Shown here piece by piece: positions 1-44,669 of a stretch of 44,669 bases of DNA. The stretch is taken from NCBI GenBank assembly GCA_913056225.1, contig CAJXMQ010000001.1:1-44669 (forward strand). The letters run 5' to 3'. The DNA comes from an uncultured Micrococcales bacterium. Its GTDB lineage: Bacteria; Actinomycetota; Actinomycetes; Actinomycetales; Microbacteriaceae. Both the position numbers and the translations under genes were made by a program. Position 1 is the stretch's first letter, and each line of letters begins with the position of its first letter. The notes beneath the pieces were generated by a model, which saw nothing but the letters and a program-made list of their open reading frames with translations, was not told where the DNA came from and searched no databases.

Positions 1-157
1 CGTGCTCTTGGTAGTGCTTTTCCAGTAGATCCTTCGAGGGGCTAAAAAGTTTCAAATCCTCAACCACGTACCCTTTTGCCTCGCACCTTCCTAAGATCTC
101 GCCAATGAGATTTCTTTTCACGCCGTCAGGTTTGATCAAAACAAGTGTTGACTGCAT
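1..157 (-). CDS. ndk: Nucleoside diphosphate kinase, N-terminal 52 codons (runs off the left edge of the window)
   Basis: My reverse-strand translation from ATG (complement of 155-157) gives MQSTLVLIKPDGVKRNLIGEILGRCEAKGYVVEDLKLFSPSKDLLEKHYQEH. This is the classic NDK N-terminus (LIKPDGV...IGEI). It is not in the ORF track because it is truncated. Confidence 0.9.
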   Translation of the reverse strand, partial: MQSTLVLIKPDGVKRNLIGEILGRCEAKGYVVEDLKLFSPSKDLLEKHYQEH

Positions 158-158
158 A

Positions 159-527
159 TCAGCTCTCTCCCTCTTCCATTTTCCTCATGTAATTTTCTCG
201 AGCCTTGTCTACTGTTCTTCCAGCAATCATCATCCAAATCCATAGGCCCGCAAATAAAGCACCGACAAAGAACATGCCCCAGATCCAAAATCCGCTAACG
301 ATCAATAGCACCTGCAACAAGGAGCCAAAAATGTACCCACCGGGCTTGCCCAAAATAGCTGGTGAGACGATCATGATCAAGGAAATGGTGAGCCCGATTC
401 CCCACACCCATTCAGCGGGAGCAAGCTCTAAACCAAAGGCCACAAGCGTTGCAAAAAACACCACAAATGCCTCAAAAACTAAAAGAATGCTGCCCAGCGT
501 CCTCTGAGTTGATCTAGTCCTCTTCAA
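159..527 (-). CDS. Small polytopic membrane protein, DUF4233-like, in the conserved folC-ndk position of actinobacteria
   Basis: 122 aa with 3-4 hydrophobic helices. It is wedged between folC and ndk, overlapping the folC stop by 14 nt and ending 1 nt before the ndk start. Confidence 0.7.
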   Translation of the reverse strand: MKRTRSTQRTLGSILLVFEAFVVFFATLVAFGLELAPAEWVWGIGLTISLIMIVSPAILGKPGGYIFGSLLQVLLIVSGFWIWGMFFVGALFAGLWIWMMIAGRTVDKARENYMRKMEEGES

Positions 528-1851
528 TCTCGGCCTCCAAGCGCTGTTTTTCTAGAATCTCTCCCAGCAGCAAAACGCTCCCGGTCACCACCACTGGTAG
601 TTGCTGCTCCAAGGCTATATCGGTTGCATACTCCAGCGCTAATTCTGAGCCCTCAACAACCTGTGAGTCCAAACCGAGTTTTTCAGCCAGCTGCAAAATC
701 TGCTGCGGGTCAGCAGCTCTCTCCGTCTGAGCGGAGGTGACAATAAGCTTCGTGACCTTGGGGGCGAGGATTTCCAACATCTTTGGATAGTCCTTATCTT
801 CCATCGTTGCTAGCACGAGAACGCACGAATCAATTTCGAAGTATTCGTCAAGACTCTCAACCAGTGCACGGGAGCCGGCGGGATTATGGGCCGCATCCAG
901 AATTGTCAGTGGTTCTTTTTGGAAAACCTGCATCCTTGCAGGCGATGTCGCATCGGCTAGCGCACTGTGCAGAATGGGCTCAGGTATTGGCTGAGTTCCA
1001 CCACCTAGAAATGCCTCACAGGCCGCAACAGCTAACACCGCATTTGAAAGTTGATATTTGCCAATCAGCGGCAAAAACAAGTTTTGGTAACCAAGTTGAC
1101 TGGTTTCAAAAGAGAACCTGTAGCCACCGTTTTCAGGTTTTGCGGAAACAACTTTGAAATCAACCCCCTCGAGCAAAAACTTTTGATCCTGCAACAATTT
1201 CTGCCTCAATTGGAATTCAGCTTCTTGGCTCTGAGCAGCACTCACCACAATCGAATCAGTTTTGATGATTCCAGATTTGGTCTTGGCAACCTCACTGACG
1301 GTTCTTCCAAGTTGCTTGCCGTGATCGAGATCAATCTGGGAGAACACCGCCACTTCAGACTCGACCACGTTGGTGGCATCCCATTCACCACCCATGCCAA
1401 CTTCGATAATCGCCACGTCAACAGGAGTGTCTGCAAAGGCTTGAAATGCCAACAGCGTGACAGCTTCAAAAAAAGTAATCGCGGGCTTTCCCATTTCTGC
1501 CAACTTGACATCGGCTATTTCCAAGATTGGCCGAATCTGCTCCCAGTGCTCAGCGAACATCTCTTTTTCAATGGGTTCACCATCGAGAGAGATTCGCTCT
1601 GTGATGTCAATCAGGTGTGGTGAGGTGAATCGTCCAGTCCTTAGCCCGTGCTCCCGAAGAATTCGTTCAATGATTCTCGCTGTTGAGGTTTTTCCATTAG
1701 TCCCAGTGATGTGGATCACCGGAAACGCTTTTTGAGGATCTCCCAGGAGTTCAGCTGCCAACTGGACTGGATATAAATCGGGAGTCGGCTTAGCTTCACC
1801 TATTCGAGCCATTATCTGCTGGTAAGCAGCATCAAACGCCGCTTCAGGCAA
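514..1851 (-). CDS. folC: Folylpolyglutamate synthase / dihydrofolate synthase
   Basis: 445 aa with the Mur-ligase-type P-loop HITGTNGKTS and FolC-like N- and C-terminal domains. TTG start overlaps the ileS stop by 8 nt. Confidence 0.9.
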   Translation of the reverse strand: MPEAAFDAAYQQIMARIGEAKPTPDLYPVQLAAELLGDPQKAFPVIHITGTNGKTSTARIIERILREHGLRTGRFTSPHLIDITERISLDGEPIEKEMFAEHWEQIRPILEIADVKLAEMGKPAITFFEAVTLLAFQAFADTPVDVAIIEVGMGGEWDATNVVESEVAVFSQIDLDHGKQLGRTVSEVAKTKSGIIKTDSIVVSAAQSQEAEFQLRQKLLQDQKFLLEGVDFKVVSAKPENGGYRFSFETSQLGYQNLFLPLIGKYQLSNAVLAVAACEAFLGGGTQPIPEPILHSALADATSPARMQVFQKEPLTILDAAHNPAGSRALVESLDEYFEIDSCVLVLATMEDKDYPKMLEILAPKVTKLIVTSAQTERAADPQQILQLAEKLGLDSQVVEGSELALEYATDIALEQQLPVVVTGSVLLLGEILEKQRLEAEIEED

Positions 1852-4800
1852 GTTTTTCTAACCTAATGCTCATTTTTTGACCATCTCCAATTTCCAAATC
1901 ACCTTGTTCCTCATTGGCTATCTGCAAGTTTTTAGCCAAAGTCTCGCGCATGATTAGGTCCTCGTGCGGCTTGAGGGATTTTGATCCCGACTCAGATAGG
2001 CCAAGAGTCAAATCGATGCGATCAGACACCTCCAGACCTGAATCTTTTCTCGCCTGCTGGATGTGTCTAATCGCATCCCTTGCCATGCCCTCTGCCAACA
2101 ACTGTTCATCAAGCTCAGTGTCGAGAATCAAAAACCCTCCGGGCAGAATTCCGATTGCAGAGTTTTCATTGCCACCTGCCAACTGCAGACTGTATTCCTC
2201 CGGAAGCAATTCGATGCCACCTGCGGTTACTTTTCCGTCTAGCTCTGACCAATCCCCCTGCTTGCTGGCAGCAATCACCTGCTGCACCTGAGAGCCAATT
2301 CTTGGACCCAAAGCTCTTGAGTTGACATTCAATTGCTTCACCAGGCCAAATCGCTTTGCGGTTTCCTCACTCATGTTCACCAGTTCCACATTCTTCAGAT
2401 TCAGCTCTTCTTGAATCAGGTCAACAAAAGGTTGAATCCCCTCGACGTTGTGGCTTGCGATTACAGCTGAACGGAGAGGCAACCTGACTCGGAGTCCTGC
2501 TTGCTTCCGAAGTGAAAGCCCGACGCTAGCAATGTCTCGAATCTCGTCCATGGAATCGATCAGGTCATCATCTGCCGGATAGTCCTTCGCCTCGGGCCAA
2601 TCGGTGAGGTGAACGCTTTCACCGCTGGTTAGTCCCTGCCAGATTTCCTCAGAAATCATTGGGAGCAATGGTGCAGAAAGCCTTGAGAGGGTTTCTAGGA
2701 CCGTGTAAAGGGTGTCCTGGGCATCTTCATCACCTTCCCAGAATCTATCCCTGGAGCGACGAATGAACCAGTTGGTCAACACCTCGCCGAAGTCTCTAAG
2801 CAAGTTGCTCGCCCGATAGCTGTCAAATTTCTCCATTGCTTCGGTCAAGTCCGTAATCAGCCGGTTCAACTTTCCAAACAGGTATCTATCCAGAATTTGC
2901 TCAGACGCTGTTGAGTAGCTGGCCTGGTAGTTATTGGCATTGGCATACAGGGTGAAAAAGTAATAGCTGTTCCACAGTGGCAACATGAACTGCCTTACTG
3001 CCTCCCGAATGCCCTGCTCAGAAACGGATAGGTTTCCACCGCGCAAAATGGTCGAACTCATCAAAAACCAACGCATGGCATCTGAGCCATCACGTTCAAA
3101 GACTTCTTGAACGTCTGGATAGTTTCTGAGCGACTTGCTCATCTTTTGTCCATCGTCACCCAAAACAATTCCGTGACTCACGGCATTTTTGAATGCGGGC
3201 CTATCGAATAGTGCCGTTGACAAAACATGCAGGGTGTAAAACCAACCACGAGTTTGCCCCACGTATTCAACTATGAAGTCACCTGGGAAATGAGTTTCAA
3301 ACCAATCGGTGTTTTCAAATGGATAGTGAACCTGGGCGAAAGGCATAGAGCCCGATTCAAACCAGCAGTCCAAAACCTCGGGCACTCTGCGCATGGTTGA
3401 CTTGCCAGTTGGGTCGTCCGGGTTTGGCCTAGTTAGTTCATCTATCTCAGGTCGGTGGAAGTCGCTAGGGGCCGCTCCAAAGTCTCGCTCCAGCTCTTCC
3501 AGTGAGCCGTAAACGTCAATTCTTGGATAGTTCGGGTCATCTGATTTCCAAACAGGAATCGGCGCTCCCCAAAATCTGTTGCGGCTAATCGCCCAGTCAC
3601 GAACATTTTCTAGCCACTTTCCAAAAGATCCCTCTTTGGTGTGTTCCGGAACCCAGTTGATTTCTTGGTTCAACTCCAGCATTCGATCCCTCAGCTTGGT
3701 TGTCTCAACAAACCAGCTAGAAACAGCTTTATAAATCAAAGGGTTTTTGCATCGGTAGCAGTGGGGATAGGGGTGGTCGTAACTTGCCTGTCTGAACAGA
3801 GACCCCTGGTCTTTTAGTTTTTGAGTGATGGGTTTATTTGCATCAAAGACATGCATGCCCTCGAAGTCAGTAATCAAGGAATTAAACTCACCACGTTCAT
3901 TCACGCTCACGTAAGTCGGAATACCCGCCTCATTACATAACGCTTGGTCATCTTCACCGTAGGCAGGGGCCTGATGAACAATTCCTGTTCCCTCGTCAGC
4001 ACTCACATATTCACCAGTTAGCACCTGCCATGCATTCTCGGTTTCAAAACCATCTGTGTAGTAGTCAAAAATTGGCTTGTAGCGAAGTCCCGCCAGATCT
4101 GAACCCAGCACTGTTTTCAAAACAGTTAGCTCATCCGAAGACTCAACCCCAAATTCCTTTAGATACTGATCCTTGAGACTTGTTGCAATTAGATACTGCT
4201 TTCCACCAGCCTCAATTAGGGAGTATTCGATTTCTGGACCAACCGCCAATGCGAAGTTTGTGGGCAGGGTCCAGGGTGTAGTGGTCCAAGCCAAAAGCAA
4301 TACGTCCTTGAAATCACCATCTGTTGTGACTGGGAAGGTGACGGTGACCGCTTGATCTTGACGATTTCTGTAGACCTCATCGTCCATTCTTAGTTCGTGA
4401 TTGCTGAGAGGTGTCTCACAACGCCAGCAATATGCGAGGACTTTGAAACCTTCATAGACCAGACCCTTGTTATGCAATTCCTTGAACGCCCACAAAACAC
4501 TCTCCGTGTAGTTTTTGTCCAGGGTTTTGTAGTCATTATCAAAATCAACCCAGCGAGCCTGGCGAGTTACATAGCTTCGCCAGTCTTCGGTGTATTTCAA
4601 GACAGAGGTTTTACAAAATTCATTAAATTTCTTGACACCATAGTTTTCAATTTCTGGTCTGCCACTAATTCCAAGAAGTCGCTCTGCCTCAACTTCTGCG
4701 GGCAAGCCGTGTGTGTCCCAGCCAAAACGACGATCTACCTTTTTTCCGAGCATGGTTTGAAACCTGGGCACGAAGTCTTTTACATAGCCGGTTAGCAGGT

Positions 4801-4999
4801 GCCCGTAGTGCGGAAGGCCATTTGCAAATGGAGGTCCGTCATAAAAAACAAACTCCTCTGCCTCTTGCTCAGAACGCTGGTCAATCGAGCGCTGGAAGGT
4901 TCCGTTTTTCTCCCAGTAGTCCAAAATTCTTTGCTCAATGTTTGGAAAAGAGGGGCTTGCATCGATGCCGGATTTTTGCTGATTGTTCCTCGGGTACAT
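1844..4999 (-). CDS. ileS: Isoleucyl-tRNA synthetase, long type-2 (actinobacterial/eukaryote-like) form
   Basis: 1051 aa with the class Ia HIGH variant PHYGHLL and KMSKS (GQKMSKSLRN), an editing-domain insertion and a typical IleRS N-terminus (FPNIEQRILDYW). Confidence 0.95.
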   Translation of the reverse strand: MYPRNNQQKSGIDASPSFPNIEQRILDYWEKNGTFQRSIDQRSEQEAEEFVFYDGPPFANGLPHYGHLLTGYVKDFVPRFQTMLGKKVDRRFGWDTHGLPAEVEAERLLGISGRPEIENYGVKKFNEFCKTSVLKYTEDWRSYVTRQARWVDFDNDYKTLDKNYTESVLWAFKELHNKGLVYEGFKVLAYCWRCETPLSNHELRMDDEVYRNRQDQAVTVTFPVTTDGDFKDVLLLAWTTTPWTLPTNFALAVGPEIEYSLIEAGGKQYLIATSLKDQYLKEFGVESSDELTVLKTVLGSDLAGLRYKPIFDYYTDGFETENAWQVLTGEYVSADEGTGIVHQAPAYGEDDQALCNEAGIPTYVSVNERGEFNSLITDFEGMHVFDANKPITQKLKDQGSLFRQASYDHPYPHCYRCKNPLIYKAVSSWFVETTKLRDRMLELNQEINWVPEHTKEGSFGKWLENVRDWAISRNRFWGAPIPVWKSDDPNYPRIDVYGSLEELERDFGAAPSDFHRPEIDELTRPNPDDPTGKSTMRRVPEVLDCWFESGSMPFAQVHYPFENTDWFETHFPGDFIVEYVGQTRGWFYTLHVLSTALFDRPAFKNAVSHGIVLGDDGQKMSKSLRNYPDVQEVFERDGSDAMRWFLMSSTILRGGNLSVSEQGIREAVRQFMLPLWNSYYFFTLYANANNYQASYSTASEQILDRYLFGKLNRLITDLTEAMEKFDSYRASNLLRDFGEVLTNWFIRRSRDRFWEGDEDAQDTLYTVLETLSRLSAPLLPMISEEIWQGLTSGESVHLTDWPEAKDYPADDDLIDSMDEIRDIASVGLSLRKQAGLRVRLPLRSAVIASHNVEGIQPFVDLIQEELNLKNVELVNMSEETAKRFGLVKQLNVNSRALGPRIGSQVQQVIAASKQGDWSELDGKVTAGGIELLPEEYSLQLAGGNENSAIGILPGGFLILDTELDEQLLAEGMARDAIRHIQQARKDSGLEVSDRIDLTLGLSESGSKSLKPHEDLIMRETLAKNLQIANEEQGDLEIGDGQKMSIRLEKLA

Positions 5000-5064
5000 T
5001 TGCTCTTTCTAAATCTGCCAAAATAACACTGTTAATCTTAGAGAACCTTTGAAAGGGAGATCTC

Positions 5065-7635
5065 TTGTCATCAGTCAAGCCTAATCCGCTAAACCCCGCC
5101 AGCACACCAGAAAAAGCAGCTCTGGAGGGATTGGAACAAAAATGGAGCGATGCCTGGGAAAACCAGCAAACCTATCGGTTTGACATCGATGCCCAAAAAG
5201 AAGAGATCTATTCGATTGACACTCCCCCGCCAACTGCCTCAGGAAGCCTGCACGTAGGTCACGTTTTTAGCTACACCCACACCGACATCATTGCCAGGCA
5301 CCGCAGGATGCTGGGTAAGAAAGTGTTTTACCCAATGGGTTGGGATGACAATGGACTACCAACCGAAAGAAGAGTTCAGAACTATTACGGGGTTCGCTGC
5401 GAACCAACTTTGGGATATGAAAATGATTTCACGCCTCCAATCACTGGAGGAAGCAACAAAAGTTCCCGTCCACAAGACCAGTTGCCAATCAGTCGCAGAA
5501 ACTTCATCGAACTCTGCGAATCGCTGACCGAAGAAGATGAGCAAACATTTGAAACCCTGTGGCGCAACTTGGGACTAAGTGTTGATTGGACGCAGAGCTA
5601 TCGAACAATTTCAGACAGCTCCCAAGCCACCAGCCAGCTAGCTTTTTTGAATAATCTAAAGCGCGGCGAGGCCTATATTTCCATGGCTCCCACGCTTTGG
5701 GATATCACCTTTAGAACTGCGGTGGCCCAAGCGGAGCTAGAGGATAGAGAACAGCCAAGTGCTTATCACCAGCTGGCTTTTGAAGGCCCCGAGGGTGAGA
5801 TCTTAATTGACACCACCAGACCAGAATTGCTTCCAGCATGTGTTGCTCTGGTGGCTCACCCAGATGACGAGCGCTATCAACACTTGTTTGGTCAGACCTG
5901 CAAAACACCTTTGTTTGATGTTGAGGTGCCAATTGTTGCCCACCGACTAGCGCAGCCTGACAAAGGCACCGGTATTGCAATGATTTGTACATTCGGTGAT
6001 CTGAATGACGTGATTTGGTGGCGCGAGCTCAACCTTCCTAACCGCGCAATCATTGGCTTTGACGGGCGTATTCAAACAACCGCACCCGAGGGTATTGAAG
6101 CTGACCAAGCACTTGCCCACTACCAAGAACTGGCTGGCAAAACCGTATTCTCAGCAAAACAGCGCATCGTTGAGTTGTTGCAAGAATCAGGTTCGCTGAT
6201 TGGCGAAATCAGGCCGATTAATCACCAGGTCAAATTTTTTGAAAAAGGCGATAAGCCGCTGGAGATTGTCTCCACCCGCCAGTGGTATATCAAAAACGGC
6301 GGGCGTGATGAGGACCTGAAAAACAGCCTGCTGGAGCTTGGCAAGACAATCAATTTCCACCCTGATTTCATGACTGTAAGACTTGCTGATTGGATCAATG
6401 GACTAAATGGTGACTGGCTAATCTCAAGGCAGAGATTCTTTGGAGTGCCGATTCCTGTTTGGTACCCAATCAATGAACATGGTGAGACCGACTACCAAAA
6501 CCCAATCACCCCCGATCAATCGCAACTTCCTGTTGACCCATCATCAGACTGCCCAATCGGGTTTGATGAGAGTCAACGAGGTCAGCCTGGCGGGTTTGAG
6601 GGCGAAAAAGACATCATGGACACCTGGGCCACCTCCTCGCTAACACCTCAGTTGGCAGCGGGATGGCTTGATAATCCAGAAATGTTTGAAAAGATTTTCC
6701 CTTATGACCTGAGGCCACAGGGACAGGACATAATTCGAACCTGGTTGTTCTCCACCCTGGTTCGTTCCCAACTTGAGCACGATCAGCTGCCCTGGAAAAA
6801 TGCGGCCATCTCAGGTTGGATTTTGGACCCTGACCGCAAAAAAATGTCAAAGAGCAAGGGAAATGTAGTGGTTCCCGATCAACTACTCAAAGACCATGGC
6901 TCGGATGGGGTTCGCTACTGGGCGGCAAGCGCGAGACTGGGAACGGACACCGCCTTTGACGAGGGTCAGATGAAGATTGGCCGTCGCCTTGCTCTGAAGC
7001 TATTGAACGCTGGCAAGTTTGCACTTAACTTTGAACTTCCCGAAGAAGCTTCCAGTCCGACCGAGGCTATTGACAGGGCAGTTTTGGCGGAACTGGCTGA
7101 TGTAGTTGAAAAAGCCAGCAGAGCCCTTGATGGTTACGACCACACCAAGGCCTTGGAGCTGATTGAGAGCTACTTCTGGACCTTTACCGATGACTATTTG
7201 GAAAGCGTTAAAGATCGCGCCTATGCGGGCAAAGAAGACGCCAGAGCATCTGCAGTTGTGACTTTGCGCATTGCACTTGCCGTCATGAATCGACTGCTTG
7301 CACCATTCATCCCATTCGCAGCTGAAGAAATGTGGAGCTGGTGGCAACAGGGGTCTGTTCACCAAGCGCCCTGGCCAACCACAGAAGAGCTGAAGTTTGG
7401 CGGGAACCCCGAACACCTTCGTGTTTTGACGAAATCGCTGGCTGTAATCAGAAAGACTAAATCAGATCAAAAGCTTTCCATGAAAGCTGAGATTGAATCT
7501 GCTGAACTGGCAGTGGATTCTAAAGATACTGAGTTTGCGAATGACTTATTGGCCGATTTGAAGCTAGTTGGTCGCATCAAAGAACTAAGAATCATTGATG
7601 GTGACTACGAACTGAAATCAGTTGTGTTTAGCTAG
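5065..7635 (+). CDS. valS: Valyl-tRNA synthetase
   Basis: 856 aa with HIGH ([10 protein letters not shown]) and KMSKS (KKMSKSKGN) motifs and the ValRS-like signature [11 protein letters not shown] start preceded by GGGAG. Confidence 0.93.
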
Positions 7636-8899
7636 CTGATTTCTTTTTCTCGGGGAACGGAACAACCTCGGGTATAGAGCCGTTTACCACGGACTCATCA
7701 ATGATCACCTTGCCCTGGCTTGCCATGGAAGGAAGCTCGAACATCAGCGGAGACAGTGTCTCTTCCAAGATGGCCCTGAGCCCGCGAGCACCCGTTTCCC
7801 TTTGAATCGCCCTGTCGGCAATCAGCTCGAGAGCCTGTGGGGTGAATTCGAGCTCAAACCCATCAAGCTCAAACATCTTTTCATATTGCTTGGTTAGTGA
7901 GTTTTTAGGTTCGCTCAAAATCGAAATGAGTGCGTCCTTACCAAGTTGGTTGACCGTGGTAACCACCGGCAAACGTCCAATAAATTCAGGAATTAGCCCA
8001 AATTTGCGAAGGTCTTCAGGTTGAACCTGATTGAAAATCTCGGCCTCGTCAGTTTTTTCCTTCAGCGGAGAATTGAAACCTATTCCTTTTTTACCAACTC
8101 GCTCGCCGACAATGGAATCTAGACCCGCAAAGGCGCCAGCCACAATGAACAACACATTTTTAGTGTCCAGCGAGATGAATTCTTGCTGAGGGTGCTTGCG
8201 CCCGCCCTGGGGAGGAACGGATGCGACTGACCCTTCCAAGATCTTCAAAAGAGCCTGTTGAACTCCCTCACCCGATACATCCCGAGTGATTGATGGGTTT
8301 TCGCTTTTTTTGGATATCTTGTCAATCTCATCGATGTAAATAATGCCCATCTCTGCTTTTTTGACATCAAAATCAGCGGCCTGCAAAAGCTTCAGCAAGA
8401 TGTTTTCAACATCCTCGCCGACGTAACCAGCTTCGGTCAATGCGGTGGCATCGGCCACTGCAAAAGGCACATCTAGCATCTTTGCTAGCGTTTGAGCGAG
8501 ATAGGTCTTTCCGCAACCGGTTGGTCCCATCATCAAAATGTTCGATTTTGCTATCTCTACATCATCATTATTTTTGCCCGAGCGACTTAGAGTTCCACCG
8601 GCACGAACTCGCTTGTAATGGTTATAGACAGCGACCGAGAGAGAAATCTTTGCCTGATCTTGACCGATGACGTATTCGTCCAAAAACTGCTTGATTTCAC
8701 GAGGCTTTGGAAGTTCTTCCTGCAAACCTTTTGGCTTTTCGGACTTGCCTAATTCCTCTTCAATGATTTCATTGCATAGCTCGATGCACTCATCGCAGAT
8801 GTAGACGCCGCCGCCGGCTATTAGTTTTCTGACCTGCTTTTGGCTCTTTCCGCAGAAAGAACACTTAAGTAGGTCCGAACTCTCTCCCAAAGTGGTCAT
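7628..8899 (-). CDS. clpX: ATP-dependent Clp protease ATP-binding subunit ClpX
   Basis: 423 aa with an N-terminal zinc finger (CSFCGK...CDEC), Walker A GPTGCGKT and the ClpX-specific IGF-like loop region. Confidence 0.97.
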
Positions 8900-8955
8900 A
8901 GCTAAACCCTATCCACTGTCAAAGACAACTTGGGTCTAGTTAGCGGAGTTTTGAA

Positions 8956-9612
8956 TTAGCGACCCAATACGGGTTTTCTGCTTGAAAGAACCTGATCGAT
9001 GATTCCGTAGTCCTTGGCCTCTGTGGCGGTAAGAATCTTGTCACGATCAATATCTTTATTAACCTGCTCCAAGCTCTTGCCCGTGTGGTGACTGAGAGTT
9101 TCCTCTAGCCACTCACGCATGCGCATTATTTCCTTCGCCTGAATTTCAATATCACTCGCCTGACCCTGGCCTCCACCACCACTTGCTGGCTGGTGAATAA
9201 GGATTCGAGCATTCGGCAGTGCCAAGCGCTTCCCCGGTGAACCGGCTGCAAGCAAAACCGCAGCGGCTGATGCAGCTTGACCGAGGCAGACAGTCTGAAT
9301 GTTTGGCTTGATGTACTGCATGGTGTCATAGATCGCTGTCAGTGCGGTGAATGAACCACCTGGAGAGTTTATGTACATGGTGATGTCGCGGTCTGGATCT
9401 TGTGACTCCAATACCAACAACTGTGCCATCACGTCATCCGCACTAGCGTCATCCACCTGCACGCCCAAAAACACAATGCGGTCTTCAAACAACTTGGTGT
9501 ACGGGTTGTGGCGCTTCATGCCATAGCTTGTGCGCTCTTCAAACTCTGGAAGAATGTATCTCGACTCTGGAAGAGTTACACGCTCGCCCATTGAATTTTC
9601 TATGTAGCTCAC
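8956..9612 (-). CDS. clpP2: ATP-dependent Clp protease proteolytic subunit 2
   Basis: 218 aa ClpP fold ([18 protein letters not shown]). It is the second of two tandem clpP genes and overlaps the clpP1 stop by 4 nt. Confidence 0.92.
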
Positions 9613-10193
9613 TTTTCTCCTCCGACTCCGGTGTTGGTTGTTGCAAATTTCTGAATGTGGTCGATAAAACCGTATTCCAAGGCCTCATCCGCGGTAAACC
9701 ACCTGTCGCGGTCACCGTCTTCCATGATTTGCTCAACGGTTTTGCCAGTCTGCTCCGCAGTAATCGTCGCTAGCTGACGCTTCATTGAGTTAATCAGTTC
9801 CGCCTGGGTTTGAATGTCACTGGCTGTTCCACCAAAGCCACCGAGTGGCTGGTGAAGCAAAACTCTGGTGTTCGGGGTTGCATAGCGCTTCCCCTTGGTG
9901 CCGCTGGAGAGCAAAAATTGCCCCATGGAAGCAGCCATTCCAATGCCGACCGTGACAATGTCATTGGGCACGTACTGCATGGTGTCATAAATGGCCATGC
10001 CGGCTGTGATTGAACCGCCAGGAGAGTTTATGTACAGGTAAATGTCCCGTTCGCTGTCCTCAGCTGCCAGTAGCAACATTTTGGCGGCAATCTCATTGGC
10101 GTTGTCGTCTCTAACATCACTACCCAACCAGATGATGCGGTCTTTCAAAAGACGATCAAACACCGGCTGCGGTGGAGTCATTTGGGCGTTCAT
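9609..10193 (-). CDS. clpP1: ATP-dependent Clp protease proteolytic subunit 1
   Basis: ClpP fold (INSPGGS, GMAASMG, HQP). I place the start at the internal ATG (MNAQMTPP...), which is preceded by AGGAGA. The ORF-track start at 10232 has no SD. Confidence 0.88.
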
Positions 10194-10255
10194 TAATTCT
10201 CCTCGCTGGACTAACTGAATATAGCTAACCAACTTAGAGCGAGGAATTCTCCCCT

Positions 10256-10269
10256 GTTCGCTTGTGGCG
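10256..10269. promoter_or_regulatory. ClgR-type operator candidate upstream of clpP1P2
   Basis: GTTCGC-TTGTG-GCG matches the GTTCGC-N5-GCG / CGC-N5-GCG motif that I recall for actinobacterial ClgR. It lies 63-76 nt upstream of the clpP1 ATG. A TATATT -10-like hexamer (complement of 10218-10223) lies between them. Confidence 0.45.
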
Positions 10270-10270
10270 T

Positions 10271-11551
10271 TTAGCTTTCTGGAGCCTCTGGCTTTTCAAA
10301 AACCACGGCCTTGCCCTTGGTGTCGACCACCTTGGCGTTGTCAACCAGGAAGTCAAGTGCCTTGCGACGGGTTAGCTCAGAGGCAAACATGCCAATCTGT
10401 CCGTTTTGGCTAATGGTCTGAATAAAGTCATTTGGCTGCATTCCATACTGCGATGCACTCTCTACCAAGTAGTTGACCAGCTCTTGATCCTCAGGTCGTA
10501 TGTCCTCGGCTTTTACCACCTCGTCCAGAACCATTTGTGAACGGAAAGTTTTCTGGCTCTCCTCAGTGACCTCGGCTCGGTGCTTGTCATCCTCTAAACG
10601 ACCCTCACCCTCTAGGTGACTGTGGACTTCACGCTCAATAACCTCTTCGCTGATTGGAACCTCAACTGAGGCGAGAAGTTTCTCAACGGCTTTCTCTCTA
10701 GCCTGAACTCTTTGCTTGGAGACCATGCCCTGAAGCACTTTTTCCTCAAGGTCTTTCTTGAGCTCTTCTAAGGTGTCAAATTCACTAGCAAGCTGAGCAA
10801 AGTCATCGTCTGCCTTTGGCAGTTCGCGCTCTTTCACGCTCTGCAGGGTGACATTCACCTCGGATTCTTTGCCGGCATGCTCGCCGCCAACCAAAGTTGA
10901 TTTGAATGTAGTGGTTTCACCCGCAGTGAGAGTCAGCAGAGCTTCATCGATGCCATCTAGCAAGTTGCCAGAACCAATTTCGTAGCTGATGCCCTCGGCT
11001 TCGTCAATAACCTCGCCGTCAATGCTGGCCTTTAGGTCAATTGAGGTGAAATCGCCGGTTTTCGCCGGGCGGTCAACTGTGACTAACGAACCGAAGCGAG
11101 CACGAAGCGCATCCAGCTCTTCATCAACGTCTTTTTTGGAGACCTTGGCAGCCTCGACCTCAAGCTCTAGACCTTTATAGTCGGTGAGAGTGATTTCTGG
11201 CCTAACCTCTACCTCTACCTCGACCTCTAAATTTCCCTCAAGGGTCTTCTCGTCTGGTGATTTTTTGACATCTGCGGATGGCTGGCCAAGTGGCTGCAAA
11301 TCAGCCTCGGCTAGAGCCTGGCGATAAAACTCGTCAAGATTGTCGTTGATTGCCTGGCCAATGATTGCACCACGGCCCACTCGCTGGTCCAGAATAGGAG
11401 CGGGGACCTTGCCTTTTCTAAATCCAGGGATGTTTACCTGAGTTGCAATCTCCTCGTAAGCCTTGTCCAAAGCAGGCTTGAATTCATCCGGAGTTACCTC
11501 GAATGTGATCTTTGCTCTGGTTGGATTTAGGCGCTCGACACTAGTTTTCAA
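10271..11551 (-). CDS. tig: Trigger factor (ribosome-associated PPIase chaperone)
   Basis: 426 aa with a typical N-terminus ([19 protein letters not shown]), GFRKGKVP ribosome-binding signature and an FKBP-like middle domain. Confidence 0.95.
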
Positions 11552-11581
11552 TATTCTCCTGAAATAGTTTTTTTGTTTCAG

Positions 11582-11654
11582 TCGGGGTGACAGGACTCGA
11601 ACCTGCGATCCCCTGCTCCCAAAGCAGGTGCGCTAGCCACTACGCTACACCCCG
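11582..11654 (-). tRNA. tRNA-Pro (anticodon UGG), CCA not encoded
   Basis: Hand-folded cloverleaf. Acceptor CGGGGTG/CACCCCG, anticodon stem CCTGC/GCAGG with loop TTTGGGA, T-arm GCAGG-TTCGAGT-CCTGT, discriminator A. Confidence 0.9.
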
Positions 11655-11722
11655 GATCAAGTTGAAATCTTAGTCGATTGCAACCTTCGAAAGTCTAGCC
11701 TACTATTATGGAGTTCTGTCTT

Positions 11723-11796
11723 GCGGATGTAGCTCAATGGTAGAGCCTCAGTCTTCCAAACTGATGGTGCGGGTTCGATTCCCGTCATCCGCTCCA
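11723..11796 (+). tRNA. tRNA-Gly (anticodon UCC), CCA encoded
   Basis: Hand-folded cloverleaf. Acceptor GCGGATG/CATCCGC, anticodon stem TCAGT/ACTGA with loop CTTCCAA, T-loop TTCGATT, 3' TCCA. Confidence 0.9.
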
Positions 11797-11798
11797 AT

Positions 11799-12596
11799 TC
11801 AGGCCTGACAGGCCGGACACCAGTAAAGTTTTCTGGCTTGCATCAGCGTTATTGAAACCATGGTTGAACACTCTCGGCACTTCAAACCCTGTCGCTTGTA
11901 GACGTAATAGCGGTCAGCAACTTTGGGTCTTCCCCGTAATTTGTCTTCTCGAGTGAGCATGATTCCTTTTTTCACTCCAATTTTCATCAGCCTCTGAGCG
12001 TCGGTCCAGATTGTTTCTAAAACCTCTTCAGATACCTCCTTGCCTGGAGTGAAGGGCGACTGGCCAGCCCTGAATAACAACTCAGCCCGGTAGACATTTC
12101 CAATGCCGGCAATGATTTCTTGATTCATCAAAAGCTGACCGACGCTCACCTGGGATTTGGAGACGCGATGAATAAAGTCCTTCTTTTTTTGCCTCTTGGG
12201 ATCTGGCTGCAGTGGATCTGGGCCCAGTCGTGCTGTTATTTTTCTAACCTCGGAGGAAGTCAAGACCTCGCATGCCGTTGGTCCGCGCAAATCTGCAACA
12301 TCAGTTTCACTAGTTATTCTCAATCGAACCTGGCCGACTGGCTCTGGAGGGTCACCAGAGTAGTTTCTAAACCCCCATTTTCCATAAATCCCAAGGTGTA
12401 TTCGCAAGAAAGACTTGCCTTCAAACTCGGCAAATAGCTGCTTTCCGTGAGCTTTGGCTTTGATTAGCTTTCTTTCGTTCAACACCTCAGCACCGCCCGC
12501 AAACCTCCCCTGCGGGGAGGATATTTTTAGCTGTTTGTCAGCGAATAGCTCATTTAGTTTTTTCGCGTGACGATGAACAGAGTGACCCTCGGGCAA
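11799..12596 (-). CDS. nei: Fpg/Nei family DNA glycosylase / AP lyase (endonuclease VIII-like)
   Basis: 265 aa with an N-terminal MPEGH (catalytic Pro2/Glu3), an H2TH region and a C-terminal zinc finger CRECS...CPACQ. Confidence 0.88.
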   Translation of the reverse strand: MPEGHSVHRHAKKLNELFADKQLKISSPQGRFAGGAEVLNERKLIKAKAHGKQLFAEFEGKSFLRIHLGIYGKWGFRNYSGDPPEPVGQVRLRITSETDVADLRGPTACEVLTSSEVRKITARLGPDPLQPDPKRQKKKDFIHRVSKSQVSVGQLLMNQEIIAGIGNVYRAELLFRAGQSPFTPGKEVSEEVLETIWTDAQRLMKIGVKKGIMLTREDKLRGRPKVADRYYVYKRQGLKCRECSTMVSITLMQARKLYWCPACQA

Positions 12597-13070
12597 TTAG
12601 TAGAGCACCTCGCCAGTTGTTTCATAGTGCTCGATTTTTCCAATGCGACGGACGTGTCGCTCATCATTGCTAAATGGTTCAGCAATGAAGTGTTGGATCA
12701 GCTCCAAAACTTCTTGCTCACTGTGCTGACGAGCACCCACTGCACAGACATTCGCATTATTATGCTCACGCGCAAGCTTCGCGGTGGATTCGTTCCAAAT
12801 CAGGGCTGCTCTGATGCCTTCGACTTTATTTGCAGCCATCTGCTCGCCGTTTCCGCTGCCCCCAAGCACAATTCCCAGTGACTGGTCGTTATTGCTCCAA
12901 TCGTTACTCACCGCTATTGCTGCTGCAATGCAGAACCCAGGGTAATCATCCAGCGGGTCGTAATCGCTTGGGCCGTGATCAATAACCTCGTGACCTAGTT
13001 TTCGAAGCTCGGCAATCAAAAATTCACTCAGCTCCATGCCGGCGTGATCAGTTGCGATGTGGATTTTCAA
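12597..13070 (-). CDS. rpiB: Ribose-5-phosphate isomerase B
   Basis: 157 aa of the RpiB/LacAB family (MKIHIATDHAG..., GGSGNGEQMAANK, C-terminal RHxRR-like HVRRI). It abuts the nei start with zero gap. Confidence 0.9.
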   Translation of the reverse strand: MKIHIATDHAGMELSEFLIAELRKLGHEVIDHGPSDYDPLDDYPGFCIAAAIAVSNDWSNNDQSLGIVLGGSGNGEQMAANKVEGIRAALIWNESTAKLAREHNNANVCAVGARQHSEQEVLELIQHFIAEPFSNDERHVRRIGKIEHYETTGEVLY

Positions 13071-13750
13071 GATATTTTCCTCTCAATATTCTGTCTAATT
13101 TTTTCCGCTTGATTAGTTCTAATTAGTATCTTGCGCCGCTCTAACTGCAAGCTAACCGCTTCTCCCGCAGACGAAATAAAAGCAAGGTCGCCCGATGCAT
13201 TCAGGCGCAAGCCCCATCCGCCAAAATCCATTGGAAGAACCTTCTCCACCCCCACAGAAACAATCTCCGATAATTTCAATTTTAGAAGCGGTATTTTTAG
13301 GGATCTGATTTCCACTGCTGAATCGGAAACGATGACCCTCGGAGGTGTCAGCAAAGCCAATAAAATCAATAGCGTCGGGAAAAGAAATACTAAAAACCAA
13401 TTGGCGTTGAGGGTCGCTTGATTTGCACTCGTGAGGTCAAGCTGTAGCAACAAAATCCACAAACTGATCGCCAAAAAACTTCCAGCCATCAAACTTGTTA
13501 GCCATCCAAAGACTGTGGCCAGCTTGTTGCCACCGATTTTCCTAGAAAGAAAAACTCCGAGTAGTGCGGGAATGGCAATCAAGATCGCATTGATTGTCAC
13601 AGATGAGGAAAAACTCATGAATCCATCAGCTTGGCCAGAGAAACCAAAGTGGATGGCAAGTGGGTCAGGAAGTCGATCTCTCAAAGCAAAGGCAACAGCT
13701 AGATAAGCACCAGCCATGGCAACTGGTAACAGACTAATTAGAAGAAACAT
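13067..13750 (-). CDS. Membrane protein, DUF1648-like N-terminus plus a soluble C-terminal domain
   Basis: LPDPLAIHFGFSGQADGF motif, four TM helices and a C-terminal ~80 aa beta-rich domain. I place the start at the internal ATG (MFLLISLL...), just after the upstream stop. Confidence 0.55.
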   Translation of the reverse strand: MFLLISLLPVAMAGAYLAVAFALRDRLPDPLAIHFGFSGQADGFMSFSSSVTINAILIAIPALLGVFLSRKIGGNKLATVFGWLTSLMAGSFLAISLWILLLQLDLTSANQATLNANWFLVFLFPTLLILLALLTPPRVIVSDSAVEIRSLKIPLLKLKLSEIVSVGVEKVLPMDFGGWGLRLNASGDLAFISSAGEAVSLQLERRKILIRTNQAEKIRQNIERKIS

Positions 13751-13752
13751 GA

Positions 13753-14925
13753 TTACTTCCTCTCGAGCTGAGAGCGGGTAACCCATAACAATACGCTTGC
13801 CGCAATGCTCGTGAAGATAACGTATGTGAGTGTCAACGCTTGCAAGTTCATTGCAGTCACTGCTGGTGCCGCCAAAGCAGCAATAACCATTGAAAACTCT
13901 CCACGAGCGGTTAGGAAAGCGCCAGCTCTTCGCCAGCTCATTCGGTCACTCAAATCTCTGGTTACCCACCAGCCGGTTAGCATCTTGCCAACTATGCCGA
14001 AAACCAGCATGACCAGCGCCAGCGGAATAACCGCTGGGACGTCTCTGGGGTCAGTCGATAGACCGAAAAAGACAAAAAAGATGGCGGCAAAAATATCTCG
14101 AATTGGGCCAAGCCTTGCCCTTGCAGTTTCTGCAACCTCACCGGTGAGTAGTAGGCCTATCAAGAAAGCTGCCACCACACCGCTGAATCCAATCAGGTCG
14201 GCAAGTCCTGCAGCTAAAAGTGCTGCGCCGAAAACAGTTAAAAGTAAGGCACCTGGTTCGTTTGGATTCAAAATCCTGGTAATCCGATTACCTCCTTTGA
14301 AGCTAAGCAGAATGACCAAACCGGTGATTGCCAAAGCGACTCCAACCGAAATCAACCCACTTACCGCGCTAACTCCTAAAACCAACGAGGTAAGCAAGGG
14401 AAGATACGGCGCCAATGCAAGATCTTCAAAAACCAAAATTCCGATTGCCCGCTTTGCCACCTCGGATCGCATCCAGCCCATTTCTCTAATCAACTGGGCG
14501 GCGATACCACTCGAGCTTACGTAGGTGATTCCAGCCAGCGCCACCGCTCCGACCCATCCCCAGCCAAGAAGCAAGCCAATAACGAACCCTGGGGTCGCGT
14601 TTAGGACAAAATCAACAACACCCGCGCTTCTTCTCTCGGTAAAGGCCTTTGCCAAGTCATATGAGGAATATTCCAAACCGAGCAGCAAAAGCAGCAAGAT
14701 GGCACCAATTTGAGAGCCGGTGCTCAAGAAATCCTCACTCAAGGAAACTGGAATCAGTCCACCATCGCCAAGCATGAGACCAATTAGCAAAAATACTGGC
14801 ACCACGGAGAACTTCAATTTGGCCGCTATAAACGAAATTACGCCAAGAGCCAGCAGCATCGCGCCGATCTCGGCCAAGATCGCCGGGGTGTCACTACCTA
14901 CCTCGGTTGCTGTCAGCGGAAACAT
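13753..14925 (-). CDS. Cation:proton antiporter (CPA2/Kef-like membrane domain, no KTN domain)
   Basis: 390 aa with about 11-12 TM helices, of the Na_H_exchanger type. Confidence 0.75.
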   Translation of the reverse strand: MFPLTATEVGSDTPAILAEIGAMLLALGVISFIAAKLKFSVVPVFLLIGLMLGDGGLIPVSLSEDFLSTGSQIGAILLLLLLGLEYSSYDLAKAFTERRSAGVVDFVLNATPGFVIGLLLGWGWVGAVALAGITYVSSSGIAAQLIREMGWMRSEVAKRAIGILVFEDLALAPYLPLLTSLVLGVSAVSGLISVGVALAITGLVILLSFKGGNRITRILNPNEPGALLLTVFGAALLAAGLADLIGFSGVVAAFLIGLLLTGEVAETARARLGPIRDIFAAIFFVFFGLSTDPRDVPAVIPLALVMLVFGIVGKMLTGWWVTRDLSDRMSWRRAGAFLTARGEFSMVIAALAAPAVTAMNLQALTLTYVIFTSIAASVLLWVTRSQLERK

Positions 14926-15001
14926 ACTTCATTATCCCAGTAGCGAAACAAGCTCGTGTTACGGGCTTGGAAATTATGCTGAGAGAGTTGAAAGGAAGAT
15001 T

Positions 15002-17542
15002 TTGCCAGGTCAAAACCTAACCCGCTCAGAAGCCCAGGCTCGTGCGGAACTCATCGAGGTAGACAGCTACCAAGTCCAACTCAAGCTTTCGGCGGACTCC
15101 GAAACCTTTTTCTCTAAGACAGAAATCAAGTTCTCGGCAACCGCTGGAGCCAGCTCCTTCATCGATATATCTGCCGAAGAAGTTCACCTGATCCAGCTCA
15201 ATGGTGAGGTTTTGCCCAAGGAGTTATTCTCCAATCACAGGATTGAACTTCCAAACCTTGATACCGAAAACAATCTGCTGATTGAAGCCACCTTTGCATT
15301 CACAAACTCGGGTGAGGGCCTACATCGCTTTGTCGATCCGGTAGATAACGAGACATATTTGTATAGCCAGTTTGAAGTTCCTGACTCCAGGAGGGTTTTT
15401 GCGGTCTTTGAACAACCTGACCTAAAAGCGCATTTTCAATTCACCGTGTCTGCTCCCAGTCATTGGAAAGTCACCTCAAACTCCCCAACTCCCGAACCAG
15501 AGGCACTCGGCGACGGATATTCGAAATGGGAATTCACGCCCACACCAAAAATCTCTAGCTACATAACTGCCATTATTGCCGGACCATACCAACAGTGGAG
15601 CGACAGCCTAGTTTCAAAAAACGGTTCAGTGGTTCCACTGGGAGTGTTTTGCAGGCAGTCGCTCGCTGAATACATGGATGCTGATTACATCTTTGAAAAA
15701 ACCAAACAGGGTTTTGAGTTCTATGAAAACTTGTTTGACTACCCATACCCCTTCGAAAAATATGACCAACTATTTGTTCCAGAGTTCAATGCTGGTGCGA
15801 TGGAAAATGCTGGTGCGGTGACCTTCGTTGAAAACTACGTATTCCGCTCAAAAGTGACTGACGCCACGAGAGAGCGTCGGGTTGTAACCATCTTGCATGA
15901 GCTTGCACACATGTGGTTCGGTGACTTAGTAACAATGAAGTGGTGGAATGACCTGTGGCTGAACGAGTCTTTTGCCGAGTACGCCTCAACGCTTGCAACG
16001 GTTGAAGCAACTGAATGGACCGGCGGTTGGACCACCTTCTCAAGTCTTGAAAAAAACTGGGCCTATCGCCAAGATCAGCTTCCTTCAACTCACCCAATTG
16101 TTGCCGAGATATCTGACCTTGAAGATGTGCAGGTAAATTTTGATGGCATTACCTACGCCAAGGGTGCAAGTGTTTTGAAGCAGCTAGTGGCCTACGTGGG
16201 ACAAGAGCAGTTCTTTGAAGGAATTGCCAACTATTTCAAAAAACACCAGTACTCAAACACAGTTCTCAGTGACCTACTGGATGAACTAGAGGCGACATCG
16301 GGCAGAGACTTAAAGCAATGGTCAAAACTCTGGTTGGAGACGGCCGGCGTAAATTCAGTTTCAGTTGATTTAGAAACGGATGCTTCAGATTTGATAACCA
16401 AGTTTGAGTTGAAGCAATCCGCACTGAGTGATTATCCAACAATCAGGCCCCACAGAATGGGAATTGGTTTCTATTCGGGTGATTCAGAAATAACCCGTGA
16501 GGACTATCTGGAAATTGACCTTGAAACGGAAAAGCTGAGTCTGGATCAGCTGATTGGAAAACACCACCCAGGGATGATTTTGCTCAACGACCAGGATTTG
16601 GGATATCTGAAGGTAAGACTTGATGAAAAATCTCGAAAATTTGCAATTGAAAATCTTGGAAGATTCTCAGACCCTCTTGCAAGAAGTGTTATCTGGACAT
16701 CGTTTTGGGACAGCGCAAGAGATGCAGAGATTCCGATTACAGAATTCATTGACCTGGTAGTTGGAAACATAGATAAAGAGACCGAGTCCACGACACTACT
16801 AACCCTGATTCGTCAGCTGATTACCTCGGTAACCCTTTACCTGCCGGAATCAATCAGAAAGCAACACCAAGACAGGGTTGCGAGTGAGCTGATTGCATTG
16901 ACCGAGAAAGCTGCACCGGGCTCTGACATGCAGTTTCAGCTTCTAAAGGCAACTGCCCAAATAGCAACCCTAGAGCACGCTGCATGGGTAGCGGATGTGC
17001 TATCCGGAGAACGAGAAATCGCGTCTCTGGAAATTGACCAGGATCTTCGCTGGGAGCTCATGGCCTCACTGGCGACCCTTGGTCAAATTGGCATTGAGGA
17101 ATTAGAAAAAGAGCTCAAAAAAGACAACACCGCCAATGGCCAGAAGGCATTTGCCTTGGCAAAAGCGGCCTTGCCTGGATTGGAAAACAAACAGAAAGCA
17201 TGGACCGAGCTGGTTGAATCAGACACTCTTTCCAATGCCATGGTTGAAAACGGTTCAAGAGGCTTCACCCGAGTAGATGACAGCAAAGAGTTACTGCCCT
17301 TTGTTGATAAATATCTGCAACAGGTGGAGGAGATCTGGGACAACAAGACATTCAGCATTGCGGAATCACTTTTGCTGAATCTTTACCCGATCGAAATTGT
17401 CAGCCAACAGCTTCGTGACAAAACGGCCGAAGTCATCAAGAAAGACTCGATTCAGTCAAAGCCGGCGCTGAGACGAATTTTGGTTGAGCATCTGGCAAAC
17501 TTGGACCGAGCGTTAGCCTGCCAACACAGAATGGAGAGCTAA
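15002..17542 (+). CDS. pepN: Aminopeptidase N (M1 zinc metallopeptidase)
   Basis: GAMEN exopeptidase motif (NAGAMENAGAV) and HELAHMWFGD...WLNESFAEY zinc site. I place the start at TTG 15002 (MPGQNLTRSEAQARA...), preceded by GAAAGGAAG. ORF-track residues 14720-15001 are antisense to the antiporter gene. Confidence 0.9.
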   Translation: MPGQNLTRSEAQARAELIEVDSYQVQLKLSADSETFFSKTEIKFSATAGASSFIDISAEEVHLIQLNGEVLPKELFSNHRIELPNLDTENNLLIEATFAFTNSGEGLHRFVDPVDNETYLYSQFEVPDSRRVFAVFEQPDLKAHFQFTVSAPSHWKVTSNSPTPEPEALGDGYSKWEFTPTPKISSYITAIIAGPYQQWSDSLVSKNGSVVPLGVFCRQSLAEYMDADYIFEKTKQGFEFYENLFDYPYPFEKYDQLFVPEFNAGAMENAGAVTFVENYVFRSKVTDATRERRVVTILHELAHMWFGDLVTMKWWNDLWLNESFAEYASTLATVEATEWTGGWTTFSSLEKNWAYRQDQLPSTHPIVAEISDLEDVQVNFDGITYAKGASVLKQLVAYVGQEQFFEGIANYFKKHQYSNTVLSDLLDELEATSGRDLKQWSKLWLETAGVNSVSVDLETDASDLITKFELKQSALSDYPTIRPHRMGIGFYSGDSEITREDYLEIDLETEKLSLDQLIGKHHPGMILLNDQDLGYLKVRLDEKSRKFAIENLGRFSDPLARSVIWTSFWDSARDAEIPITEFIDLVVGNIDKETESTTLLTLIRQLITSVTLYLPESIRKQHQDRVASELIALTEKAAPGSDMQFQLLKATAQIATLEHAAWVADVLSGEREIASLEIDQDLRWELMASLATLGQIGIEELEKELKKDNTANGQKAFALAKAALPGLENKQKAWTELVESDTLSNAMVENGSRGFTRVDDSKELLPFVDKYLQQVEEIWDNKTFSIAESLLLNLYPIEIVSQQLRDKTAEVIKKDSIQSKPALRRILVEHLANLDRALACQHRMES

Positions 17543-18400
17543 ATGGACTTCCAACAGTTTTTGCAAGATTGGGAACCCCTAATCCGGATCACCTTTATAG
17601 TTCTTGGCGCCATAATTCTTGCCATTGTGTTGCGCATAAGCTCCAGAAGAGTTGTCAACGCGATTGTTCAGGGTGTGAATACCCATGCCAGAGAGATTGC
17701 GGACAAGGTAGTTGAGGAACAAAGGATTCTTCAGAGAACGAAGACCATCGCAAATGTTTTAGATAACTTCATATTGTGGGGAATCACCATCACCTCGATT
17801 GTGATGATTCTCAGTGAATTAGGTGTTGATATTGGCGCCCTAATCGCCGTTACTTCAATTTTGGGAGCCGCAATTGGCTTTGGTGCCCAGTCGCTGGTGA
17901 AGGATATTCTTAGCGGAATCTTTATTGTGTTTGAAGACCAGTATGGAATCGGAGACTGGGTAGACCTTGGCGAGGCAAACGGAGAAGTCGAGAAGGTTGG
18001 ACTTCGAATCACGGAGCTGAGAGATGTTCACGGAACCCTTTGGTTTGTAAGAAACGGTGAAATTCTACGAGTCGGAAACTACACGCAGGACTGGGCAAGA
18101 GCATTGCTTGATCTGCCATTCAGTTACGAAAATGACATCGACAAAGTGAACGCAATCATTTCAAACGTTGCTACAGAACTCGCCACAGACACCCAGCTTG
18201 GGCCTGCAATCCTTGGTGATCCAGAGATCTGGGGCATGGACTATGTGAGTGGCGAGCAGTTTGTTATCCGAGTAGCACTGACCACCAAACCATCCAAGCA
18301 GTGGGCAGTCACAAGAGAATTGCGCTCAAGACTGAAAACGGCATTTGATAAAGAGGGAATCGCTTTGCAAAAAGCCACCCGAATCAACCTCTCGAACTAA
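17543..18400 (+). CDS. Small-conductance mechanosensitive channel (MscS family)
   Basis: 285 aa with 3 TM helices followed by the MscS beta-domain signature (FEDQYGIGDWVDL...GEVEKVGLRITELRD). The ATG immediately follows the pepN TAA. Confidence 0.85.
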   Translation: MDFQQFLQDWEPLIRITFIVLGAIILAIVLRISSRRVVNAIVQGVNTHAREIADKVVEEQRILQRTKTIANVLDNFILWGITITSIVMILSELGVDIGALIAVTSILGAAIGFGAQSLVKDILSGIFIVFEDQYGIGDWVDLGEANGEVEKVGLRITELRDVHGTLWFVRNGEILRVGNYTQDWARALLDLPFSYENDIDKVNAIISNVATELATDTQLGPAILGDPEIWGMDYVSGEQFVIRVALTTKPSKQWAVTRELRSRLKTAFDKEGIALQKATRINLSN

Positions 18401-18403
18401 GCC

Positions 18404-18784
18404 TTGGATTCTCAAACATTTCAGCAACTCGGTGGCGAACAAACTTTTTCCACGATCGCCAGAGTGTTCTATCAGGGCGTGAAAGCAGACCCTGTTTTGC
18501 ATGAGATGTATCCAGAGGCGGACCTAACCGCCGCCGAAGAACGCCTCCGCATGTTTTTAGTTCAGTACTGGGGCGGAAAAACCGAGTATCAAGAAAAAAG
18601 AGGGCATCCCCGACTAAGAATGCGTCACTCTCCCTTCAAGATAAATCCCAATGCAAAAAACCACTGGCTGAAAGCCATGAGAACGGCAGTCGATGCAGCT
18701 GAGCTTTCAGAGGCTGATGATGCCCTGGTTTGGGACTATTTCGAAAGAGCCGCACTTGCGATGGTGAACACTTTCGAGGATTAG
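18404..18784 (+). CDS. glbO: Group II truncated hemoglobin
   Basis: 126 aa trHbO-like (FY...V..DP.L...YP, WGG...Y...RGHPRLRMRH). Confidence 0.85.
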   Translation: MDSQTFQQLGGEQTFSTIARVFYQGVKADPVLHEMYPEADLTAAEERLRMFLVQYWGGKTEYQEKRGHPRLRMRHSPFKINPNAKNHWLKAMRTAVDAAELSEADDALVWDYFERAALAMVNTFED

Positions 18785-19434
18785 GAAATTCGGCTGGATT
18801 CTTTGGTTAAGACATGACCAAAGCTGGAGGAAAGCCTCAGCCAATTACTGGTTTTATAAACGTTGACCGGTTCATCCTTGACCAAAAACCCAAGACCAGC
18901 CATTGCAAATGCCGCGGCTCCGGGCAACATCAGGCCAATGTCCACAGGCCTTGACCAAATCTGTGCTCTGATTCGAGCTGCAACCGGACCACCCACCTGA
19001 TCCGGGAGTGATTCCGCCACGTCCTTGATGCCTTTTTTGGCCCACTCGCTGATCTGCTCTCCCGATATCTGTTCAACCAACTTCCAACCATTCCGCGGGG
19101 CTGAAATGCCTGTCCAGGAAGCTGGCTTGTGATCCAGAGGAACTTCCAAGTGCAGGCTTTGCTCTGCTTGCGGAAGTCTTTGCAAAACCTCGGATATCAG
19201 AACTACCGAGTCCAATTCGGTGGGCTCTGCAAGCTTCAAAGTTCGCATGCCAATTGCCGTGGGGCCATCTGCGAAAAGATTAGAAGTAAAAATTGGAGCA
19301 ACCGAAACCGCTAGAACATCACCGAATGCACGCAGCCTAACCACGCCATCCTCGTCCATTTTCTTTGCCCTGGACAAAAAGTTAGTCAGGTCGGTGGCTT
19401 GCTCGGGTGCGGTAAGGGAGAGTGCTGGCTTCAT
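18781..19434 (-). CDS. Conserved actinobacterial hypothetical protein
   Basis: 217 aa with no recognisable catalytic motif. It sits where I recall conserved hypotheticals next to glbO in mycobacteria. Confidence 0.6.
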   Translation of the reverse strand: MKPALSLTAPEQATDLTNFLSRAKKMDEDGVVRLRAFGDVLAVSVAPIFTSNLFADGPTAIGMRTLKLAEPTELDSVVLISEVLQRLPQAEQSLHLEVPLDHKPASWTGISAPRNGWKLVEQISGEQISEWAKKGIKDVAESLPDQVGGPVAARIRAQIWSRPVDIGLMLPGAAAFAMAGLGFLVKDEPVNVYKTSNWLRLSSSFGHVLTKESSRIS

Positions 19435-19470
19435 CAGACCTCTAAACTAATGCAAGGAAAGCGTGCAGAT

Positions 19471-20325
19471 ATGAATCAATCACCAATTACTCAGCTGAGA
19501 AAGACTTTAGAACTTACACAGCTAGAGGAAAACCGATTCCAGGGCTCAAGTCTTTGGATGCCCCACGGAAGGGTCTTCGGTGGCCAAGTAATGGCTCAGG
19601 CTTTGGCGGCTGCAACCAAAACAGTTGATGAATCCAGACCGGTTCACTCCCTCCACGGTTATTTCCTAAGGCCAGGGGATGTTGATCAGGACATTATTTT
19701 TGACGTAGAAGTACTTCGGGATGGAAGGTCTTTCTCAGCTCGCAGGGTGCAGGCCATTCAAAATGAAAAAGTAATTTTTTCGATGATTTCAAGTTTTCAA
19801 ATAAGTGAGGCTGGCCCTGATCATCAAGTCGGCCCAACAGGCGATCACGGAGATCCGGAGAAGCTACCAAGTGCTAAACAGTTGCTTGGGGAAATTGATC
19901 ACCCTAGTGCCCAATACTGGGCACACAGCAGGCCCTTCGACATTCGTCATCATCCAGATGACATTTATCTAAAGGTTGAAAACGACTCGCCTCAGCAAAG
20001 CGTTTGGGTGAAAACTCTAGAGCCAATCGAATTAGCCCCAGAGATGCATGCGATTGCCCTCGCTTTTGCAAGTGATTACACAATCTTGGAATCTGGACTC
20101 AGAAAACATGGAATTAGCTGGGCCCACAGAGGAATGGCAAGTGCATCATTAGACCACGCGATGTGGTTCCACCGACCAGCAGATGTCAATTCTTGGATGC
20201 TCTACGAGCAGCAATCCCCTTCCACTCAAGGCTCGAGGAACCTGAACTTCGGAAAGATTTATCAAGATGGACAGCTGGTCGCCTCAGTTGCCCAGGAGGG
20301 CATGCTGAGGGTTCCAGGGAACTAG
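19471..20325 (+). CDS. tesB: Acyl-CoA thioesterase II
   Basis: Double hot-dog TesB-like sequence (GGQVMAQAL..., LHGYFLRPGD, RDGRSFSARRV). I place the start at ATG 19471 (MNQSPITQL...), which avoids overlapping the divergent upstream gene. Confidence 0.85.
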   Translation: MNQSPITQLRKTLELTQLEENRFQGSSLWMPHGRVFGGQVMAQALAAATKTVDESRPVHSLHGYFLRPGDVDQDIIFDVEVLRDGRSFSARRVQAIQNEKVIFSMISSFQISEAGPDHQVGPTGDHGDPEKLPSAKQLLGEIDHPSAQYWAHSRPFDIRHHPDDIYLKVENDSPQQSVWVKTLEPIELAPEMHAIALAFASDYTILESGLRKHGISWAHRGMASASLDHAMWFHRPADVNSWMLYEQQSPSTQGSRNLNFGKIYQDGQLVASVAQEGMLRVPGN

Positions 20326-22004
20326 TCCCTGGTTAGACGCCTGTAGGTTGTGCGATGAGGCTTTGCTGCCTCCTCACCTAAACGCTCAACCTTGTTCTCC
20401 TCGTAGGACTGGAAGTTTCCTTCAAACCAGTACCAGTTATCAGGATGTTCTTCGCTTCCCTCATAAGCAAGAATGTGGGTAGCCACGCGGTCCAGAAACC
20501 ACCTATCGTGGGTGATGACCACAGCGCAGCCAGGAAATTGCTCCAAGGCGCTTTCTAAACTTCCCAAGGTTTCAACATCCAAATCATTGGTGGGCTCATC
20601 CAACAGCAATAGGTTCCCACCCTGCTTCAACGTAAGAGCAAGGTTTAGCCTGTTGCGCTCACCGCCAGAAAGGACTCCTGCTGGTTTTTGCTGATCTGGG
20701 CCCTTGAACCCAAATGCCGCAACGTATGCGCGGGATGGCATTTCAACATTTCCAACCTTGATGTAATCAAGTCCATCTGAAACTACTTCCCACAGAGATT
20801 TCTTGGGGTCAATGCCAGCGCGACCCTGGTCAACGTAGCTGATTTTCACGGTCTCACCGATCTTCAACTCTCCGCTGTCAATCTCTTCTTGACCAACAAT
20901 GCACTTGAAAAGAGTTGATTTTCCGACACCGTTGGGGCCAATGATTCCAACAATGCCGTTTCGTGGAAGCCTAAAACTCAGATCAGAAAACAGTGATCGG
21001 TCGTCAAAACCCTTAGCGATTGAATCTGCCTCGATGACAACATCTCCTAGACGCGGTCCGGGAGGAATCTGGATTTCTTCAAAATCAAGCTTTCTGGTCT
21101 TTTCTGCTTCGCTCGCCATTTCCTCGTAGCGTGCCAACCTAGCTTTGGACTTTGTTTGTTTGGCCTTGGGTGACGACCTTACCCACTCCAATTCTTCTTT
21201 TAGGCGCTTGGACATCTTGGCGTCTTTTTTGCCCTGAACCTGCAATCTCTCCTGCTTTTTCTCAAGGTAGGTGCTGTAGTTTCCCTCGTATGGGTAGGCA
21301 CGTCCTCGGTCCAATTCCAAAATCCACTGGGCAACATTGTCTAGAAAGTAACGGTCGTGTGTAACTGCCAACACGGCACCTGGGTATTTGGCAAGGTGCT
21401 GCTCCAGCCACAAAACACTCTCAGCATCAAGGTGGTTGGTCGGCTCGTCTAACAAAAGTAAATCTGGTTTTTCTAAAAGCAATTTACACAGAGCCACTCT
21501 TCTGCGCTCTCCACCGGAAAGATGAGTCACTGGTGAATCACTTGGTGGGCAGCGCAAAGCGTCCATCGCTTGCTCTAGTTGGTTTTCTAGGTCCCAAGCA
21601 TCCAGCCGATCAATTTCTTCTTGAAGCTTTCCCATTTCCTCCAAGAGAGTGTCGTAATCGGCATCTGGGTTGGCAAGTTCCTCTGAGATCTGGTTGAAGC
21701 GGTCAACCTTGGCGATGGTGTCTTTGACAGCCTCCTGGACATTGCCAAGAACTGTTTTTTCCTCGTTCAGGGGAGGCTCTTGCAACAAAATCCCTACCGA
21801 ATGACCAGGAGCCAAGCGCGCTTCACCATTACTGGGCTGATCCAGACCAGCCATAATTTTCAAAACTGATGATTTTCCAGCGCCGTTGGGCCCAACGACA
21901 CCTATTTTTGCTCCGGGATAAAACGCCAGTGTGACATCGTCAAGGATTACCTTGTCCCCGTGCGCCTTACGGGCGCTAATCATCTGATAGATAAATTCAG
22001 CCAT
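20322..22004 (-). CDS. ettA: ABC-F ATPase, energy-dependent translational throttle EttA
   Basis: 560 aa with two ABC cassettes (GPNGAGKSS/LSGGERRR and GPNGVGKST/LSGGERNR), no TM domain and an EttA-type N-terminus MAEFIYQM. Confidence 0.92.
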   Translation of the reverse strand: MAEFIYQMISARKAHGDKVILDDVTLAFYPGAKIGVVGPNGAGKSSVLKIMAGLDQPSNGEARLAPGHSVGILLQEPPLNEEKTVLGNVQEAVKDTIAKVDRFNQISEELANPDADYDTLLEEMGKLQEEIDRLDAWDLENQLEQAMDALRCPPSDSPVTHLSGGERRRVALCKLLLEKPDLLLLDEPTNHLDAESVLWLEQHLAKYPGAVLAVTHDRYFLDNVAQWILELDRGRAYPYEGNYSTYLEKKQERLQVQGKKDAKMSKRLKEELEWVRSSPKAKQTKSKARLARYEEMASEAEKTRKLDFEEIQIPPGPRLGDVVIEADSIAKGFDDRSLFSDLSFRLPRNGIVGIIGPNGVGKSTLFKCIVGQEEIDSGELKIGETVKISYVDQGRAGIDPKKSLWEVVSDGLDYIKVGNVEMPSRAYVAAFGFKGPDQQKPAGVLSGGERNRLNLALTLKQGGNLLLLDEPTNDLDVETLGSLESALEQFPGCAVVITHDRWFLDRVATHILAYEGSEEHPDNWYWFEGNFQSYEENKVERLGEEAAKPHRTTYRRLTRD

Positions 22005-22054
22005 TTGTTACTTTCCAATTCGAAGTGAATGCCCTCAAATTGTAGTTGACTGTG

Positions 22055-22453
22055 TTAGCTAGCTGCTGAGGCCAGCTCTTCAGATTCTGCTGATTGGTAG
22101 ACAGTTCTCTCAAAGACACTTGTGCCCCAAGTCAAATCGTGGCCGATGCCGAGTGCTTCTATCTCCACACTGGTTCCAGTTTTCTCTCCGTTGTCCCAGT
22201 CTTTTACTCGAATCCGACCGTTCACAATCACGCGTTGGCCTTTCTCCAGACTGGCAGACATGTTTTCAGCAATCCTTCTAAATCCGATTACCGTGTACCA
22301 ATTGGTGTGAGAGTCTTCCCACTGAGCCAACTCACGGTTATAACGTCTGGTTGTGCAAACCAATCTGAATGAGGTTATTGGATATCCATCCTTGGTGGTT
22401 ACTGTTCTTGGGCTGGTGGCAACCAAGCCCTGCAATGAAACTGTTTCTTGCAT
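22055..22453 (-). CDS. Single-stranded DNA-binding protein paralog (OB fold, no acidic C-terminal tip)
   Basis: SSB-like OB-fold signatures (FRL..T.R......W.D..T.WY.V..F...AEN....L.KG..V.V.GR). I place the start at ATG 22453, preceded by GGAGAA. The protein ends ...ESEELASAAS, without a Gly-rich linker or DDDIPF-type tail. Confidence 0.75.
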   Translation of the reverse strand: MQETVSLQGLVATSPRTVTTKDGYPITSFRLVCTTRRYNRELAQWEDSHTNWYTVIGFRRIAENMSASLEKGQRVIVNGRIRVKDWDNGEKTGTSVEIEALGIGHDLTWGTSVFERTVYQSAESEELASAAS

Positions 22454-22463
22454 GTGATTCTCC

Positions 22464-22487
22464 TTTCGAACTGAATTCAGTTTGAAA
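22464..22487. promoter_or_regulatory. 24-bp near-perfect palindrome abutting the SD of the SSB paralog
   Basis: TTTCGAACTGAATTCAGTTTGAAA is self-complementary at 22 of 24 positions, with a perfect 14-bp core AACTGAATTCAGTT at 22469-22482. The half-sites TCGAAC/GTTTGA resemble actinobacterial LexA half-sites but are 8 nt apart, not 4. Confidence 0.5.
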
Positions 22488-22550
22488 GAATTTAGAAGCT
22501 GCAAACTAGCCTGAAACACAACTGTTGATAAGTGGCCAAATAAATACTTG

Positions 22551-23072
22551 TTAGCGCATTAGTTCAGAAAAACTTGACCTTACCTTGGCAAGTTTTGGAG
22601 ATACCACTGCAATGCAGTATCCCTGACCGGGGTTTTTAGCAAAATAATCTTGGTGATAGCCCTCTGCTTCGTAGAAAACATCCAGCGGAACTATCTCGGT
22701 GACGATATTGTCTCCCCAGATTTCTTTTGATCGCTCGAGTGCCTCCTCAAACAAAAGCTTCTGACCCTCGTTTTCATACATCATGCTCGAGCGATACTGG
22801 CTACCAACATCTGCACCCTGTCGATTTAGCTGTGTTGGGTCATGCAGAGTGAAGAAAATGTCCAGTATTTTTGCTGACGAAATCACGCTCGGATTGAACT
22901 CAACCTGCAGCACTTCGGCGTGTCCTGTGTCGATTGTGCAGACCTGTTCATAGGTCGGATTTGGGATGTGCCCACCGGCATAACCAGCTATTGAAGTTTC
23001 GACTCCAATAACATTTCTATAAACTGCGTCCAAACACCAAAAACATCCGCCACCAAGAGTAAATTTTTCCAT
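22551..23072 (-). CDS. msrA: Peptide methionine (S)-sulfoxide reductase
   Basis: 173 aa with the active-site GGGCFWC motif and PMSR fold signatures (GHAEV..V.F.P). Confidence 0.93.
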   Translation of the reverse strand: MEKFTLGGGCFWCLDAVYRNVIGVETSIAGYAGGHIPNPTYEQVCTIDTGHAEVLQVEFNPSVISSAKILDIFFTLHDPTQLNRQGADVGSQYRSSMMYENEGQKLLFEEALERSKEIWGDNIVTEIVPLDVFYEAEGYHQDYFAKNPGQGYCIAVVSPKLAKVRSSFSELMR

Positions 23073-23123
23073 GTCTCTAGCCTAAGCTTCTCTGGTGCTT
23101 AAACTAAATTCAGCGGTCATAGA

Positions 23124-24119
23124 TTGACCCAGCGGTATCCGCTACTGGGGGCTTTCTATGCGGTGCTAGCAGCTTTCTTATTTGGTATAAATGGCGCAAC
23201 CTCCAAAGTTGCCATTACCACCGGGTTGACTCCGGAACAGGTCGTATCCGTTCGCACCCTGACCGCTGCCCTGCTGGCACTGGGTTGGGCAATTGCCAGA
23301 AACCCCCGATTGTTAAAAATCCATATCTCCGATCTCCCTCGGCTGATGATTTTGGGAGGCATCGGAGTGGGTGCATTGCAATGGACATACTCAATTGGTG
23401 TTTCTAATCTGCCAGTGGGCATTGCGCTACTCATCGAATACACCGCAGTGATCATGATTCCGATTGCAACTTTCTTGTTTTTCAAAGAAAAAGCGAAGCC
23501 GCAACTTTGGGTTGGCGCGTTTTTGGTGGTTATCGGCCTAGTGATGGTCAGTGAGATCTGGGCTGGAGGACTAAATCCAACGGGTGCCATTTTTGCATTC
23601 GGGGCAGCACTTTGTTTGACCTATTACTTCATTGGTGCTGAGCGCATCCAAAGAAGAGTGAGCACCACGGCGGTGATGGTCTATGCCATCGGCACCGCAG
23701 CGATCATGTTTTTCATCTTTGCAGACTGGGGAAGCCTGGAGCCTGGGGCGTTACAGCAAACAGTCAATCTAATGGGAAACCTTGAAGGATTTGACGTTCC
23801 GCAGTGGTGGTTGATGGTTTGGCTTGGGATTATGGGAGCCTTCCTGCCAATGCTTTTCACTTATCTCGCCGTCAGACACATCTCATCAACGGTTATGGGG
23901 GTGATTTCAACGAGTGAGGTTCTGTTCGCGTTTTTGTTTGGTTTTATCTGGCTTGGGGAAACGATTGGCATCATTCAAACCATCGGGGGTATCGTGGTAC
24001 TAACAGGAATATTTATCGCGCAAACCTCACGAGTTAGGCGTTTAACACGTAGAAACGGAGAAATCAATGTCAACAGTAGACCTAACGCTGGAGGACTTCG
24101 AGAAGACAGTACTGTCTGA
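23124..24119 (+). CDS. EamA/DMT-family transporter
   Basis: 331 aa with 10 TM helices in two EamA-like repeats. Its hydrophilic tail overlaps the thioredoxin start by 53 nt. Confidence 0.75.
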   Translation: MTQRYPLLGAFYAVLAAFLFGINGATSKVAITTGLTPEQVVSVRTLTAALLALGWAIARNPRLLKIHISDLPRLMILGGIGVGALQWTYSIGVSNLPVGIALLIEYTAVIMIPIATFLFFKEKAKPQLWVGAFLVVIGLVMVSEIWAGGLNPTGAIFAFGAALCLTYYFIGAERIQRRVSTTAVMVYAIGTAAIMFFIFADWGSLEPGALQQTVNLMGNLEGFDVPQWWLMVWLGIMGAFLPMLFTYLAVRHISSTVMGVISTSEVLFAFLFGFIWLGETIGIIQTIGGIVVLTGIFIAQTSRVRRLTRRNGEINVNSRPNAGGLREDSTV

Positions 24120-24441
24120 GGGAATTACCTTTGTAGATTTTTGGGCAGAGTGGTGCGGTCCTTGCAAGTCATTCGCCCCAATTTTTGAAAAAGCCAGCGA
24201 GGACAACCCTGAGCTGACATTTGCCAAAGTCGACACCGAAGCAGAGCAGCAGCTTTCACAGATGGCTGGCATCTCTTCGATTCCAACCTTGATGATTTTC
24301 AGAGACGGCATCTTGTTGTTCAACCAGCCTGGAGCGCTCCCAGCGCCTGCGCTAGAAGAACTGATTGGCAAGGTTCAGGATCTTGACATGGATGAGGTAA
24401 AGGCAGAGATCGCCAAAGAGCAAGCTAAAGGTGAAGAATAA
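24067..24441 (+). CDS. trxA: Thioredoxin
   Basis: 124 aa with the WCGPC active site. GGAGAA SD lies upstream of the ATG. Confidence 0.93.
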   Translation: MSTVDLTLEDFEKTVLSEGITFVDFWAEWCGPCKSFAPIFEKASEDNPELTFAKVDTEAEQQLSQMAGISSIPTLMIFRDGILLFNQPGALPAPALEELIGKVQDLDMDEVKAEIAKEQAKGEE

Positions 24442-24451
24442 TTCACTAGCC

Positions 24452-24670
24452 ATGCTGGCCACGGTGGCCGGCGTTGGTGTCTTGGCCTGGTGGGTGGGAT
24501 TTTTCGACCCCCAGACTTGCTCACCCGATGTTCAACTTGAGGGCTGGACATCATGCGAACAAATTGCTAACCAGCAGGGAATCGCCTTTTGGCTTTTAGT
24601 CGGAATAGTCCTCTTCGGAGTGATAGTTACCAGCATTGGAGCCAGAAGAAAAAATAAGAGAGACAAATAG
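24452..24670 (+). CDS. Small two-TM membrane protein with a Cys pair in the connecting loop
   Basis: 72 aa from ATG 24452 (MLATVAGVGVLAWW...). It has two hydrophobic helices flanking ...QTCSPDVQLEGWTSCEQ... and a basic C-terminus RRKNKRDK. Confidence 0.5.
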   Translation: MLATVAGVGVLAWWVGFFDPQTCSPDVQLEGWTSCEQIANQQGIAFWLLVGIVLFGVIVTSIGARRKNKRDK

Positions 24671-24677
24671 TCCTCAA

Positions 24678-24711
24678 AGCCTTAATTTAGGGGCTATTTT
24701 TCTTCTTTTTT
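24678..24711 (+). terminator. Candidate intrinsic terminator after the trx / small-membrane-protein unit
   Basis: Hairpin AGCCTT-AATTTA-GGGGCT (4 Watson-Crick pairs plus 2 G-U pairs) followed by ATTTTTCTTCTTTTTT. Confidence 0.45.
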
Positions 24712-24770
24712 GCCTGGTGATGTCTTGAGCTTGCAATCTCATGCAGGAATAGCAAAATCCAGGAGAGTCG

Positions 24771-24800
24771 TTGCTTAATATAGATAATTGTCTATATAGT
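24771..24800 (+). promoter_or_regulatory. Candidate sigma-A promoter with an embedded 20-bp operator-like palindrome
   Basis: -35-like TTGCTT (24771-24776), an 18-nt spacer and -10 TATAGT (24795-24800). The palindrome ATATAGATAA|TTGTCTATAT (24778-24797) matches in 9 of 10 arm positions and spans the spacer and -10. The ATG at 24807 lies exactly at the expected +1, giving leaderless geometry with no SD. Confidence 0.45.
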
Positions 24801-24806
24801 GATTTC

Positions 24807-25040
24807 ATGAGCGAATTCAACTACACAAAGTGCTCCAAGCCTTTCCAGAGCCAGCAAGAGGCACGAGATTTCATGCTGGAGAAGAAATTCAAGGGTTCGA
24901 TTCTTGCCCGAGAGGATGGGAATTTCACAGCTGTTTGCCCAACCTATCCAGAGGGCTATTACCCAGATGCAGTCACGGTGGAAGTCATCGAGGAAAAAGA
25001 TTTTAAATCGCTGCAAGTAGTTGATGCCGATTGTTGTTGA
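24807..25040 (+). CDS. Orphan small protein (77 aa) with four Cys, including a C-terminal CC
   Basis: Translation is MSEFNYTKCSKPFQSQQEARDFMLEKKFKGSILAREDGNFTAVCPTYPEGYYPDAVTVEVIEEKDFKSLQVVDADCC. I recognise no family. It has the same orientation as its neighbours and ends 41 nt before putA. The antisense frame is also open, so coding status is not certain. Confidence 0.4.
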   Translation: MSEFNYTKCSKPFQSQQEARDFMLEKKFKGSILAREDGNFTAVCPTYPEGYYPDAVTVEVIEEKDFKSLQVVDADCC

Positions 25041-25081
25041 TTTGATTCGAAATGGGCACTGTTAATCCCTAGACTTTGTGC

Positions 25082-28000
25082 ATGTCCATCAGCGAAAACA
25101 CTGCAAAGTCATCCCCCGAAATTGACAAGCTAACCGAGCAAAGCATCGAGCTTGCCAGAGCTTGGACCAACCAGGCTTCGAAGGCCAAATCTTCACCAGC
25201 TGCCGAGAGGTTAGCCGGGTTATTGGCCGATCCAGATGGTTTGGATTTTGCCGTTGGCTTTATCGATGGTGTTGTCAGGCCTGAAGACCTGAGGGTTGCA
25301 GCCAAATCACTAAACAGGGTTAGCAAACGAATCCCAAAGTTCCTTCCCTTGCCACTCAGAGCATTGGTGAGACTCGGGGGGTTGGTTGCACCAATACTCC
25401 CCTGGCCAGTGATTCCCATTGCCAAAACAGTTCTTCGCGGTTTTGTGGCTCACCTGGTGATTGATGCAAGTGATACCAAGCTCACCAAGTCATTGAACAA
25501 GATAAATAAAGACGATGTCACTTTGAATATAAACCTGCTTGGTGAAGCAGTTCTGGGCGTATCCGAAGCCGAATCCAGATACAAAAAGTTGAAAACACTT
25601 CTTGAGAGAAAAGATGTTAATTATGTCTCTCTCAAGGTCTCCTCAATCATTGCCCCTCATCCCGCATGGGCATTTGATGAGTCAGTGGAGCAGATAGTTG
25701 AAACCATTAGGCCTCTTTATCGAATTGCCGCAGGCTCCAACCCTCAGAAATTTATCAACCTAGATATGGAGGAATACAAAGACCTCAGGTTGACCATTGA
25801 GGTGTTCAAAAAAATTCTCTCCGAGGAAGAGTTTCACAAACTAAAAGCCGGGATTGTTCTGCAGGCATACCTGCCAGACGCTCTCGATGAAATGAAAAAC
25901 CTGCAGGATTGGGCTGCGAAGCGAGTTGCTGCAGGAGGATCAGCGGTGAAGGTAAGACTCGTGAAGGGTGCGAACCTGCCCATGGAATTGGTAGATGCAG
26001 AAATGCACGATTGGCCAATTGCAACGGTTGAGTCAAAGCAGGCAGCGGATGCCAACTTCAAAAGGGTTTTGAACTACTCACTCACCGAAGAGAGATCCAA
26101 AAACATCAGGATTGGCATTGCCGGACATAACCTTTTTGATCTGGCTTATGGCTGGCTGTTGGCCCAAAGTCAAAACTGCACCGAGGGCATCGATGTTGAG
26201 ATGTTGTTGGGAATGGCAGAGGCTCAGGCAGAGGCCGTTCAAAAAACGGTTGGAGGGCTGGTTCTTTACACTCCAGTTGTTCACCCCAGTGAATTTGATG
26301 TGGCAATCGCCTACCTAATCAGAAGACTAGAAGAGGGCGCCAGCCAAGAAAACTTCATGAGTGGACTATTCGAGCTAGACAAGAACACTGGGGTTTTTGA
26401 AAGAGAGCAACAGCGTTTTATCAATTCGGTGATGGATCTTACAAAACCTGACCCCAAGCCCAATCGCACAGCACGCTCTGTTCCCGCAAAGCCACAGTCC
26501 GAGTTTGAAAACGTGCCAGACACTGATCCCTCCGTGCCAGCAAACGTTGAATGGGCAATGGGTATTCTGGAGCGAGCCAAAAACAGCAAGCTGGGTCAAA
26601 AGGAAACCGAAGCCGACATGCTGAAAAGTGAGGCGGAACTTGAAAAGACAATTGCCAAGGCAGTCAAGGGTCACGCCAAGTGGCAGAAACTTGGGCTTGA
26701 GAAAAGAGTCCAGATTCTCAGAAACGTTGCAATCGAATTGGAAAAAAGCCGCGCCGATTTGCTTGAGGTTATGGCTAATGAGGCTGGCAAGACAATTGAA
26801 CAGGGAGATCCTGAAATAAGCGAGGCAATTGATTTTGCCAATTACTACGCCCAGCTTGCCGAGGACCTAGCTAATCTGGACGGTGCTGTTCATGAGCCGG
26901 AACAGATTGTCTTAGTAACTCCCCCATGGAATTTCCCTGCAGCCATTCCAGCCGGTTCATCGCTTGCCGCGTTAGCCGCCGGGTCCGCGGTTATCTTCAA
27001 ACCCGCCGGTCAGGTCAGAAAAACCGGTGCATTGCTTGCAAGAGTTTTCCATGCAGCCGGAGTTCCAAAAGATGTAATGGTTCCAATTCAGATTTCCGAA
27101 TCCGATCTTGGCAAGCAACTAATAACCCACAAAGACGTATCTCGCGTGATTCTCACCGGTGGCTATGAAACAGCTCAGTTGTTCAGGTCATTCAGGCCAG
27201 ATCTTCCTCTGCTTGCGGAGACCAGCGGAAAAAACGCTTTGATAATCACACCCAGTGCTGACTTGGACTTAGCGGCAAAAGACCTCGCCTACAGCGCTTT
27301 TGGTCACGCTGGACAGAAATGCTCAGCCGCATCAATTGCCATTTTGGTTGGCTCAGTAAAAGACTCAGAGCGATTCAACCGACAACTGTTAGATGCGGTG
27401 AAAGGTCTAACAGTCGATTTCCCGACCAACCCTTCTGCCAACATGGGGCCGATTATCGAGCCCCCTGCCGACAAGCTTGCCCATGGACTGGAGACGTTGG
27501 ATAACAACGAACACTGGATTGTAAAGCCAGAAGCTTTGAACCAAGAGCGGACATTGTGGTCTCCCGGAGTTCGTGGGAATGTTGAACCTGGGGCACCCAG
27601 CCACCTCAAAGAATATTTTGGTCCGGTGTTGGCAATCATGACGGCCAGCAACTTAGAGGAAGCCCTGAAAATTCAAAATGCCGTGGACTACGGATTAACT
27701 GCGGGAATCCATTCCTTGGATCCTGCGGAAATCAACTACTGGCTAGCAAACGTGCAGGCGGGCAACCTTTATGTCAACAGAGGAATAACTGGAGCAATCG
27801 TTCAGAGACAACCTTTTGGTGGCTGGAAGCGAAGTGCTATTGGACCTGGGGCAAAAGCCGGAGGACCCAGCTATCTTCTGGGTTTCGGTTCTTTTCAGCA
27901 CTCCCCCGCAAAAAACTTGGGAGCAATTCCCGAAACTACTAAGAAGCTAGTCAAAGTGCTTTCTACCAATGATTTGGAACGTGCCGCCAGGGCATACGAG

Positions 28001-28492
28001 TTCCAATTGCAGGAGTATTTCCACAACCCCAAAGACCGAACCGGTCTCAGCTCAGAGAAAAACATATTCAGGCACCTCAAAGATGATGACGCCATCCTCT
28101 GGATGGATGAGACCGCTGCGGAGTCCGATGTTGATAGAGCGTTGGTTTTGGCAAGCGTTGCTGGCATCACAAACGTTTATGCAGATGAAAAATGGTCATC
28201 AAAGCAAAAGGCCTTCACGGAGCTTAAGTTACTCCGCCGAGAGCAATTGGAAGCATTGATTGATTCCAAGCCACTCGGGGTAACCATACGCTGGGTTGGA
28301 GATTCACCCGATCTAAAATCCACCGAAATTCTCGCAAGCCCCGATGTTGCCATCTTTACAGGGCCAGTAACCGAAAGCGGAAGAAGAGAGCTACTACCTT
28401 TTTTCAAGGAGCAAGCTATCTCTATTACCGCTCACAGGTTTGGGAACAAGTTACCAATGCTTGATCGAGTTTTCGCAAGCCTGACTCGCTAA
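25082..28492 (+). CDS. putA: Bifunctional proline dehydrogenase / L-glutamate-gamma-semialdehyde (P5C) dehydrogenase
   Basis: About 1136 aa. The N-terminal half is a PRODH barrel. The C-terminal half is an ALDH domain with catalytic Cys (GHAGQKCSAAS) and the ETSGKNA motif. There is no N-terminal RHH DNA-binding domain. Confidence 0.9.
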   Translation: MSISENTAKSSPEIDKLTEQSIELARAWTNQASKAKSSPAAERLAGLLADPDGLDFAVGFIDGVVRPEDLRVAAKSLNRVSKRIPKFLPLPLRALVRLGGLVAPILPWPVIPIAKTVLRGFVAHLVIDASDTKLTKSLNKINKDDVTLNINLLGEAVLGVSEAESRYKKLKTLLERKDVNYVSLKVSSIIAPHPAWAFDESVEQIVETIRPLYRIAAGSNPQKFINLDMEEYKDLRLTIEVFKKILSEEEFHKLKAGIVLQAYLPDALDEMKNLQDWAAKRVAAGGSAVKVRLVKGANLPMELVDAEMHDWPIATVESKQAADANFKRVLNYSLTEERSKNIRIGIAGHNLFDLAYGWLLAQSQNCTEGIDVEMLLGMAEAQAEAVQKTVGGLVLYTPVVHPSEFDVAIAYLIRRLEEGASQENFMSGLFELDKNTGVFEREQQRFINSVMDLTKPDPKPNRTARSVPAKPQSEFENVPDTDPSVPANVEWAMGILERAKNSKLGQKETEADMLKSEAELEKTIAKAVKGHAKWQKLGLEKRVQILRNVAIELEKSRADLLEVMANEAGKTIEQGDPEISEAIDFANYYAQLAEDLANLDGAVHEPEQIVLVTPPWNFPAAIPAGSSLAALAAGSAVIFKPAGQVRKTGALLARVFHAAGVPKDVMVPIQISESDLGKQLITHKDVSRVILTGGYETAQLFRSFRPDLPLLAETSGKNALIITPSADLDLAAKDLAYSAFGHAGQKCSAASIAILVGSVKDSERFNRQLLDAVKGLTVDFPTNPSANMGPIIEPPADKLAHGLETLDNNEHWIVKPEALNQERTLWSPGVRGNVEPGAPSHLKEYFGPVLAIMTASNLEEALKIQNAVDYGLTAGIHSLDPAEINYWLANVQAGNLYVNRGITGAIVQRQPFGGWKRSAIGPGAKAGGPSYLLGFGSFQHSPAKNLGAIPETTKKLVKVLSTNDLERAARAYEFQLQEYFHNPKDRTGLSSEKNIFRHLKDDDAILWMDETAAESDVDRALVLASVAGITNVYADEKWSSKQKAFTELKLLRREQLEALIDSKPLGVTIRWVGDSPDLKSTEILASPDVAIFTGPVTESGRRELLPFFKEQAISITAHRFGNKLPMLDRVFASLTR

Positions 28493-28600
28493 CAAAAAAA
28501 TAGCGACACGCTTTTGAATCGCCAAAAGAAACCTGTTGGAAACAAAGGGTTGGTTACATTTGTACACTTAGTAAACTTTTCAATCCGGAAGGCAAAATAA

Positions 28601-29650
28601 ATGGGAGTTTTTTCATCTGCGCGCAAGCGAGTTCTTGGCGTTGTAGCGGCATTACCAATCGCCGCACTAGCACTATCGGGCTGCGCAGCGGCCGAAACTG
28701 AGACTGAACAGGGAAGCCTGGGGGATATCAACATCCAGTTCAGTTGGATTAAGAACGTGGAATTTGCTGGAGAGTACTTCGCAGATACGAATGGCTACTA
28801 CGAGGAAGCCGGCTTCAACTCCGTCAACTTCACAGCCGGACCAACTGCTACCGCAGCTGTGGTTCTCTCGGGTGAAGCGCTGGTGGGTATTTCGGATGCG
28901 ATTGCAGTGACACCTGTAATTCTTGAAGAAGAGGCACCCCTCAAAATTATTGGTGCGACTTACCAAAAGAGCCCATTCACTATTTTGTCTCTGAAGGATG
29001 GGGCAAACATTGAAACTCCACAGGACCTAATTGGAAAAAGAATTGGTGTGCAGGCTGGTGGAAATGAAACACTATTCGACGCAATGCTCCAGGCAAATGG
29101 GATTGATGCCGATCAGGTGACCAAGGTGCCAGTTGAATACGATCCTTCCCCGCTGGTAAACGGTGAAGTCGATGGTTTCCTGGCTTACATCATCAACGAG
29201 TCAATCACCGTTGAGAATCTAGGGTTGGAAACAACAAATCTATTGTTTGCAGACAACGGTTTGCCATTTGTTGCAGAGGCATTCGTGGTCACCCAAGACT
29301 CAATCGATAACAACCGCGAAGCTCTGAAGGCATTCTTGTACGCCACAGCAAAAGGCTGGAAAGACGCTTTAGCTGATCCTGAGGAAGCAGCCCGACTTGC
29401 TGTCGAGGTTTATGGTGCGGATCTAGGTCTGGACATCAACAAGGAGATCCAACAGTCAGTCTCGCAGAATGATCTTCTGATTTTGACTGAAGAAACTGCT
29501 GCCAACGGTCTGCTTACGATTTCTGAGCAGCTTCAGGCTCAGAACATTGAGACCCTTGCTACCGCGGGCTACGAAATCACTGCGGACCAGCTGTTTGACA
29601 TGAGTTTGATTGCAGAGGTTTATGAAGAAAATCCAGAACTTCTGGACTAA
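28601..29650 (+). CDS. ABC transporter substrate-binding lipoprotein, NMT1/THI5-like (NitT/TauT family)
   Basis: Signal peptide with lipobox LALSGC, then an NMT1-like fold (INIQFSWIKNVEFAGEYFA..., GKRIGVQAGG). Confidence 0.8.
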   Translation: MGVFSSARKRVLGVVAALPIAALALSGCAAAETETEQGSLGDINIQFSWIKNVEFAGEYFADTNGYYEEAGFNSVNFTAGPTATAAVVLSGEALVGISDAIAVTPVILEEEAPLKIIGATYQKSPFTILSLKDGANIETPQDLIGKRIGVQAGGNETLFDAMLQANGIDADQVTKVPVEYDPSPLVNGEVDGFLAYIINESITVENLGLETTNLLFADNGLPFVAEAFVVTQDSIDNNREALKAFLYATAKGWKDALADPEEAARLAVEVYGADLGLDINKEIQQSVSQNDLLILTEETAANGLLTISEQLQAQNIETLATAGYEITADQLFDMSLIAEVYEENPELLD

Positions 29651-29660
29651 TCTCTAGCTA

Positions 29661-30482
29661 ATGAATTCAATGGATGCCACTGCCCAAGACCAAAAAGGTT
29701 TGGGCAGTGGCATCACTATTTCTGGGCTGTCAAAAGTCTTCAAAATGGGCAATGATTCAGTCAATGCCTTGGAAAATGCCACCCTTCACTCCGACCGCGG
29801 TAGTTTCTTGTCTTTGCTTGGCCCTTCCGGCTGCGGCAAGTCGACAATTTTGAGAATACTTGCCGGACTGGAAACGCCAACTGCTGGAACCGTAACTGTC
29901 GATGGCATGGATCCAATGGAACTTCGAAGGGATCACCGGCTAGGGATTGCCTTCCAGGACCCAGCTTTGATGCCTTGGCGAAGCGTATATTCAAACATCA
30001 AGCTTCCATTTGAGCTTGCCCGCGTAAAAGCTGATGATGCCCTGATTAATGACCTGATTCAATTAGTTGGTCTGCAGGGGTTTGAAAATGCCCGCCCGGC
30101 TCAACTATCTGGCGGCATGAGGCAAAGAGTTTCAATTGCCAGAGCGCTAGTCGTTCAGCCATCTGTGCTTCTTTTGGATGAACCTTTCGGTGCGCTAGAC
30201 GACATGACCAGGCAACGACTAAACATGGAGCTTCTCAGAATCTGGACAGAGAAGCCGGCAACAACATTGATGGTCACCCATGGCATTTCAGAGGCAATTT
30301 TCCTGAGCGATCAGGTTGCTGTGATGAGTCCCAGGCCTGGTCGTATCAAAGAAATAATTGAAGTAGACCTGCCGAGGCCCAGAACTCCTGATTTGATGCG
30401 AACTCCTGAATTTCATGCCCTTCACGACAGGGCGTCCGATTTATTGTTTGGAGATCAGGGAGTGGCCAACAGCGATGACTGA
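29661..30482 (+). CDS. ABC transporter ATP-binding protein (NitT/TauT family)
   Basis: Walker [10 protein letters not shown], signature LSGGMRQR, Walker B LLLDEP, H-loop VTHG. Confidence 0.9.
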
Positions 30483-31296
30483 GCTGATCTACTCCACTCG
30501 ATCAAGAAAACTTCCTTCTTGGGCTACTGGAATAATCGGCGTTGGAACCACAATCGCTATCTGGTGGATTTTAGCCATCACCGCATTCGCAAATGTTGGT
30601 ATTGGCTCCGATGGCGCAATTCCAACTCCTTTGGAAGTTGTCCAGCAACTGTTTGAAGACGGTTGGGGTTTTTATTTCAGAAACGGGTCAGTGACACTAG
30701 CCGAGGCGGCTATTGGTTTTGCTTGGGGAAATGGGCTGGCCCTAGTGTTTGCAGCTATAGCTCTAATAGTTCCAAGGCTTGAAAATCTAACCACTCAAAT
30801 TGCGATTATTACCTACTGCATACCTATTGTTGCCATCGGGCCGATTGTAAGGCTAATTGTTGGAGCACCTGCCAATGGTGAGCCGGCGGGGGCGGCAATC
30901 GTCTTGGCGGCACTCAGTGTTTTCTTCACCACCATGATCGGCGCTCTCACCGGCGTTAAGTCCACTGATCAGCGAATGTTGGACGTGGTGTCAGCCTATG
31001 GCGGCGGAGTTTGGCAGAAGGTTGTCAAGGTGCAATTACTATCGGCTCTTCCTTCGATTTTTGCGGCGTTCAAGATTGCTGCTCCAGCGGCATTTTTGGG
31101 CGCCATTCTGGGGGAATATGTAGGTGGGCCTGATGTTGGTTTCGGGCCCGCTATGGTGAATGCCCAGCAGTCTCTTGAGGTTGCAAGGGTATGGGGTGTG
31201 GCCCTAGTCTCAGGTTTATTTGCCGGTGCCGGCTACGCGCTTTTCAGCCTGCTGGGAAAACTTCTAACCCCTTGGGCAGAAGGGAGCGCCAAGTGA
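30475..31296 (+). CDS. ABC transporter permease 1
   Basis: About 273 aa with 6 TM helices of the BPD_transp_1 type. I place the start at ATG 30475, overlapping the ATPase stop by 8 nt. Confidence 0.8.
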
Positions 31297-32162
31297 ATTT
31301 CAAAATAGAAGATTCAGCTGACCGCTCCTTGATTGCGGTTCGAAGCAAGGTCAAGCGCGATGCCGCAAAAGAAACCGCCAAGCTTGCCACAACAACCGCT
31401 CTAAACACATTGTTATCGCTGGCTGTTGTTGTGGTTTTGTGGGTTTTTTCACTTTGGGCATTCGATGTTTCACCTTATATTGGCAAGGGCCCGATCGACG
31501 TTTTTGAGTATTTATTCTTAGAAGATGCAGCTGAACATCAAGCTTTGGTGCTTAGCGCTTTGAATCAAACCATGATTGATGCAGCAATCGGTTTTTCCTT
31601 CGGCTTATTCTTTGCAACCTTTATATCTGTCCTGTTCACCGTCTCCAAGGGACTCGAACAGGCGCTGATGCCAATAGCAATGTTGCTCAGAAGCGTTCCG
31701 CTTATTGCTATGGCTCCAATCTTGATTTTGATTTTTGGGAGAGAGCAACTAACCGTCGCTGTGATGGGGGCAATTGTGGTTTTGTTTCCAGCACTTGTGA
31801 ATATTGTTTTTGGACTTAGAAGCGCTTCCAGAGCAATGCTTGATGTGGCAACTGTTTACGGGGCAAACCGCTGGGCTGCATTGCGCTACGTGGCCTTCCC
31901 CAGCTCACTTCCGAGTTTCTTCGCAGCCGTCAAAATTTCCGTTCCGGGAGCCATCACCGGTGCCTTATTAGTGGAATGGTTGGCAACTGGTCAGGGAATT
32001 GGGTACGGCATTATCTCCGCCGTTGGTAGAGCCAAAACCGATGAGGTCTGGGCCTATGTTGCAACAATCACAGTTGTTTCCATCGTTCTTTATAACTTGG
32101 TGGCACTATTTGAAGGCTACATTCTCAAAAAATTCGCCCCGCAGGTTTGGAAAAACCGCTAG
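31293..32162 (+). CDS. ABC transporter permease 2
   Basis: About 289 aa with a hydrophilic N-terminus followed by 6 TM helices. The GTG start overlaps the permease 1 stop (GTGA). Confidence 0.8.
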   Translation: MNFKIEDSADRSLIAVRSKVKRDAAKETAKLATTTALNTLLSLAVVVVLWVFSLWAFDVSPYIGKGPIDVFEYLFLEDAAEHQALVLSALNQTMIDAAIGFSFGLFFATFISVLFTVSKGLEQALMPIAMLLRSVPLIAMAPILILIFGREQLTVAVMGAIVVLFPALVNIVFGLRSASRAMLDVATVYGANRWAALRYVAFPSSLPSFFAAVKISVPGAITGALLVEWLATGQGIGYGIISAVGRAKTDEVWAYVATITVVSIVLYNLVALFEGYILKKFAPQVWKNR

Positions 32163-32231
32163 CCAAGACTTTTTATCTTGGAGTAAACGAGGTCTAAGGT
32201 TTGTTGCTAACTAAAACAGTGGGAGATAGAT

Positions 32232-32522
32232 ATGTGGACAGCAGTTATAAACGGTGAAGTAATAGCAGCCTCGGACAACACTCAGCAGGTCGAGGGAAAC
32301 CAGTACTTCCCAATGGGGTCAATCAAGACTGAGTTTCTAACGGAGTCCTCTAAAACCACAGTTTGCTCATGGAAGGGAACCGCTAACTATTTCAACCTGG
32401 TGGTCAATGGCGAGACAAAGCTGGATGCTGCTTGGATCTATCAAACTCCCAAGGATGCAGCATCCTCAATTGCGGGGCACGTTGCATTTGGAAGAGACGT
32501 TGAGGTCACCAAAGCCGGCTAA
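32232..32522 (+). CDS. DUF427 domain protein
   Basis: 96 aa with the characteristic ...EGNQYFP....C.WKG.A.Y... pattern. GGGAGA SD lies upstream. Confidence 0.7.
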   Translation: MWTAVINGEVIAASDNTQQVEGNQYFPMGSIKTEFLTESSKTTVCSWKGTANYFNLVVNGETKLDAAWIYQTPKDAASSIAGHVAFGRDVEVTKAG

Positions 32523-32532
32523 TTGGTTGCAT

Positions 32533-33336
32533 TTAGCCGTGTAAGGGCTTGCTGGCATCTATTGCCTCGGGCAATAATCCGCAATCAAACACGACATCGG
32601 ATCCCAGAGAGTAGCTCACTGTGTCAGGTCTAATTGCATTAATAAGTTTTTGAGGGTGATTAGACATGGTCAATCCAGATGGACCCTTGCCGATGAGCAA
32701 GGGTGCGATAGAAATGTGAATGCGACCGAGCAATTCACTTTCAATGAATTTAGCGATTGTGTAACTCCCGCCCTCAACTAGCAGGTTGCCCATCCCTTTT
32801 GAACGCAATGCTTCCACAATCTCATTTGGACTGAACTGGCCATCATGAGCTTCCAGCCTAATTACCTCAACTCCGCCTGGACGGGTGGTCTCGACTGCTT
32901 GAATAACAAATCTGCGGGTTCCATCATCTGCCAACACTGGAGAGTCATTAGGTAACCGCCCATTTGGATCAATCACGATTCGAGCAGGGTTTGGCCCCTC
33001 GCAGTGTCTGACCGTAAGCCTGGGACTGTCGTGCAATGCGGTCTTAACTCCAATAATTACCCCATCAACCAGAGCTCGAATTCTGTGCAGGTGAACAATC
33101 CCATCAGGACCAGAAACCTCTCCTGAATCACCCGAAACTGTGGCAACTCTCCCGTCTAAAGACTGTCCGATCTGACCAATGATTAGTTGCTGGTTGTCCC
33201 TGCGAGCAATTGGTGAATAAAGATTAAGTGCTTCCTGCTCGGATTCGCTAAAGTCTCCGCAGCAAGCGCAGGCTTTTTCGCTACGGACATCCAAAAGCCT
33301 CTGCCAAACTTTGTCACTCACATTAAGTTTTTGCAT
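32533..33336 (-). CDS. RibD C-terminal-domain (dihydrofolate-reductase-like) reductase with a Cys-rich N-terminal extension
   Basis: GQIGQSLDGRVAT...HRIRALVDGVIIGVKTALHDSPRLTVR matches the RibD_C reductase signature. An extra ~45 aa N-terminus contains ACACCG. The start overlaps the upstream stop by 14 nt. Confidence 0.75.
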   Translation of the reverse strand: MQKLNVSDKVWQRLLDVRSEKACACCGDFSESEQEALNLYSPIARRDNQQLIIGQIGQSLDGRVATVSGDSGEVSGPDGIVHLHRIRALVDGVIIGVKTALHDSPRLTVRHCEGPNPARIVIDPNGRLPNDSPVLADDGTRRFVIQAVETTRPGGVEVIRLEAHDGQFSPNEIVEALRSKGMGNLLVEGGSYTIAKFIESELLGRIHISIAPLLIGKGPSGLTMSNHPQKLINAIRPDTVSYSLGSDVVFDCGLLPEAIDASKPLHG

Positions 33337-34111
33337 GTTGAGCCCCTAATTCAAAGTCTTTTGGCAAAGCCAAAATGTCCCCGTGCCCAATGGTGCAGTC
33401 AGTTTCTCGAGCTTGGCTGGTTCTGATCTCAGCCCAAAAAACAGCATCCTGTTGTCCGGTTTCCAGGGCAGCCTCAGCTATGCCCTGCACCAAGGCTTGC
33501 TGAAGCTCTTCCTCCGCAGGTCCAAGCTGCCAGGAACTTGGGGCGGTGAAGACATCGAAGCCCGCAGATTTGAAGACTTCCTCCGCTACTGAAACCGAGT
33601 CTGGGCCAAGTGCTGATCCAAAACCCTTATCGCTGCGTTGATGATTATTGAAAGCCTGGGTTATTGAGTTATCAAGTGAATTCTCTGGCATCCAGTTCAT
33701 AACACCGTCATAGGAGAGTGCGAAATAGACAGGCACCTGAACCTTTTCAACAAAGTTTTCAAGCCACTGCCTGCTCACCAGGTCAATCAAAGCCGATGCG
33801 GTAACAAGGGTCGCATTCTCCAAAGGAAGCTTCTCTAAATCCGAAATGTCCAATCGATGCAAACTCGCTCGATCACCTAGCTCGGCACCGGCAACCTCCA
33901 GAAGTGAATCATCATTATCAACCAGTCTCCACTCAGCTCCCTCAGGTAAAAAAGGCTCCAAGGCTCTAACCGTGGAACCGGTTCCACTACCCAGGTCAAC
34001 AATTACTGGATTCTCACCGGCAGCCTCAACGGCTTTGGTCAATAATTGAGCATCCCTGGCTGCGTGGTCAGATTGTTCTCTGAGAGCAAGCCACTGTTTG
34101 GAAAAAGCCAA
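33323..34111 (-). CDS. Class I SAM-dependent methyltransferase
   Basis: Motif I VDLGSGTGS is followed by an acidic post-I residue (LVDND). TTG start lies 2 nt after the PTPS-like stop. Confidence 0.75.
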   Translation of the reverse strand: MAFSKQWLALREQSDHAARDAQLLTKAVEAAGENPVIVDLGSGTGSTVRALEPFLPEGAEWRLVDNDDSLLEVAGAELGDRASLHRLDISDLEKLPLENATLVTASALIDLVSRQWLENFVEKVQVPVYFALSYDGVMNWMPENSLDNSITQAFNNHQRSDKGFGSALGPDSVSVAEEVFKSAGFDVFTAPSSWQLGPAEEELQQALVQGIAEAALETGQQDAVFWAEIRTSQARETDCTIGHGDILALPKDFELGAQHAKT

Positions 34112-34113
34112 GC

Positions 34114-34509
34114 CTAAATCTCTCCCTCAAACCAGGCTCTGGCAATGTGGCTTTCCTGAAGTGAGATTCGAAGACTCTTTAGGCGTCCTCCGTCTGAAAG
34201 CTTTCCGGCACGAACCTGTTCGGACAGTTTTTCAAATATGTGCTTGCACAAAAACTCAGTGGTGGTGAACTTTCCTTCTAGCTCAGGGTGCTCATCCAAG
34301 TTTTGATATCTCAACGGATCTAGAACTTCGGAAAGTAGCTCCGTTGCAATCCCGATATCAACCACCAAGCCATGTTCGTCAATATCCTCTGCCATAAACG
34401 CCGCATCAACAGTGAAGGTCGCTCCGTGCATCCCCTGAGCAGGGCCAAACACCTCTGCAGGCAAGGAATGACCAATCATGATGTGGTCTCTTACTTCAAC
34501 GGCGAACAT
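34114..34509 (-). CDS. 6-pyruvoyl-tetrahydropterin synthase (PTPS/QueD)-like protein with a degenerate active site
   Basis: T-fold pattern (GHSL ... GMHGATF ... GLVVDIG ... NLDEH). The canonical C-x3-HGH is replaced by AQGMHGA. I place the start at MFAVEV..., overlapping the upstream stop as TAATG. Confidence 0.65.
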   Translation of the reverse strand: MFAVEVRDHIMIGHSLPAEVFGPAQGMHGATFTVDAAFMAEDIDEHGLVVDIGIATELLSEVLDPLRYQNLDEHPELEGKFTTTEFLCKHIFEKLSEQVRAGKLSDGGRLKSLRISLQESHIARAWFEGEI

Positions 34510-35471
34510 TAAGCCTCCCCTAAATCTTGGTAGCGAATGCGGTGACACAGGGTGTTGTTGTCATTCAAAACCGATTCATAGATATTGGCAATATCTGAAA
34601 AATCTGTCTCACCACTTATCAAAACATCAACAACAGGGTTTTCCAGCAATTCCAATGCCTTCCTAATTCTTCGCTGGTGACTCCAGCGATTAGCTCTATC
34701 CGGTGGCAGATTTCCCACTTGAGAACTAATCAGCCTCAGCCTTTTGCTGTGAAACTTGCCCCCCAGCGAAATTTGTATTGCTTTGTCCCCGTACCAGCTC
34801 GCCTCAACCACTCTGGCCTCCTGCGCAGCAGACTCAATGGCAAGAGCGATACCTTCCTCAGTTGCAGAGGTGTGGATTACAACATCACAGCCAATAGGTG
34901 CCTTAGCAGGCTCAGCAAACGAGCATCCAAATTTAATTGCGACCCGCTCACGCTCTGGATTTATGTCTACCAGGGTGACTTCGGTGCCCGGAATTTGCTT
35001 GACTAGGTAGCCAACCAGTGAGCCAACAACGCCTGCGCCAATGACTGCTACGCGATCACCCGCCGAAACCCCACTATCCCAAACAATATTTAGAGCAGTC
35101 TCCATGTTTGCCGCCAAAATTGCTGTTTCTGCAGGGAGATTCTTGGGCAAAGGGTGTAACAACTGCTCTGGAAGTCGGAACTGAGTTTGATGAGGATGTA
35201 GAGCGAACACTTCTTTGCCCGCAAGTTCACCTTCCATTACTCGCCCAACTGCGCAGTAGCCAAACTTTACGGGAAAAGGAAAATCTCCCTCCTGGCTTGG
35301 AGCCCTCATGCTGGTGGTCTCGGATTCAGGGACTCGGCCTTCAAAAACCAATCGCTCTGTGCCGCGACTGATGCCACTAAACAGGGTTTCCACCAAAACA
35401 CCATGGCCCAACTCCCCTGTCCGTAACTCGGCAGAACCAGGAGATATGCACCAGAGTGCCATTGGATTCAT
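34509..35471 (-). CDS. Medium-chain dehydrogenase/reductase, BchC-like subgroup
   Basis: 320 aa with the Rossmann motif VIGAGVVGSLVG. The N-terminal FSGISRGTE occupies the position where classical Zn-ADHs carry the GxCHSD zinc ligands. Confidence 0.7.
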   Translation of the reverse strand: MNPMALWCISPGSAELRTGELGHGVLVETLFSGISRGTERLVFEGRVPESETTSMRAPSQEGDFPFPVKFGYCAVGRVMEGELAGKEVFALHPHQTQFRLPEQLLHPLPKNLPAETAILAANMETALNIVWDSGVSAGDRVAVIGAGVVGSLVGYLVKQIPGTEVTLVDINPERERVAIKFGCSFAEPAKAPIGCDVVIHTSATEEGIALAIESAAQEARVVEASWYGDKAIQISLGGKFHSKRLRLISSQVGNLPPDRANRWSHQRRIRKALELLENPVVDVLISGETDFSDIANIYESVLNDNNTLCHRIRYQDLGEA

Positions 35472-35737
35472 TTCAGTAACTGTCTTTCAAGTTTTGGTAG
35501 GCAATACGAGAATTCAAGCTGAGACAAAGGTTGTATTTTGTTTGGATTTGAAAATTTCTAAAAAACTCAATTTGGGGCACTATGTGAGAGCACCTGTAAA
35601 AGGCTCTGCTCACAATGGTTTCAGTCGACCCCTTCATTTCCCAATTCTAACAGAACAGAATTAGCTGCAGCCCTGTAGAAAAATCACTGGTTAAACTGAA
35701 GAGGTGTCGCTAATGGAAAAGTCAATTCAATCTTTGA

Positions 35738-36487
35738 ATGGATTCCTCCATGGCTAGCTGGCTTGGTTTTCTGAGATCGTTGATCATTTACAACAACCCG
35801 CAAAGACGTCTTGTTTGGAAAAGGTTTTATCGCAAACTTCTCAACCCCGAAAGCCTAGCTTTTGATATCGGAGCGCACGTTGGCACCCGAACCCGAGCCA
35901 TGAGAGCCGCTGGTGCCAGAGTAGTAGCCCTTGAACCGCAACATCCGTTTGCATATTTTTTGGAAAAAACCCTTCCAAATGACGTGGTTTTTTTAGAAGC
36001 AGCCGCCGGTGCTATCGAAATGGACGCCGAGATGGCTGTATCAAGCAAGCATCCGACTGTTTCTTCAATGAGAACCGAATTCGTTGATGATGCCTCTACC
36101 GCCAAGGGATTTGAAAAAGTGCAGTGGGACAAAAAGCAAACCGTCACAATAGTCACCCTGGATGGTTTGATTGAAAAACACGGCCAACCCGACTACATAA
36201 AAATCGATGTCGAGGGTTATGAGTTGCAGGTTTTATCTGGTTTGTCAAAACCTGTTCCGCTGATATCGGTGGAGTATTTGCCCGGTTTTCCAAAACTCAC
36301 CAAGGAAGTCGTGACAAGATTGCTCGAACTTGGTGATTATGAATTTAACCCAGTGGTTGGCGAAAATGCCAAATTCCTCTGGTCTGAATGGAAGCAGGCT
36401 GATCAATTGCAGTCTTGGATGCAAACCCAGCCTGCAACTGGCAAGGCTTCTGATTTATTTGCCAGGCTGAAATCAGAGGCTTTCTAA
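35738..36487 (+). CDS. FkbM-family methyltransferase
   Basis: AFDIGAHVGTRT motif and ...IKIDVEGYELQVL... are typical of FkbM-type methyltransferases. It is the only plus-strand gene in the cluster. Confidence 0.75.
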   Translation: MDSSMASWLGFLRSLIIYNNPQRRLVWKRFYRKLLNPESLAFDIGAHVGTRTRAMRAAGARVVALEPQHPFAYFLEKTLPNDVVFLEAAAGAIEMDAEMAVSSKHPTVSSMRTEFVDDASTAKGFEKVQWDKKQTVTIVTLDGLIEKHGQPDYIKIDVEGYELQVLSGLSKPVPLISVEYLPGFPKLTKEVVTRLLELGDYEFNPVVGENAKFLWSEWKQADQLQSWMQTQPATGKASDLFARLKSEAF

Positions 36488-37516
36488 AGCACGGCCGACA
36501 ATCTCTGCGGTTTGCTTCCAGCTGTTGAGCTTTTTTCCTGCGTCTTCGCTCGCGGCGGACATGTCATTTCTCAGGAATTGGTCTGTAAGGACTTCAGACA
36601 AGGCCTTGGCGAAACTTTCTGGATCATCAACTGGAACCAGTTTGCCTGCACCGGCAGCAACCGTATCTACAACCGCACCCGCCTGGCAGCTGATAATTGG
36701 CAGGCCGTAGCTCATCGCCTCAGCAAACACCATTCCGTATCCCTCATAGCGAGTGGCGAGTGCAAAAACACTTGCTTGGCAGTAAAGATCATTTAGTTGA
36801 CTGGTTGAAACACTGCTCTGGATTTTGACTCGATCCGCTAACCCAAAAACTGCAATGAGCCTCTCTAGCTCCGAGGCGTAGGCCTTGTCATGCACCGACC
36901 CTGCAATTACTGCCTGCCAGTCCAGGTGAGTGATTTGAGACAAGGCTTGCAGCAACACATCATGTCCTTTTCTGTGAACCTGAATTCCCACAGAGAGCAC
37001 CAATGGTGGGTCTGTCTTTGCCTGATTGCATTCAAAAAAATCAATCCCTGGTTCAGCTACGGTAATTTTGGAACCTTCGATTCCATACTCTTGGACGAGC
37101 AGATTCTTTGTGTGGTGGCTTGGGACAATCACGTGCTGGCAGGCATTGATGTTCACTCGCTCAGTTTCAAAAAACTGCTCGCGCAATTTAGGCTCCAAAT
37201 TTCCCTCATAGGCAAGCGGGTGATGAATCAATGCAACCACTTTTGCCCTCAAAGAGTTCATAACCTCAGAATCCATCGCTCCTAGAGCCAGGCCGTCAAT
37301 TAACAAAGTGTCATCGGGTGTGAAAGCTGAAAGCTGTTCTCGAGCGTATTGGATGTCGGCCTGATTTGGTTTGGGAAAGCTATCTCCCAAAGATAAGTGG
37401 CTAACTGATAAGCCTTGCTTTTCTAGCTCCGCAAGCAATTTCCGATCATAGATATACCCCCCGGTTTGAATGCTTAGATCACCGGGGATTACCAAAATCA
37501 AGGACTTAGAACTCAC
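36473..37516 (-). CDS. GT-B glycosyltransferase, family 4 (Glycos_transf_1)
   Basis: EX7E motif (YEGYGMVFAEAMSYGLPII). The GTG start overlaps the upstream stop (GTGA). Confidence 0.8.
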   Translation of the reverse strand: MSSKSLILVIPGDLSIQTGGYIYDRKLLAELEKQGLSVSHLSLGDSFPKPNQADIQYAREQLSAFTPDDTLLIDGLALGAMDSEVMNSLRAKVVALIHHPLAYEGNLEPKLREQFFETERVNINACQHVIVPSHHTKNLLVQEYGIEGSKITVAEPGIDFFECNQAKTDPPLVLSVGIQVHRKGHDVLLQALSQITHLDWQAVIAGSVHDKAYASELERLIAVFGLADRVKIQSSVSTSQLNDLYCQASVFALATRYEGYGMVFAEAMSYGLPIISCQAGAVVDTVAAGAGKLVPVDDPESFAKALSEVLTDQFLRNDMSAASEDAGKKLNSWKQTAEIVGRALESL

Positions 37517-38517
37517 TGACTACCAGCCCCCAATTGGTCTGACCTATTTTTTTTACCGCTCCAAATAGCAACCATTACCCCCGGGGCGGTGACCGCCAAA
37601 GAGAGTAGCCCAAATGCAAAGCTGGAAGCTAAGCCCTCCACGCCTGGAAGACCTACCAGCGGGAACAGAATAACTGCTGCAGATTCTCTGATCCCCCAAC
37701 CACTAATTGTGAGAGGAATAAGCATGGCAAGCAAAATCAATGGCACCAAAGCCAAAGCAGCAAAAAAAGACAGATCTGAACCAATCGCCCACGCTACAAA
37801 AGTAAATCCAGCAATATTGGTGATAACGGTGGCAAGACTTAGCGAGAGCTGAGCCCATCTAACTGATGGCGCCAACAAAGCAATCTTGGACGCCTGAATG
37901 ATGCTCGAAAGTCCTTTCTTGATTTTTCCCCTAGAAGTTTTGGTTGTCGCCCAAAAAGCCACCACCAGAACAATCAAAATGACCAAAAACAGGCCCAGCA
38001 GAGCTAAAAGCCATCCCGGCCAATAGATAAGCCCAAAAACAGATGTGAGACCAAAGGCCGCTAGCATCACTGCTATCAAAACTGACAATCCCGCCATTCT
38101 CTCCAGGAAAACAGCCTGGCCAGACACCACTAATCCTGCCTGTGATCTGGATCTGAATGCTCTGGCGGCGTCTCCAATAACCCCACCGGGAAGAGTCTGA
38201 TTCACGGCCTGGGATAAGAAATATTCACGGACCGCAGTTTTCTTATCCAACCTAACCCCGAGCTGAGCTGCGGTTAGTCTCCATCTGAGGGCAGAAAAAA
38301 CAATCTGCAGAACCAAGGCTGCCGCGGCCAAAACAAGCCAAAGTAGGTCAGCTGACACAATCAGCTGAATTGCCCGCTCACCATCAACCAGTTGCCACAA
38401 AAGCGACAGCAACACAATTGCAAAAACAAACCGCGATACCCCAATCACTGTCCTAGTGGCTGTTGATCTTGGAGAAGACTGAGGTTTGACAGCGTTTGCA
38501 GAAAAAAGATTTTTCAA
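37513..38517 (-). CDS. Flippase-like polytopic membrane protein (UPF0104 / lysyl-PG-synthase TM-region family)
   Basis: About 8 TM helices and an Arg-rich loop pattern (SALRWRL..., GDAARAFR) like the MprF flippase-like domain. I place the start at TTG 38517, overlapping the upstream TGA. The ORF-track start at 38604 would overlap the upstream gene by 91 nt. Confidence 0.65.
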   Translation of the reverse strand: MKNLFSANAVKPQSSPRSTATRTVIGVSRFVFAIVLLSLLWQLVDGERAIQLIVSADLLWLVLAAAALVLQIVFSALRWRLTAAQLGVRLDKKTAVREYFLSQAVNQTLPGGVIGDAARAFRSRSQAGLVVSGQAVFLERMAGLSVLIAVMLAAFGLTSVFGLIYWPGWLLALLGLFLVILIVLVVAFWATTKTSRGKIKKGLSSIIQASKIALLAPSVRWAQLSLSLATVITNIAGFTFVAWAIGSDLSFFAALALVPLILLAMLIPLTISGWGIRESAAVILFPLVGLPGVEGLASSFAFGLLSLAVTAPGVMVAIWSGKKNRSDQLGAGSQ

Positions 38518-39287
38518 CGCGCCCGCCTCAGCCAAATGACGTCTTTCCCAAACGACCAAATGAGAGTTGCCGCAACCGTGAAAGCAACCGTCAATACAAA
38601 CCATGACGGGAATATTGGTGCATTTAGGCCAATCAGGGATGCCACCTGAATCACCGAAACAACTTTTCGGCTGTATCTATCGGGCAGTGGCCTATTCAAC
38701 CAGGGAAGCAGGTTGGAGAAAGCTATAAACAGGTATCTTGGCAAGGCCAACAAAATAATCAGAGGTGAAGCTAGGCCAGCAGCCCAAATGTTGACTGCCA
38801 AAACTATAGCGAGTGCCGAATCCACCTCCATGTCCAACCGAGCACCAAAATCCGTGACACCACCAGTCTTCCTGGCATAAAACCCATCAAAGCCGTCTAA
38901 AACCAATGCGGGGATGGCTATGAAGACAATTATCCAAGGATTTACAGAAACAAAAATTGCAGAGAAAAGTGCTGAAACGGCCACAAACCTGCTCAACGTA
39001 ATCAGGTTTCCAACGCCTAGGTTTCTGTTTGGAAATCCTTTTCGAAACCAAAGGATTATTAGCAGGGAACCCAGTGAATAAAAGATCGTTGCAAGGAACA
39101 AAGCCATGGGTTGAAAACCAACCAACAAAGACGCCAGCAGCAGCATTGGTATTACGCCAACTAACAAATAGCCGATCAGCTTTTTTAGCACTCCGCGCCT
39201 CAATGGAGGCGTTTCTCCAAGCCCAGATTTATCGCTGGTGGGTGGCTTTCGCATCTGCCTCAGTTTACTATCGAGACCTGTCTCCAT
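38514..39287 (-). CDS. CDP-alcohol phosphatidyltransferase family protein
   Basis: Perfect family signature D-x2-DG-x2-AR-x8-G-x3-D-x3-D, seen as DGFDGFYARKTGGVTDFGARLDMEVD. About 6 TM helices. Confidence 0.85.
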   Translation of the reverse strand: METGLDSKLRQMRKPPTSDKSGLGETPPLRRGVLKKLIGYLLVGVIPMLLLASLLVGFQPMALFLATIFYSLGSLLIILWFRKGFPNRNLGVGNLITLSRFVAVSALFSAIFVSVNPWIIVFIAIPALVLDGFDGFYARKTGGVTDFGARLDMEVDSALAIVLAVNIWAAGLASPLIILLALPRYLFIAFSNLLPWLNRPLPDRYSRKVVSVIQVASLIGLNAPIFPSWFVLTVAFTVAATLIWSFGKDVIWLRRAR

Positions 39288-39332
39288 CTAGGGATTTCGA
39301 TCGCTGACGTAGCCCGGCCTAGCAAAGAAAAA

Positions 39333-39668
39333 TTAGCTCTGATCTGCAAGCTCATCAGGAACAGTTGTTTCAACGGGCTTGCCACCAGTCATGTAGCTTG
39401 CCCTTGCGAGCATGAAGCTTCCAATTGCACTGGTGATTAGCTGGGCGATTATGGCGATGATCCCCTTGATTAGATTCAGGGTGCTGTAATCCAAAACCAC
39501 GACACCGATGATCATAAATGAAACCCCCAAACCAGCAGCGGTTCCAACCGCGCTGGTTCTGGTGTAGACATCGGGAAGCTTAATTAATCCAATCGCTGCA
39601 GTTGCAATGATGAAGGCACCCAAGACCATAAAGGCACTGCCAATAAATGAAACTATTTCAGGAGTCAT
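39333..39668 (-). CDS. mnhG: Na+/H+ antiporter Mrp/Mnh subunit G
   Basis: Three-TM MnhG-like protein. The start MTPEIVSF overlaps the mnhF stop as ATGA. Confidence 0.8.
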   Translation of the reverse strand: MTPEIVSFIGSAFMVLGAFIIATAAIGLIKLPDVYTRTSAVGTAAGLGVSFMIIGVVVLDYSTLNLIKGIIAIIAQLITSAIGSFMLARASYMTGGKPVETTVPDELADQS

Positions 39669-39928
39669 CGCTTGCCTCCCTGCATCCATCTGGCAAGCGA
39701 AAGGACCGATAAGAATCCAAGCAGTGCAGAAATCAAAATAATATCCATCACTGAATCAATCTCAAACACGACTCCCAATACAGCTACCGTCCCAATGAAA
39801 ACGAAGAAAATTAGATCTCCTGCAACTGCTGAATTACCAGACGATGGCCCTTTCCAGACTCTAATTGCAGCCAACACAACTGCCAATGCAAGCAGGCTCA
39901 ATACAACCACCACGGTAAAGGTGCTCAT
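39665..39928 (-). CDS. mnhF: Na+/H+ antiporter Mrp/Mnh subunit F
   Basis: 87 aa with three TM helices. Identified by position and size within the mrp operon. Confidence 0.8.
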   Translation of the reverse strand: MSTFTVVVVLSLLALAVVLAAIRVWKGPSSGNSAVAGDLIFFVFIGTVAVLGVVFEIDSVMDIILISALLGFLSVLSLARWMQGGKR

Positions 39929-40317
39929 AGTTCAACCCCCTTGCTATCACCGATTTCTGGATTCCGGCGAAGACCTGCAATCAGTCGGTCGTGCGTCTGA
40001 CGAAGAGCGACTCTTAAGCCCTCGGCGTCACCCTCAACAAACATTCCGTGCACAAACATCTCACCTTTCTCACGGTCAACAGCGATCACCAAAGTGTCGG
40101 GCGTAATGGTAATCAAGGCAATCAAGATGGTCAGTTCGGTATCGCTCAGTGAATCCATCTTCACGCTCACAATGCCGGGGGCAGGTTTTCTACCGGGGGT
40201 GATTATCAGGGTAACCACTTGCAAACTGGTGACAATGAACTGCCAGACAAACCAGCCGATAAACCCAATTGTCCTCAGAGGAAGGCTCCACGGAGAACTC
40301 AAAAATGAACCTCTCAT
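39925..40317 (-). CDS. mnhE: Na+/H+ antiporter Mrp/Mnh subunit E
   Basis: 130 aa MnhE-like (ITLTPGT-type motif, seen here as ITITPDTL). Confidence 0.8.
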   Translation of the reverse strand: MRGSFLSSPWSLPLRTIGFIGWFVWQFIVTSLQVVTLIITPGRKPAPGIVSVKMDSLSDTELTILIALITITPDTLVIAVDREKGEMFVHGMFVEGDAEGLRVALRQTHDRLIAGLRRNPEIGDSKGVEL

Positions 40318-41942
40318 TCTCCAAGCACCGCCTTCACATAATCACCAGTGTCAATCAGTCCACTACTTGCCTGCTCTGCTAGTTGAAGCAAAACCTCTCC
40401 ACCCAATCCCAAAGCGACCGACAATCCACCAAGCATCAGTGCCGGCAAGATCAACATCACACTTACTCGAGTGCCGCGGTGATCATGCGGGTCTCCATCT
40501 GCACCAATGATCCCTCTTGGCGGATCAATGTGTTCAATAGCAAGTGCAGCTTCGCGCTCTACGGCTTCGTCGCTGATGGATGAATCCTCATATAAACCTT
40601 CACGTGTTCTAATCCGCTCTCGCGCTGCTAATAACTCAACATCTGTCTCACGCTTACCGTTGAATACATCTGCCCAAATCTTCATCATTGAAGCAAGCAC
40701 CAAGAGACTGGTGATGATCAACAGTCCAGCAATGACCACAGCCCCAGCATCAGCACTTGCTAACACCAGCGCATACTTGGCGACAAAACCTGAGAAAGGA
40801 GGAAGGCCAACAAGTGAGAGTGAACCAATCACAAATGCAGCGGTCACTAATTTCTCTCTTGTTCTTAGTCCAGAGACCCTGGATAGCATGCCTGAACCAT
40901 AAGTGTGTTCAATCGCACTGACTGTCAATAACAACGCCCCCATGACGATCATGTGGTGGACCATGTAAACAATCCCAGAAGTCAGCCCGAGGGGCGTGAA
41001 AAGTGAGACTCCGACCAAAATAAAACCAATACCACTGACCATCTGGAAAATCATCAATGTGCGCATGTTGTTCTCGCCCAGTGCGGCAAAAGCACCAACC
41101 ACAAGCGTCAACGATGCAAAAATGAGGATCGCCAGCATCCATGCACTTTGGCCTTCAAAAATCACTGCACTAATTCGATAGACGATGTACACCGCCACCT
41201 TTGTGTGAAGGCCCGAGAACAAAGCAGCGACGGCAGGCGAGGCTGAGGCATAGGCCCTCGCAAGCCAGCCGTGGACTGGGAAAACAGCGGCTTTTACCGC
41301 AATCGCAGCCAGGGCAACTGCAGTCGCAACAGCAGTTGCTGGGTCCTCTCCCGCACCCGCCAGGGCAGCTAGGTTCACTGTTCCCTGAACCGCATAAATC
41401 AATCCAACGCCTGCCAGGAACAGTGTTGAGGCAAGCAGATTCACAACCACATAGAGTCTGCTCGCTGCCATCTGGCCCCGACGACTGAGGAAAATTAGTA
41501 AACCGTATGAGGGCAAAAGCATGACCTCGATAAACACAAACAAGTTGAACAAATCAGCGGTCAGCAGTGCTCCAGCGACTCCACCCATCAAAATCAACAC
41601 AAGTGCAGGGATTGCTGGGGATTGACTTTCGCCACTGACCATCATGTATAAAAAGCTGATAACCGCAACAAGCGTTCCCGCCGTGAGGATAAGGCTTGCA
41701 AAACTGTCGGCAACAAAGGCGATTGCAATTCCGCCAGGCCAGAGACCCACCTGATGAGAAACAACAGTCCCATCCGATGTCACAGCTAGCAATGTTGAAG
41801 CTCCGACCAAAAGCGCAAGTAATGAGCCCATGCCGATGATTGGCTGCAGAGGGTGCTTATTTGGAATGACAAACAACACCGCACCAAGCATCAGCGGTGC
41901 ACCGACAAATAGAGGCATCAGGGCAGAGATAAGTTCCATCAT
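40314..41942 (-). CDS. mnhD: Na+/H+ antiporter Mrp/Mnh subunit D (NuoN/NuoM-like)
   Basis: 542 aa with a proton-pumping antiporter-like fold and a C-terminal extension. Confidence 0.85.
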   Translation of the reverse strand: MMELISALMPLFVGAPLMLGAVLFVIPNKHPLQPIIGMGSLLALLVGASTLLAVTSDGTVVSHQVGLWPGGIAIAFVADSFASLILTAGTLVAVISFLYMMVSGESQSPAIPALVLILMGGVAGALLTADLFNLFVFIEVMLLPSYGLLIFLSRRGQMAASRLYVVVNLLASTLFLAGVGLIYAVQGTVNLAALAGAGEDPATAVATAVALAAIAVKAAVFPVHGWLARAYASASPAVAALFSGLHTKVAVYIVYRISAVIFEGQSAWMLAILIFASLTLVVGAFAALGENNMRTLMIFQMVSGIGFILVGVSLFTPLGLTSGIVYMVHHMIVMGALLLTVSAIEHTYGSGMLSRVSGLRTREKLVTAAFVIGSLSLVGLPPFSGFVAKYALVLASADAGAVVIAGLLIITSLLVLASMMKIWADVFNGKRETDVELLAARERIRTREGLYEDSSISDEAVEREAALAIEHIDPPRGIIGADGDPHDHRGTRVSVMLILPALMLGGLSVALGLGGEVLLQLAEQASSGLIDTGDYVKAVLGE

Positions 41943-42322
41943 GCAGACTCACCTCGCTCCGCCACAGACCCAGAACCTTGGTTGTTTTGCTCCGTGTCTG
42001 ATTCGTTTTCGGTTTGAGTGTCTAGTTCGGTGTCATCATCATCACGGCTTACTATCGCCAGTGTTGCCATCACCACGGTGATTGCAAAGGCAATCACGAT
42101 GGCTGTCAGAACAAAGGCTTGCGGTAGTGGATCCGCGGCCATCGAGGTATCTCCGCCAATAAATGGAGCATCTCTTCTGGCAACTCCCCCAGCAGAAATA
42201 ATCAATAGGTTCACGGCGTGAGTTAGTAAGACAAATCCCAAGATGATTCGAATCATCCCTCTCTGCAAAAGCAGGAAAGTTCCGGCAGCTGCCAGTAATC
42301 CGACACTCAATGCCAAGCTCAT
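41939..42322 (-). CDS. mnhC: Na+/H+ antiporter Mrp/Mnh subunit C (NuoK-like) with an acidic C-terminal tail
   Basis: 127 aa with three TM helices followed by the D/E/T-rich tail SRDDDDTELDTQTENESDTEQ. Confidence 0.85.
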   Translation of the reverse strand: MSLALSVGLLAAAGTFLLLQRGMIRIILGFVLLTHAVNLLIISAGGVARRDAPFIGGDTSMAADPLPQAFVLTAIVIAFAITVVMATLAIVSRDDDDTELDTQTENESDTEQNNQGSGSVAERGESA

Positions 42323-44669
42323 CGCTCGCCTCCTTTGGAGCCATTCATGCCTGGCTCATCATCTGAGCCTGCAATCTCTGCTGAATTCGCAGAAGCTGTA
42401 ACCTTCGAGGCTTGAGTTTGAAGCTGCTCAGGGAAGTCTTTAGCCACCAATACCGGGCCGGCGAAGCTCCTCGGTTCCTGAGTGGTCTCCCTAACCCCGC
42501 CCAACTCATTGAGCACCGCGATGATAATTGCCAACACCGCCAGGTATACCCCCAGATCAAACACCATTGCCGAAGTAAAGCCGTATTCACCACCCCATGG
42601 AAGCGGGATGTCGAACCTAACTGGCTTCAAAAATGAGCCAACCGCAAAGCCCCAGACTCCGCTGAGCACCGCAACAATCACACCCGATGCCAACAAACCA
42701 CGATAGGGCCAAACAACGGGAGCCTTGCTGTCAGCTGAGGCACCCAAATAGGCAAGGCCAAATCCAGTTGCGGCCACCAAAGCTGCAATGAACCCGCCAC
42801 CTGCCTCATAGTGGCCCCTGAAGAAAAGGTGAAAAGAGAGCAAGATAATCAAAGGAGCAGCCCATTTGGCAACCACCCTGACCGGCAAGGTGTTATCAAC
42901 TGTTCTGCCCAGCGCAGTGTTTGCCCACCTTGAGATATCAGGCGTGATTTCGTTAAGCACTTTGCGAGAGCGCAGAATGCCAATCACAACTATCCCGGCA
43001 ACAGCGATCACCGTCAGCTCGCCAAAGGTATCCAAAGCACGGTAGTCAACCAAAATCGTGTTCACAACATTGGTTCCTCCCGTGTCTTTATAAGCCTCGT
43101 CCAAGAAATGTTGGCCAACAGGAGACATTTCACGCCTGCCAGTGAAGGCAAAGGTTGCCAGGGTTGCCACCACCCCAACTGAAACTGCCATCAGGCCAGT
43201 GAGCAACTGTCTCGATCGAGAGACAGCGTGGAAAACTTTTGGAAGTCTTCTAAGAATCAACACCAGCGCAACCACTGTCAAAAGCTCCACCAATAGCTGA
43301 GTCATGCCAACATCCGCGGCCCCTAAGGAGAAGAACCAGAGGGCGACAATAAACCCAGCGGCACCCACCAAAATCAGCGCTACCAGACGGAATTTCGTAA
43401 ACACCGCGGGTATCACGGTGACCGCCAGCAGACCGAACCAAACAAGATCAGTCCAAGGCTGTTCAGTGCTCACCAATTCTCCGACGTTTCCAATGGTGAC
43501 CAAAGAGACAACCGTCAACACCGCAATAATTACCCACGGGGCAGCAAGGTGCCCAAGTGGCCTATCGGTTCTGGTGGTGTCACCGACTTTTGTTCCAAGC
43601 TTGATCGCACCAACCCGGATTGCTTCGACCACATCGATTGCCTGGAAACTGAGGTAGCGACGCTCAAAGAATGTATCCAGAGACCTTCTCTGAGTGATAG
43701 CCAAAATCCCCAGCGCATAAATCAACAAAGAAAGCATTAGCTCGACGGTAAAACCACCAAAGACCTTGAAGCTTGCCTCATAAACGGTTCCAGCAGCTGC
43801 GCTACCGGCGGCGCCGGTCAAAGGATGCAGAACAAAGATAGCGGGTCCAAGGATAAGACCAAGTAATGCAGGTGTTAGGGCAGAAAGATAAAAACTTGGC
43901 TTTGCCTCTCGGACAGTTTCGTTCATTGAGTGGTCTTGGTCTTGCTCCACCTCACGGTTACTACCCCGATAGTTTGAAAACGCCCCAAACAAAATCCGAG
44001 CGGTGTAGGCAAAGGTGGTTGCAGATGCGAACACCGCAACAGCAACCAATGAAGCCCCCACCCAGTCAGCGTCACCAGTTGAAAGTATTTGACCCAGCAG
44101 GTATTCCTTGGAGATGAAACCAAGAAATGGGAAGACCCCTGCCATTGAAAGCCCTGCCAGCAAAGTTGTTATAAAAGTTGCTGGAAGCTTTCTCCATAAC
44201 CCCTGCAGAATGCGTATATCTCTGGTGCCAGCCTGCCTGTCGATAATTCCCACAACCATAAACAGCGAAGCTTTAAACAAAGCATGTCCCAATGTGTAAA
44301 GGGCAGCGGTTGTCAACGCGGATGGGGTTCCAACACCAATCAGAGCAACTATCAATCCCAACTGGCTCACGGTTGAGTAGGCCATGATCTCTTTTAGGTC
44401 GAATCTGCGCATTGCAAAAATTGCACCCATGACCGCTGTCAGCAGGCCGGTAAAGATTAATAGAACCTGCCAAACAGGAGTTTCTGCCAAGGCAGGTGAG
44501 AACAAAAGTAAGAGATATATGCCAGCTTTCACCATGGCTGCGGCATGCAGGTAGGCGCTGACGGGAGTGGGTGCCACCATGGCATCCGGAAGCCACATAT
44601 GAAAAGGGAACTGAGCAGATTTGGTCATCGCTGCAATTGCAATCAGAACTGAGATTCCAGCCGTGAAGC
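42319..44669 (-). CDS. mnhA: Na+/H+ antiporter Mrp/Mnh fused subunit A/B (N-terminus beyond the window)
   Basis: NuoL-like region (FPFHMWLPDAMVAPTPVSAYLHAA) followed by an MnhB-like region (VVNTILVDYRALDTFGELTV). The ORF remains open to the window edge. Confidence 0.85.
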   Translation of the reverse strand, partial: FTAGISVLIAIAAMTKSAQFPFHMWLPDAMVAPTPVSAYLHAAAMVKAGIYLLLLFSPALAETPVWQVLLIFTGLLTAVMGAIFAMRRFDLKEIMAYSTVSQLGLIVALIGVGTPSALTTAALYTLGHALFKASLFMVVGIIDRQAGTRDIRILQGLWRKLPATFITTLLAGLSMAGVFPFLGFISKEYLLGQILSTGDADWVGASLVAVAVFASATTFAYTARILFGAFSNYRGSNREVEQDQDHSMNETVREAKPSFYLSALTPALLGLILGPAIFVLHPLTGAAGSAAAGTVYEASFKVFGGFTVELMLSLLIYALGILAITQRRSLDTFFERRYLSFQAIDVVEAIRVGAIKLGTKVGDTTRTDRPLGHLAAPWVIIAVLTVVSLVTIGNVGELVSTEQPWTDLVWFGLLAVTVIPAVFTKFRLVALILVGAAGFIVALWFFSLGAADVGMTQLLVELLTVVALVLILRRLPKVFHAVSRSRQLLTGLMAVSVGVVATLATFAFTGRREMSPVGQHFLDEAYKDTGGTNVVNTILVDYRALDTFGELTVIAVAGIVVIGILRSRKVLNEITPDISRWANTALGRTVDNTLPVRVVAKWAAPLIILLSFHLFFRGHYEAGGGFIAALVAATGFGLAYLGASADSKAPVVWPYRGLLASGVIVAVLSGVWGFAVGSFLKPVRFDIPLPWGGEYGFTSAMVFDLGVYLAVLAIIIAVLNELGGVRETTQEPRSFAGPVLVAKDFPEQLQTQASKVTASANSAEIAGSDDEPGMNGSKGGER

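What the first reader, a model, noticed from the sequence alone, without database searches (positions are those of the whole stretch)
32533..39287. Eight-gene cluster joining pterin-type tailoring enzymes to glyco/phospholipid assembly genes, with no known product
Seen in sequence: eight tightly packed genes in three transcription units.
- Unit 1 (minus strand, 39287->36473): CDP-alcohol phosphatidyltransferase -> UPF0104 flippase-like protein -> GT4 glycosyltransferase. Start and stop codons overlap (TTGA, GTGA).
- Unit 2 (minus strand, 35471->32533): BchC-like MDR dehydrogenase -> PTPS-like protein -> class I SAM methyltransferase -> RibD_C-like reductase. Junctions are TAATG, a 2-nt gap and a 14-nt overlap.
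- Unit 3: a single plus-strand FkbM methyltransferase between the other two.

Established knowledge:
- PTPS/QueD T-fold enzymes act on 7,8-dihydroneopterin triphosphate.
- RibD_C/DHFR-like reductases act on pyrimidine and pterin rings or their ribosyl side chains.
- As I recall, GT-B glycosyltransferases make pterin glycosides in cyanobacteria and Chlorobium (biopterin glucoside, cyanopterin, tepidopterin), and cyanopterin carries an O-methylated sugar.
- CDP-alcohol phosphatidyltransferases join a CDP-activated phosphatidyl or alcohol group to a hydroxyl acceptor.
- UPF0104 is the flippase-like half of MprF.

Inference: the set looks like a pathway that builds a reduced, methylated, glycosylated pterin-like (or related heterocycle) moiety and possibly links it to, or exports it with, a phospholipid. 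I know of no characterised pathway with this composition, and none for actinobacteria. It sits between a transporter operon and the mrp operon, outside the conserved core synteny.
Basis: partly seen in the sequence, partly recalled or inferred. Interest (0 to 1): 0.8.

Follow-up and report, generated by a model that had tools for sequence, protein, structure and literature searches.

The report
Orphan GTP-derived lipid head-group gene cluster
The eight genes are real and belong to a gene cluster conserved in hundreds of bacterial species, which probably builds a small ring compound from GTP and attaches it to a membrane lipid; nobody has yet identified its product.

Summary
All eight ORFs, their Pfam domains and their overlapping junctions are as described.

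The adjacency is not chance. A core of MDR dehydrogenase, PTPS-like protein, methyltransferase and RibD_C recurs in 81 related loci from Rhodobacterales, Rhizobiales, Gammaproteobacteria, marine Microbacteriaceae and Streptomyces. GT4, FkbM, the CDP-alcohol transferase and the flippase-like gene lie within 10 kb in most of them.

The PTPS-like protein is neither QueD nor a true PTPS. It is a "PTPS-IV" T-fold protein (FGPAQ signature), 50% identical to S. coelicolor SCO6650 (PDB 3D7J). It lacks the catalytic Cys and one zinc-binding His.

Relatives add GTP cyclohydrolase II, an IMPase-family phosphatase, a membrane sulfatase-family transferase and OpgH. Fused CDP-OH::sulfatase and CDP-OH::flippase-like proteins exist.

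So the pathway most likely starts from the GTP cyclohydrolase II product, not from dihydroneopterin triphosphate. It makes a methylated, glycosylated 2-aminopyrimidine or pterin-type polyol. That polyol is then linked to a phospholipid and flipped outward. In Proteobacteria it is probably passed on to periplasmic glucans.

The window comes from an Aquiluna-like actinobacterium that seems to have acquired a reduced version by horizontal transfer. The product is unknown, and I found no paper on the whole cluster.

The parts
32533..33336 (-). RibD_C-only reductase with no deaminase domain. It has a conserved ~50-aa N-terminal extension.
   Evidence: Pfam RibD_C, E 3e-31. The closest solved structures are 2,5-diamino-6-ribosylamino-4(3H)-pyrimidinone 5'-phosphate reductases 6P8C and 2AZN, E 1e-21. 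It scores below the curated cut-offs of all RibD equivalogs. It is present in 73 of 81 related loci.
33323..34111 (-). Class I SAM-dependent methyltransferase of unknown substrate.
   Evidence: Pfam Methyltransf_25/11/12, weak hits. No informative solved relative. Present in 79 of 81 loci, always next to the T-fold gene or to GT4.
34114..34509 (-). PTPS-IV (SCO6650-type) T-fold protein of 131 aa. It lacks one zinc-binding His and the catalytic triad.
   Evidence: PDB 3D7J (SCO6650), E 1e-37. FGPAQ signature present (PMC5445326). In an 82-sequence alignment the QueD Cys, the second His of HGH and the Asp-His pair are all replaced, while TTE and ESH are invariant.
34509..35471 (-). BchC-like medium-chain dehydrogenase without the usual catalytic zinc ligands (GISRGTE, FGYC).
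   Evidence: Pfam ADH_zinc_N, weak. NCBIfam bchC scores 46.9 bits against a cut-off of 291. The nearest solved relatives are butanediol, iditol and xylitol dehydrogenases. Present in 79 of 81 loci.
35472..35737 (.). AT-rich 266-bp divergent intergenic region between the MDR operon and FkbM. It is the presumed promoter region.
   Evidence: Sequence read directly. No consensus promoter above background. No Rfam match.
35738..36487 (+). FkbM-family methyltransferase.
   Evidence: Pfam Methyltransf_21, E 1e-14. TIGR01444 scores 77.8 bits, above its cut-off of 37.7. Present in 45 of 81 loci. In Paracoccus loci it travels with the soluble genes even where GT4 is absent.
36473..37516 (-). Retaining GT4 glycosyltransferase.
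   Evidence: Pfam Glycos_transf_1, E 1e-31. The nearest solved relatives are sucrose-phosphate synthase, MshA, PimB' and PimA. In Rhizobiales and Streptomyces it sits between the PTPS-IV and MT genes.
37513..38517 (-). MprF-type flippase-like membrane protein (LPG_synthase_TM only, no synthase domain).
   Evidence: Pfam PF03706, E 4e-33. Multiple hydrophobic segments. TTG start overlaps the CDP-OH stop as TTGA. A CDP-OH::LPG_synthase_TM fusion exists (P0282).
38514..39287 (-). CDP-alcohol phosphatidyltransferase, an integral membrane protein.
   Evidence: Pfam PF01066, E 1e-14. The full motif D-x2-DG-x2-AR-x8-G-x3-D-x3-D is present in LDGFDGFYARKTGGVTDFGARLDMEVD. It scores below the cut-offs for PgsA, PIP synthase and PssA. 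Fusions to Sulfatase and to LPG_synthase_TM occur in relatives.
28601..32162 (+). Possible extra part (uncertain): a ThiY-like ABC importer made of an NMT1/THI5-type binding protein, an ATPase and two permeases.
   Evidence: Pfam NMT1, ABC_tran and BPD_transp_1. The binding protein is closest to the FAMP-binding ThiY structure 3IX1, E 4e-14. No TPP riboswitch was found. The same transporter lies near the cluster in an Aquiluna MAG. An orthologous transporter lies between a CDP-OH::flippase fusion and an orthologous GT4 in L084.

Best explanation
This is a reduced, horizontally acquired copy of the 'PTPS-IV cluster' in an Aquiluna-like marine actinobacterium. The cluster is a widely conserved but uncharacterised system of 8 to 12 genes.

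**Soluble half (steps inferred).**
1. GTP is opened by GTP cyclohydrolase II. That gene is not in this window and is presumably the housekeeping RibA.
2. The RibD_C enzyme reduces the ribosylamino group of 2,5-diamino-6-ribosylamino-4(3H)-pyrimidinone 5'-phosphate to ribitylamino, without deamination.
3. The BchC-like dehydrogenase re-oxidises a side-chain hydroxyl.
4. The PTPS-IV T-fold protein, which lacks one zinc-binding His and the catalytic triad but keeps the residues that anchor a 2-amino-4-oxopyrimidine ring, binds this intermediate. It most economically helps close it to a dihydropterin-type ring. Reduction followed by 2'-oxidation is formally equivalent to the Amadori step of GTP cyclohydrolase I.
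5. The class I and FkbM methyltransferases add two methyl groups.
6. GT4 adds a sugar to the polyol side chain.

**Membrane half.**
1. The CDP-alcohol phosphatidyltransferase joins the polyol or glycoside to diacylglycerol phosphate from CDP-diacylglycerol.
2. The MprF-like flippase moves the new lipid to the outer leaflet.

**Fate of the lipid.** In Proteobacteria, an OpgB/LtaS-like sulfatase-family transferase then probably passes the phospho-head group to OpgH-made periplasmic glucans. The window lacks that transferase and OpgH. Here the end product would be the outer-leaflet lipid itself, or a donor for an unknown acceptor.

**What is shown.** Gene content, subfamily membership, conserved synteny and the fusions.

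**What is inferred.** Every chemical step and the order of the steps.
For: **Cluster identity and conservation.**
- In 81 loci the counts are PTPS-IV 81, MDR 79, MT 79, RibD_C 73, GT4 53, FkbM 45, CDP-OH 41, sulfatase-family 40, IMPase 40, GTP cyclohydrolase II 37, flippase-like 33 and OpgH 24.
- 44 of 58 full-length loci carry at least one envelope gene within 10 kb.
- Gene order differs between lineages. GT4 lies between PTPS-IV and MT in Rhizobiales and Streptomyces, and CDP-OH lies next to MDR.

**GTP cyclohydrolase II entry point.**
- The cluster-linked GTP cyclohydrolase II keeps the Tyr of canonical RibA in all 36 proteobacterial copies and has Met in Streptomyces.
- RibD_C is closest to reductases of the diamino product.
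- There is no deaminase domain.
- An independent neighbourhood study links PTPS-IV to PF00925 and PF01872 (PMC5445326).

**T-fold protein.**
- 3D7J matches at E 1e-37.
- Cys, the second HGH His and the Asp-His pair are lost, while TTE and ESH are invariant.

**Lipid link.**
- The CDP-OH motif is intact.
- A CDP-OH::Sulfatase fusion lies inside a complete cluster (L086).
- A CDP-OH::LPG_synthase_TM fusion exists.
- No cytidylyltransferase was seen: only eight of the longer proteins among the 150 best CDP-OH relatives were domain-scanned, and the other lengths leave no room for an extra domain. This is weak support for CDP-diacylglycerol as the donor.

**Glucan link.** OpgH passes the MdoH equivalog cut-offs. 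It sits directly beside the core genes or beside CDP-OH, sulfatase and flippase.

**Horizontal transfer.**
- The window's proteins are 74-79% (PTPS-IV) and 61-65% (MDR) identical to marine proteobacterial copies, against 50% and 47% to Streptomyces.
- A neighbour-joining tree of MDR nests the window and Pontimonas inside the marine proteobacterial clade.
Against: - No product, intermediate or enzyme activity is known for any member except what I recall for SCO6650 and SCO6655.
- Twelve full-length loci, mostly Paracoccus, carry only the soluble genes within 10 kb. The soluble product can therefore stand alone, and the lipid link may be optional.
- The Streptomyces locus has no RibD_C, and its GTP cyclohydrolase II is the Met variant. 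The first steps are therefore not uniform across lineages.
- RibD_C scores below all curated equivalog cut-offs. It could instead be a DHFR-like pterin reductase acting late in the pathway.
- The window lacks GTP cyclohydrolase II, IMPase, the sulfatase-family gene and OpgH.
- The sulfatase-family protein has no solved or curated close relative. 'OpgB-like' therefore rests on the Pfam domain, the membrane topology and the genomic context.
- A published remark says PTPS-IV is involved in F420 synthesis (unpublished data cited in PMC5041015).
Confidence: 0.45

Rival explanations
1. There are two independent modules. The soluble genes (RibD_C, PTPS-IV, MDR, two methyltransferases, with or without GT4) make a free, soluble pteridine or pyrimidine glycoside such as a cofactor, signal or pigment. 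The CDP-OH transferase, the flippase-like protein (and in Proteobacteria the sulfatase-family enzyme and OpgH) make an unrelated glycophospholipid or glucan decoration. The two modules are linked only by co-regulation or by transfer together on the same mobile DNA.
For: Paracoccus-type loci have the soluble set without any envelope gene within 10 kb. L084 has the CDP-OH::flippase fusion, GT4 and PIG-L without a visible PTPS-IV gene, though the contig ends right after GT4. A Palleronia plasmid carries only the soluble set plus GT4 and IMPase.
Against: The association holds across three phyla despite repeated rearrangement. CDP-OH lies next to MDR in Streptomyces and Rhizobiales. GT4 is translationally coupled either to the flippase-like gene (window, GTGA) or to PTPS-IV (Rhizobiales). 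A complete cluster contains a CDP-OH::Sulfatase fusion. No ordinary acceptor-specific family cut-off is reached by the CDP-OH enzyme.
Confidence: 0.25
2. The genes supply precursors for flavin or deazaflavin cofactors. GTP cyclohydrolase II, RibD_C, PTPS-IV and the IMPase form an alternative route to 5-amino-6-ribitylaminouracil for riboflavin or F420/FO. PTPS-IV would provide the missing step, for example deamination.
For: [quoted passage not shown] RibD_C resembles the archaeal and fungal reductases whose pathway needs a separate deaminase. An IMPase-family phosphatase is present in 40 of 81 loci.
Against: Clustering of all ORFs of 100 aa or more in the 81 loci found no family resembling FO synthase, lumazine synthase, riboflavin synthase or CofC/D/E among the conserved families. 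The unexplained clusters checked were antisense shadows of known genes, fragments or shadows of the opgH gene (found later), or low-complexity ORFs. This route does not explain the MDR, the two methyltransferases, GT4, CDP-OH, the flippase-like protein, the sulfatase-family protein or OpgH. No FMN riboswitch was found.
Confidence: 0.08
3. This is ordinary metabolism annotated literally: QueD or a folate-bypass PTPS, RibD, and phosphatidylinositol/PIM or phosphatidylglycerol synthesis genes that happen to be neighbours.
For: PGAP names homologues '6-carboxytetrahydropterin synthase' with a queuosine GO term, and 'RibD family protein'. GT4 shows distant similarity to PimA, PimB' and MshA.
Against: The CxxxHGH and ExxHGH motifs are absent. 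QueD TIGR03367 scores 38.5 bits against a cut-off of 89. The PgsA, PIP-synthase, PssA, MshA and BchC models all score far below their cut-offs. No queC/E/F or fol genes are nearby.
Confidence: 0.02

Closest known systems
Streptomyces coelicolor SCO6648-SCO6655 region. It includes SCO6650, a PTPS homologue with a crystal structure (3D7J), and SCO6655, a GTP cyclohydrolase II paralogue.
   Same: The set is orthologous: CDP-OH transferase, MDR, PTPS-IV, GT4, MT, a flippase-like protein and GTP cyclohydrolase II, in one locus. PTPS-IV is 50% identical (E 1e-37). From memory (Spoonamore et al. 2006, 2008), SCO6650 lacks zinc and the catalytic triad and has no PTPS activity.
   Different: The Streptomyces locus has no RibD_C, FkbM or IMPase. 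Its GTP cyclohydrolase II carries Met instead of Tyr; I recall that this variant stops at the formylamino-pyrimidine. The window has RibD_C and FkbM but no GTP cyclohydrolase II. Its proteins are much closer to marine proteobacterial copies. The function of the Streptomyces cluster is itself unknown.
Early riboflavin/F420 pathway of archaea and fungi (GTP cyclohydrolase II/III followed by the 2,5-diamino-6-ribosylamino-pyrimidinone 5'-phosphate reductase ArfC/Rib7).
   Same: It shares the GTP cyclohydrolase II partner in relatives, and a stand-alone RibD_C reductase closest to 6P8C and 2AZN.
   Different: There is no deaminase, lumazine synthase, riboflavin synthase or FO synthase. Scores are below the equivalog cut-offs. 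The genes are joined to T-fold, MDR, methyltransferase, glycosyltransferase and lipid genes.
Making a phospholipid head group, flipping it and transferring it: the CDP-alcohol transferase PgsA, MprF (synthase plus flippase), and OpgB/OpgE/LtaS/EptA, which move phospho-head groups from lipids to periplasmic glucans, teichoic acid or lipid A.
   Same: The enzyme classes and the membrane logic are the same. Synthase::flippase and synthase::transferase fusions occur. OpgH lies beside the cluster in 24 loci.
   Different: The head group would be a GTP-derived heterocyclic polyol or glycoside instead of glycerol, lysine or ethanolamine. The sulfatase-family member has no close curated or solved relative. 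The window has neither that enzyme nor OpgH.
Pterin glycoside pathways of cyanobacteria and Chlorobium.
   Same: A GT-B glycosyltransferase and methyltransferases are combined with a PTPS-family protein.
   Different: Those pathways use GTP cyclohydrolase I and a catalytic PTPS acting on dihydroneopterin triphosphate. Here the T-fold protein lacks the catalytic residues and its partner is GTP cyclohydrolase II. Those pathways involve no lipid genes.
First steps of mycothiol and PI/PIM synthesis (MshA followed by a phosphatase; PIP synthase followed by a phosphatase; PimA).
   Same: A GT4 enzyme related to MshA and PimA is combined with a CDP-alcohol transferase. In relatives there is also an IMPase-family phosphatase. 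This fits the scheme 'polyol-phosphate acceptor, then dephosphorylation'.
   Different: No equivalog cut-off is reached. The polyol would be the side chain of a pyrimidine or pterin rather than inositol.
Toxoflavin (tox) cluster.
   Same: It diverts the GTP cyclohydrolase II product to a SAM-methylated heterocycle.
   Different: The tox cluster uses a full RibD with a deaminase domain, plus ToxC and ToxD. None of these is among the conserved families here. The tox cluster has no T-fold, MDR, GT4 or lipid genes.

Membership tests
PTPS-IV subfamily of COG0720 (SCO6650 type) | FGPAQ signature motif | tested here: met
   The sequence reads EVFGPAQGMHGATF. FGPAQ is invariant in 82 family members. 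The motif is named as PTPS-IV-typical in PMC5445326.
PTPS-IV subfamily of COG0720 (SCO6650 type) | Loss of the catalytic Cys, of the second His of the HGH pair (one of the three zinc-binding His), and of the Asp-His pair | tested here: met
PTPS-IV subfamily of COG0720 (SCO6650 type) | Close similarity to SCO6650 (PDB 3D7J) | tested here: met
   phmmer E 1e-37 over residues 1-128. Identity is about 50%.
PTPS-IV subfamily of COG0720 (SCO6650 type) | Genomic neighbourhood containing RibD_C and GTP cyclohydrolase II | tested here: inconclusive
   RibD_C lies two genes downstream in the same operon in the window. GTP cyclohydrolase II is absent from the window but present in 37 of 81 related loci.
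QueD / PTPS-I (6-carboxytetrahydropterin synthase) | CxxxHGH motif and the TIGR03367 curated score | tested here: not met
   The motif is replaced by AQGMHGA. The score is 38.5 bits against a cut-off of 89.25.
PTPS-III (folate bypass) and PTPS-II (biopterin) | ExxHGH or CxxxxxHGH motif | tested here: not met
   Neither motif is present. The motifs are as given in PMC5041015.
RibD / ArfC / Rib7 pyrimidine reductases | RibD_C fold, and a score above the equivalog cut-off | tested here: inconclusive
   The RibD_C domain is clear at 109 bits. TIGR01508 scores 97 against a cut-off of 186, and TIGR00227 scores 111 against 150. The best solved relatives are reductases of the diamino substrate.
BchC | TIGR01202 curated score | tested here: not met
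   46.9 bits against a cut-off of 291. Only the N-terminal GIS-x-GTE pattern resembles BchC.
CDP-alcohol phosphatidyltransferase superfamily | D-x2-DG-x2-AR-x8-G-x3-D-x3-D motif in a polytopic membrane protein | tested here: met
   The motif is read in the translation. Pfam score is 55.6 bits against a cut-off of 22. Several hydrophobic segments are present.
PgsA / PIP synthase / PssA (specific CDP-alcohol transferases) | Curated equivalog score | tested here: not met
   pgsA scores 37 against a cut-off of 109, PIP synthase 21 against 170, and pssA 22 against 107.
MprF | Flippase domain plus a C-terminal aminoacyl-PG synthase domain | tested here: not met
   Only LPG_synthase_TM is present. 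NF033480 scores 15.6 against a cut-off of 600.
Periplasmic-glucan (OPG) modification system (OpgH plus an OpgB/OpgE-type transferase) | OpgH and a membrane sulfatase-family transferase in the locus | tested here: not met
   Both are absent from the window. In relatives OpgH is present in 24 loci and the sulfatase-family gene in 40 of 81 loci.
Anti-phage defence / conflict systems (raised by the weak GT4-conflict Pfam hit) | A match to PADLOC models | tested here: not met
   No significant PADLOC hit. The only match is an E 2e-4 methyltransferase-fold hit.

The most novel reading that the evidence does not exclude
The cluster encodes a previously undescribed class of membrane lipid whose head group is a GTP-derived, methylated and glycosylated pteridine or aminopyrimidine polyol. 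This head group would be made by a route that bypasses GTP cyclohydrolase I, with reduction by RibD_C followed by oxidation by the MDR substituting for the Amadori step. In Proteobacteria the lipid would serve as donor for a new substituent on osmoregulated periplasmic glucans. In marine actinobacteria a ThiY-like ABC importer would salvage the head group.
Probability: 0.3. Interest if true: 0.85.

Novelty: new variant of a known kind. Interest (0 to 1): 0.65.

Why it matters
The PTPS-IV family has had a crystal structure since 2008 and still has no function. Annotation pipelines continue to label it QueD with a queuosine GO term. This analysis shows that the family is the signature gene of an 8-to-12-gene system found in hundreds of species, from Streptomyces to roseobacters, rhizobia, methanotrophs and streamlined marine actinobacteria.

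The analysis links that system to GTP cyclohydrolase II chemistry, to the synthesis and flipping of a phospholipid head group, and in Proteobacteria to OpgH glucans. If the model holds, it would add:
- a new branch of GTP metabolism,
- a new lipid head-group class,
- and possibly a new glucan decoration.

It also makes the old question of what SCO6650 and SCO6655 do directly testable, by lipidomics and glucan analysis in genetically tractable carriers.

That a relative with a genome of about 1.4 Mb (Pontimonas, L009) keeps nine of these genes suggests the product matters at the cell surface.

Tried and rejected
- **Literature.** Ten full-text searches were run. They covered combinations of the enzyme names, the SCO gene numbers, 'pterin lipid' phrases and OPG terms. 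Nothing was found on the cluster's function. Only the PTPS-IV naming and its GCH II/RibD_C neighbourhood turned up (PMC5041015, PMC5445326). The Spoonamore 2006 and 2008 papers and Phillips 2012 are not held, so what I say about them is from memory.
- **Riboswitches and other RNAs.** An Rfam scan of the window and five loci found only tRNAs.
- **Promoter and terminator scan.** Nothing above the shuffled background.
- **Defence-system reading of the GT4-conflict hit.** PADLOC was negative.
- **Composition as evidence for transfer.** The GC content of the cluster equals that of its flanks, so it is uninformative.
- **OpgG next to OpgH.** Not found in four loci checked.
- **Solved relatives.** None was informative for the methyltransferase or the sulfatase-family protein.
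- **ORF clustering.** Several apparently conserved families without Pfam hits were checked. Most of those checked against the mapped genes were antisense shadows in high-GC DNA. The rest were junk ORFs, and two of them (clusters 16 and 26) were later explained as shadows or fragments of opgH. My first clustering also missed OpgH, which surfaced only through a plasmid annotation.
- **Not attempted.** Structure prediction and fold search, because the only informative targets already have a solved homologue or belong to folds that do not discriminate between substrates.

Full report
**1. The observation**

The eight ORFs are present at the stated coordinates.

The junctions were read directly from the sequence:
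- TAATG between MDR and PTPS
- a 2-nt gap between PTPS and MT
- a 14-nt overlap between MT and RibD_C
- TTGA between CDP-OH and the flippase-like gene
- GTGA between the flippase-like gene and GT4

Two start sites should be corrected. The PTPS-like gene starts at 34509 and encodes 131 aa, like all its homologues. The flippase-like gene probably starts at the TTG at 38517.

Six of the proteins have no hydrophobic segment. The CDP-OH and flippase-like proteins are polytopic membrane proteins.

The flanks are as described. A ThiY-type ABC importer lies on one side and mrpA-G on the other, within an ordinary housekeeping chromosome that also carries IleRS, ValRS, ClpXP, trigger factor and PutA.

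**2. The adjacency is not chance**

I kept 80 loci with flanks of up to 10 kb and added one Streptomyces locus.

Mapping the window's proteins and four extra families onto these 81 loci gave the following counts:

| Family | Loci (of 81) |
|---|---|
| PTPS-like | 81 |
| MDR | 79 |
| MT | 79 |
| RibD_C | 73 |
| GT4 | 53 |
| FkbM | 45 |
| CDP-OH | 41 |
| Sulfatase-family | 40 |
| IMPase-family | 40 |
| GTP cyclohydrolase II | 37 |
| Flippase-like | 33 |
| OpgH | 24 |

Of 58 loci with full flanks, 44 carry at least one of CDP-OH, sulfatase-family, flippase-like or OpgH. The 12 that carry none, nor GT4, are mostly Paracoccus.

The gene order varies:
- Marine Rhodobacterales, the gammaproteobacteria Congregibacter and Pseudohaliea, and Pontimonas have the window's arrangement.
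- Rhizobiales, Xanthomonas and Streptomyces have MDR-PTPS-GT4-MT, with CDP-OH next to MDR.

That criterion is therefore not met.

**3. What the PTPS-like protein is**

Its best solved relative is SCO6650 of Streptomyces coelicolor (3D7J, E 1e-37). The next hit is a true PTPS at only E 0.02.

The protein carries the FGPAQ signature. A published neighbourhood-network study calls this signature typical of the 'PTPS-IV' subfamily. The same study found PF00925 (GTP cyclohydrolase II) and PF01872 (RibD_C) in that subfamily's neighbourhood (PMC5445326).

- The QueD Cys of CxxxHGH is replaced by Ala.
- The second His of the HGH pair is replaced by Ala.
- The Asp-His pair is replaced by Tyr-x.
- The first His, the T-T-E motif and a Glu in ESH are invariant.

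This agrees with what I recall of the SCO6650 structure paper (Spoonamore et al. 2008): no zinc, no catalytic triad, no PTPS activity, but a pocket suited to a pterin-like ring.

The protein is therefore not QueD (TIGR03367 scores 38.5 against a cut-off of 89), and it is not PTPS-II or PTPS-III.

[quoted passage not shown] Nothing in the 81 loci supports that remark. No FO-synthase, lumazine-synthase or CofC/D/E-like family is conserved there.

**4. The extra genes in relatives change the reading**

Proteobacterial loci carry the following additional genes:
- **GTP cyclohydrolase II** with a ~190-aa N-terminal extension. All 36 proteobacterial copies keep the Tyr of canonical RibA (KMRAY). The Streptomyces copy has Met (KLRAM). 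I recall from Spoonamore et al. 2006 that this change makes SCO6655 stop at the formylamino-pyrimidine.
- **An IMPase-family phosphatase**.
- **A polytopic sulfatase-family protein**.

The window's RibD_C protein has no deaminase domain. It is closest to reductases of 2,5-diamino-6-ribosylamino-4(3H)-pyrimidinone 5'-phosphate (6P8C and 2AZN, E 1e-21). It scores below every curated equivalog cut-off.

The window itself has no GTP cyclohydrolase II, IMPase, sulfatase-family gene or OpgH. It must rely on genes elsewhere for the first step.

**5. The membrane half**

The CDP-OH protein has the complete catalytic motif. It reaches no cut-off for PgsA, PIP synthase or PssA.

A search of 1.8 billion representative proteins found 1042 relatives at E ≤ 1e-10. 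I domain-scanned eight of the longer proteins among the best 150. Two of them are fusions:
- **CDP-OH::Sulfatase** (803 aa). It sits in a complete cluster in CP022303.1: fusion, flippase-like, GT4, IMPase, then FkbM on the opposite strand, then MDR, PTPS-IV, MT and RibD_C.
- **CDP-OH::LPG_synthase_TM** (556 aa).

No fusion to a cytidylyltransferase was seen among the proteins scanned, and the other lengths leave no room for an extra domain. This weakly favours CDP-diacylglycerol as the donor.

A plasmid annotation in Methylosinus trichosporium OB3b showed mdoH beside the core genes. Following this lead, OpgH/MdoH homologues that pass NCBIfam equivalog cut-offs were found in 24 loci. They lie directly next to the core genes or next to CDP-OH, sulfatase-family and flippase-like genes.

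Established knowledge (from memory) is that phosphoglycerol and phosphoethanolamine on periplasmic glucans are transferred from membrane phospholipids by OpgB and OpgE, which are membrane enzymes of this same superfamily. The simplest model for Proteobacteria is therefore:
1. make a special phospholipid,
2. flip it to the outer leaflet,
3. hand its phospho-head group to OpgH-made glucans.

YceI-like genes (12 loci) and endonuclease/exonuclease/phosphatase-family genes (14 loci) are further recurrent neighbours.

**6. A chemical proposal (inference)**

Reducing the ribosylamine (RibD_C) and then oxidising the 2'-hydroxyl is formally equivalent to the Amadori rearrangement of GTP cyclohydrolase I. 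The MDR would carry out the oxidation; it resembles BchC and polyol dehydrogenases. The result would be a ketosamine that closes onto the 5-amino group to give a 7,8-dihydropterin with a phosphorylated dihydroxypropyl side chain.

A T-fold protein that has lost its catalytic residues but keeps the ring anchor would fit this ring closure or a following step. Two methylations (MT and FkbM), a glycosylation (GT4, related to MshA and PimA) and a dephosphorylation (IMPase, in relatives) would follow. The polyol or sugar hydroxyl would then serve as the acceptor for the CDP-OH enzyme.

Equally possible is a ribityl-diaminopyrimidine or 8-ribityl-pteridine product. I cannot discriminate between these with the tools available.

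**7. Origin of the window's copy**

The flanking proteins are 72-92% identical to those of an Aquiluna sp. MAG. In that MAG the cluster also lies between mrpA-G and the same ABC transporter.

The cluster proteins are much closer to marine proteobacterial copies than to Streptomyces:

| Protein | Identity to marine proteobacterial copies | Identity to Streptomyces |
|---|---|---|
| PTPS-IV | 74-79% | 50% |
| MDR | 61-65% | 47% |
| GT4 | ~50% | 28% |

A neighbour-joining tree of MDR places the window and Pontimonas inside the marine Rhodobacterales/gammaproteobacterial clade (no bootstrap support was computed).

The cluster also occurs on plasmids and chromids of Palleronia, Neorhizobium, Agrobacterium, Methylosinus, Thiodictyon, Streptomyces and Arthrobacter.

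Horizontal transfer into marine Microbacteriaceae is the likely history. The GC content does not differ from the flanks.

**8. The neighbouring transporter**

The binding protein at 28601-29650 is closest to ThiY, the formylaminopyrimidine-binding protein (3IX1, E 4e-14). No TPP riboswitch precedes it.

In a high-GC contig (L084) an orthologous binding protein, ATPase and fused permease lie between the CDP-OH::flippase fusion and a GT4 that is 47% identical to the window's. A PIG-L deacetylase lies upstream.

The transporter may therefore belong to the system, for example for salvage of an aminopyrimidine-type head group. It may equally be ordinary thiamin-pyrimidine salvage that happens to lie nearby.

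**9. Verdict**

The finding is real. The cluster is a member of an orphan system that is recognised in the literature only in fragments: the SCO6650 structure, SCO6655 biochemistry, the PTPS-IV label and its GCH II/RibD_C neighbourhood.

As far as I can tell from ten full-text searches, three links have not been described: the link to phospholipid head-group synthesis and flipping, the fusions, and the OpgH association.

My estimates for the individual claims are:

| Claim | Probability |
|---|---|
| Orthology to the PTPS-IV/SCO6650 cluster | ~0.9 |
| Origin of the head group from the GTP cyclohydrolase II product | ~0.7 |
| A phospholipid-linked product | ~0.5 |
| Glucan decoration in Proteobacteria | ~0.4 |
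| The specific pterin-by-redox-bypass chemistry | ~0.3 |

Noticed in passing
window 28601-32162 (+); L084 11709-15113: The 'flanking' ABC importer has a ThiY-like, pyrimidine-binding-type substrate-binding protein (3IX1, E 4e-14) and no TPP riboswitch. In L084 an orthologous transporter is embedded between a CDP-OH::flippase fusion and an orthologous GT4.
   Followed up: partly
L040 8040-9854; L033 12779-14401; L011 429-2051; L082 6079-7881 and 20 further loci: OpgH/MdoH, the periplasmic-glucan glucosyltransferase, passes the NCBIfam equivalog cut-offs. It lies beside the cluster in 24 of 81 related loci. No OpgG was found next to it in four loci checked.
   Followed up: partly
L086 10001-12412 (CP022303.1); L084 10001-11671: Natural fusion proteins exist: CDP-OH_P_transf::Sulfatase inside a full cluster, and CDP-OH_P_transf::LPG_synthase_TM. 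In L084 a PIG-L family deacetylase lies directly upstream of the second fusion.
   Followed up: yes
L082 9001-9405; L083 9001-9396: RefSeq/PGAP annotates the PTPS-IV proteins as '6-carboxytetrahydropterin synthase' with a queuosine-biosynthesis GO term. The missing catalytic motif makes this very likely a mis-annotation.
   Followed up: yes
L020 5643-11636 (Aquiluna sp. MAG): In the closest relative that shares the window's flanks, the flippase-like gene was not detected. The IMPase, MDR and RibD_C matches cover only part of each gene. This could be cluster decay or an assembly problem.
   Followed up: no
window 36473-36487; L009 7454-8218: The window lacks the IMPase-family gene that Pontimonas and the Gammaproteobacteria have between GT4 and FkbM. 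In the window, GT4 and FkbM converge and overlap by 15 nt.
   Followed up: partly
L086 8462-9894; L050 4163-5574 and others: A YceI-like gene (12 loci) and an endonuclease/exonuclease/phosphatase-family gene (14 loci, usually next to CDP-OH) recur in Rhodobacterales versions of the cluster. Neither is in the window.
   Followed up: partly
L081 15003-15575 versus 36 proteobacterial loci: The cluster-linked GTP cyclohydrolase II has Met at the position of RibA Tyr105 in Streptomyces, and Tyr in every proteobacterial copy. The Streptomyces locus also lacks RibD_C. The first steps may therefore differ between lineages.
   Followed up: partly
window 11582-11654 (-) and 11723-11793 (+): Two divergent tRNA genes lie between the trigger-factor gene and the next operon. 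They are the only Rfam matches in the window.
   Followed up: no
window 39288-39332: Only 45 nt separate the mrpG stop from the CDP-OH start on the same strand. The lipid genes may therefore be read through from the mrp antiporter operon.
   Followed up: no
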